Shown here piece by piece: positions 1 through 64,000 of a stretch of DNA of 64,000 bases; position 1 is the first letter of the stretch, and each line of letters opens with the position of its first letter. Location of the stretch: assembly GCF_006345805.1 (NCBI RefSeq), contig NC_043000.1, forward strand, positions 248,001-312,000, read 5' to 3'. Source of the stretch: Octopus sinensis. Its lineage: Eukaryota. A program made the position numbers and the translations under genes. Under the pieces are notes generated by a model that searched no databases, had not been told where the DNA came from, and was given only the letters and a program-made list of their open reading frames with translations.

Positions 1-268
1 GTCATTTTGAGACCTTTTCAACTGTAACGATTAAATAATTAAATTTAGAAAAATTAGAAGAAAAGTTTTTTTAAAGGAATATTTGTATAGTAGTGTTCAA
101 ATATAAGTGGCATTCTGCCTTTCTCTGACTCCCTTGTTTGCACTTGTGTGTTCGAGGTCGTTGTGAATTCTTGGTAGGGTAGAAGAAGAAGAAGGCTGAA
201 GAGGAGAGGGGGTGGAAAAATTTGGGAGTGCATTATTAGCTTTCTTAATGAGGATATCGAGGGAAGTA

Positions 269-1258
269 ATAGAAACAGACATATATTATAAGCCTACAGA
301 CTCTAAGCAATATCTTCCATTCAATTCATGCCACCCCAGGACACACCAGGATGAATATCCCTTCAATCTAGCAAAAATGATATCACTATAGTCTCTAATG
401 CAAACACGAGAGACACACGACTACAGAACTAAAAGATATCCTTATCACCAGGAACTATCCACCTTCACTTATTGACAAGTGCATTCAACGTGCCCTTCAA
501 ATTAAACATCAAGGAACTGAGACATCCCAAATCAAAGAAAAACTTACCACCAAAAGCCTTACCATACATCTCACACACAACCCTCTCAATAACGAAGCCT
601 TCGGCACCATCCTCCACAACATACCCCTCCTAAAAAAAGACCACAAAATGAACACAATCCTCAAACACACACGATCATAAAAGCAAGAGACAGCCTAAAT
701 CCATGAAAAGTCTCCTAACACAAGCTCGAATTCACTCTTCAACACAGAAGCCGACAGTAAAAAAATGTGGAAGACCCAATTGCGGGATATGCGACTATCT
801 AATTGAGGGATCAGAGTTCTCCTTCAAACAGGGATAACGGTTTACAGTGAAAAGAAACTTCACATGTGCTTCGGAGAACCTAATATACTCACTAACCTGC
901 TCCGAGTGTCAAGAGCAGTACGTAGGCCAAACAAAAATAGTTATATTTGCGTAAAAGAATGGCCTGCACAGATCCCAGATAAAATTCCCCAAAACAGAAA
1001 AATAGCTTTCAGCCAACACATAGATACTTGCGCCAACAACAAAACACCAGGCTTCAGGATTTCCCCCTCTACCAATTTAGGGACGATACAACCTCGAGAC
1101 AACGAATAAGTAAAGAAACTCTCTTTATTACAAAATACAGGCCACTTCTTAACGGGTCTACGACAAACGATTATATCCCTAACTTTAGAATAAAGAAATA
1201 CACAACAAATATTACATTCCAAAGAATCCATACTAATCAGCCCCAATCACAGCTATAA
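269..1258 (+). pseudogene. Frameshifted PLE ORF C-terminal half (RT thumb, Cys linker, GIY-YIG endonuclease)
   Basis: Manual translation gives IETDIYYKPTDSKQYLPFNSCHP, CGRPNCGICDYL and FTCASENLIYSLTCSECQEQYVGQT (LIY..YVG), plus KETLFITKYRPLLN. It carries several stops and frameshifts. Confidence 0.85.
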
Positions 1259-1895
1259 TCCATAACATGCCAACTTCAAGTCATACAACACCTCACTACT
1301 TTCACCCATTCATATTCTCCCTTCTCTGTTTCTTCTTCTTCCTCTTCTTCTTCATCATCATCATTATCATCATCATCGTCATCATCATCACCACCATCAT
1401 CATCATCTTCTTCTTCTTCTTCTCCTTCTCCTTCTTTTCTTCATCATCATCATCATCATCAACATCGTCATTCTTCTTCTTCTTCTTCTTTTCTTCTTCT
1501 TCTTCTTCTTCTTCTTCTTCTTTTCTTCTTCTTCTTCTGCTCCACCTCTACCTCTTAACTTTATCACTAATGCTTTTTAGTAAAACACCTACGCAATTCC
1601 ATAAACAAATATCTCAATAGAAATATTCTCCTGAATAGAACTGCAACTGCTAGCCGTCACTGACCATTCAAAATACAACAATCAAGGCACTCCCAAATTT
1701 TCCACCCCCCTCTCCTCTTCAGCCTTCTTCTTCTTATAACCCTACCAGGAATTCACAACGACCTCGAACACACAAGTGCAAACAAGGGAGTCAGAGAAAG
1801 GCAGAATGCCACTTATATTTGAAACACTACTATAGAAATATTGCTTTAAAAAAACTTTTCTTCTAATTTTTCTAAATTTAATTATTTAATCGTTA

Positions 1896-1932
1896 CAGTT
1901 GAAAAGGTCTCAAATGACCGAAACCGGTACTG
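1896..1932 (+). ncRNA. Minimal type I hammerhead ribozyme, U3-A8 variant
   Basis: CAG TTGAAAA GGTC-tcaaat-GACC GAAA CCGG TA CTG. Helix I is CAG/CTG, helix II GGTC/GACC, helix III the palindrome ACCGGT, and the triplet is GUA. Confidence 0.7.
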
Positions 1933-2009
1933 AAATGTTCTTTATAAAATTATTTTAGCATTTTCTATTTTGACTTGTTTTTTCATATATATATATATAT
2001 ATATATGTA

Positions 2010-2419
2010 GGCGCAGGAGTGGCTGTGTGGTAAGTAGCTTGCTTACCAACCACATGGTTCCGGGTTCAGTCCCACTGCGTGGCACCTTGGGCAAGTGTCT
2101 TCTACTATAGGTTCGGTTCGACCAAAGCCTTGTGAGTGGATTTGGGAGACGGAAACTGAAAGAAGCCCGTCGTATATATGTATATGTATATGTATGTGTG
2201 TGTTTGTGTCTGTGCTTGTCCCCCCCTAACATCGCTTGACAACCGATGCTGGTGTGTTTACATCCCCTTAACTTAGTGGCTCGGCAAAAGAGAACGATAG
2301 AATAAGTACTAGGCTTACAAACACTAAGTCCTGGGGTCGATTTCCTCGACTAAATGCAGTGTTCCAGCATGGCCGCAGTCAAATGACTGAAACAAGTAAA
2401 AGAGTAAAAGAGTAAAAAG
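2010..2419 (+). mobile_element. tRNA-derived SINE family A
   Basis: Box A/B-like head (TGGCTGTGTGG...GGTTCAGTCCC), internal microsatellite and (AGTAAAAG)n tail. About 20 copies or fragments occur in the window. Confidence 0.9.
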
Positions 2420-2429
2420 TATATATATA

Positions 2430-3302
2430 CTAGCTTAAGGTGACCCGCTCTACGCGCGGGTGAGGTTGTGGTTGTTACTTTCTGTTGCTTCCTTTCTGTT
2501 TCTTATCGCCACATTCTCCCACTTTGTTTCTCTCGCCTTTCTCTCTCACTTTCCCACTCTCTTACTCTTCATTTCTCTCGGACTTTCCCTAGCTTTCTCT
2601 TACTCTCTATCTTTCTCTATCTATCTCTCAAAAGATCTTGAGTAAGTTGAGAAAGAAAATATTTTTACGCTTCTTAAACCCTTCGTCGTTATTCTCATTC
2701 ACTCATTATTACTTTCTCCCTTCCTTTCACTTTCTCTCTATAACGTCGTTTGATAGCGTCTACTATCTTTCCTCCGCCGCCTTTGCCAGCGCTGTCCCCC
2801 CTCTCTCTCTACGTCTGTCTGCATTCATAGAGAGAATTATCATCGCCACTACCACCACCATACAATCATGAGAATATTTCTTTCTATATATAGATAGAGA
2901 GAGAGGGGGAGAGGGAAAGTAATAATGAGTGAATGAGAATAACGTCGAAGGGTTTAAAAAGCGTAAAAATATTGAAGGCGGTGGAGGAAAGATAGTAGAC
3001 GCTATGAAACGACGTTCTAGAGAGAAATTGAAAGGAAGGGAGGAAAGAGAGAGAGAGAGAGAGAGATGGAGGAAGACAGGCAGATAAAAGAATGAGAGGA
3101 GACTTGTCAAAGTGTGCATTTTTCGCCCTAGCAACGACACCTTTTAAGATAGGGATTTCTAACTTAGCCCACTCTCATCCTCACCTCATTTTACATGTCT
3201 CTGTAAATTTTGGAGTTAATCCGACGGGATCTAGTGGCCTTTAACCCGTTCCAATGCCAAAACCAGACAAACTTTTTGCATTTCAGAATTATAATATAGA
3301 GA
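2430..3302 (-). mobile_element. Non-autonomous Helitron
   Basis: On the minus strand it starts TCTCTATATT and ends with a hairpin (CCCGC..GCGGG) followed by CTAG at 2430-2433. Confidence 0.7.
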
Positions 3303-3420
3303 CTAGCTTAAGGTGACCCGCTCTATGTGCGTGTGATGTTTTGCTTGTTGGACCAATTTATTAATGTAGCATTGTTTTATTGTTTTAAAACGAAAGAGGC
3401 AATGCGTTTATTAAAAAAAA
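3303..3420 (-). mobile_element. 3' end of a second Helitron copy, head-to-tail with 2430-3302 (far end unresolved)
   Basis: Repeats CTAGCTTAAGGTGACCCGCTCTA of 2430-2452. Confidence 0.6.
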
Positions 3421-5153
3421 AAAAGACAAACGTCCGCCAATGGGAAGACAGTTCATATTCGATTAGAGCACTCTGGGTATAATCATAAAATTGAAAACTG
3501 GAATTTCGGTGGCGTATATTGTCGGGGACTCTAAATAAAAATTTTTTAACCTGCAGGAAGATAGTTTAAACCAAAAAAGGCAGACTGTAAACTCACAGCT
3601 GCAATAGTGTATGAAATTAGAATTCACACCCAGCTCAGTTTTGTAGAAAGAGTATCGCGACGTGAACGCATGAGTTGGGAGTTTGACTGACAGAGGTTAT
3701 ATGGTGACACATGCCAGTCCTTTTGACACCACCTAAACAATGGAACAGTGTATAAAATGTAATTAACAACTCATTTATAATAAATAACGTCATATCTTAT
3801 CAAGGGATACAAGTATGGTTTTTGCAACAGATACGGCATCTATGTTGTTAACCTGTATTTCGCGTCACTTCATTCTGATTCGCTATCATCTGCAATATTG
3901 TAGTTAAGGTTTTGTGAAGTAATGAATGGAGGCCTACAGTTTAATTTAGGTTTAGTCTTTTTTAATCTTAGAAATTTAAACGGTTTCTTCTTCTCACTTA
4001 GCATGCGGAATAAATTCTGTCTTCAGTTCCGTCAATATATATCATTGCACTTTTCTGATAATTCATCGTATGTTCCTGTTAAATACGAAACTCAGGAGTT
4101 TGTTTGCCACTGGTTCGCTTCTCTTTTTCTCTTCTTTTTCCAGCTCTTCACTCTCGTTGCGGATTGCGATCAAGGTTCGACCATCTGCCTCCTCCCGCTC
4201 GCCCTCGCAAAAAAAAAAAAATAGAAAAGAACAGTAAAAGAGGCGCCAGCAAGTGCCCGGCTTGTCAGGCCTGTAGCTGCCCGTACATGCTGGTACGTTC
4301 TGCCGCACCGCCACCTGGTTTCCGTCGGGCCACAGAGTGGTGGTGCAGCACCTGGCGGAAACGAGTGTTTGCCGAGTAAAACGGTTTTCGATCCGACAGC
4401 CGTGCACCAACCTGATACGGACATAGGTATGGGTTAAGCGAGTGAGCTGGGTTTATTGTTTCGAAAGGTAAAGACAAGTTTGAAACTTTGAGAACTGTGG
4501 TACCAAATTTCAATTTGATAGCTAATTGTGATTATCATTTGGCATAAGCTTTAGAATGGTGGCCAAAAGGCCTTTTGTTATTTGTTGCGAGTATTTACAA
4601 CATGCTTTTAAATCCCATCGAGTTCACCTTTGCCATTCATCTTTCTGAAATCACAAGACAGTTAGTCGCCCGCTGACACTCATTGACGCTACATTGAAGA
4701 GGCCAGGGAACAGAAGAAAGAAGACATGCACCCAACACCAGAGCTGAAGACACCTCCGAAAGGTGGGGGGGGGGGCGCGCCACATCAAAACGGTAGAGGA
4801 GTAGGGGCCGAAACCAGATATGGTTCCTCCTGATGATGTCTTGAGCTAACTGGATCCAATAAAGGAGCTGTTGTGGTAGCAGACCACGAAACACGGTTGA
4901 AATTCCATGTAACAGTCAAGTACAAATTTCGATATAACTGACTGTATCCGGCCCCCAAACTTCTGACCTTTGACCTAGTATGAAAAAGAAGCCGTAGTTT
5001 GACAGAGTTATTAGAATATTGAGCAGTATTTGTTCAACGTTTTAGGTTCTGAGTTCGAATGTTATCAAAGTCAGTTTTGCCTAATATGTTTCTGAAGATT
5101 CAATAGAATAAAATGCCAGTGAAGTACGGGGTTTGTATCATTAATTAATTAAC

Positions 5154-5486
<333 letters not shown>

Positions 5487-5565
5487 TAAGAGGGATGACC
5501 ACTACGTGGACATCCATTATGTTAGAAGTAGATCCACTATGTTCATACCACTAAGAAAGGAATGT

Positions 5566-5615
<50 letters not shown>

Positions 5616-5717
5616 AATAGTCTTTATATGAATATTCATTTTCATACATGCAAACATTCTTTCACTCGCTTGTCTCACACACATCTATACACATACAAAA
5701 AGAAACACACACACACA

Positions 5718-5797
<80 letters not shown>

Positions 5798-6161
5798 AAC
5801 ATGCATAGCTTAGACTGATGTCGCGAGGCAAATAAAAAAAAAGACTACACATGATCAGACAGGGACAATCCAATGTTAGAAAGAGACCCATACACATCCA
5901 TAGACCTACCTTATTTAAACTGCAGTTGTACAATTATGAAGCAGTACACTTCACCGCACTCGTTCTTTGCAGGGTATCTACAGTGTTTAGCCCTTAGCAC
6001 AGTTTGTAAAACCCCTCTGGGATCATGTCTTAATTGAGTTTAGCATGACATAGTAGGGGGTATGAAGTTGAAACTAATAATAAATACAGAATGCTGGAGC
6101 CGAAATTTCACTGGCATTTGCTGAAGTTTCATCGTCATCATCATAATCATCATAATCATGA

Positions 6162-6276
<115 letters not shown>

Positions 6277-6355
6277 TTATTGTCTTAAGTTGAATCTACC
6301 TTGTACAGGTTTAGGGATGCTATATATTAATGTGTGTGGTGCGTGCATTATATAT

Positions 6356-6408
<53 letters not shown>

Positions 6409-6672
6409 TCTATATAAATCTTTAGTTAAATATATTCAATGAGAATATTATATACTGAATTTATATTGAGTGGTCTATTGTATCAAAGTATTAATACCAT
6501 TAATGTATTTATATATTTAATATGAGCGATTATTAATATATATTTTTTTTGATAATATATTATAAAAAAATATTTATCTTCATATATATATATATATATA
6601 TATATATGCGTGAATATATAAATATATACGTGAATATATAAACATATACGTGAATGTATACATGTATGTATG

Positions 6673-6735
<63 letters not shown>

Positions 6736-7184
6736 TATACATACATACATACATACATGTATATATTCACGTATATTTTATATATTCACACACGTGTAAA
6801 TCACTATATGTACTGTGTGTGTCTTAATTATGCTTACGTATGCATGTACACAGTGTGTTTCGTCAGATTTGACCCCTAACAGATTTCGATTTAAGGGTTT
6901 TGTAAGCCGATCGCTGTGACCGATGATCCTCCTTCAGCTTTCCATGCTGTGAGATCACATCCCCGATCTATGTGATTACAAAGCCAACTTCTTCACTGCA
7001 CAGCTCTACGTGGCCTCTTCAGTTTCTTTTTTCCTACATAAAATAGTAATCAAACAGATGAGAAAAATTGCAAAGAAAGCAGGAGCCAGCACCATTGCTC
7101 GATTAGAATTTTCTTTTACGCATGATATTAATGCGAGCTGTAAAGTGCGTATGATTTAGCAGAGGAGATTCACGAATTTAAGCG

Positions 7185-7626
7185 GGATCTTTTCGGTTTG
7201 AACGGCAGTTTTTAACATAATTTCTAGGTAACTAAAAAATTTTAAACTTCGTATACTGTTAGAATGTGTTTATAAAACATCTTTTTCTCTTGGCTTTATT
7301 GAGAAAATTCTATAGTTTGTAAGATATTTGTTGTTTTTTTCCTTCAATTTCTGCAATTTCAACCAATCAAATACGTATATTGGGGTAAAAAAAACATTCT
7401 CTGCCGTATGAATATATCCCTCGTATAAGAAACAGATTGGGTTTATTTACATTTGTGAAGAAAAAAAGATGCCCTTCCCCCCATCCTAACCCTAACCCCA
7501 ACCCTAACCCTAACCCTAACCCTAAAACAGATTGAAATGCAATAGATCGATACTAGGGTCATAATTATGGGTGACAATTTCATATGACACCGCTAGAAAA
7601 AACTGCCGTTCAAACCGAAAAGATCC
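7185..7626. mobile_element. MITE with 29-bp TIRs (GGATCTTTTCGGTTTGAACGGCAGTTTTT), Merlin-like
   Basis: Perfect TIRs at 7185-7213 and 7598-7626. Flanks TTTAAGCG/TTTGAGCA look like a decayed 8-bp TSD. Internal (CCCTAA)n at ~7485-7525. Confidence 0.85.
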
Positions 7627-8682
7627 TTTGAGCAGATACTTAAATCATAAAACAACATCATACAGGATTTGTTCGTGCTGCTGAACTTCTTTGATGGAGT
7701 CCAAATGCAATGGATATAGGAGAGTATTGTAGTTCGCTTGAAGCATTGTGTATTGTTTGTAAAGAATAAAAAGTTCTGAATGGTATAACAATGCACTATA
7801 ATACAGACAATGGGCTATTTACCTGTTGTAATTTAGTCATCCATAGTCTGAAATGATATTTCAGAATAATATTCCTTCTTCAGGTATTCTTAGATGGAGT
7901 CGCTGCTATAATCGATTTTTTTTAGCGGCTTTTCTTTCTTATATAGTGGGAGCGTCTCAGCAGTGGTCTCACGATGCTCCTTCCGGAATTCCTCATGAGA
8001 AGTGTGTGAGGTCGGCCATGTCTCAATCTTGTATGCGCGGGTACATCCGTAGCGCTGCTTCTAAGTTACATATTATACGTGCAGCTTCCTTTTTTTCCCC
8101 TTCTTTTTTTTTACTCTTCTCTTCTTTTTTTTTTTGTAATAAACTACAGATGAGCATATTATCAATTGAGCTTAATTTTTTGTTTCATCAAGCAGGTACC
8201 TACTTTGGAAGCTTCAGAAAGAAAGACTATTATAACTTTTCCAGTCTTTGTACTAGGCTCTTACTATATTTGTCAGTCTTTCTTTTCACTACCTAATATT
8301 TGTGCGAAATCAAGGCTTCGGTAGTTTCTTTCATATCCTGTCTCTTGAAGATACTTACAGTCAACTTGAGTTATATAATTAAACACACAGAAGCCTCCCA
8401 AGATTTGTAACTTTAAAAGAATGTTACCTAACAGGCGAACCTACTTCGATGTATCTGTTTATAATGCATATGTCTAACTTACGTTGTACATCTTAGATTC
8501 TCTACAGCCATGATCAATACTACATGATCAATACTTGTTTGGAGGTCAAAAGAAATGGTTCAATAGTCAACCAGTTTGAAGAAAAGTGACATAAAGCCTT
8601 TAAAAGACTGCACCCAAAGTAAGGCAACTTAGTTGATTGAAATTTAGTCGCTTAGTCAAAATCAAACCTCTGGCCCACGAGC

Positions 8683-9010
8683 ATGGAGTCTCACCTCTGC
8701 TTTCTTCTAATACTTTACGGGCTTTTCGGCTTCGAGTCACCTCCACTTGAGTACACTCGACTGTCATATCTCAACTTCTCATCTTTACAATACCCATGCT
8801 ATATGCAACATCCAGTCGCAGTGGTCGCAACCAAATTTTCTCACTGGTCCTTTATATCTAGAACATTGCCTCTCTGGAACTGACCCCCACCCCGCCTGCT
8901 CATACATTTTGTGCAGTTGTCGACTTCCAACAGTTTCATTGGAACGTGAACATCAATGTCACTGGCTGCGGGCACTGTCCCTTCCTCTAGAATTCGGGAG
9001 TAAGCAATCA
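8683..9010 (+). pseudogene. 3' fragment of a CR1/L2/Jockey-type LINE ORF2
   Basis: SFISRTLPLWN resembles the SFFPRTxxxWNxLP C-terminal motif. Confidence 0.45.
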
Positions 9011-9074
9011 ATATAATCAAAGTAAAGACTTCTCACTTGAAATATTGGGTTGTCGGATAAATCCGTTTTTTTTT

Positions 9075-9275
9075 GTGTGTTGGACTTATGATCGTAAGAT
9101 TGTGGTTTCGATTCCCGGACCGGAGGATGAGTTGTGTTCTTGGGTAAAACACTTCATTTTATGTTGCTCCAGTCCACCCAACAGGCAAAAGTGAATAATC
9201 CTGCGACGAACCGGTGTCCCGTCCAGGTGGGGGAATATATACGTCATTGAAACCAGGAAACCGGCCTTATGAGTC
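9075..9275 (+). mobile_element. SINE family C (Meta-domain-like), 5'-clipped
   Basis: GGTTTCGATTCCCGGACC box B and TGTGTTCTTGGGTAAAACACTT core, shared with 26575, 38713 and 50000. Confidence 0.75.
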
Positions 9276-9790
9276 TACAAGCTTAAAAGCCGGTCTGCCG
9301 GGCGGTTATTGAGCAAGCTCCTGTGGAGGGCACTTCATTAGTCTTGAGCTCAACAATGACACTTCATGCATTGAAATACATATTAAATTTTATTAAACTT
9401 GATCAATATTTGTCAAGCAATGAACAATTTTCATCAAAACAATGATATAATTTGACGATTTGGAACTTATTGCAAAGCTGCATGATAAACAACTGTACCA
9501 CCACCATCGCCACCACATCTACCATACTCACACAATTCAGACTTTTGACGCCACTACCATCAATACATTTGACTTCGCCGCCTTCCCCTGCACCACCATC
9601 ACCACTGTCTTTCACATCGCTTACTCTCACCGTCATCCCTGACCGCTCAGCTACCGCAACCACCACCATCACTGTCGTCGCCTTCGCCTTTGTCTCAACT
9701 ACGGTTCATACCATTATTATAACCCCATAACCGTTCAGTATGTTAGTCCACTATGTTGGTTCAGTGTTCAGTCCCTCTTTCTCTCATATA

Positions 9791-9834
<44 letters not shown>

Positions 9835-10623
9835 TATTACTTCCACTGTTACCGTCAACGCTACTACTTTAATAAAACATCATCAACTCTCCCTAAATTT
9901 CTTTGTCTCTCTTTCTCTCCCCCCACTCTCTCTTTCTCCCCCCCCACTCTCTCTTTCTCCCCCCCCACTCTCTCTTTCTTTCTGTCTGTCTTCGCCACCG
10001 CTATCACCAACTCTATGCCTACTATAACTCTTCCCCCCAACATGAACAATAGTAGAAGTAGACGTGATGATGATGTTGATGATGATGATGAGGATGATGA
10101 TAATGATGATGATGATGATGTTGATGATAATGATGATATATATAAACAACGGGATTCCAGACAGTTTCCGCTTGGCAATTAACTCAAAAGACTGTACCAG
10201 AAGACAATTGACCAAGGTGCTGTGGAACGGGACTGAACATGAAGCTACGTGGTTGCAAAACACACAGCTATGAGTGCGGCTAAAAACAAGAAAAAAATAA
10301 ATAAATAAAACACTCATCGGTTATTGTAATGTTTTCGCTTCTCGTCGGATCTGATGTTTCCCATATGCAGAATTATCAGACCACTGCGGCTGTTATTCTT
10401 CCCGTTCCCCAGCCCCCACTTCTTTTCTCTTTCACAAGAGAAGAAGTTAATTTTTATTTGCTTCAGCAGTGCGAGTCTTGAACATTATGATTTCAAGTAG
10501 CAGCGACAGGGTTTTTTTTTTCTTAAATAACAACTATTTCCGATATACACACACACATACATACATACACACACACACACACACTCACACTCACACACAC
10601 ACATATATACATACATACATACA

Positions 10624-10659
<36 letters not shown>

Positions 10660-11627
10660 TACATATATATACATATAAATATACATATACATATACATAC
10701 ATATACATGCATACAAATACATACATATATATATATATTATACACGCATATATATACACATATGCATATATATATATATTATATATATATGTATATATAC
10801 ATAATTATACATATATATACACACATATATACATATATACATATATATACATATATATGCATATATACATATATACACCACACACAATATAATATATATA
10901 ATATATATACATATAAATATAAATACTTAAATGTATGTATATATATGTATGTATGTATGTATAGTATATATGTATATATGTGTATATATATATTACACTT
11001 TGATCTTGAACATATATATATATATATATATATATCTATATATATATATATATATACATACCTACATACATACATATATAGACACCTTTTCTTTTTTTTT
11101 TCTTTGACTATTTTGTTTTTTATTTCTCTTAGCAATTAGTTTCCCTACCCCTATTGTATAGACTCCATTATTGTAGTCACTTGCTAGTTGTTAATTGTTC
11201 CTTGTATTGTTATCTTTATATATTTTCGTCATATTTCCCCCTCTTGTTTTAATTTTTTCTTTAGCATCATTCAATCGTATTTCTTTCCGTTTGTCTCTCC
11301 TTACTCTTTATTACCTCCACCTACTTCTTCGACAAGTAGAAAGCTAGCATGGGGTAAATAAACTCTTGTTTTATTAGCGAATTTTCTAGTGTTCCATATA
11401 GTGTAACAGGAATTCATAATTTATATGATAATTGATATTGTGAATAAGCCGTGATGTGTATAGGGAGGCGTAGAGGCTTTCAGAGACTTGCTTACCGCAA
11501 ACTATATCAGTCGAACATATTAGAACTTGTATGTGATGAGCCGAGGTCTCAATACCGTGTTCAATACACCTCACTTCGTTTACGTCATTAAGAGAATTTG
11601 GAAATGCATGTTTTACACAACGTCCCA

Positions 11628-12016
11628 GGATCTATTCCAGCTCAATCACATATTTTTTTAACTAATGTTTATTTAATTAAACAGTTTGAAAGTTTGGACA
11701 CTGGTAGAATTTCTCACGTAGAACACGGTTTACTCTGATAAAATTTCGTAGTCGTGGCCGATGCCAGTGCCGTTCTCTTCGATCACAATCGCAAACAGCT
11801 GTAGCTTTCTTCAACCGAATACACGTCGTTAATTGGTTGAAATTAACCAAATACATCTTTAACACGAAATAACTGCCAAAATACAAAATTTTGTCAAAGA
11901 CATTCAGAGTAAATCGTGTTCTATGTGAGAAATCCTACCAGTATTCGAAGTTTCAACCTGTTTAGTTAAAAAAAAAAATTAATTAAAAAAATATGTGACT
12001 GAGATGGAATAGATCC
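11628..12016. mobile_element. GGATC-terminal MITE with 8-bp TSD (Merlin-like)
   Basis: TIRs GGATCTATTCCAGCTCAATCACATATTTTTT / AAAAAATATGTGACTGAGATGGAATAGATCC. Flanks ACGTCCCA/ACATCTCA differ by two transitions. Confidence 0.85.
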
Positions 12017-12089
12017 ACATCTCATTTCGCCTTTTCTAAAATCTATTTGACCAGGAAGCAAGCGTTAAATTATTGATTGAATCATTTAT

Positions 12090-12835
12090 CCTTTATTTGT
12101 TCCAGTCATTAGACTGTGACCATGCTGGGGCATCGCCTTGAATGAATCGACCTCAGTACTTATTTTTTTAAAGCCCAAGATGTATTCTATCGGTGTCTTT
12201 TGCCGAACTCATAAGTTACGGAGACGTAAACACACCAACACCGGTCGTCAAGCAGTGGTGGGGGACAAACACAGACACAAAGGCACGTACACAGGCGATG
12301 AGATTCTTTCAGTTTCTGTCTACGAAATCCACTTGCAAGGCTCGTGTCTATAGTAGAAGACACTTGCCCAAGGTGCTACGCAGAGGGACTGAACCCGGAA
12401 CCATGTGCATGGGAAATAAATTCCTTACCACACAGCTATGCCTGCGTTTGTATCTTTTACTTGTTTCAGTAATTAGACTGCGGCCCTTTTGGGGCACCGC
12501 CTCGAAGGGTTTATTCTTAGAAATCGAAGAAATGGACCCAAATATGTATTTCATTAATTTGGGAGTTCATTTTATCGGTTTCCCCTTTGCCGACCTGCTA
12601 ACGTTACAGGAATGTAAACAAGCTGTGACCGGTTGTCAAGCGGTCAGATAAAAAAATACAAACATGCGCGCGCGCACACACACGCACACACACGACGGGC
12701 CTCTCAGCTTCCATGTAGCAAATCCAATTCTAGAATAGCTACGCCCCGGGGCTATTCTAGAAGACACACGCACAAGGTTGCCATGCAACAGAACTGAAAT
12801 GCAAGTCGTGCAAGCTTCTTAATCACTTAGCCTTA
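12090..12835 (-). mobile_element. Two adjacent old SINE-A copies
   Basis: Diverged reverse-complement matches to 2010-2419. Confidence 0.75.
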
Positions 12836-13032
12836 CTTTCTCCTTTCTCTTTTTTCCTTTCCTTCATTTTTACAGATCGGGATAACATTTGAACACGGAA
12901 CAGTTAGATCACAATGTAGATACTAGAAATTGCCCAGTGTAATTACCACTCCGCTACGCCAATCTCCAATCCACAAACTGCCAAACTTTTGTTAATGATC
13001 AACTTATTATTTCTTTACTTATATACTTATAT

Positions 13033-13425
13033 AGGCGCAGGAGTGGCTGTGTGGTAAGTAGCTTGCTAACCAACCACATGGTTCCGGGTTCAGTCCCACT
13101 GCGTGGCATCTTGGGCAAGTGTCTTCTGCTATAGCCCCGGGCCGACCAATGCCTTGTGAGTGGATTTGGTAGACGGAAACTGAAAGAAGCCCGTCGTATA
13201 TATATATATACGTATGCGGGGGGTGTTTGTGTGTCTGTGTTTGTCCCCCTAGCATTGCTTGATAACCGATGCTCCCCGTCGCTTAGCGGTTCGGCATAAA
13301 AGACCGATAGAATAAGTACTGGGCTTACAAAGAATAAGTTCCGGGGTCGATTTGCTCGACTAAAGGCGGTGCTCCAGCATGGCCGCAGTCAAATGACTGA
13401 AACAAGTAAAAGAGAGTAAAGAGTA
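13033..13425 (+). mobile_element. SINE family A
   Basis: Near-identical to 2010-2419. Confidence 0.9.
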
Positions 13426-13441
13426 TACATATATACATACT

Positions 13442-13660
13442 TACGAGGGGATGCTGACACCTGGCTTTAAAGGTGTCGCGAAAGGCTTGGCTGGGGGCCC
13501 AATGTTCCGAGTTCATTTACAGGACTCAGAAAAACTGAAGGACTGCTGCAATAAGTGTGTGGATCTGAGAGGGGAATATGTTGAATAAAATCATAATTAA
13601 CTGACCCGCCTGTATTTTCTCTTACCCAAAACCAGTAACCTTTCAGCCCCGCCCATTCGT
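13442..13660 (+). mobile_element. Internally deleted mariner derivative
   Basis: TA-CGAGGG...TTCG-TA ends. It encodes KCVDLRGEYVE*, a typical mariner transposase C-terminus. Confidence 0.65.
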
Positions 13661-13713
13661 AAATGTATGTTCGCGTACGTATTTATATGACCGATTTCAA
13701 TATAGAAATATAT

Positions 13714-13761
<48 letters not shown>

Positions 13762-14020
13762 GTATATATGTATGTATTTATGTATGTATGTATGTATGTA
13801 TGTATGTATGCATGTATGTATGTATGTATTTATATTATTATTTAATTGAACGCCACGCAACCACTTCCAAGTAAGTTTATATATATATACACACACACAC
13901 ACGTATATATATACATACATACACACACATACATACATACATACATACATGCATACATGCATACATACATACATACATACATACATACATACATGCATAC
14001 ATACATACATATATACATAC

Positions 14021-14064
<44 letters not shown>

Positions 14065-14198
14065 TTATGTTCATAATTTTCTCGGAACTCACTTTCCGGT
14101 TCCTTTTTTATATACTTTTTTTTCCCCATTATTAAACATATTGTACTTCACTTGTCATTAAATGTTTTCCAATAATACCATTTTTTTTTCTCTCGCAG

Positions 14199-14291
14199 AA
14201 TTACCAGAATATGATTCTATAAGAGATGAATGTGAACGAGTGCTACAAATAAAAACAAGAAGCGAAAAACAAACAAACAAAAAAAGATATG
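14199..14291 (+). CDS. Possible isolated 93-nt host exon, product unknown
   Basis: Acceptor TTTTTTTTTCTCTCGCAG, open frame LPEYDSIRDECERVLQIKTRSEKQTNKKRY, donor G|GTAATG, length divisible by 3. Confidence 0.25.
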
Positions 14292-14689
14292 GTAATGAAA
14301 GTCAAATCCACTTGAATGAATTAACGAAAGAAAAAAATACAAAAATATATAACGAGATAAATGTAAAGCTTATTCTGAATGGTTATGGAGACCAGTGTCA
14401 GAATGGAGGTGAAAAAAAATCTCTTTCTTAGTGAGAAGTGTAAAAACCTCGTGAGATCGTTTTTAGGTTAAAAGAAAAGGAAGAAAGAAAGAAAAGAAAA
14501 GAAGAGAAAAAATAAAAAAAATCGCAGTATTCAATGATATATATCTTAATGAAAATACAAATAGGCTTAACAATAACAATAAATAACAATTACAAATAAT
14601 TATGGGAACAAGAAAAGCTTCCGAAAAGCGGAAGCTATAGAAAAATGGGTAATAAATTCAGCTACAAGCATAAGAAAAAAATAATTCTC

Positions 14690-15103
14690 TTTTACTCTTT
14701 TCTCTTTTCCCTTTTTACTTGTTTCAGTCATTTGACTGCGGCCATGCTGGAGCACCGCCTTTAGTCGAGCAAATCGACCCCGGGACTTATTCTTTGTAAG
14801 CCCAGTACTTATTCTATCGGTCTCTTTTGCCGAACCGCTAAGTGACGGGGACGTAAACACACACACCAGCATCGGTTGTCAAGCAATGCTAGGGGGACAA
14901 ACACAGACACACAACACACACACACATACATATTATATATATACATATATACGACAGGCTTCTTTCAGTTTCCGTCTACCAAATCCACTCACAAGGCATT
15001 GGTCGGCCCGGGGCTATAGCAGAAGACACTTTCCCAAGATGCCACGCAGTGGGACTGAACCCGGAACCATGTGGTTGGTTAGCAAGCTACTTACCACACA
15101 GCC
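14690..15103 (-). mobile_element. SINE family A
   Basis: Reverse complement of the 13033 copy. Confidence 0.9.
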
Positions 15104-15245
15104 AATGAAGAATATATATAAAAAAAAAACAAGAAGAAAAAGAAAAGAAAATAGAAGGGAGCAAAGGAAAAAAGAAAAACACGATATTAATTCATGGGTT
15201 GTATCCAAACAGTAGCATAGTCATGCTTCATACATTAAGGTTGGT

Positions 15246-15646
15246 TTGACCGTGAATATCTGATCGCTGTTGTCTTTCGTCACCGGAGAACAACACCTGC
15301 CTTTTTATTATATGTGTTTAAAACATACAATTCACTGGTGCAAGGGAACTTTGGGACACTGTTGTTTTGACTTCGTTGTGCGTCTCCTCAATCAAAATAA
15401 CTCTGCTGAACCAACGACTCCGAGAAGTGCGCGTGATCATGTTTATAGAAATCAATAAACAAATTATTTGAAGATCCGTGCTGGCATAGCGTTAACTGAA
15501 GAGACACACAACGAGTTCAAAAGACTATGGTTTCTCACAGTCCCCTTATAACGGCGGATCGCATGTAGTATGAAGGCACATCGTCTGAGTGGAGTCTGTG
15601 TTCTCCGATGACGCAAAACACCAAAGATCTGACATTCATGTTCGAA
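15246..15646. mobile_element. Old foldback element
   Basis: Nested degenerate inverted repeats: ~15246-15290 pairs with ~15599-15646, and ~15365-15395 pairs with ~15492-15522. Confidence 0.5.
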
Positions 15647-15659
15647 TCTGCCATAACGT

Positions 15660-15963
15660 TTGTTTGCTCCTTCTCGAGCCACGCCTGGCTCAATAGGGCC
15701 GGTTTCTCGGTTTCCTGGCGTATAGGTTCACCACCTGGACGGGACGCCAGTCCGTTGCAGGTGAGCTGCAAGATGCAGGAGGAAAGAGTGAGAGAAAGTT
15801 GTGGCGAAAGAGTCAGCAGAATTTCGCCATTACCTTCTGCCGGAGCCGCGTGGTGCTTAGGTGTTTCGCTCATAAACACACACATCGCCCGGTCTGAGAT
15901 TCGAACCTGCGATCCCCCGACCGCGAGTCCGCTGCTCCAACCACTAGGCCATGTGCCTCCACA
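15660..15963 (-). mobile_element. SINE family B (tRNA-derived head GTGGAGGC..)
   Basis: Box A/B head and (CAAA)n tail. Flanking direct repeat CATAACGT at 15652 and 15969. Confidence 0.85.
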
Positions 15964-16204
15964 TGTGTCATAACGTACCACTTATTAAAAATGAATAGAC
16001 ACGTTGCTGAAAGATGCTATCTTACTAGTATAAAACAAAACTTTAGATGTAAGGTACATGATCGCTTAACTTTTTAAAAATAGTAGAGTTATGAAAAAGA
16101 AAAATATAACAGAAGGTAACTTATTACGCCCTATTGTTTATTTTTGGAATAATGTAGTTGTCAAAACTTGATCTCTAAATAATAAAAAAAACATCTGCAT
16201 ATTT

Positions 16205-17140
16205 TATCTTTTACTTGTTTTAGTCATTGCACTGCGGCCATGCTGGGGTACCACTTTAAAATATGATTAGACAAATGAATCAAATGCAGCACTTATTCTA
16301 TCAATTTGCCGAACCGCAAAGTTGCGGCGTTTGTAAACATACCAACACTGGTTGTCAGGTTGTGGTGAAGGACAAACATAGACACAAAGACACACAAATA
16401 CATATACTTTGGGTTGTCCGGAAAGTTCGTGCCGATTTATAACAGCTTACCTTTCGACTTACTTTAGAACATAGTTGAGTTCATAAAATAGGATTTGACT
16501 ACACCTCCATTTAGAGCACAGTTTAAGCTATCCTTTCGTGGAAGAAGGTTTATATTCCTATAACCTGTGTTAATTCTGTAACCCTTTAAAATGGAAGATA
16601 AGAGAGTTCATTTTCGGCACTTGAGGCTCTGGGGATTGCTGCATCTCGGCTGGTATGTGTTACTCCACCCTCCATATTCACCAGATATTGCTGTAGCTCG
16701 GCTGGTATGTGTTACCCCACCCTCCATATTCACCAGATATTGCTCCTTCGGATTTCCACTTGTTCAGGTCTCTGCAGAAAAGTCTTAATGGTAAAAATTT
16801 CAATTCCTTGGATGACGTAAAAAGATACCTTGATGAATTCTTTGCCATGAAACCACCTCAATTCTGGGAAGAGGGTATTTTCAAGTTAAAGAAAAGATGG
16901 AGACGCATTGTGCAACAAAATGGTTCATATTTGGTTGATTAAAAATGTAGTGGTAAGTATTTATTGACCTTTTTTCTTTCCTTTAAAAATCGGCATGAAC
17001 TTTCCGGACAACCCAATGTAACGAACTTCTTTCAGTTTCCATCTACCAAATCCACTTACAAAACTCAAGTCGATGATTCCGTGGGACTGAGCCCAGGACC
17101 ATAAGGTTGGGAAGCAAGCTTCTTACCACACAGCCACGCC
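16205..17140 (-). mobile_element. SINE-A interrupted by a mariner element
   Basis: SINE 3' part at 16205-16400 and 5' part at 17020-17140. Confidence 0.75.
16407..17018 (+). mobile_element. Non-autonomous mariner (internally deleted transposase)
   Basis: ~30-bp TIRs (TTGGGTTGTCCGGAAAGTTCRTGCCGATTT) with TA flanks. N-terminal MEDKRVHFRHL is joined to LPHPPYSPDIAPSDFHLF (YSPDLAP motif) and the C-terminus (16709-16942). Confidence 0.92.
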
Positions 17141-17814
17141 TGGTCTACAACCGAAACGTGTTTTCTGTTAAAACCCCCTTGAACAGGCTTACTTGGGACT
17201 CAACAGAACCGTCTACGAAAAACATTGAGAAGCAATCAAGTTAACAATTTTCTCGACGACTAATCACAATTGAATAATGTCTAATTAGAATGTCCACATC
17301 TAAACATTGTTTCGATCAATTCCATCTCAATTATTCATCGCATGTCGAAATTTTTGGATTTGTACAATACTCCCTGGTTGAACCCATATTTGTAAAGGCA
17401 CTAAAGTCATTTAGTCCAAACCTTAATTCTTCCTTTCCGTTTTCCATCCTTCGAAACATTTTCTAAGCCTTACCCACTATTCGCGTTAACCACTATTCTC
17501 GTCTCCTTCGCCTCAAGGCCGTATTTTATTCGACTGTTTGTTCTCGTCCATCATCCTAAATCACACTGTGTCGTTTTGCTTGTTTGTTTTTCGTTTTGCA
17601 TGCTCTTGACCCTAATTCTATGCAAAAAAAACTTTTTGTGTGTGTGCACCACCAACTGGGAAGCACTCAGTCTTATCGTTAAAGGTGCGAAGCTGAACAG
17701 CAGCATTGGTCAATAACTGATGCAGGATTGTGGACGTTCTGGCTGTCTCCCGTTCATTTTTACGTTCAGTATACGTTACATCGTTTTTATATATGTATGT
17801 GTGTGTATATATAT

Positions 17815-18220
17815 ACTCTCTTTTACTCTTTTACTTGTTTCAGTCATTTGACTGCGGCCATGCTGGAGCACCGCCTTTAGTCGAGCAACTCGACCCCGGG
17901 ATTTATTCTTTGTAAGCCCAGTACTTATTCTATCGGTCTCTTTTGCAGAACCGCTAAGTGACGGGGACGTAAACACACCAGCATCGGTTGTCAAGCAATG
18001 CTAGGGGGACAAACACAGACACACAAACACACACATACATATATATACATATATACGACAGGCTTCTTTCAGTTTCCGTCTACCAAATCCACTCACAAGG
18101 CATTGGTCGGTCCGGGGCTATAGCAGAAGACACTTTCCCAAGATGCCACGCAGTGGGACTGAACCCGGAACCATATGGTTGGTTAGCAAGCTACTAACCA
18201 CACAGCCACTCCCGCGCCTA
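17815..18220 (-). mobile_element. SINE family A
   Basis: Full-length reverse copy. Confidence 0.9.
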
Positions 18221-18423
18221 TATATATATAAAGTGTAAGATTATCAAAAAAAGCAATAATTTATACCATTGGTCAGTATGCGTCAAAAATGTCCTTAGAC
18301 CATAAGCGTTTTATAATATATACATGTGTATGTAATTTTTTTTATTTTTTCAAATTGTCTTTCCTACCGACATCCAACGTGTTATAAATAAGTATACATT
18401 TTTCGTTAAGAAACAGTGAACAG

Positions 18424-18470
18424 TGTCAGTGAGCAGGTCGCGGTCTCAAAGCGACGAAAATATTTTGACA
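18424..18470 (+). ncRNA. Minimal type I hammerhead ribozyme, G3-C8 variant
   Basis: TGTCA GTGAGCA G GTCGC-ggtctcaaa-GCGAC GAAA ATAT TT TGACA. Helices I and II are 5 bp each; helix III is the palindrome AATATT. Confidence 0.68.
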
Positions 18471-18644
18471 AATTAAATATAAATATTGAAGTGAATCTAA
18501 CGAATTTTGTGTGTTTCTTAAATGGCTTATAAACACCTTCTACGCTGCAATTGCTTTCGTTCCAGCGCAAGATCTCAGATCAGGTCACTTGCTATGCAAA
18601 TAAATCTCCATAATGTATATATATATATATATATATATATATGT

Positions 18645-18900
18645 TTCTGTATTTTTATTCGTGTACATCGTTCGTTTTCCGTCCTTGTGCTGTATACATT
18701 CGAAGCTTTCTTCCAAGGGATCTAATGCGCTTGGCTTAGATTTCCGTTGGGGGCTGCCCAGGTCGGAGCAATCTCAAGATTAATCAGCCGAAATTGCGAA
18801 GATGATCTGGTTCTTGACTGATGACTGAAGACTTCGAATGTCCCGTCCTGTGGTTCTTGTGTCGTCTCCTAGGTGTTTCACGTTCTTGTCCCAGTTTGTA
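18645..18900 (+). repeat. (TA)n-associated dispersed repeat family D
   Basis: Shares TAATCAGCCGAAATT...TTGACTGANGA...CTTCGAAT with ~23060-23410, ~50940-51060, ~54670-54800 and (minus) ~55415-55735. Confidence 0.8.
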
Positions 18901-19413
18901 TATATTTTTTACTTTTTACAGATATATATATATATAGGGAAATAGCTTTACCAATGAGAAAGCAAACACCTATGTGGAGGAGGAAAACCAAGCGCTCCTC
19001 CCTTTCTAGTCCAAGTTCTGACTACATGTAGTGGTGTCATGCTGATAGTGTGGGTGCCATGCATTGGTGGTGGTGGTGGTGGTGACGGTGTTGGTGATGT
19101 CACGAATAGCAGCAGCGCTACCAAGAGGCATGTCATAGTGGTACAGGTGATGTCATGGCAGGAGGGATAGTGCCATATGATGATGGCAGCGGAGTTGTGA
19201 TAGAGATGCCACGCTGCTTGTTGCTGTTGTAGCATAGCGGTTTTGGTGGTGGTGGTGGTGGTGGTGATGTAGTTGTATAAAACAGGAAGAGAGAGAGAGA
19301 TGTAGTGGAACTGCTCAGAGTGAATTAGATTTTGCTGCGATACGGAACATTCTTTAAAAAAAAAAAGAGGATTCTGGATTGTGATAATCAGACTTGATGA
19401 TAACAAAATCGCC

Positions 19414-19730
19414 AATCATCATCATCGTCATCGTCATCACTATCATCATCATCATCATCATCACCATCGTCATCATGACTATCATCATATCCCTCCTTCT
19501 TCTCTTCCTCCTCCTCCTCATCATCATTACGATCACGACGACGACGACGACGACGACAATCATCATCATCATCATCACCTTCATCTACATCATCACTACC
19601 ACCGCCATCATCATCATCATCATCGTCATCATCATCATCATCATCATCGTCATCATCGTCATCGTCATCATCATCGTCGTCATCATCATCATCATCATCA
19701 TCGTCATCGTCATCATCATCATCATCGTCG

Positions 19731-19762
<32 letters not shown>

Positions 19763-19778
19763 GTCATCATCATCGTCG

Positions 19779-19810
<32 letters not shown>

Positions 19811-19926
19811 GTCGTCGTCGCATCATCATCATCGTCGTCATCATCATCATCATCATAATCATCGTCATCGTCATCATCATCATCATCGTCGTCGTCATCA
19901 TCGTCGTCGTCATCATCATCATCATC

Positions 19927-19998
<72 letters not shown>

Positions 19999-20026
19999 GT
20001 CATCATCATCATCATCATCATCGTCG

Positions 20027-20058
<32 letters not shown>

Positions 20059-20074
20059 GTCATCATCATCGTCG

Positions 20075-20106
<32 letters not shown>

Positions 20107-20182
20107 GTCGTCGTCGTCATCATCATCGTCGTCATCATCATCATCATCATCATCGTCATCGTCATCATCATCATCATCGTCG

Positions 20183-20220
<38 letters not shown>

Positions 20221-20236
20221 GTCATCATCATCGTCG

Positions 20237-20274
<38 letters not shown>

Positions 20275-20371
20275 GTCGTCGTCGTCATCATCATCGTCGT
20301 CATCATCATCATCATCATCATCATCGTCATCGTCATCATCATCATCATCGTCGTCGTCATCATCGTCGTCG

Positions 20372-20437
<66 letters not shown>

Positions 20438-20460
20438 CCATCATCACCTTAATCATCATC
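19414..20460. repeat. ~1-kb (CAT)n/(CGT)n array
   Basis: Direct reading; source of the poly-His/Ile/Met pseudo-ORFs. Confidence 0.97.
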
Positions 20461-20645
20461 AGTTTCAGCAGTAGCAGCACCAGGATTATAAGTTCCTCCA
20501 TCGTCTTCATCTTATGATACTCACCAATATTAAAACCTTCAACCCTTGTCGTCTTCCTCCTCCTCCTCCCCTCCTCCTTCTTCGTTCTTGTTGTTTAGGA
20601 ATTTAATGCTGATGATGAGGAGGAGGGGGAGAACAGGAGCAAGAA

Positions 20646-20678
<33 letters not shown>

Positions 20679-20919
20679 CGACGATGATAAAAAAACTGTA
20701 GCACCAGCAAGAAAAATGCTTCAAGGTAATAAATATGTCTGTCAGCGGGTGAGAGAGGAGGGGCGAGAGAATGTAGGGGTGGATGGGGCGGAACGAAGAT
20801 GGAGAGATGAAGTGTAAAAAACTTCAAGTATTTCACTGAGGAGACATTATGGCACAACGATAAGGGGGGTCTATAAATTTTGAACAGAGGTATTGAGTTC
20901 GTATCTCGCCTCAGGTATA

Positions 20920-21146
20920 CTCTCTTTTACTCTTTTACTTGTTTCAGTCATTTTGACTGCGGCCATGCTGGAGCACCGCCTTTAGTCGAGCAAATCGCCC
21001 CCGGACTTATTCTTTGTAAGCCCAGTATTTATTCTATCGGTCTCTTTTGCCGAACCGCTAAGTGACGGGGACGTAAACACACCAGCATCGGTTGTCAAGC
21101 AATGCTAGGGGGACAAACACAGACACACAAACATATACACACCACT

Positions 21147-21179
<33 letters not shown>

Positions 21180-21350
21180 TATATACATATATACGACAGG
21201 CTCTTTCAGTTTCCGTCTACCAAATCCACTCACAAGGCATTGGTCGGCCTGGGACTATAGCAGAAGACACTTGCCCAAGATGCCACGCAGTGGGACTGAA
21301 CCCGGAACCATGTGGTTGGTTAGCAAGCTACTTACCACACAGCCACTACT
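20920..21350 (-). mobile_element. SINE family A
   Basis: Reverse copy. Confidence 0.9.
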
Positions 21351-21384
21351 GCGTATTTAGTAAAATTCAGAATATATACACTAG

Positions 21385-21810
21385 TTTCAAATTTTGGCTC
21401 AAGGCTAGCAATTTTGGATGAATGAGGAAGGCGATTATGTATACTCTACTGTTCAACTGGTCCTTATTTCATGAACCCCGAAAGGACGAAAGTCAAAACT
21501 GACCGTGGCAGAATTTGAACTCGGAGCTTAAAGTTAGACGAAATGCTGCTTAGCATTTTTCCTGCGCGGCAACGACTCTCCTATTCACCGCCTCGTACAA
21601 CAGACATATATTAGTTTCAAATTTTAGCACAAGGCCAGCAATTCTGTTGGAGGACGAACGTCGATAACATCAACCCCAGTGTTCCTCCTGTACTTATTTT
21701 ATCGACTCTGAAAGGATAATAGGCAAAGTCGACCTTCGCGGATTTGAACTCAGAACGGGAAGACGAACGAAATGCCACTAAGCAAGCATTTTCCCCGGCG
21801 TGCTAACGAC
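21385..21810 (-). mobile_element. Two diverged SINE family N (Nin-domain-like) copies
   Basis: GAAAGGA...AAAGTCGACC...TTTGAACTC matches the 60500 family in reverse. Confidence 0.7.
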
Positions 21811-22187
21811 AGCACACAAAGATTATCTGCAAGATTATAAGCGAATATCTTTCTGTGCCATAAAAATTTACAAACCTCTGTGATCTAACACCGTTATGAA
21901 ACAGAAATACGAAAATTTATTTTCATGTTAAAAGAACAGATAAACTCAATATTTAATTCTCGCTGGTTTTAGAGTAGTTCAATTCCTTTCTTTGGTGGTT
22001 CAAACCGTACATTAATATGTACTACCAGCCCCTTATGGGAACTTGCCTATTGACAGTTTTCAATCTTATATTCTACGCAAAATATCCTGTTGCTGTTGAC
22101 GTCTCTGTCAACAACGCTATTTGGGTTTTTGTGTACTCCGATCTGTTGGTGAACCCTCGATCCTCATAAATTTCTATTGCATAAATT

Positions 22188-22258
<71 letters not shown>

Positions 22259-22273
22259 GTCTATGTGTATCTG

Positions 22274-22312
<39 letters not shown>

Positions 22313-22327
22313 GTCTATGTGTATCTG

Positions 22328-22370
<43 letters not shown>

Positions 22371-22427
22371 GTCTATGTGTATCTGTCTATCTATCTATCT
22401 ATCTATCTATCTGTCTATGTGTATCTG

Positions 22428-22482
<55 letters not shown>

Positions 22483-22497
22483 GTCTATGTGTATCTG

Positions 22498-22552
<55 letters not shown>

Positions 22553-22591
22553 GTCTATGTGTATCTGTCTATCTATCTATCTATCTATCTA
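22188..22591. repeat. (TATC)n array with a recurring TGTCTATGTGTATCTG interruption
   Basis: The interruption occurs six times between TATC runs. Confidence 0.95.
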
Positions 22592-22993
22592 TTCTTTTAC
22601 TTGTTTCAGGCTTTTGACTGCGGTAATGCTAGAGCACCGCCTTGAAGTCGAACAAATCGACCCTAGGACTTATTCATTTTTAAGCCATATACTTTTCTAT
22701 GTTTTTTTTTTTGCAGCACTGCTAAGTCACGTTCCCGTAAACGCACCAACACCGGTTATCAAACGATGATGTGGGGACAAAAACTGGCACAAAGGCACAC
22801 ACACGCATTAATATATATACTTATATATACGACGGTTCTCTTTCAGTTTCCGTCTACCAAATCCATTCACAAGGCTTTGGTCAGCCCGAATCTACAGTAG
22901 AAGACGCTTGTCCAAGGTGCCACGCAGTGGGACTGGAACGGAACCATGTGGTTGGGAAGCAAGCTTCTTACCACCACACCAGCCCCACCTGCG

Positions 22994-22997
<4 letters not shown>
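22592..22997 (-). mobile_element. SINE family A
   Basis: Diverged reverse copy. Confidence 0.85.
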
Positions 22998-23046
<49 letters not shown>

Positions 23047-24171
23047 TTGTTTGCTTGTTATCAGTCGTAAGACACTTGTTGTTTTCACCGTTAATGCTTC
23101 TGTATTTCATGTTTCTGTATTCCATTATTGTTTTTTGTTTTTTTTATATCTGTCCCTTTTGCTGTCCTGGTGTTCGTATGCATTCGATCCTTCTTCCAGG
23201 AAATCTACGCTTCCAGCTTAGTTTTTCTAATGCTCGTTGCTTAGTTTTTCTTGGAGGGCTGGCCGTGATCTAGTAATCTCAAGATTAATCAGCCGAAATT
23301 ACTACGATGATCCGGTTCTTGACTGAAGACTGAGGGGTTCGAATGTCCTGTCCATGTTTATTGTGTCGTCTTCTAAGAGTTATACGTTCTTGTCCATGTT
23401 GTATTTTTCTACATACCTTAACTTATGTATATATATATATATATATGTATGTTATATATACACACACACACACATATATGTACGTATTTATAATTAATGT
23501 TTAGTATAAGCAACAGAGTGACACAAGAACCGAAAGTTAAGGGCGTTAGTACTTATCAAACTAGTTACAGATCGAAGAGTTGTGGGTTTTTATACCCGGT
23601 GATCATAGTATTTCCCTGGATAGTTCTTGAACGAATTATAAAAGCAATTACAATATCAGGTGGAAAATTCATATATTTTCAAAAAGGTTGCCAGTTATGT
23701 TGCTCAGTGAGTAAATGCCTAAATAAAGGAAAATGTCACCTAATATAACATAATACATCAATTAAAATGTCACTTTATTGTTCTGATAATGAAAATACCG
23801 CTAAAGTTAATAGACAAGTATTTCAAGTATTCTCTGTATTGAAACCAAATATATTTCATATTAGAAGTAGCATTTCAAATGGACAATTTTAGTTTAAAAC
23901 TTTGCCATCTTGCAGTCTGTAAAGCTATAGTATGGAACTAATAATTGTTGCAAATTTTGTCACGAGGCCGACAAATCGATCATTGTACTTAACTGGTAAT
24001 TTATTTTATCGACCATGAAAAGATGAAAGGCAAAGTACGACTCGGCGATATTTGAAGTGAAAACCGGAAGAAATGCCACTGAGCAAATTTTGTACGACAT
24101 GCTAGCGATTCAGACAGTTTATCGTCTTAAGGAACTAACTATTATGACAACAGCTGCAGCAACGTCAATAA

Positions 24172-25050
24172 CAACAAGAGCACTCAGAGAGCGCAAACCT
24201 CCACCAAGGCAACATCAAAGGTCCGTGGAGGCGCAATGACCCAGTGGTTAGGGCAGCGGACTCGCGGTCGTAAGAACGTGCTTTCGATTCCCAGACCGGG
24301 CATTGTGAGTATTTATTGAGCAAAAAACACCTAAGCTCCACGAGGCTCCGGGGTGGGGGTGAACCCCGCTGTACTCTTTCACCACAACTTGCTCTCACTC
24401 TTTCGTCCTACTTCTGCCACAAAGCAGAGGAACCATGGTGTAACCCACTATGGTGTGGTAAACGCAGACCCTAGTCTAGATTGCGAATCCTCTGTACCCC
24501 ATGATGGTTCAGCTCTCCACCCGTTAAAAGCTACCGTTTACAGAATGAGGATAACAACGTAGATTTCTCGCCCGTGCAACCGCCGGTCTATCGCGTGTGG
24601 TGGGTGGATCTTCAAGTTACCACACGCATTCTTAGTAGCTTAGAGTAGGCTCGAATACGAGATTATTCTTTGTGGCTAATGGCATGAGTCCTGATTGTAA
24701 GAAGAAGAAGAAGACACCAACGTCCTCTCAATGATTAGCCAGAGAGGATTTTTTTAAATGAGAATATCTGAAATAAACTCGACTGCTCTCACAAACGAGA
24801 ATATTAAAATGAACCCGACCGCTCTCAAAACTTAAGTAAAGAAAAAAAAAACGGAAAAATAATCCAGAATCTTTGTCTGGTATTGGATCGATCCCAAAAC
24901 CTAATGAGTTCGTGCCAGTCACGAGGCCAAACATTTCTGAAAGTTTCATCCAAATCCATCCAACTGTTCTTAAGATATCTTGTGGACGGACAAACTAACA
25001 AACAAACAAACAAACGCGACTAAAAACAATACCTCCGCTTTCGCTAAGGT
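24172..25050. mobile_element. Helentron/DINE-1-like non-autonomous element split by a SINE-B
   Basis: Starts AACAAGAG..CCTCCACCAAGG, resumes at 24714, then (AAAC)n and a terminal hairpin TACCTCCG...CGGAGGTA. An uninterrupted relative lies at 25943-26318. Confidence 0.7.
24225..24713 (+). mobile_element. SINE-B head with a distinct body and (AAG)n tail
   Basis: Head matches 59631. Flanked by the approximate TSD ACATCAAAGGTCC/ACACCAACGTCC. Confidence 0.75.
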
Positions 25051-25942
25051 GGCGAAGACGGAGGTAATAATAATTTCTTATCTACCATACAATCAATAAA
25101 TATCAGCAGTTACTATTTTGTGAGCGTATGCGTGTATGTGTACGGACACGTGTGCATTTGTGTATGTGGCAAATGCACACAACTATAAATCATGTAAATA
25201 AATGTGCTTAGGATAGTCGATAGTTTGCCTAATGTCTCTGTGAAGGAAAAAAAACGGTGAAGTTTATATAATGAAAATATGTAATATTTATGTAATGATA
25301 CCATCGTAGGACATCTTAGAGTACTTAAGCAACTGTTTGCTCTATCGCCATATAGCTGCGGTTTCATAAGAATTAGAATCTCATTCTGCCACTATGCCAT
25401 ATGTATAATACCGACGATCGGCCACGAGTAGTAGATATATAAAGCAGTTTGGTACTGACAAAGAGGAACGAAGCAAGTAGTTTTATATTTCGCTGAGAAA
25501 TAATGTCTTGACGAGGTACCGAAGTTGATGGGATATAACACAAACATTTCGTCAAAAGTGAAAAAAAACAGTTCTTGAAAAAGCATAAAAATGTGTTACC
25601 TCGGGCCCTATATGCAAAGTTAGGTCTCTCATAAGTTTTGATGCACAAAAATATGCTTTTTTTTTATACTGAATATGCGATACTGGAATGGGTCTTCGTC
25701 TAATTTCCCAAGTGCTTTTTTATGCTATGAAATACGATAGTAAAAATTTTGTTCAGACTCTCTCCCGGCAATGTAAGTTGAAACGCTTAAAAAAAAGAGA
25801 GATATTCGATGAATGCAAATTCGCGTGCGCACACCACCGACATCCACACTTATGCATTCATCCAGATGTGCATATGCACATATGAAAGAGAAACATATTC
25901 AATGCATATAGTAGATTTTATAATTTATTTCCATTAATTATA

Positions 25943-26318
25943 AACAAGAACAACCAGAGAGCGCCAATCTCCGCCAAGGCAACACCAACGTCCTCTCTAC
26001 AATTAACCGGAGAGGATTTTTAAAATGAGAATATCTGAAATAAACTCGACTGCTCTCACAAACGAGAATGCTAAAAATGAATCCGACTGCTCTCAAAAAT
26101 TAAGTTTAAAAATCGAAAAAATAATCCAGAATCCATGACCGGTACCAGATTGATCCCAAAATCTAATTAGTTCGTGCCAGTCACGAGGCCAAACATCTCT
26201 GACAGTTCCATCGGAATCCATCCAGCGGTTCTTGGGATATCTTGTCCACAATCAATCAAGCAAGTAAACAAACACGATTGGAAATAATACCTCCGCCTTC
26301 GCTAAGGTGAAGGTAATA
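25943..26318. mobile_element. Helentron/DINE-1-like element
   Basis: Colinear with 24172-24220 joined to 24714-25050. Confidence 0.72.
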
Positions 26319-26574
26319 ATCTTTTCAACGATTGGGACTAAGCCTGAAATTTGGTTAGGGTAAGGCTAGTCATTTACATCGGTTCCAGTACGGTACTCCT
26401 GATACTTATTTTATTGAGCCTGAAAGGATAAAAGTCAACGTCAACCTTGCCGGAATTTGCACTCAGAACTGAAAACCGTAAGAAATGCAAGCTAAGCATT
26501 TTACCTGCTGTGCAAACGATTCTTGTCCGCTCACTGCCTTCTGAAAATAACAAATAATACACTACATAAATGTG

Positions 26575-26815
26575 CAAGTGCGTGGTTTAGTGGTTAGGCT
26601 GTCAGCATCATGATCGTAAGATTGTGGTTTCGATTCCTGGACCGGGCGACGCGTTGTGTTCTTGAGCAAAACACTTCATTTCACGTTGCTCCAGTCCACT
26701 CAGCTAGCAAAATTGAGTAACGCTGCGATGGACTGGCGTCCCGACCAGCTGGGGAACACACACGCCATAGAAACCGGGCCCATGAGCCTGGTTAGTCTTT
26801 AAAAAGGGTGCATTT
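26575..26815 (+). mobile_element. SINE family C
   Basis: tRNA-like head and TGTGTTCTTGAGCAAAACACTT core. Confidence 0.8.
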
Positions 26816-27859
26816 ATTATTTTACACTAAATGAATACTTACACGCTTTCTGACAATCAGCAACGTTTACTTTGACACGAATTGAACCCACGGACCTTGT
26901 TGAACACTTGGATTGTAGTACTGTCCGGTGGAAACTATTCATAAATAGTTTATGTAAAACCACGTCTAATCTAATTCGTGGCTACGTATGAGTCAATTTT
27001 TATCTACTGGTTGATATAATGCAACCCATATTAGAATATTTTGATGGCCATTTAAGGAATATTCTGCTGCACCCTGCATAGTTTGTATGTTTGTATTGTC
27101 AAGCATCATCGCCCTCTCAAATCTCCCTCTTGCTTCTTTCTCTACCACCCGCGCTACTATCACCCACACAAACAAAATAATATCATCTAACATCTTATAA
27201 CAAACACTACCAGAGCATGTGTGTATGTATGTGTTCTTGTTTATACAAAAGAAAAGAAAAAAAATAGATAATATGTGGAGAATAATTATTCTCAGAAAGC
27301 CAAATTCTGGGATATAGAGTGACACTAACGAAAGCTACCCCAAATTTCAAGCCGTAAACATATACTAAAAAATGAACCCAGTTATAAACACATAAATGTA
27401 TAATAATGTGCACACACACAACACACACACACACATCTACACACACGCGCGTTATGTAAATAGTATCAAAATCCAAGCTGTGTCCTCTTGAAGCACATCT
27501 GCTTATTCCGTGCTTAAGAGTAGCGTGTAAATGGTATATTTCTTTGACGTTTTGAATAAGAGTTTAAAATTTCTGGGAAAATATATTTTGCAGAATAATT
27601 ACAAATTAAAACAGGAAATTGGGAAAGATTTTTGGAATTATTTATTCACCATTACACATGTTCCATTTGCTAATAGAAGTTACAAAATTGTACATATCGA
27701 AGAAATGTTTAAGGAAATTGCGTATTAGAAATTCTTCTGGCAAAGAAAGAGCTTGAAGATTGCTTGGGGACACAAGGCGTGTTATAAAAACTTGCGTAAA
27801 TCCGCTCCAAAGCAAGAACTATTAGCAGCTCGTAAATTTATGCTGTTTATCTAAATGAT

Positions 27860-27912
<53 letters not shown>

Positions 27913-28443
27913 TATTAGGCTTAGAAGGAGTGGCTATGTGGTAAGTAACTTGCTTAAGAACCACTGGTTTCGGGTTCAGTCCCACTGCGTGGTACCTTGG
28001 GCAAGTGTCTTCTACTATAGCCTCGGGCTGACCAAAGCCTCGTGAGTGGATTTGGTGGACGGAAACTGAAAGACGCCGTCAGAAAGGAAAGATCCAAGGA
28101 AGGGAAGACGGAACAAAAAAATACAACGATACACACGCGGTCAACAACAGGTATCTTTCGACTAAGTACGAATTAAATTAAGCTGGCGTGTATGGAAGTA
28201 AAGCCTTACGGAATGGACATAAAATTTAACAGGCTCAGGGAGGATTATAGATGTTGCACGGATGGTAGTCGAAACAAGAAAGCAAAGTCACCGGTCACGT
28301 GGGAACTGTTCAATTTGAAGACTCCACTAGAATGGACGAAAGCGCCAGTACATGATATATGATGTATGATGTATAAAAACATGTAACATACTAATAAATA
28401 TCTGTAAATATAAAACCATCCGGATTTCTGAGTACCTCATTTC

Positions 28444-28487
<44 letters not shown>

Positions 28488-28544
28488 ATATATATGTATT
28501 ATATATATATAATACATAAAGGGGGAAGTAGAGCAGATGCCAAA

Positions 28545-29995
28545 AACTCTAGGCTATCTCTCTGACTTCACACATCAGCAAAAGTCATGGAACGGATAGT
28601 CAGAAAGAAACTATCGCATTCCTTGAGGAAAATAACTTGCTGAGTAATACCCAGCATGGTTTTCGACCAGGTAGGAGCTCCCTGACCCGGCTCTTACAGC
28701 ATTATGACTGGGTTTGAGGCAGTTACTCAACAAATCAAATGTGGACGTAATCTACCTTGATTTTGCAAAGCTTTTGACAAGGTGATCATGGTATGATATG
28801 CCACAAACTACGTGACCTCGGCATAGCTGGAAAACTTGGAGTGTGGTTGCATGACTTCCTGAAGATAGGAGTCAGGCAGTAGTGGTTAACGGAGCCACCT
28901 CTATGAACACACAAATAGTGAGCGGTGTTCCACAGGCACTGTCTTGGGACCACTGCTTTTATAGTGGCCCTCTCAGATATGCCCTCAAATGCCCGGATAG
29001 CCACTCTGGCCAGCTATGCAGACGATACGAAAGTCTCACAGAAAACAGAACCCCAGCGATGTTGCACACCTGCAGCAGGAGTTGGACTCAATCTCAGATG
29101 GGCCTAGGATAATAATATGCAGTTTAATGCTGAAAAATTCCAGGCCCTGCGCTACCAGCATCCAAAACTGAATATTAAACTTACAGGATACACCAGTCCA
29201 CAGGGAATTTCATCCCAGAGCCTAAGTCTGTGAGGACCTGGGTATCGACATGAGTGATGATACCTCTTTCCAAGTGCACATTACCAGGATGGCGACAAAG
29301 TGCAGACGACTGGCTGGGTGGATCCTAAGAACATTCAGAACCAGAGACAAGGAAACATGATGGTCCTCTGGCGGACATTTGTCCTCAGTCGCCTGGATTA
29401 CTGCTCACAGCTATGGTCACCCACCAGTGTAAAATTAACAGCGGACCTTGAAGCAATCCAGAGAAGCTTCACAAAGAAGATCGTCTCTTTGCAACAGCTC
29501 AGCTACTGGGAAAGGTTGAAACAGCTAAGACTTTACTCCCTGGAGAGAAGACGGGAGATGTATGCAGTAATATATGTCTGGAAGATCCTGGAAGGAATTG
29601 TGCTAAATTTTGGCATTGTAAGCTACACCAATGCTAGAACGGGACGACACTGCATAGTGCCAAAGATCCCAGCAATGCCATCATGCTTCAGGACCAGCTT
29701 CTGCAACAGCCTGGGTTTCAAGGGCCCACAACTTTTTAATATACTCCCAAAGAGTCTGAGGAACTTGCACAAAGTAGATGTAGCGGTTTTTAAATCAAAG
29801 CTGGACACCTTCCTGTCAAGAGTCCCAGATGAACCTACCTCACGGCAAGAGGTGCAAATGAGAGTAGCTGTATCAAACTACATTCTTCACCAAGTGCCAC
29901 ATATTAGATGAGGTTCGTCGTAATAACAGTGCAGCACAAAACGGCGGTGCATCAGCATGGCTGGAGCTCTGAGCTGAAACTAGAAACAAAAAAAA
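28545..29995 (+). pseudogene. 5'-truncated CR1/L2-group LINE (reverse transcriptase, C-terminus and 3' UTR)
   Basis: ISLTSHISKVMERIV, QHGFRPGRS, VDVIYLDFAK, SGVPQ, YADDTKV, SRLDYCSQLWSP and LYSLERRR, with frameshifts and an A-rich end. Confidence 0.93.
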
Positions 29996-30704
29996 TATAT
30001 ATATATATATATAGGGGTTCTTTCAGTTTCCGTCTGCTAAATCAACTCACAAGGCTTTGGTTGCCCCGAGGCTATAGTAGGAAGCACTTGTCCAAGTTCC
30101 ACGCAGTGGGTCTGAACTCGAAACCACATAGCAGCAAAGCGACCTTCCTAATCACAAAGCCATGTCTAGCCTAATAATTATATCTGTTATATCCTATCAG
30201 TTTTATGAGTCTCTCTCTCTCTTTATTTTACTTCTAAGATCTTCTTTGCTGCAAAGAGCTATCATCTGTGGCAGAAGTCATTTTAGATTGCTAAGTACGA
30301 TAAGTGCGACTGAGGCACGCTCTAGCATCCCTGGGGAGCCAGCTCGATTGGTCTTCTACAGAAAAACGAGTGCACACTGAAGTGAAACTGAAGTGTTACA
30401 CCTGCCTAAAAGTGGCCAATAATAAGACACAAATTAATTGAAGGAATCTTCTTTGGAACCATCCACGACACCCTTTTACCTCACACCAAGCTCCTCACCC
30501 CTCTCTCTCTCTCTTCCTCCCTCCCTCTCTCACTGTGACACTTTCTGTCGTTGTTTGTTTGTTTGTTTGTTGTTTGTTTGTTTCTTTCTGTCTTGCTATC
30601 CATCTAGCTATCTATCTATCTATCTATGTGTATCTTCTCTCTTATTTCTCTTCCTCTTTCTTTCTCGCTTCTTACACACGTATATGGGTGTGTGTATATG
30701 TATA

Positions 30705-30746
<42 letters not shown>

Positions 30747-31671
30747 TATATATATATATTATATATATATATATATATATTATATAGTCATACGATATAG
30801 TGTATATTAACATATAAGGAATCCACTTATAGAGAATTCAGCACGCTAGAAAGAACAGCTAGGTTCTGTAAACCACAAAAATAACGGATAAAATTCGACA
30901 GGAATAAATTTGGAAATGATATATGTTTTAAATTACACTATATCGTATGACTAATATATAGTCTTCTTGATTAATTTTTTTTTGCACGTTAGATCACTGG
31001 AAATGTAAATTTTGATTGAATGTTTAATTTTAATTAAATTCCATTTCCCTTGGATATGATATATAGATATATATAATATAATATATATATATTATAGATA
31101 TAATATCATATATATATATATGTACGTATATAATATATATATATATAAATGTACGTATATATATAATATATATGTAAGTATATATATATATATATAAATG
31201 TACGTATATATATATATATATATAGATATATTAATATATAATATATATATATATCATATATACTTATATATATAATATAGTTATATATATGTATATTGTA
31301 TATATATATATATATATATATACATATATATATGTGTATGTATGTATTTAGCAATTAAGGACAACTTCTTAATAAGGAAAACTTATATGTATGTATATAT
31401 ATATATATACTTGTGTATATATATTATATATATATATAACGTACCTATACATATACATACATACACACGTGTGTGTGTGTATTCACGCATGAGAGCACAC
31501 AAACTATTGGGTACACGTGTAGACACGCACACATACGCACACGTATCAATTTTGCTAATTACCAACGCATCTCAGCATCTCGAATATCATAATCTTGTCA
31601 ATACGCAGGACGGCTGCCACGGGAAAAAAAGGCAATAAAACCGACGACAAGGACGAGGACAATCCCGTCGA

Positions 31672-31822
31672 CGATGATGATGATGATGGTGATGATGATG
31701 AAGAATTTGATGATGACAATGATGATGATGATGATGATGATATTGATGATGATGATGATGATGTTGATGATGATATTGATGATGATGATGACAATGATGA
31801 TGATGATGATGATGATATTGAC

Positions 31823-31873
<51 letters not shown>

Positions 31874-31893
31874 ATTGATGATGATGATGATAT

Positions 31894-31924
<31 letters not shown>

Positions 31925-31976
31925 TTTGATGATGACAATGAAGATGATAATAGTGATAATGATGATGATGATGATA
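31672..31976. repeat. (GAT)n array
   Basis: Direct reading. Confidence 0.96.
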
Positions 31977-32673
31977 GTTGTGTTGTTTATTATTTGTAGT
32001 ATTATTACGATGCTGCTGATGCTTACGATGGTGATGAGGTTGAGGAGGAGGCAGAAGAAGAGCAACGTTGTACCACAATAAATCTCCTGGACTTACACCA
32101 CCCATGGACTACGCACCAGCCTTGATGTCGTAGATGGTCATACTGAAAGATAATTGTGATCCTATGATAACAACGACGACAACGAAGATGATGATGATGA
32201 TGATGATGATGACAGTGGTGGTGGTGGTAATGATGGTCGTGATGGTGGTGGTAGTGGTGGGTGGTGGCGATGTTGGTGATGTCGATGACGACGATGATAG
32301 CAATAATTATTTGAGAAGAAATTGAAGTCGAAAAACAAAGAGGAAAACCCGTAAGAGAACATTATTCCAGCCTCCACCACCCGTAGATCTTCCACGCTTT
32401 TATCTATCTTTATCAGATATATTTATTTAAGTTATAGTTGTGTGTATGTGTGTGTGTGTTTGTCCACGTGCGTGCATATATGTATGCATGTATATCTGTA
32501 TGAATGTATATATGTATCTATGTGAGTGTATGTATCTATGTATATATGTGTGTATGCCTGTGCGTATGTATGTATATATGTCTGTATATGTCTGTGTATG
32601 TATGTATATATGTCTGTATATGCTGTCTGTCTGTCTGTCTGTCTATCTGGCTGTATGTATATATATATTCATA

Positions 32674-32719
<46 letters not shown>

Positions 32720-32987
32720 TATGTATGTATTATGTATGTATGTATATATGTATGTATGTTGAATGTTGTATTATGATGTATGTATTGTTGTATGTATGTA
32801 TGTATGTATGTATGTATGTATGTATGTTATGTATGTGTACATTATTTTAAATGTTTTACAGCCAAGAAGCCATCTTTGTGCCGACATTTTAATATCAAAA
32901 CCGTTCTTCTTCTTTTCTTTGTGTCTCCGTCATACTTTCGTCCTATGGATACATACCCCCTCCCCTCTCTCTCTTCTCTCTCTCCTC

Positions 32988-33033
<46 letters not shown>

Positions 33034-33263
33034 TGTTTATGTATGCATGCATGTTTGTATGTATTTTTTTATCTGTTTCAGTCGTTTGACTGCGGCAATG
33101 CTGGAGCATCGCCTTTAGTCGAACATTTCGAACCAAGGACTTATTCTTTGTAAGTCTGGCACATATTCTATCGGTCTCATATTCCCTAAACGCTAAGTTT
33201 CGGGGACGTAAACACACCAACATCGGTTGTCAAGCGATGGTGGTGGGGAGAAACACAGACATA

Positions 33264-33327
<64 letters not shown>

Positions 33328-33333
33328 GTATGT

Positions 33334-33440
33334 AGAAGTTGTTTTATCAAAAACATTTCAGTACCGGTGACTGATACTGGTACTGAAATGTTTTTTTATA
33401 AAATTATTTTAACATTTTCTACTTTGACTTTTTTTTCCAT
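33334..33440. repeat. Palindromic remnant of two PLE termini
   Basis: 33376-33440 matches 1923-1985, and 33334-33368 is its inverse. Confidence 0.75.
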
Positions 33441-33740
33441 ATATATACATATGCGAAATGCTTAGCGGTATTGCTGGCCTTGTACCAAAATTTGAAACCA
33501 TTATTAAGGTGACGACCTGGCAGAATCGTTAGCACGCCAGACGAAATGCTTAGCGGCATTTCTTCTGTCTTTATGTTCTGAGTTCAACTTTATCTTTCGG
33601 AGCCAACTTTACATTTCATCTCTTCAGGGCACGATAAAATAAGTACCAGTAGAGTACTGTTATCGATGTAATCGACTAACCCCCTTCCCCAAATTTCAGG
33701 GTTTGTGCCTCTAATATAAAGGATTGTAATTATAATTATT

Positions 33741-33802
<62 letters not shown>

Positions 33803-33803
33803 T

Positions 33804-33839
<36 letters not shown>

Positions 33840-33885
33840 ACTGTTGTTGCTATTATTATTGTTGCCAATAATTTGGTCATTCTTA

Positions 33886-34316
33886 GGCGGCGAGCTGGCA
33901 GAAACGTTAGCACGCCGGGCGAAATGTGTAGCCGTATTTCGTCTGTCGTTACGCTGTGAGTTCAAATTCCGCCGAGGTCAACTTTGCCTTTCATCCTTTC
34001 GGGGTTTATTAAATAAGTACCAGTTACGCACTGGGGTCGATATAATCGACCTAATCCGTTTGTCTGTCCTTGTTTGTCCTCTCTGTCTTTAGCCCCTTGT
34101 GGGCAATAAAGAAATAAGAAACGTTAGCACGCCGGGCGAAATGCTTAGCAGTATGTCGTCTGCCGTTACGTTCTGCGTTCAAATTCCGCCGAAGCCGACT
34201 ATGCCTTTCATCCTTTCATGATCGATAAATTAAAAACCAATTGCGTACTGGGTTCGATCTAATCGACTGGACCCTTCCCCAAAATTTTGGGCCGCGTACC
34301 TAAAGTAGAAAAGAAT
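33886..34316 (+). mobile_element. Tandem SINE family N (Nin-domain-like)
   Basis: GCCTTTCATCCTTTCGGGGTCGATAAA-type core, two units. Related clusters at 35470-35970 and 36792-37132. Confidence 0.8.
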
Positions 34317-34924
34317 AAATGTTAGCAGTTTTCAGAGATAAGATTAGATTTACTCTTTAAACAAGTAAATAGATTTTCTAAAATTCAATATTCATTTCTT
34401 GAAATTATCTCCCCTTTCCTTGAAACTTGCTAACAATCACCACTAGAATGTCCAGGATTCCACACGATTCAGATATTATCGTCAGTGAAAGACGTTTAAA
34501 GCTGAATTACTTGAATAACTTATGATCTGACACTTCAGTTTTGGTTTATTTTATACGAATTTATACTAACTATGGAGATGAATAACAGGAAACTTGGACT
34601 ATAATATACAAGCTTACGTTGCAGTTTTCGCTTTCGACATGACAGGATGGGATACACATGACGTTCTAAATTCTCGTTGAATACGATGTCGCTTAAACCA
34701 CACTATGCAATTACATATGCATAAAAACGTAATATAAGAACACATACTATATATCATTGTATAGTACATTTTACTCGTTTCAATTTTTGACACAAGGCCG
34801 TTAAGTTCGGGTGATAGAAGGGTATGTCGATTATATCCACCCTGTATTCAGCTGGGACATATTTTGTCGATCCTGAAAGGATGAAAGACAAAGTCGGCCT
34901 TGATTGAATTTCAACTCAGCATTT

Positions 34925-35110
34925 TTTCTTTTACTTTTTTCTGTCATTTGACTGTGGCCATGCTGGAACACCGCCTTAAAGGGTGTCATTCGAAGAAATC
35001 GACCCCAGGACTCATTCTTTGTAAGCCTAGTAATTATTCCATCGGCCTTTAGCTGAGCAACTAAGTTAGGCGGACATAAACGCACCAGAATCCGTTGGCA
35101 AGCAGACACG

Positions 35111-35157
<47 letters not shown>

Positions 35158-35232
35158 TGAGAAAAGAGCTGTTGAACTGTTAAGTGAAATTTGGATATCG
35201 AGGATCGAATCCACGCTATGCCTACATGAAGC

Positions 35233-35273
<41 letters not shown>

Positions 35274-35425
35274 ACGGGCTTTATCCAGTTTCCGTCTACA
35301 AAATCCTCTCAGTAGGCTTTGGTTAGCCCAAGGCTATAGTAGAAGACACTTACCCAAGATGCCACGCAGGGAGACTGAACCCGAAACCATATGGTTGGGA
35401 AGCAATCTTCTTACCACACAGCCAT
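34925..35425 (-). mobile_element. SINE-A with an ~85-bp insert in its (TA)n
   Basis: SINE halves flank the unrelated segment 35156-35236. Confidence 0.75.
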
Positions 35426-37177
35426 AATATTATACTATATTACATTACATTATATATTATATATTCTCATCTATTCGGGGTCGATAAAATAAGTACCAGC
35501 TGAATACTGGAGTCGATGTAATCGATTCACTCCCTCTCCTGATATTGCTGGCCTTGTACCAGAATTTGAAACCATTAAGGCAATGACCTGGCAGAATCGT
35601 TAGCACGCTTAGCGTTATTTCCCCTGTCGCTACGTTCAGAGTTCAAATTTCGCCGAGATCGACTTTGCCTTTCATCCTTTCGGGGTCGATTAAATAAGTA
35701 CCAGTTACGCACTGGAGTCGATATAATCTACTTAATCTGCTTGTCTGTCCTTGTTTGTCCTCTCTGTGTTTAGCCCCTTGTGGGTAGTAAAGAAATAGAA
35801 ATAGGTATTTCGTCTGTCTTTACGTTCTGAGTTCAAATTCCGTCGAGGCCGACTTTGCCTTTCATCCTTTCGGAATCGATAAATCTAGTACCAGTTGCGC
35901 ACTGGGGTCGATTTAATCGACTGGCCCACTCCTCGAAAAATTTCGGGCCTTCTGCTAGAGTTAGAAAAAGAATAATTTTGTCATTCTCATTGTTGCTAGT
36001 ATTATTATTGTTGTTGTTGTTGTTGTTGTTGTTGTAGTTGCTGTTGTTGCCTTCGTCATTGTTGTTGCTGTTATTGTCGGAACCACCTACGGCTTATGTC
36101 AGCTGGCCTCATGTCGATGTTTATCAACAAGCATCCATCTTCCATCTTGATAACATTGGCAAACAACACTTGCCATGGACGAGATATGTAGTAATATACA
36201 TACCCCCTTTTACAGTTACTGACATCAATTCCCACCCCATCACCCACCCCCACTCTAAAAAAAAGAAACCCCGGCACCCATTGCTTGTCATCAACACATC
36301 TAACCTATTCCGAACCCACTCCTACGTTTCATCTTTCATCAATACAACTGTTGCTCACGGTCTTCGCCATTTTTGTCTGTCTTCATTCTCCTCTTCTACA
36401 AGCTGCTATTTTTAGCCTTCTCTTCCCCCTCTACCTCCTCCTCCTCCTCCTCCTCCTCATTCTTCTCATCCTCCACAACAGCAACAACAACAACAACAAC
36501 AACAGTAGTTACAAAAGGATTGCTGCTATCACCAACACCATCGCCACTACCATCATCGCCACCACCACCACCACCACCACCACCACCACTACCACCACTA
36601 GAAAAAGAAGAGGAGCTGAAGAAAAAAAGAAAATGAGAAGAAATGAAGGAGAGGGAAAGGAGGCAGAGGAGGAGAAGGCGGAGGAAGAGGAGAAAAATAT
36701 CAGCAACACATTATATAACACCCAAAATAAATACCAGTTCCATTTAATTAACTCCATGTTAAAGTGTAAAGAAAATACGACAGTTCAATAAGGCGGCGAG
36801 CTGGCAGAAACGTTAGCACGCCGGGCGAAATGCGTAGCCGTATTTCGTTTGCCGTTACGTTGTGAGTTCAAATTCCGCCGAGGTCGACTTTGCCTTTCAA
36901 CCTTTCGGGGTCTATTAAATAAGTACCAGTTACGCACTGGGGTCGATGTAATCGACTTAATCCGTTTGTCTGTCCTTGTTTGTCCTCTCTGTGTTTAGCC
37001 CCTTGTGGGTAGTAAAGAAATAGGTATTTCGTCTGCCGTTACATTCTGAGTTCAAATTCCGCCGAAGTCGACTTTGCCTTGTCCTTGTTATATCCCCTCT
37101 TTGTTTAGCCCCTTGTGGGCAATAAAGAAATAAAATACAATAGTTCAATACTTTTATTGTTTGTTACTTTCTAACCT

Positions 37178-37440
37178 GGTGGAGGCACATGGCCTAGTAG
37201 TTAGAGCAGCAGACTCGGGTTCGCGGGTTCGAATCTCAGACCAGGCTCCACGCGGGTCCAGCAGAAGGTAACAGCGAACTTCTACTGACTCTTTCGCCAC
37301 AACTTTCTCTCACTCTTTCCTCCTGCATCTTGCAGCTCACCTGCGACGGACCGGCGTCCCATCCAGGTGGGGAACCTATACGCCAAGGAAACTGGGAAAC
37401 CGGCCCTTATGAGCCAGGCATGACTTGAGAAGGATCAAAC
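37178..37440 (+). mobile_element. SINE family B
   Basis: Same subfamily as the 15660 copy, with an internal deletion. Confidence 0.8.
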
Positions 37441-37639
37441 CTTCAAACCTGCAATTTATGTTTTTGCTGTAAACATAAGTGAAAGAGTTCTTTCATTTTG
37501 TTTTGTCGGTCTCAAACTCAAAACATCAAACAGTGTTCCAGATGATCAAATTAATATGCGTGTGGTTATTGTGCGCACACGTATTTTTGTGTATATGTTG
37601 TTTAATAGCACCGATATTGAGGATTACATACATAGTTAA

Positions 37640-37970
37640 AAGACCCCCTTTGGTCGTGAATGATCATGGGATTGCACCAAGAAAGTTCCCCTCCGAGGCA
37701 CAAATCCGGGTAAAGATGTTTGTGGAAGGCTAGCAGTTGCCCATGCATACCAGTCTCCCCTCTCTCTATTCCACCAATGTTATCCAAGGGAAAGGCAATT
37801 GCCGATACAGTTTGGCACCAGTGGCGTCGCAACTCATTTCTACAACCGAGTGAACTGGAGCAACGTGAAATACAGTGCCTTGCTCAAGAACACATCACGC
37901 AGCCCGGTCCGGGAATCGAAATCACAACTTCACTATTGTAAGCCCGATGCTCTAACCACTGAACCATGCA
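37640..37970 (-). mobile_element. SINE family C
   Basis: Matches 38713-39046 (+) and 40939-41263 (-). Confidence 0.85.
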
Positions 37971-38489
37971 TCTTTACAGAATGTGCAATGGGTGAGCACT
38001 CCACGGATACGCGTGAGGAAATCCAGCGTAACACAGAATGTGATAAGGCTGGTCTTTTGAAATACAGGTGCTTCTAGAATCGATAAAATAATACGCTAGT
38101 CATATACCGTGAATGCTACTATTAACATTATATATATATATATATATATATAATACGTTCTGAGTTCGAATTCCACAGAAGTCGACTTTGTCTTTCATCC
38201 TTTTGAGGTCGATAAATTTAGTACCAGTTGAGTACTGGGGCCGATGTAATCGATTATCCCCCTCCCCAAAATTTCGGGCCCTGTGCCAATAATAGAAATG
38301 ATTATATACATATATATAAATGTGCATATATGCGTACGTACGTGTGTGTGTATGTGTAAGTATCTCTCTCCCTCTGTCTATATCGAAATGTACAGGTAGG
38401 TAATAACCTTGAACCCAAACCGCCTCTTATAGATTGTGTCATATGTCTCAAAATTTGTGTGACAAAATTTGGCCTTAAATGACATATGC

Positions 38490-38685
38490 TAGTTCACAAA
38501 AACATTCCTTCAGAATCAGATTCCAAAGAGCAAAGATGTGAAAGAAACTTAAATAACATCTGTCACTTGAGTCTTAAACCCTATCAGCCAGCAGCTGGTC
38601 TTAAAAGTCACCTGATGGCTAATCAATGGAACGATTATGCTGTGTGGTGTGGTGTGCGGATAATGTTGATGGGACGGCTATGATC
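38490..38685 (+). pseudogene. Probable RTE LINE 3' fragment
   Basis: ICHLSLKPYQPAAGLKSHL resembles the RTE terminal CxxC..GLxSH motif. Confidence 0.4.
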
Positions 38686-38712
38686 TGTCAAGATGAAGCA
38701 ATCAACATATTT

Positions 38713-39046
38713 GAAGGCGCATGGCTCAGTGCTTAGATCGTCGAGCTAACGATCGTAAGGTTGTGAGTTCGAATCCCAGACCGGGTTGCATGTTTTGTTC
38801 TTGAGCAAGACACTTTATTTCACGTTGCTCCAGTTCAATCAGCTGTAGAAATGAGTTGCGACATCACAGGTGCCAAGCTGTATCGGCCTTTGCCTTTCCC
38901 TTGGATAACACTGGTGGCGTGGAGAGAGGAGGCCGGTATGCATGGGTGACTGCTGGTCTTCCATAAACAACCTTGCCCGGACTTGTGCCTGGGAGGGTAA
39001 CATTTTAGGTGCAATACCATGGGCAGTCATGAACCGAAGGGGGTCT
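38713..39046 (+). mobile_element. SINE family C
   Basis: Full tRNA-like head, core and GAACCGAAGGGGGTCT tail. Confidence 0.85.
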
Positions 39047-39178
39047 CAGCATACATATGTCATTATTCAGCTTATTTCAAGATTTCTTGCCAATAGATAA
39101 TGAACCGGTTTCTAACCTAGATCCAAAGTTCTTTTATTGGAATTCCCACATTAGCAACAGGGTATTTTTGTTTATATG

Positions 39179-39212
<34 letters not shown>

Positions 39213-40209
39213 TGTATGTATGTATGTATGCATGTATGTGTGTATATCACTGGTTGTAGGGAATGGAGTAGCTAGTAGCTAAATCCGCAGTACATATGTT
39301 TCAAGGGAAAAATCAAACGAGAATTATTTAATCTTTAAGTATCATAAAGAGGTATTCAATCTCCCTTGTCGTCAGATAGTTTTACCTGTTGCTTACAAGT
39401 TCATTGCTAAAATTATATTCCTATAGTTAGCAACTTTTGTTGCTATATTTTGGAGTTGTATTGTGCCGGTCGTCTTACTGGAATTTCTATACAATTCGGT
39501 ATGGGACGAAGCGTTTGACATACGTTGATCAGCAAACTTTGTTGATCGAGTTTATCTGCTTTATGTTATCTATACAAGCCGTGTCTATAGTTCAGGCTAA
39601 GTGCTTATTCTACAATAATTCTGGACCTCACTACTTTATTATTTATATATACATAGAGAAAGAGGGTGAGAAAGAAAGAGAAAGAGAGAGAGTCAGAAGT
39701 GGATAAGAAAGAAGATTCAATGTATAAACATAAAAATATATTAGGAGATAATTTAATAACAGGTCGTTAGACTTCAAAAGTATCAAAATTGCAGTAACTT
39801 CAAGTGGGGATGACTTCTGTAAACGTAATCGGATGAAAAGATCTTTAAGATCAACATATTTAGCTTAAAGGCAGTCGAGTATAAATTTCAGCTCAACAGC
39901 TGTTTCATTAAGACAAACATCATTAAATGTATAACTACATAATTGTGATGCGCAAGTAAGTAAATTGAATTATTTTTAAAACTGCGTCTATCAAATTCAT
40001 CGATTGGTAAGTCCCGTCAGAAGAAAAGATTTAGAAGATTAATTAATTGGACGCAAATAGTGAGTAAGCCCGTCTGAAAAATTGAACCTGCACTTCAGAT
40101 AGCCGGTATTTTGGCATCATGTGTCTGTGATACGCTTAATCACTTACATAATAATTTAGCGACGACGTTTTCCTCATCATTGAAACCCACGGAGGATTCA
40201 TCATGGATG

Positions 40210-40275
<66 letters not shown>

Positions 40276-40311
40276 CTATCTATCTATCTATCTATCTGGT
40301 CTATCTATCTA

Positions 40312-40348
<37 letters not shown>

Positions 40349-40358
40349 ATTCTGTCTT

Positions 40359-40393
<35 letters not shown>

Positions 40394-40409
40394 CTCTCTC
40401 TCTATCTCT

Positions 40410-40454
<45 letters not shown>

Positions 40455-40938
40455 CTATCTGCCTGTCTATCTATCTATATGTTCATATATCTATGTATGT
40501 ATGTATGTATCTATATTCATGTGGATGTACATGTGTAGGATAATGCGTATCTGTTCAGTACGCACATAAACTGAGAGAGTGCTTGCATAGTTTTTTAATA
40601 ATATGCTATAAATGCATTAAAACAGATATAAGGTTACATCGTTGCAGTCACGGATACTTGAATGTGTCATTAAGAACAAATATTATGGAGGCTCCAAATG
40701 ATGTCTACAACGCTTCATCTTATTTCTATCGCTTTCAATTTTAACATCCCAGCAGTAAACACCAGCACATAGATATGAACACAAGATAAGGACTTATTAC
40801 TGGCTACAAATAATAGTGTGTAAAGATGTTGAGCGTCTTCATAGGTTTTTGTCGCCTCGTTGTTTTTATGACTGGCGGCATAACGAGTGATTATTATAGA
40901 ATAGAATAAAATGGATGCTGTGGTGCCTGGAGGTGTGA

Positions 40939-41263
40939 AGACCCCCCCTTCGGTCATGAATGACCATGGGATTGCACCTAGAAAGTTACCCTCCTAGACA
41001 CAAGTCCGGGCAAGGTTGTTTATGGAAGACCAGCAGTCGCCCATGCATACCAGCCTCCCCTCTCCACGCCACCAGTGTTATCCAAGGGAAAGACAAAGGT
41101 GGATACAGCTTGGCACCAGTGACGTCGCAACTCATTTCTACAGCTGAGTGAACTGGAGCAACGTGAAATAAAGTGCCTTGCTCAAGAACACAACACTCAG
41201 CCCGGTCCGGGATTCGAGCTCACAACCTCACGATCGTAAGCTCGACGCTCTAACCACTGAGCC
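40939..41263 (-). mobile_element. SINE family C
   Basis: Reverse of the 38713 copy. Confidence 0.85.
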
Positions 41264-41394
41264 ATAATAAGCAAATAAATTGTAATTGCACGATTTGTGA
41301 TATTTTAGTTATTAACTGGTTTGTGTCATTGGGCAGCAGCCATGTTGGAGCATTGCATCGAACGATTTAGCCGAAACAAATTGACCTTAATACT

Positions 41395-41805
41395 GTTTTA
41401 CTCTTTTACACTTTTACGCTTTTACTTGTTTCAGTCACTTGACTGTGGCCAAGCTGGAGCAAGTCGACCCCAGGACTTATTCTTTGTAAGCCTAGTACTT
41501 ATTCTATCGGTTTCTTTTGCCGAACCGCTAAGTTACGGGGACGTAAACACACCAGCATCGGTTGTCAAGCGATGTTGGGAGTGGGGACAAACACACACAC
41601 ACACAGACACAAACACACACATACATACATATATATATATACATATACGACAGGCTTCTTTCAGTTTCCGTCTAGCAAATCCACTCACAAGACTTTGGTC
41701 GGCCCGAGGCTATAGTAGAAGACACTAGCACAAGGTTCCACGCAGTGGGACTGAACCTGGAACATTGTGGTTGGTAAGCAAACTACTTACCACTCAGCCA
41801 CTCCA
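41395..41805 (-). mobile_element. SINE family A
   Basis: Reverse copy; its head abuts the RTE tail. Confidence 0.85.
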
Positions 41806-41810
41806 ACGGC

Positions 41811-42170
41811 TTTTTTTTCTTGTTGTTGGCATCCTTTTTGTCTCGGGAGACAATGGAGTTGCGCATAAAGTAGTCTAGTCCGGCTTTTACATTTCATGTC
41901 CTGATACATTTCCTGCTGTGGCTGTGTAGTCCTATCCTGGACAAACACTCCCTCTGGCAGGTACCGCAAATGTAGCGTAGACTGTTCCTGGCTGGTTGTA
42001 ATGCCAGAGTTTCTTGTTGACGTCTTTTCCCGTCTTTCCATTTCTCCTCTCTCTCTCTGTCACTCCTTTGTATTCCCTCTCTTACGGTACGTCGCCAGTC
42101 TCCACGGTTGCCGGCAACTGCCTCCTTTCCGTAACCCTGACAGCCGGAGCCAGCTGAGCCCGGAACTCGT
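41811..42170 (-). pseudogene. RTE-clade LINE 3' end
   Basis: Minus strand reads AVAGNRGDWRRTVREG...YICGTCQRECLSRIGLHSHSRKC*, then the 3' UTR hairpin TGTCTC-CC-GAGACA and an (AAC)n/A tail. Confidence 0.85.
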
Positions 42171-42513
42171 GTCAGGCAGGGTCGTCACTTCCTGAAGTAG
42201 TGAAGAAGTTCGCTACCCACTACCTTTTCTTGGTTTGGTACATATACTAGACGTATGTTTTCGACGATCTTCAATTGAGTTTCCGTTCACCAAATTCACT
42301 CATTGATCGATCCGGGTTTAGAGTAAAAAATATTTGCTCAAGGTTCCGGAACTCTAGCGGAGAAAAAAAATTTGGCGTCCCGATGCCGAAGCTCAGTATT
42401 AAAGTCGGAACCTTTAGATCTTTATTCTAACGTTTTCTCTATTGAGATATTTCGGGAACATCCATTATCTAATTTCTTTTATCGCTTTGTTGTTTTTGTT
42501 GTTGTAGTTATGG

Positions 42514-42557
<44 letters not shown>

Positions 42558-42647
42558 GATTCTTTTATTACAGTCATCGGACTGCGGCCATGCTAGGGTA
42601 CCGCCTCGAAAGATATCTTTCAAGGTTTCTATTCATTTATTGGTTTC

Positions 42648-43030
42648 GGATCTTTACCTTTTGACCGACAGATTTAAAAAATAATTTTTTGTAACTAAAC
42701 ACTTTTAAACTTCGGACACTGGTAAAATGTGTCATATAAAACATCTTTTACTTTTAGCATTTTGGAGAAAAACTTATATTTATGAAGGTATTTCACGTTA
42801 AAGTTGTCCTATTTCGGTAATTTCAACCAAAGCTAAAACCAATACAAACGCACGAACGATGTCATAAACAACAGTGACAAACGAAAAACACACCGCCGAT
42901 AGTTGTTGTTGACAAACAACGGCAGTAATTTTATTCAGCTGAATACACGTCATTGATTGGTTTAATTTACCGAAATAGGACAACTTTAACGTGAAATAAC
43001 TTCGTAAATATAAATTTTTCTCGAAAAAAA
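42648..43030. mobile_element. Truncated GGATC-terminal foldback MITE
   Basis: Homologous to 57175-57745. Confidence 0.8.
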
Positions 43031-43052
43031 AAAATATATATATATATACATA

Positions 43053-43223
43053 GGCGTAGGAGTGGCTGTGTGGTAAGTAGCTTGCTCGTGAACCACATGG
43101 TTCCGGGTTCAGTCCCACTGCGTGGCACCTTGGGCAAGTGTCTTCTACTATAGCCTCGGGCCGACCAAAGCCTTGCGAGTGGATTTGGTAGACGGAAACT
43201 GAAAGAAGCCCATCGTATATATG

Positions 43224-43256
<33 letters not shown>

Positions 43257-43475
43257 ATATATAGTGTGTGTGTGTGTGTGTGTGTATGTTTGTGTGTCTG
43301 TGTTTGTCCCCCCAACATCGCTTGACAACCGATGCTGGTGTGTTTACGTCCCCGTGACCTAGCGGTTCGGCAAAAGAGACCGATAGAATAAGTCCTGGGG
43401 TCGATTTGCTCGATAAAGGCGGTGCTCCAGCATGGCCGCAGTCAAATGATTGAAACAAGTAAAAGAGTAAAAGAG
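43053..43475 (+). mobile_element. SINE family A
   Basis: Full-length copy. Confidence 0.9.
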
Positions 43476-43477
43476 TA

Positions 43478-43619
43478 TATATATATAAAGCTGAAGTTGT
43501 CTGTGTATGGCAGGTTTGGTAGCCATCAACTAACACTATCTCCTCCGAGGCCCTGCGGCGTAAGTTGACCAAAATTGAGAGTCGAAACAAACCCGAGCAA
43601 CGCCGGGCGATACTGCTAG
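43478..43619 (+). mobile_element. Internally deleted mini-Helitron
   Basis: The 5' and 3' ends of 44712-45104 joined; ends in hairpin plus CTAG|T. Confidence 0.8.
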
Positions 43620-44098
43620 TATATATATACATGTATGTGTGTGTATGTATGTATGTATATGCTTTACTCAAACAGTGTGACTTGATATGAGATCGTCTAC
43701 TGAAAGTAAAACAATTGCCACGTGGTCGAGTCGTGTCAGCTATTTAAGACATAACATAAATTGTTATATTTTCATACATTTTCGTGATAACTGCATATAT
43801 CATTAAGTATCAAAATTTTTCGACGTCAATCTTAATGTTCTATTCTATTATTAAAAAAAAAAAAGATTACAAAATATAATAGTACATATGTGTTTTGAAT
43901 TAGTAATACGACTCTACTACTGTGAGATCACACACAGATATAACACAAACGCTCACACACACCACACGGATATATGTATATGCATGATTATATATACATA
44001 TATGTAAAAATATATGTATGTGTATGTATAAATGTATACTTGCATATATATATATAAATAAGTATATATGTGTGTGTGTGTTTAAATATGTATGTGGT

Positions 44099-44142
<44 letters not shown>

Positions 44143-44295
44143 TATATATAAATATATATATATATGTATATGTATGTTTGTATGCATATACACATATATA
44201 TAAATGTATATGCATATACATACGTATGTGCACAACTAGTATGCACACACACACACACACAGACATATGTGTGTGTGTGTATGTATACCATATAT

Positions 44296-44340
<45 letters not shown>

Positions 44341-44427
44341 ATTTATATATATTTTGCATATATTTTTTTAATACATACAATCATATATCATACATGTTTA
44401 GCGCACACATATAGAAGCACATGCACG

Positions 44428-44459
<32 letters not shown>

Positions 44460-44711
44460 TGTGTGTGTGTGTGTGTGTGCATACTGAACAGTTGGAGCAT
44501 TTTCAACAGTAATGTTGTGTATCTCTCGGAGAGAGAGACTATGTGAGAGACGTTGAGTGTTGTTTATGGTGAATGTTGTAAACACAGGACTATTGCGACG
44601 TAGCAGAATGAATTTGTGAGGCCGTATGTAATATATCGAAGATGAAAGATGGCCGAGGCGTCTACTCTATGGAGAACTAAATTCTAAGCAAAGAATGCTT
44701 CTCTAGCTAAA

Positions 44712-45104
44712 TCTCTCTATATATAAAGCTGAAGTTGTCTGTGTATGGCAGGTTTGGTAGCCTTCAACTAACACTTTCTCCTCCGAGACCCCGCGGCGCA
44801 AGTTCACCAAAATCGAGAGTATGATAGAAGAAGGCTTGCTCTTTCTTCCGCAGAAGAGAAAATTCAAATCAGACCATGTAAACACCAAAAATTATTTACA
44901 TCAAAAAGGTGCTTTTTTTCTACGAAAATCCCTATTTTTTATGATTTTTTTGATTGCTGTGTCGCCATTTTTCGGTATATTTCAACCAGAAAAATGCTCA
45001 CTTAAAGAGAATAACAAGCTACATAATGCAAAAGTTTTAATTTTCAAAAATTTCAATTCTAAAGGGTCGAAACGAACCCGAGCAACGCCGGGCGATACTG
45101 CTAG
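44712..45104 (+). mobile_element. Non-autonomous Helitron
   Basis: A|TC start, 3' hairpin CCCGAGCAACGCCGGG and CTAG|T end. Confidence 0.85.
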
Positions 45105-45949
45105 TTTAAGATAAAAGGGTTGCTTTATATCTGATATGTAATAAAATATTATTCAGGTAGAATTATCGATAAAACAATGAGCAGTTGATTGAAATACATG
45201 GCGAACAATATGGGTGATATGTTCAAATGGCTCTGTGGTTAATAACTCAATTTGCAAATAAATAGATTGGTAGATAGGTTAGATTTGTTGACAGATAGGT
45301 ATCAAGAGGTAGGGAAAGACGGATACGATTATTAATAAAAAGGATAATAAAATAGTGTCACCTGTCACGATTTCCGAACGGTGAGCGTGTGTGGGCTCCG
45401 TTTGTGAGGCACATCGTTCTATAGTTCGTCTCTTTGACGGAGTTGTGGTCCTGGGTGGAAAAAAAAAGACCGGGACTGGGCGCTTAGCATCTAGAGTGTC
45501 GACTGGCGCTCGCCGCCGTCTACCAGTCAGACAATGGGGTTAAGTGCATGTGCCGCTTTAGCAATATATAGAAGACGAGCGAAACGCCCTCCGTCCAATG
45601 GACGGTGCTGAGTTGTCAAACATTTAAACCAAATTTTCTCAAAACAATTTGTCCGACCGATCCTTTGAGAAACACTGATTTAACCTAAATTTGAAACACC
45701 AGCAAAAGAAGAAATCAAGATAGACTTTTTTTATTCCAAAGAAAAATGATTTTATTCACACAGATATGCAACCGAAGAGTTTAAACTACCAGTAATAATA
45801 AGGCTGTTGACTGGGAGAACACAAACATGGTTTAAACAGTAAGCTTGGTAGCAAAGAAACGTGCCTTTAAGCAGTACAAAAACAACAAAAAATGGAAGGT
45901 GCAGTTATGTACAGGTTGACGGCAGAAAGGCAGGACAAAAACGGCTTTA

Positions 45950-46113
45950 TCGATCGCATTCTCACCTGGAATCGACATTCGTAATTTTTTCAAGACTTAT
46001 ACACGCCCTGATACCGTCGGTATCTACATATCAAATTTGAGCGCAATCAGATGGAGGATGCCCGAGATCCTAGAAGACACACACACAGACAGACAGAACG
46101 GATTTTATATAAG
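45950..46113 (-). mobile_element. Helitron-like 5' terminal fragment
   Basis: Minus strand TCTTATATAAAATCCGTTCTGTCTGTCTGTG resembles the other Helitron 5' ends here. Confidence 0.45.
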
Positions 46114-46149
46114 AAATTAGTGCCGAAGAAGTGCAACGACGTTAACGGG

Positions 46150-46755
46150 GAGATTCTGGGCGTCTAGCTAGTCTGCTCAGGAGGACTTTCTGGTCGGGGA
46201 CTACCATGCATAATTTCGAAATATCCTTGGCTTGGCAATGCTACCGAGGGACGTTACCGGTTCGATATAAACTTGGATGTGCTATCAGATGGGCTTGTTC
46301 AAGGTACCGGCAGATCGACGAAACCCCACTGCACGCACTTGTACAGCATCCGGGCATTGCTGAATTTTGTAGTTATTTCGCAAAGTAGTTGTCGTGTGTG
46401 GGACGGATACATCTGTCGGCCGAGTCCATGGTGATGATTTTCCGGCTGCATTTCTTTAATCGGGCAGATAGTGAATTTTCCTTTACCTGGTGGTTGTAGT
46501 GAAAGAGGTTGCCTGGTGGACAATGTTGAAAGGCATGAGGACAGAGGATTCCTCTTTGGTAGAGTTCTCATCGACTTTTTCAAATTTGACCTGAACAGAA
46601 AAGTGAGGATGGAGAGAGAGGTACAGTTCTGGAGGGAATTTAACGAATGGTTAAGTGAAAGTTGCGAAACTAGCAAGAGTGGATGATAGCGCTCTAAGTG
46701 TAGACCTGTCAGATGAGAACGGGAATTTGAGAGTGCTTTTGCCCTTGGTGTTCAT
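46150..46755 (+). pseudogene. L1/Tx1-type LINE ORF2 C-terminal (zf-RVT-like) fragment
   Basis: LAWQCYRGTLPVRYKL..CSRYRQIDETPLHAL (degenerate CxxC..ETxxH) and terminal EREVQFWREFNEW. Confidence 0.65.
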
Positions 46756-46759
46756 AGAA

Positions 46760-47360
46760 ATATCTATTTCTTTATTGCTCACAGGGTGGGGGGCTAAACA
46801 TAGAGGACAAACAAGGAAAAACAAAGGGATTAAGTCGATTATATCGACCCCAGTGCGTAATTAGTACTTATTTAATCGACCCCGAAAGGATGAAAGGCAA
46901 AGTCGACCTCGGCGGATTTTGAACTCAGAACGTAACGGCAGACGAAATACCTATTTCTTTACTACCCACAAGGGGCTAAACACAGAGGGGACAAATAAGG
47001 ATAGACAAACGGATTAAGTCGATTACATCGATCCCAGTGCGTAACTGGTACTTAATTTAATCAACCCCGAAAGGATGAATGCCAAAGCGACCTCGGCGGA
47101 ATAACTCAGAAGTAACGGCAGACGAAATACCTATTTTCTTTATACCCACAAGGGGCTAAACACAGAGGGAACAAACCGGACAGACATAGTATTAAGTCGA
47201 TTACATCGACCCCAGTGCGTACTGGTACTTAATTTATCAACCCCGAAAGGATGAAAAGCAAAGTCGACCTCGGCGGAATTCGAACTCAGAACGTAACGGC
47301 AGACGAAATACCGCTGAGCGTTTCGCCCGGCGTGCTAACGTTTCTGCCAACTCGCCGCCT
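46760..47360 (-). mobile_element. SINE-N tandem array (one head, three body units of ~180 bp)
   Basis: Repeated CCCCGAAAGGATGAAAGGCAAAGTCGACCTCGGCGGA blocks. Confidence 0.88.
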
Positions 47361-47564
47361 AGAAATATTGTACTGTGGAGTTCCTCGATTACCCCTAGAG
47401 GTCTTGTATCAGGAGGATCACATCACCATTAAACTCAGAATATAGATCCAGAACAATACCGCTAGGTATTTTTTCCCACGCTCTAACGATTTTGCTCATC
47501 CACTACCCTTAAAAATGGCACAAAGCTTGTAATTATAATTATAGTGGTTAAGTCTAAACTGTGA

Positions 47565-48265
47565 AGGTGAGTAGCTTAATTGTTAGGGAATTCGACTCAG
47601 GATCGTAATGTCGTAAGTTCGATTCCCGGTGATGCATTGTGTCCTTTAGCAAGATACTTTATTTCACGTTGCTCCAGTCCACTCAACTGGCAAAAATGAA
47701 TTGTACCTGTTATTCAAAACGTTAGCCTTGTCATACACTGTGTCATACTGAATCTCCCTGAGAACTACGTTAAGGGTACGATCGTATGTGGAGCTCTCAG
47801 TCACTTGCACGTTACTTTCACGAGCAGGCTGTTCCGTTGATCAAGAGTGGCTATGTGGTGAAGAAGCTCGGTTTGCAATCACCTTGTTTCGAGTTCAGTC
47901 CCATTGCGCGGCACTTGGAACTAGTGCATTCCATTGAAGCCTTGGGCCACCCGGTGCCTCGTAAATGAATTTGGTAGGCAGAAACTGTGTGGAACCCCGT
48001 CGAATGTGTGTAGAAGCCCGTGTGTGCGTGTGTGTGTGGTTGTATGTGTGAGTGTGTGTGTGTGAATGTTTGTCCCCATCACAACTTTACAACCGAAGTT
48101 GGTTTGTTTGCGTTCTCGTAACTTAGCCGATTGAATACATAGCAGACTTTAAAAAAAATAAGACTTTAAAAAGAAATGGCGTCGATTTGTTCTACTAGAT
48201 CTTTCAAAGCCACTACTCCAGCACCGCCACAGCCCAATGACTGAAACAAATAAAAGATAAAAGAT
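47565..48265 (+). mobile_element. SINE-C followed by a diverged SINE-A
   Basis: Matches to the 60050 and 2010 copies. Confidence 0.7.
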
Positions 48266-48928
48266 TGGCAAGATTTGAACTCAGAATTAAAAGACAGGCG
48301 TAAGTGCCATCAGTAAATTTATCCAGCGGTTTATCGCTTTCAAAAGCCATCTCCATAGTGAGTAATTTCATCACTCAGTCATCAGTGCGCTGGCTTGCAG
48401 TGGTTCCTAAATTTATGTTTGTGCATATTGGTGTGTTTGGATTGCAGTCATTCCTACCTTTATATTTGTGCGAACTGGCATGTGTGTGTGTGTGTGTGTG
48501 TGTGTTTTGTGTGTGTGTGTGTGTATTTGTGTGTGTATTTGTGTGTATGTGTATTTGTGTGTGTGTGCATATATCATTGTGTGCGTGTGTGTGTGTGTGT
48601 ATCATTGCCACTTGCAAAGTAACACATGTACACATGGTATTTAAGAGAAACATAGAGAAAGACGGAAAGGGAGAGGGAGAGAGGGAGAGAGATAGGGAAA
48701 GAAAGAGAGAAAGAGAGAAAGAGAGAGAGCGCTTTCCGTTACGTAGTCGATGTCTATATTTTTCTTATTTACTAAGATTACCAGTAAGTGTTTCAATGGC
48801 CTAGGGTTTCGCGCCACTTAGAAGGAAACTGCAGGTCTTTGGAACATCAAATGCAGAGATTGAAAGTCACCACAATGGTGAAACGTGTACAGAAAGGAAC
48901 AAATTATTTAAACGTGTGTTTTACATAG

Positions 48929-48973
<45 letters not shown>

Positions 48974-48994
48974 CATATATATATATTTAAATCT

Positions 48995-49236
48995 TTTATT
49001 CTTTTACTTGTTTCAGTCATTTAAACTGCGGCCATGCACCACCTTTAGTTGAACTGGCAGCACCACCTTTATTGAACAAATCGACCCCAGGACTTTTCTG
49101 TCGGTGTCTTTTGCTGAACCCCTAGGTTACAAGGACGTGAACACACACCAACGTCGCTTGTCAAGCGATGGTGGGAAGACAAACACAGACACACAAAGAT
49201 ATATATATATATATATATATCTTATATATATATATA

Positions 49237-49278
<42 letters not shown>

Positions 49279-49421
49279 TCACACGACGAGCTTCTTTCAG
49301 TTTCCGTCTACCAAATCCACTCACAAGGCGTTGGTCGGCCCGAGGCTATCGCAGAAGCCACTTGCCTAAGGTGTCACGCAGTGGGATTGAACCCGGAACC
49401 ATGTCGTTGGGAAGCAAGCTT
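48995..49421 (-). mobile_element. SINE family A cut by the assembly gap
   Basis: Reverse copy ending at the Ns. Confidence 0.85.
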
Positions 49422-49521
49422 NNNNNNNNNNNNNNNNNNNNNNNNNNNNNNNNNNNNNNNNNNNNNNNNNNNNNNNNNNNNNNNNNNNNNNNNNNNNNNN
49501 NNNNNNNNNNNNNNNNNNNNN
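49422..49521. other. Assembly gap (100 N)
   Basis: Run of exactly 100 Ns. Confidence 1.
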
Positions 49522-50264
49522 TACGAAAGTTGTTTAAATTAAAAAGAAGGGAGCCTTAATAGTGAAATATTGGGCACCACTCTTTAATGATCAATAAGTG
49601 TAGAAGAGCTACGCTTGGGCTCGGACTGAACCCAGTATGCTCTCTCTTTACTGTGGTCATCGCCGACCCGATGTCTACAGGTATAAACATGAGCTAGCGA
49701 GGAGGCCAGTTTGCATTCTCTCGATTTGAGAGAAAAAGCACTCTACTCTTCTTTTATATCATTCTTTTCTATCATTTTAAAAAGATAAGTTAGATAATTT
49801 AGATAATATACATCGAGGTACTCTATATCCGAAGAAGAAAGAAAAAATATGCAAAAATAGAGGGGATTGTCAGAAATGTTATACCTTTGATCAGAAGTCA
49901 GCTTGACCAGGCCTGACCTGGGGCTAAACAGAAAGATCTACACATGTAGACTGAACAGTGGAAAGATTACATGCCCAGTCATACTACAGTCTTCATGTGG
50001 AGGGGCATGGCTTAGTGGTCAGTGTGTTGGACTCGTGATCGTATGATTGTGGTTTCGATTCCTGAACCGAGCGACGCGTTGTGTTTTGAAGCAAAACGCT
50101 TCATTTCACGTTGCTCCAGTCCACCCAGGAGACCAAAACGAGTAATCCTATGACAAATCAGCGTTCCGTCCAGCGGGGAATGTATGCACCACGAAGACTG
50201 GAAACTAGCTTTATGAGTTTATATGACTCGGGAAGGATCTTATCCTTTATTATACACTGGATGG

Positions 50265-50640
50265 AAGCACTCCGTCGGTTCCGACGACGAGGGTTCCGGT
50301 TGATCCGATCAACGGAACAGCCTGCTCGTGAAATTAACGTGTAAGTGGCTGAGCACTCCACAGACACGTGTACCCTTAACGTAGTTCTCGGGGATATTCA
50401 GCGTGACACAGAGAGTGACAAGGCCGGCCCTTTGAAATACAGGTACAACAGAAACAGGAAGTAAGAGAAAGTTGTGGTGAAAGAGTACAGCAGGGATCGC
50501 CATCATCCCCTGCCGGAGCCGCGTAGAGCTTTAGGTGTTTTCGCTCAATAAACACTCACAACGCCCGGTCTGGGGATCGAAACCGCGATCCTACGACCGC
50601 GAGTCCGCTGCCCTAACCACTGGGCCATTGCGCCTCCACA
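50265..50640 (-). mobile_element. SINE family B, full length
   Basis: Reverse of 59631-60013. Confidence 0.9.
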
Positions 50641-51059
50641 TCATACACTACAAACTTCACGAATAATCACTATATGTTAGTGTATGCAGTGTAGTCCTAA
50701 GTTAGGAAGTATTGAATATCTGAAACGTCAGATTAGTGGCCGGCATTATGCCGACTATATGTTTTACCGATCTCGATCAAAAGCTAATCTGGGACTACAC
50801 CACCCAACACATCATAAAAATTATAATATTCAGTGATTATCCTCAGTACCTCCTTTTCAGAAAAAAATTTCTTCAACAAGTGGGTGCATATTAAAATACA
50901 TTTAAAGGTTAAAATTATAAACAACTTATAAACAAAGGCAAAAGAAATCTCGAGTATAATCGACCGAAATTACAAAGATAATCTGGAACTCAACTGAGGA
51001 AAGAAAACTCGGAATGACCCGTCCTTGTTATCTTTTTATCGTCTATCGGGATGTTTGGT

Positions 51060-51270
51060 TTACTTGCTTCATTCACTTGATTGCGGCCATGCTGGTGCAC
51101 CGCCTTTAGTCGAACAAATCAATATTCTTTGTGAGCCGATTACTTATTCTATCGGTTTCTTTTACCGAACTCCTAAGTTACGGGGACATAAACACACCAG
51201 AACTGGTTGTCAAGCGATGGTGAAGGGACAAATATAGAGACACACACACAGATATATATATATATATATA

Positions 51271-51312
<42 letters not shown>

Positions 51313-51724
51313 CATATATATACTGCAAATAAAAAAAAACAAGAACAAACACAACAAGAAAAAAAAACAAAAACGCGAGAACGTGGTACATGCAAAGTAT
51401 TGACTGACGCTCATGGAAGGAATGAAAGGTAGTTTTACGTTTCCAGCAAAGCTCTTCATCAGAAACAGGAGACGGAGGAAAGTCCAAGAGGAAAGGAAGA
51501 CGGACGAAAAGAATCGCCAACGATCCACATACAGTTATATTTTGAAATATACATATATACGACGAGCTTATTCCATTTTCCGTCTACCAAATCCACTGAC
51601 AAGGCTTTGGTCGGCCAGAGGCTATAGTAGAAGACACTTGCCGAAGGTGTCACGCAGTGAGACTGAACCCGGAACCATGTGGTTGGGAAGCAAGATTCTT
51701 ACCACACAGCCACGCCTGTGCCTA
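51060..51724 (-). mobile_element. SINE-A hosting an HHR-bearing insert (~51322-51545)
   Basis: SINE halves at 51060-51250 and 51560-51724. Confidence 0.8.
51432..51466 (-). ncRNA. Minimal type I hammerhead motif, slightly degenerate
   Basis: GTTT CTGATGA A GAGC-ttt-GCTG GAAA CG TA AAAC, with palindrome ACGT and a G.G mismatch at the base of helix II. Confidence 0.55.
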
Positions 51725-51781
51725 TATATGCAGATATATATTCATACACATACATATTTCCGTGAATGTATATATATATAT

Positions 51782-51815
<34 letters not shown>

Positions 51816-51820
51816 TTATA

Positions 51821-52262
51821 TACAAAAATATAAGAGATTGTCCACTATGTGGTCGACTCTTGCGCTAAAAATAGTTCCGCTATGGTCTCAACCACCAAGA
51901 GAACGTAAACGAGCAGGACAAATGAGGGCATTCGAATCATAACAGCGAATATAATTGACTGAACCACACGTGTGTTTGACGTTATGTTAAAATCTGGCGT
52001 GTGGTTCAGTAAATTGTATTCAAGACAAATTCTACTGAAGAGCTACAGATATATTATGTAAGTAAAATTGCATAATCCATTAATAGCGAAACAATTGTCT
52101 AGAATTTATCTACATTTTTGTTATTTTTCATTTGTCCTGCTCGTTTACGTTCATAGTTGTGCTAATTCTCCTTGGAAACAATTCTTGGTGGTTGAGACCA
52201 TAGCGGATCTATTTTTAGCGCAAGAGTCGAACACATAGTGGACACTCTCTTATATTTGTGTA
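51821..52262 (+). mobile_element. Non-coding foldback element carrying a hammerhead ribozyme
   Basis: Arms 51821-51900/52183-52262 and 51901-51925/52128-52152 (25 bp perfect), inner hairpin 51948-52020, set in (TA)n. Confidence 0.8.
52027..52107 (+). ncRNA. Type I hammerhead ribozyme, canonical core
   Basis: AAATTCTA CTGAAGA GCTA-[38 nt]-TAGC GAAA C AATT G TC TAGAATTT. Helix I is 8 bp; the GUC triplet predicts cleavage after 52099. Confidence 0.85.
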
Positions 52263-53562
52263 TTAATTTTTACTGTACCTGGCTTTATGCGCTAAAACCA
52301 CTTGGTGTTAAATTGATGGTATATTAAATAACATCCAATTATTTCACCCTTATTTTTGATACATATATATATATATATATTATATATATATATATACACC
52401 CACACACAGTCACACACGCTCACAACACACAAAAACATGCACATATCACACAGAAATATACTAAAATAAGTGTATTCTGTGAAGGTATTCTGAAGTGAAT
52501 GAAGATAGGATGGTCAACATTCAATCATTTATGACTTTTGACTTGTCATAGTCGCATTAGATTCTGCCTCAATCCTTTAACTCACTCCACCATCAGAACT
52601 ACCAGCATCAGCACCAGCATCATCAGACCAACGACTACGATGCAACCCTGTGTGACTTGTATCTGCACCTGTCTGCACCATGTTTGAAAGTGGATACGAG
52701 CCCCCATACTGGGTTCTGTCAAAAGAAATGTGATGAGTGACTGTGCACCGGGCTTCAGCGCACAGTCAGACGTATGAGATGAAAATGATATTCTGGTTTA
52801 TAAGGTTAAACAAAGAAAAGAAAAAGAAAACGTAAAAAAATCTTGGCCCATGCCGAAAGAATCTTAGCCGGTGTGTTGGGGTGTCTAGGGTACAACTTCA
52901 AACCAAAACTAACCACTCAAATAAATATATTTTTATAAGTGAAGGCGAAAGTGGCTTCATTATATTACTCTGGATAAATCTACTTGATACATTAAACGCA
53001 TATTAGTGCGTGTGTTATTTGGAGCGTGTGTTTATGTGTGAGTGTGTGTGTGTGTGTGTTTGTGTTTGTGTGTATATTTATGTGTGTATTCATACGTACA
53101 CATTTCCATAAATACATAAAGATACCTATGTATATATATATGTATATATATATGTATATATATATATATATATATGTAAGTTTATTTAATATTCATAAAT
53201 ACATACAGATGCATATGCATGAATATACATACATACATACATACATACATACATACATACATACATACACAAACACACACGCTCTAGAATTATATATAAA
53301 CACATACACAAGCACTTTGACCAGCATATATTAACCACACGCATACATATTTCCGTGAATGTATAGTGGAAGCTATCCATGTGTAGTATATATATATATA
53401 TATATATATATATGCAAAGTAACATACACACACACATAATATAAATCATAGTAAATATCATTATGTATAATATAAGAATATAATATAAATAATATATACA
53501 TATGTATATCTATATTATGTATATATATACATAAATATATATATAATATATATATTATATAT

Positions 53563-53607
<45 letters not shown>

Positions 53608-53640
53608 GTATATATGTATATATATATATTATGTAATATG

Positions 53641-53702
<62 letters not shown>

Positions 53703-54151
53703 TATATATATATATATATGTACATATATATATATATATTATATATAATATATATATACATGCACACACACTACACACATCGTCATATAAACACACGTTT
53801 TCTAGTTCATGTTCACTAGTTAAATAATCATTTATTAGACCTTCTCAAAACCTGTACAATTTAGTGGCCTCAAATTACTATAAATAAACTGAGTCTCTTG
53901 AAAGACGCTAGACGTTCACATGAAATATATACAATGCAATACACACATAATGACGACGCGGACTTATTAACTATAGTGCGAAGACCTAACATTTTAAATG
54001 ACATACGCTAACACATGCACACATTTAAATGCCATACAGGCACACCACGCACACATGCAAACACATACAGAAAGCAAACATACACATACATACGGACACA
54101 CATACTGTGCAAATGATATATGTATACATGTTTCATATATATATATGTATA

Positions 54152-54208
<57 letters not shown>

Positions 54209-54236
54209 ATGTCTGTGTGTATACATGTATATATCT

Positions 54237-54295
<59 letters not shown>

Positions 54296-54583
54296 ATGTG
54301 TGTGTGTGTGTGTGTGTGGTGTGGTATTATACACGCATACAAATTTATAAGTTTTATATAGTATATATATGTATATAGATAATAATTATATATTATAAAT
54401 AGTAGTATATGTGTGTTATATATAAATATACAAATATATATAATACACTCCACACACACCCGCACAAGGCACAATCACGCACACACATACACACTATGTA
54501 TGTATATGCTCATAGGGAATATGAACATGTAAATGTTTGCACAATCTATATACGCAAAAATAATCATATACAAATAAGACACA

Positions 54584-54657
<74 letters not shown>

Positions 54658-54914
54658 GTATGTATGTATTAATCAGCCGAAATTGCTAAGATGATCTGGT
54701 TCTTGACTGATGACTGAGGGCTTCGATGTCACGTCCTGTGGTTCTTGTGTCGTCTCTGTGGTGTTTCATGTCTTGTCCATGTCTGTAATTATTTTTTACT
54801 GTTTACCTTATATATATATACATACATACATAGAATTACATATATATATATATATATACATACATACATATATATGTGTGTGTGTGCGCGTGTGTATATA
54901 AATACATTCATGTG

Positions 54915-55315
54915 CATGTGGTAAGAAGCTTGCTCCCCAATCACATGGTACCGGGTTCAATCCTACTGTGTGGCACATTGAGCAAGTGTCTTCTGCTATA
55001 ACCTCGAGTCGATCAAAGCCTTGTGAATGGATTTGGTAGACAGAAACTGAAAAGAAGCCTGTCATATACATAGATGTATGTATCTATGTGTGTGTGTCTT
55101 TGTGTCTGTGTTTATCCCCCTAACAACGCTTGACAACCAATGCTGGTGTGTTTACGTCTCCGTAACTTAGCGGTTCGACAAAACTAACTAATAGAATAAG
55201 TACTAAACTTATAAAGAATAAGTCTTGGGGTCGATTTGTTCGACTAAAACCATTTAAGGTGGTGTTCCAGCATGGCCGCAGTCAAATGACTGAAAGAAAT
55301 AAAAGAATAAAGGAA
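54915..55315 (+). mobile_element. SINE family A
   Basis: Matches the 2010 copy. Confidence 0.85.
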
Positions 55316-55792
55316 TATATTCACATATATATATATATGATACATATTTATGTATATACATTTATATATGTATGTGTATATATATATATATAGGTATAAA
55401 AATTATATATAAAAAGGGACAAGAACGTGAAATACACAAAGAGACGACACAAAAAAACGGACGGGTCATTCGAAGCCTTTAATCTTCAGTCAGGAACCGG
55501 GTCATTATAGCAAATTTCGGCTGATGAATCCTGATATTGCTCCGAAACGGCCAGCCCCAAGGGAAAACTAAGCTGCGAGCAGTAGATTTCTTGGAAAAAG
55601 GATCGAATGTAAACGAAACAAGGACAGAAACACGGACGATGGTACACGAATATAAATACAAAAAAAAAATGAAATTAAAAACAAGAATGGTAATAACAGG
55701 ACAACAGCAGGTGTCTTACGACTTTAGACAAATTTAACTTATATAGCAGGCGTGTTTTTAAAAAATGCCTTATATATATATATATGTATGTG

Positions 55793-55837
<45 letters not shown>

Positions 55838-55922
55838 ATATATATACATATATATATATGTCATTAAATATATATATATATATGTATATATGTATTTATG
55901 TATATGTACAAATACATACATG

Positions 55923-55952
<30 letters not shown>

Positions 55953-55953
<1 letters not shown>

Positions 55954-56371
55954 CTCTTTTACTCCTTTACTTGTTTCAGTCATTTGACTGCGGCCATGCT
56001 GGAGCACCGCCTTTAGTCGAGCAACTCGACCCCGGAACTTATTCTTTTTTTGTAAGCCCAGTACTTATTCTATCGGTCTCTTTTGCCGAACCGCTAAGTA
56101 ACGGGGACATAAACACACCAGCATCGGTTGTCAAGCAATGCCAGGGGGACAAGCACAGAGACACAAACAAACACACATGCATATATATATACATATATAC
56201 GACAGGCTTCTTTCAGTTTCTGTCTACCAAATCCACTCACAAGGCATTGGTCGGCCCGGGGCTATAACAGAAGACACTTGCCCAAGATGCCACGCAGTGG
56301 GACTGAACCCGGTACCATGGGTTGGTTAGCAAGCTACTTACCACACCAGCCACTCCTGCGCCTATATATAT

Positions 56372-56403
<32 letters not shown>

Positions 56404-56635
56404 AGATATATATATGCGTGTGTCTTTGTTTGAGTTTGTCCCCCATCAGCCCTTGACTAGCAGTGTTGATGTCTTTACGTCCCTGTAACATTAGCGCTTC
56501 GGCAAAAAAGATCTATAGAATAAATGCTAGGCTATAAAAAATAAGTCTCGTGGGTCGATCTGCTCGACTAAAACCTTTCAAGGCGGTGCTCCATCATGGC
56601 CGCAGTCAAATGCCTGAAAGAAGCAAATGAATGCA
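55953..56635. mobile_element. SINE-A (minus, 55953-56364) plus a SINE-A 3' half (plus, 56420-56635)
   Basis: Divergent copies around a (TA)n. Confidence 0.8.
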
Positions 56636-57174
56636 AGATTATGCAAAATACGTATATATTACGCGGGCCATACAAAGACTAAAAGATATATGCATATTTG
56701 CAGAGATACGTTATTACTTTGTTTAACGCCCGTTTAGATTTAAGAAGGCATTATGTGAAGTTGGTAATGTTGATCGTTTCTTCAAAACATGGTGAGCATA
56801 CTTTAAACGCTATATTTCCTGCATGCGGTCAGAAACAACCGCTTTAGAAGCGCCATTAGTCTCTAAGCCCTGCCTTGACCCTTCATTTCCTACGTTTACT
56901 CAGTCAACATGACATGTGTTAAGAAATAAACAGTATGTGTGTGAGTATGTCCGTATGTGTGTGTGTGTATGTCCGCGCGCGCGTGTGTGTGTGTGTGTGT
57001 GTGTAAATGAAAATGCATAGATGAAGTTCATTATATCCTACAAATGTTTCAATAGTAATTTGTTTTATAACTTTAAATGCTTGTAACTTCTGTATTAGTA
57101 ATATCCAGTAAGAAAAAGAATGAACATGGTTTTCGTTACCAGCATGCGATACTTCATCAGAACTACATTTTTTG

Positions 57175-57745
57175 GATCTTTACCTTTAGACCTACATATT
57201 TAAAAAATAATTTTTTGTAACTAAACACTTTCTAACTTCGGACACTGGTAGAATGTGTCATTTAAAACATCTTTAACTGTTAGCATTTTTGAGAAAAACT
57301 TATATTTACGAAGTTATTACACGTTAAAGTAGTCCTATTTCGGTAATTTCAACCAATCAATGATGTGTATTCAGCTGAATAAAATTTCCGCTGTTGTTTG
57401 TCAACAATAACTTCCGGTGGTGTATATTTCGTTTGTCACTGTTATTTATGACAACCCTAACCCTAAAACTCTAACCCTAAAACCTTAAAGCTAAACCCAG
57501 TACAAACGCACGAACGATGTCATAAATAACAGTGACAAACGAAAAATACACTGCCGATAGTTGTTGTTGACAAACAACGGCAGTAATTTTATTCAGCTGA
57601 ATACACGTCATTGATTGGTTGAAATACCGAAATAGGACTACTTTAACGTGAAATAACTTCGTAAATATAAGTTTTTCTCAAAAATGCTAAGAGTAAAAGA
57701 TGTTTTATATGACATATTCTACCAGTGTCCGAAGTTTGAAAGGTT
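57175..57745. mobile_element. Long foldback MITE with telomere-like repeats in the loop
   Basis: ~225-bp arms ~57228-57452/~57518-57742, loop ACCCTAACCCTAAAACTCTAACCCTAA, left terminus GGATCT. Confidence 0.85.
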
Positions 57746-57814
57746 TTTTTTTTTAAGTTATCTAGTGAACACATGAAAATCTTTAAGTGAAAGGAAGAAA
57801 TTTAACAAGATGCA

Positions 57815-58473
57815 TACCACCATCACCACCACAACCACCACAACCACCGCCAATTACAACAGCAACAACAACGACAACACAACACTGACGCCACCTCCAC
57901 GAGAACTCCTAATGACACCACCACAGTCACCTCTGATGACGAAAACAGAGAGCAATACAACCACGATCAGCAACAAGTCCTATGATAGTAACTCTGCCAC
58001 TAAAACCAGCTATCGTTATCACAGAAAGGGTCATCACCAGCAGAATCACACCACCACCACCACCACCACCGCCACCACCACCACCGCCACCACGCCACCA
58101 CCACCACCACCACCGCCGCTACCACCATCACACCACCACCACCACCACCACCACCACCACCACCACCACCAACCCACACCACCACCACCGTCGCCGCCAC
58201 CACCGCCGCCGCCGCTACCACCACCATCACCACCACAACTACCATCACCAAAAACATCAGCAAAAAAACAAAAACATCAACAACTCAACAATCCACATCA
58301 TGGCCAACACCGCCAGCAAACTACCATCACCGCCGCCATCACCACCACTACTGTCACTATCACAACCTCCACCATTTAACACCACCGTCGCAACCATCAT
58401 CACTACTACCACCACCACCACCACCACCACGACTACCACAACCTTCACCTCGACCATTACTACCACCATTACA

Positions 58474-58531
<58 letters not shown>

Positions 58532-59262
58532 TTGCTGCTGCTGCTGCTGCTGCTGCTGCCGCTGCACCTGACTTTGTTATAGACTCCCATCATCACTCAC
58601 CAACGCTAAAACAACCACCACCTCTACTACCACCACCACAAATCCTCCACCATCATCATCATTCTGCATCCCAATTACCTTCAACTACAACATGCACCAT
58701 CATCACATACCCTCACACACCCACCCACCCACTCACTTCTACTACCAATGCCCCCCCCCATCACTTTCGATACCGCCCCCACCGCCACCACCTCCACCAC
58801 CACTACCTTTACCACAGCCACTACCTCCACCACCTCTACCACCTTAATCAACTAACCAACAACCACCACTATCACCACCACCACCACCACCGCCGCCGCC
58901 ATCACCACTGCCGCTACCTCCACCGCCGCCATCACCGCCGCCGCCATCATCATCGCCGCCGCCGTCATCACCACTGCCGCGACCACCACCACCGCTGCCA
59001 TCTCGTCACACACACCGCCGGCACCTTCACTCCCACCCCCCACATTCCCAGTATCATTACCACAGCTACCGCCTCCACCACCTTCACCACCTCAATCAAC
59101 CAACCAACAGCCACCACTACCACTACCACCACCACCACCACCACCACCACCACGACTCTCACCACCGTCGCCGCCGCAGCCACCATCACCACTGCCGCTA
59201 CCGCCATCTCCGCTAACACCAAAGCTACAACCGTCAGCATCACCATCAACATCACCAACAGC
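57815..59262. repeat. Degenerate (ACC)n/(ACT)n/(GCC)n low-complexity tract
   Basis: Direct reading. Confidence 0.92.
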
Positions 59263-59630
59263 AATGCATGGTAACGGCAGTGCCCAAATCATTAGTCCTT
59301 ACCTCAAACCCATCCTACCTCGTTTTTTTTTTTTTTTCCTTTTACCTCACCTCTGACTCTTTAAAAACCTCCCTTTGCTCACCGACACTTGCCCCTTTAA
59401 CTACAACCCTCTAACCCCTAAAGTCACCAACCAAAACTATTTTCTGATGATCGTTGGAGCCTGTTACTGTCAACACATCATTTTACAAACTAGATTTATG
59501 TATACCTTTATGTAACGACATAGTCGTCTTAGACTGTTATTGTTGTTGCTGTTGATGTTGTTGTTGTTGGTGGTGGTGGTGGTGAAGTTGCTGTTGATGG
59601 AGTTGTTGTTAGCGGTGTTAGTATTAATGC

Positions 59631-60013
59631 GTGGAGGCGCAATGGCCCAGTGGTTAGGGCAGCGGACTCGCGGTCATAGGATCGCGGTTTCGATTCCCAG
59701 ACCGGGCGTTGTGAGTGTTTATTGAGCGAAAACACCTAAAGCTCCACGAGTCTCCGGCAGGGGATGGTGGTGATCCCTGCTGTATTCTTTTACCACAACT
59801 TTCTCTCACTCTTACTTCCTGTTTCTGTTGTACCTGTATTTCAAAGGGCCGGCCTTGTCACTGTCTGTGTCACGCTGAATATCCCCGAGAACTACGTTAA
59901 GGGTGCACGTGTCTGTGGAGTGCTCAGCCACTCACACGTTAATTTCACGAGCAGGCTGTTCCGTTGATTCGGATCAACCGGAACCCTCATCGTCGTAACC
60001 GACGGAGTGCTTC
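59631..60013 (+). mobile_element. SINE family B, full length
   Basis: TGGCCCAGTGG box A and GGTTTCGATTCCC box B, plus body and tail. Confidence 0.9.
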
Positions 60014-60049
60014 TATCTATAGTATTAATGCTGAAGTGGTCTCGTTGTA

Positions 60050-60335
60050 GAAGGCGCGTGGCTTGGCGGTTAGGGGTCTTCGGGCTCACGATCGTAAGGT
60101 CATGAGTTCGATTCGAGGACGCTTTATTTCATGTCGCTCCACTCCACTCACCTGACAAAAAATGAGTAGTACCTGTATTTCAAAAGGCCGGCCGTGTCAC
60201 ATTCTGTGTCACGCTGAATCTATCTGAGAATTACGTTAACGGTACACGTTTCTGAGGCGTACTCAGCCACTTGTTCGTGCATTTCCGTTGATCGGATCAA
60301 CTGGAGCCCACGTTGTTGCAACCAACGGAGCACAA
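60050..60335 (+). mobile_element. SINE family C with the SINE-B-type tail
   Basis: C head, and the tail matches 59830-60010. Confidence 0.75.
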
Positions 60336-60499
60336 GTGCAGCTCTTGTTGTTACTACTGTTTACCAAATTTTAAAAGTGAAATTGGAGAGGTAAAAGTCC
60401 GTCGAATAAACTGTACCTGAAATTCAAAAGACTAGCTGTTTCATACACTGCATTGTAGTAGTCTAACTGCGGATTACGTTAAGTGTACACGTGCTAGTA

Positions 60500-61790
60500 G
60501 GCCGGGGGCTGGGCAGAATCGTTGGCACATCGGACAAAATGATTGGCAGTATTTCGTCTGCCGTTGCGTACTGAGTTCAAATTCCGCCGAGGTCGACTTT
60601 GCCTTTCATCCTTTCGGGGTCGATAAATTAAGTACCTGTTACGCACTGGAGTCGATATAATCGACTTAATCCGTTTGTCTGTCCTTGTTTGTCTCCTCTG
60701 TGTTTTAGCCCCTTGTGGGTAGTAAAGAAATAGGTATTTATGGCGGCGAGCTGGCAGACACATTAGCACGCCGGGCGAAATGCATAGCCGTATTTCTGAG
60801 TTCAAATTCCACCGAGGTCGACTTTGCCTTTTATCCTTTCGGGGTCGAAAAATTAAGTACCAGTTACGCACTGGGGTCGATATAATCGACTTAAACCGTG
60901 TGTCTGTCCTTGTTTGTCCTCCCTTTGTGGGTAGTAAAGAAATTGGTATTTAGGGCGGCGAGCTGGCAGACACATTAGCACGCCGGGCAAAATGCGTAGC
61001 CGTATTTCGTCTGCCGTTACGTTCTGAGTTCAAATTCCGCCGAGGTCGACTTTGCTTTTCATCCTTTCGGGGTCGATAAATTAAGTACCTGTTACGCATT
61101 GGGGTCGATATATGCGACTTAATCCGTTTGTCTGTCCTTGTTTGTCTCCTCTGTGTTTAGCCCCTTGTGGGTAGTAAAGAAATAGGTATTATGGCGGCGA
61201 GCTGGCAGACACATTAGCACGCCGGCGAAATGCATAGCCGTTTTTTGAGTTCAAATTCCACCGAGGTCGACTTTGCCTTTTATCCTTTCGGGGTCGAAAA
61301 ATTAAGTACCAGTTACGCACTGGGGTCGATATAATCGACTTAAACCGTTGTGTCTGTCCTTGTTTGTCTCCCTTGTGTGGTAGTAAAGAAATTGGTATTT
61401 AGGGCGGCGAGCTGGCAGACACATTAGCACGCCGGGCAAAATGCGTAGCCGTATTTCGTCTGCCGTTACGTTCTGAGTTCAAATTCCGCCGAGGTCGACT
61501 TTGCTTTTCATCCTTTCGGGGTCGATAAATTAAGTACCTGTTACGCATTGGGGTCGATATAATCGACTGAATCCGTTTGTCTGACATTGTTTGTCCCCTC
61601 TGTGTTTAGCCCCTTGTGAATAGTAAAGAAATAAGTATTTCTTCCGGGTCTTTACGTCCGGAGTTCAAATATCCACCGAAGTTAACTTCGACTTTCATTC
61701 CTTTGGAGTCGATAAAGTAAAGTACCAGTCAAGTGCTGAGGGGGAAGATATAGTGTTTTTGTTCTCTTGCTTCGAAATTGCTGACCTTGT
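60500..61790 (+). repeat. SINE-N tandem array with a dimeric higher-order unit
   Basis: Unit starts at ~60500, 60742, 60954, 61193 and 61403. Confidence 0.9.
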
Positions 61791-61966
61791 ACCCTCTAAC
61801 GTGCCGGCGTCTCAGTAAGAATGTTATGTTTTGGCCTCGGTCACTTACACTCCGTAGAAAGCGGATAACCAGCTTTATGAGTTCAAGAGTTCAGGAAAGC
61901 AAATGTCTGGAGGTAACTAACTCACTTAGCCACTAATTCACAGAGCAGATACATTAGTCGATCGAA

Positions 61967-62351
61967 TCTCTCTCTATATAAACGGCAGTTGTCTGTGCGT
62001 GTTTCTGTGTGTCTGTTGCTTGTACCCTCACTCTGACCACGGCTTTCAACCGATTCTGATGAAACTTGACACACACATAGCCAATGTCATAATCAAAAAC
62101 TAACGCAGCGAAAATTTTGAAAAGTTCCCCCAGTTCTGAAAAAAATCGATAAATTCGATATGGGGTCGAGAATAAAAAAAAAACAACCACAGGACTGTCT
62201 AGGGGACGCCAACTCAACCTTCTTTTACTCTCAAAAAAAAATTTACCATCATTTTTTTTCCATTTTTTGCTATTTTTTGGCTATAACTCTCTAAAAATGC
62301 TTCTATAGTTATTTCCCTTACAACCTGAGCAACGCCGGGCGATACTGCTAG
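61967..62351 (+). mobile_element. Non-autonomous Helitron
   Basis: A|TC start; same 3' hairpin and CTAG|T as 45075-45104. Confidence 0.85.
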
Positions 62352-62604
62352 TAAATGAATAAATCCGCCGAAGCAAATGGAGATCCATTTCTTGAACTTA
62401 TAATCCAATAGTTGTGAAGGCATGAATGTGTACTTAAGAAGTTCATTTGCAACAATTTGGTTTCGAGTTCAAAGCCACTGCGCAGCACCTTGAGCAAGCT
62501 TTTTATGTTGTTGTACCAAACGACCAATTTTTTGTGATTGAATTTGGTATAGGGATTCTTTGTGGAAGGTCCTCATATATATATATTATATATATATATA
62601 TATA

Positions 62605-62921
62605 TATCACGTGTTCACGTGACCGACTATCAGGCTATCTGACGTTGCTACACATCGCTGGTCAGAATTCACTTCGCATTGTTTTAGCCTTCAAATGACA
62701 TCACCTCGCTGGCTAAGCGAGCAGGCCAACAGAAGAAAGAGTGAGAGAAAGTTGTGGCGAAAGAGTACAGCAGAGATCGCCACCATCCCCTGCCGGAGCC
62801 TCGTGGAGCTTTTAGGTGTTTTCGCTCAATAAACTCTCACAACGCTCGGTCTGGGAATCGAAAGCGCGATCCTACGACCGCGAATCCACTGCCCTATTCA
62901 CTGGGCCATTGCGCCTCCACC
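62605..62921 (-). mobile_element. SINE family B with an alternative tail
   Basis: Head matches 59631, and the tail diverges beyond ~62730. Confidence 0.8.
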
Positions 62922-62943
62922 ATATATATATATATATATTCTA

Positions 62944-64000
62944 CTAGCAGCATAGCCCGGCGTTGCCCGGATATGTAAGAGCCCCAAGTAGGCAACGACT
63001 AATCCCAATCTAGTCCTTTCCCTCTAGGGAACGAAGGCGCATGTGTAGGTTGCAATGTCTTCTCTTCACTCGAATACTTCTGTGTATACGATGTTCCTAG
63101 CTATCCCTTTGGGCGAAAACATGAAAATATCATTGCGTGAACAGCCCACGTAGAGCTGACCGTGGGCGAAGCACTGTTCGACCAAATGTAACCCAGCGAC
63201 TTGTAGCATTTGGCCTTGGGATTTATTGGGTGGCATTTTGGTGGATAGCAATGTATTTGGCAAAGGTGTAATAAAAAGGAACACGTGGGGTAAGTATTTT
63301 GGTGGATAGCAATGTGTTTGGCAAAGGTGTAATAAAAAGAACACGTGGGGTAAGTATCCCAAAATGTATAAAAATTTACAAAAACCGGCAAAAAAGCGGG
63401 CAGCAATGTGAGTGACAACAACGAAAAAGTCAAAAGTGACCAAACTGAACAAACGAATGGAAAAGGTTTTTTTGGAGCACACGACAAAAGCGGCTTAAAA
63501 ACCAAGAGTTTTGCAAGTAGCGTCCGGGACCCTTAGGGTACGTCAAAAATTTAAGGTAAAACGTTTTGGGTGGTAGTTATAAAGAAAGTTTAAACAAAAA
63601 AGTATTCGAATAACTTGCGGCTGCAGCAGCTATTAGCAGAAGTGGCGTGTTTGGGTAAGTCTCGAATGTAATTCTCCTTCTGGGAGGAATTGTTTGGGTT
63701 GAATTATCGATAGCTGTTTGATCGTGTAAGATTTGGGAGTGTAAGAGAGTTAAAAAGGTCGATTGCGCCCCTAGACAGTATGTGGTTTGTGTTTAATACA
63801 CAAATCAGTTTGCTATGTGTGCCACATATGATTAATTAACCGATTTTTTCCAGTAATAAAGTATCCTATTGGAATAAAAAGGGCCATATAGCTCCTTGGA
63901 GCAGACGTGATGCTCGCTGTGAATTTAAAAATGAAATTCCTGCCAATTTGTGAAGATATTGTCGAAAATATGTCATCTTGAATTTGAACGCGATTTCCCA
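62944..64000 (-). mobile_element. Helitron 3' portion (5' limit unresolved)
   Basis: Minus strand ends CCGGGCAACGCCGGGCTATGCTGCTAG|T and contains a helicase C-terminus in the same orientation. Confidence 0.75.
63066..63227 (-). pseudogene. Helitron RepHel (Pif1-family helicase) C-terminal fragment
   Basis: NKSQGQ...CFAHGQLYVGCSR...RNIVYTEVF* matches helicase motifs V/VI and the terminal NIVY motif. Confidence 0.9.

Follow-up and report, generated by a model that had tools for sequence, protein, structure and literature searches.

In the accessible portions of the reports cited here, EN+ Penelope-like elements (PLEs) insert with an inverted, 5′-truncated copy beside the 5′ end, carry a 30–40 bp tail at one end, form partial tandems and show a bias toward microsatellites (Craig et al., 2021, PMC8557442). 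An inverted pLTR with a tail, a head-to-head arrangement and internal deletions were likewise described for PLEs by Arkhipova et al., who favored self-priming on an antisense template (Arkhipova et al., 2013, PMC3846280). Purified PLE protein was found to cut and extend both strands and to prefer AT-rich DNA, and PLE reverse transcription to begin internally at two positions, between which the tail lies (Frangieh et al., 2024, PMC11167929). PLEs are reportedly abundant in octopus genomes (PMC13282606, PMC8967140), and hammerhead loci have been reported in the giant squid (PMC6962438).

Type I hammerheads with a short palindromic helix III, a need for dimers and low activity in vitro are described from metazoan PLEs and repeats, and this anatomy is common to PLEs and retrozymes (Cervera and De la Pena, 2014, PMC4209133). 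Animal retrozymes measure 170–400 nt (Cervera and De la Pena, 2020, PMC7229834), and retrozymes derive from pLTRs (Li, Clavereau and Pollet, 2026, preprint 10.64898/2026.07.22.740005; PMC7229834; PMC7761336); in the accessible literature, their mobilization by PLEs has so far been inferred from co-occurrence and homology. Among titles and abstract openings, a coverage outside which subscription papers fall, we found neither a fixed foldback hammerhead class nor the present family. Two motifs of the element had no matches in the supplement of PMC8557442, and the family may already be named in a repeat library (Repbase/Dfam or the supplement of PMC13282606).

The locus described here lies in a window of 64,000 nt from Octopus sinensis, by which we mean the whole stretch of DNA that was analyzed, and consists of the following features:

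51769..51819, no strand: left (TA)n microsatellite, putative target site (Tandem Repeats Finder row 51769-51822, period 2)
51820..51925, minus strand: 106 nt from the 3′ end of the element, copied in inverted and 5′-truncated form, with the 3′ end leftward into (TA)n (alignment, 4 mismatches in 106)
51926..52357, plus strand: direct, 5′-truncated, pLTR-like copy of the 3′ end of the family, tail included, with an approximate right edge (pieces X2-9 and X3-17 start exactly at 51926; the family reaches 52322 in X5-31 and has depth up to the bin ending at 52350)
51947..52021, plus strand: inner hairpin of ~24 bp, preceding the hammerhead (folds; both arms covered by X1-1, X2-9 and X5-25)
52027..52107, plus strand: type I hammerhead motif with a long helix II, a 2-bp palindromic helix III and a predicted cut at 52099/52100 (descriptor and folds)
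52153..52182, plus strand: 30-nt segment that the inverted copy lacks (the bulge), predicted to form a small hairpin and variable in the family (each of the four runs has loose ends at 52152, 52157 or 52177)
52264..52357, plus strand: tail, family sequence beyond the common 3′ end, at one end only (52263 is the last aligned position of X1-6, X2-15 and X3-23; X5-31 extends as far as 52322; the letters at a tandem joint match 52276-52303)
52359..52396, no strand: right (TA)n microsatellite, putative target site (Tandem Repeats Finder row 52359-52396)

As far as the accessible text of the published reports goes, the locus resembles EN+ PLE insertions in its inverted, 5′-truncated neighbor placed head to head with a second truncated copy, in a tail at one end together with alternative 3′ ends across the family, in its putative microsatellite or AT-rich target and, as a motif and in predicted folds, in a type I hammerhead within the pLTR. 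Partial head-to-tail tandems, also a PLE trait, occur in the family (the joint was found in two of the four runs) and not at the locus itself. The locus differs from these insertions in having no ORF, where an EN+ PLE would encode a telomerase-like RT and a GIY-YIG endonuclease, in a tail of ~94 nt (~40 nt in the tandem copy) that is longer than the published 30–40 nt, and in the 30-nt deletion of the inverted copy; with an ORF seen neither in the present copy nor for a parent element, the assignment to PLEs is one of architecture. In contrast to the rotifer examples (PMC3846280), the junction at 51925/51926 has no apparent palindrome or overlap and, since a junction palindrome is lacking, the model of antisense self-priming fits this locus less well. 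With the Poseidon element PAc of Anolis, the locus shares at least two 3′ ends downstream of the hammerhead and a putative AT-rich target; the PAc ORF begins inside the hammerhead, whereas no such ORF start was recognizable at the octopus locus (PMC11167929).

The hammerhead shares with those described in the accessible part of PMC4209133 a complete core, the G10.1-C11.1 pair, a 2-bp helix III, a 4-nt palindromic loop and a predicted dimer fold, but its helix II is a long interrupted stem and, as positions 9 and 10.1 are not separated by an extra base, it departs from the strict min-HHR. Animal non-LTR retrozymes, as described in the portions available, are, like the copy at this locus, non-coding, low in GC, equipped with a type I hammerhead and related to PLEs, and the family here includes a head-to-tail unit of ~281 nt. 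Expression as linear and circular monomeric RNAs is a further hallmark of such retrozymes. Unlike those retrozymes, which are recognized by at least two tandem hammerhead units, the locus has no tandem and a single hammerhead (the only one in the window), to which inverted arms and a tail are added.

Structure of the foldback and its hammerhead

Apart from 4 mismatches in 106 nt (102 paired), the left arm (51820-51925) reads as 52128-52263 reverse-complemented with 52153-52182 left out, which bears out the original prediction of ~105 bp of terminal pairing interrupted by a 30-nt bulge. The outer part pairs 51820-51900 with 52183-52263 (77 of 81 positions) and the inner part 51901-51925 with 52128-52152 (25 of 25), so that the arms are 95–100% complementary, and both of their outer ends finish in TA. 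At the bulge (52153-52182), a small hairpin is predicted, and loose ends fall there in all four sequencing runs. Four differences in 106 nt between the arms suggest that the insertion is not recent. All four mismatches, at 51825, 51838, 51852 and 51875, are of the transversion type, although the numbers are small.

Inside the arms, the expected inner hairpin of ~23 bp was also found, with 21 of 22 positions paired between 51949-51970 and 51998-52019 and a z of −9.5 when folded alone, and the core between the arms (51926-52127) is structured as well (z −6.3). Folding of the RNA, which had been proposed as a check, gave a very stable branched structure for 51821-52262 (442 nt; −235.4 kcal/mol, z −25.6), a stability that none of 100 shuffles equaled. 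The claim that there is no ORF holds, the longest stop-to-stop frame touching the element being 154 aa and lying mostly in the upstream flank. The right border, on the other hand, had been misplaced: the element does not stop at 52262, since family sequence continues to at least 52322 in piece X5-31 and the (TA)n begins at 52359. Comparison of the window with itself and a tandem-repeat search revealed no second copy of the element in the window.

The hammerhead at 52027-52107 comprises a helix I of 8 bp, the CUGAAGA core, a helix II of 4 bp, GAAA, the ACAAUUGU palindrome and GUC, with helix II lengthened by a 9-bp helix (52053-52061/52068-52076) and a predicted cleavage site between 52099 and 52100. 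As a motif and in the predicted fold, it thus agrees with the complete hammerhead that had been described, whose loop II extends into a 9-bp helix and whose palindrome and GUC are intact. A hammerhead descriptor applied to both strands of the window matched at this position and nowhere else, and among 60 shuffled windows it gave no equally strict match and one looser match. A search against Rfam, which the original prediction had also proposed, came out negative: neither RF00163 nor the other hammerhead families of its clan matched at the gathering score or even at E ≤ 10, a miss that is probably explained by the long helix II.

While the sequence of the hammerhead is intact, its helix III is only 2 bp long and does not form in the monomer fold, where it has a pair probability of 0.02–0.03, compared with 0.6–0.8 for helix I and about 1.0 for helix II. 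In an unconstrained fold of two copies, the molecules were predicted to form a double hammerhead in which the palindrome becomes an 8-bp intermolecular helix (−38.4 kcal/mol). Because helix III is absent from the monomer fold and present in the dimer fold, no cleavage in cis is expected of a lone copy; from these models, we surmise that such a copy is probably inert and cleaves only as a palindrome-paired dimer.

Among the 40 of 99 family variants that were individually listed, the catalytic core was touched at N7 only, and seven of the nine hammerhead pairs hit stay paired. One A-U pair in helix II becomes G-C through changes on both sides, at ~42% and 44% of the depth in run X1, these being separate frequencies and not those of one molecule. 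Two helix I pairs, including the outer one, are broken by variants among the same 40, as are pairs in the arms of the inner hairpin by all four of the variants listed there; in both cases, partner changes could be among the other 59.

The family in public sequencing runs

Part of the stretch was present in 20 of the 24 public runs listed, half or more of it in none; five runs presumed to be RNA contained small shares. We aligned the contigs of four of these runs (X1, X2, X3 and X5, from three organism codes) to 51700-52600 at 80% likeness and obtained 668, 594, 259 and 511 family contigs, most of them less than 99% alike (573 of the 668 in X1). In each listed run, in contrast, a single contig (at 52436 or 52494-52600) represented the flank and differed from it at 1 position. 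Hundreds of mostly divergent contigs against a single flank contig establish that the element belongs to a divergent multicopy family common to close relatives. When depth is summed over the element, it exceeds that of the unique right flank by a factor of ~30 to 2500, which is not to be read as a copy number. Individually listed were 32 of the 2051 pieces and 24 of the 288 loose ends, and the coordinates of minus-strand pieces were calibrated on the flank contigs X1-8, X2-16 and X5-32, each of which has 51 letters remaining to the left of 52436. The family pattern had no match in viral contigs and none in metagenome contigs.

Four of the 32 listed pieces reach 51926-51930. Two of them, X2-9 and X3-17, align from exactly 51926, and the letters upstream (55 and 9, respectively) are unlike the left arm; in the remaining two, 1 and 2 letters are left over. 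At the opposite end, three listed pieces (X1-6, X3-23 and X2-15) stop exactly at 52263, followed by 22, 834 and 1 unlike letters, respectively, and 52263 is the position mirrored by the outer end of the left arm. In X3, a loose end consisting of AT repeats lies behind 52263. Piece X5-31 carries the tail to 52322, and the sequence past the arm is therefore family sequence in some copies.

We also detected a head-to-tail joint from 52277, through 29 letters, to 52024, in one contig each of X2 and X5. These 29 letters match window positions 52276-52303, which places the end of the tail in that copy ~40 nt past 52263, and the second unit starts just before helix I, giving a unit of ~281–283 nt with one hammerhead. 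Other copies are rearranged differently: X5 contains an opposite-strand joint at 52103/52177, X3 a skip from 52118 to 52203, and X2 a jump back from 52208 to 52149. At position 52231, nearly all of the family depth and the left arm have one and the same base, from which the right arm differs; as this right-arm base is private to the locus, that arm mismatch was not inherited. The inner hairpin, judged by its sequence, is family sequence and would not have been created at this locus.

Depth in the bin 51886-51916 was 0.15, 0, 0 and 6.3, compared with 240–4600 in the next bin; such a hole would agree with a junction that other copies do not share, but it proves nothing in filtered contigs. A depth step was also seen near the predicted cut at 52100, although contigs cannot show RNA ends.

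Origin of the head-to-head arrangement

We consider it likely, with a probability of roughly 0.7, that the locus is a single hammerhead-bearing end of a PLE inserted into (TA)n as an inverted and a direct copy placed head to head, and that the foldback is a by-product of this insertion. Its geometry is that of two copies of one 3′ end with both 3′ ends pointing outward into (TA)n, one ending at the recurrent 52263 of the family and the other carrying the tail. The (TA)n flanks the element on both sides, and a target duplication cannot be read inside such a microsatellite. On this model, the GIY-YIG/RT protein of the element would nick both strands of the TA tract, and two cDNAs would be primed at internal sites of the RNA, one equivalent to 52263 and the other further downstream. 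The first cDNA would stop after 106 nt, with the 30-nt hairpin skipped (or lost later), the second after about 430 nt, and the two would then be joined at 51925/51926. The hammerhead would be the normal pLTR ribozyme of the parent element.

The original prediction had seen in the locus a retrozyme-like or PLE-derived hammerhead retroelement targeted to (TA)n, and a PLE-type, hammerhead-bearing piece in (TA)n is what we find. Its further proposal, that the inverted arms define an undescribed non-autonomous class, finds no support in the comparison with the family, in which other copies lack the arm upstream of 51926, end at 52263 or carry the tail, and have other junctions. The outcome that it had set against itself, an inverted truncation of a PLE pLTR, is the one favored by these varied upstream sequences, ends and junctions. 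The pattern is an ordinary one, and its architecture has already been published. Read as a PLE insertion, the locus is one more truncated, partly inverted example and matters little in itself, but it records PLE integration compactly, two 3′ ends and a head-to-head joint lying within 540 bp, and with so many family copies, counts of junctions could test two-strand priming.

A second reading accepts the same insertion-made inversion and differs in the parent, which would be a non-autonomous, PLE-mobilized structured RNA (retrozyme- or SINE-like) whose ~281-nt unit is cut by paired hammerheads and could circularize. The head-to-tail unit of ~281–283 nt with one hammerhead in X2 and X5 falls within the 170–400 nt of animal retrozymes, the core at 51926-52127 is structured, no ORF was seen, and retrozymes do stem from pLTRs. 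The joint, however, is represented by one contig per run at ~1.5 times the flank depth, which fits a single partial tandem of the kind typical for PLEs; in X2-9, the family reaches 150 nt or more upstream of where the unit begins; and in the fold of the fragment 52024-52306, helix I has a pair probability of 0. We regard a parent of this kind as unlikely. Were it true that the parent is non-autonomous and circular, this would be direct evidence of PLE machinery mobilizing retrozymes. It is doubtful, and slightly more so, that the family as a whole is a high-copy, non-coding RNA parasite of PLEs, with a long-stem hammerhead and an upstream hairpin, whose dimers would be cut into ~281-nt circles that reinsert with the full PLE signature; if true, this would tie retrozymes to PLE integration chemistry within one family.

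It appears improbable that, as first envisaged, a new non-autonomous class replicates as the entire ~440-nt foldback. The very stable branched fold and the intact hammerhead core speak for it, as might contigs other than the 32 of 2051 that were individually listed. Against it, X2-9 and X3-17 depart from the arm upstream of 51926, the tail lies outside the foldback, an arm mismatch is private to the locus, and another copy has a different inversion point. We give still less credence to a MITE-like DNA transposon with terminal inverted repeats of ~100 bp, a TA target duplication and a captured hammerhead: its appeal lies in the TA at both outer arm ends and in arms that are 95–100% complementary, but piece X5-31 takes the family beyond the right arm, the sequence upstream of 51926 is different, copies begin at various internal positions, and a head-to-tail joint exists. 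Shared terminal inverted repeats with fixed ends, as a MITE or foldback DNA transposon would have in all copies, are not seen in pieces X2-9, X3-17 and X5-31. The least probable reading of all is that the inversion was made after insertion, by DNA repair or template switching, or is an assembly artefact, for although none of the 32 listed contigs spans the foldback locus and a gap of 100 N lies at 49422-49521 in the assembly, the outer end of the arm coincides with the recurrent 3′ end at 52263, and four substitutions plus a 30-nt gap between the arms would be unexpected for a chimeric read.

Hammerheads in metagenome contigs and the surroundings of the element

A general hammerhead pattern had 97 matches in metagenome contigs, three of which have real helices I and II and the same helix III as the octopus locus; the other 94 lack helices I and II and were treated as chance. 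None of the contigs with pattern matches showed DNA similarity to the element. Two of the three true hammerheads lie on the strand of an ORF of ~800 aa with a weak RVT_1 match (E 4e-5 and 4e-6, below the Pfam cut-off), arranged as follows:

Contig L077, 282-3952, minus strand: upstream ORF, ~800-aa RT ORF and type I hammerhead
Contig L010, 949-4853, minus strand: upstream ORF, ~800-aa RT ORF and type I hammerhead

L077 is bounded at both ends by 9-nt telomere-like repeats. The third contig, L058, has the same hammerhead as L010 and similar repeats, with no ORF of 100 aa. We take L077 and L010 to be probable endonuclease-less telomeric PLEs of a microbial eukaryote. They provide examples of this form of helix III next to RTs of that kind, which favors the PLE reading of the octopus locus.

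The DNA of the window is animal-like and rich in microsatellites and dispersed repeats. Close to the element, an abundant SINE-like repeat lies in two halves (51040-51250 and 51559-51722, each with 19 BLAST pieces in the window), split by (TA)n and ~240 bp of other sequence, and the second half stops ~100 bp short of the element on its left side. A stretch of 30 nt adjoining the (TA)n of the insertion on the left (51743-51772) recurs 1.6 kb downstream at 53336-53365 with 93% identity. Another dispersed family, of ~190–230 nt, accounts for 27 BLAST pieces in the window and occurs as short head-to-tail tandems, at 46758-47312 (about 3 units) and 60531-61729 (about 5, 60.5–61.6 kb), with further copies at 33934-34268, 35616-35922 and 36789-37132; no tRNA gene was called in it, and it gave no match to the hammerhead descriptor. 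On the plus strand, a 216-aa frame at 29261-29911 had no Pfam match at E ≤ 0.01; we take it to resemble the C-terminal part of a CR1/L2-type LINE ORF. Finally, ~350 copies of an ATC trinucleotide repeat occupy 19415-20461.
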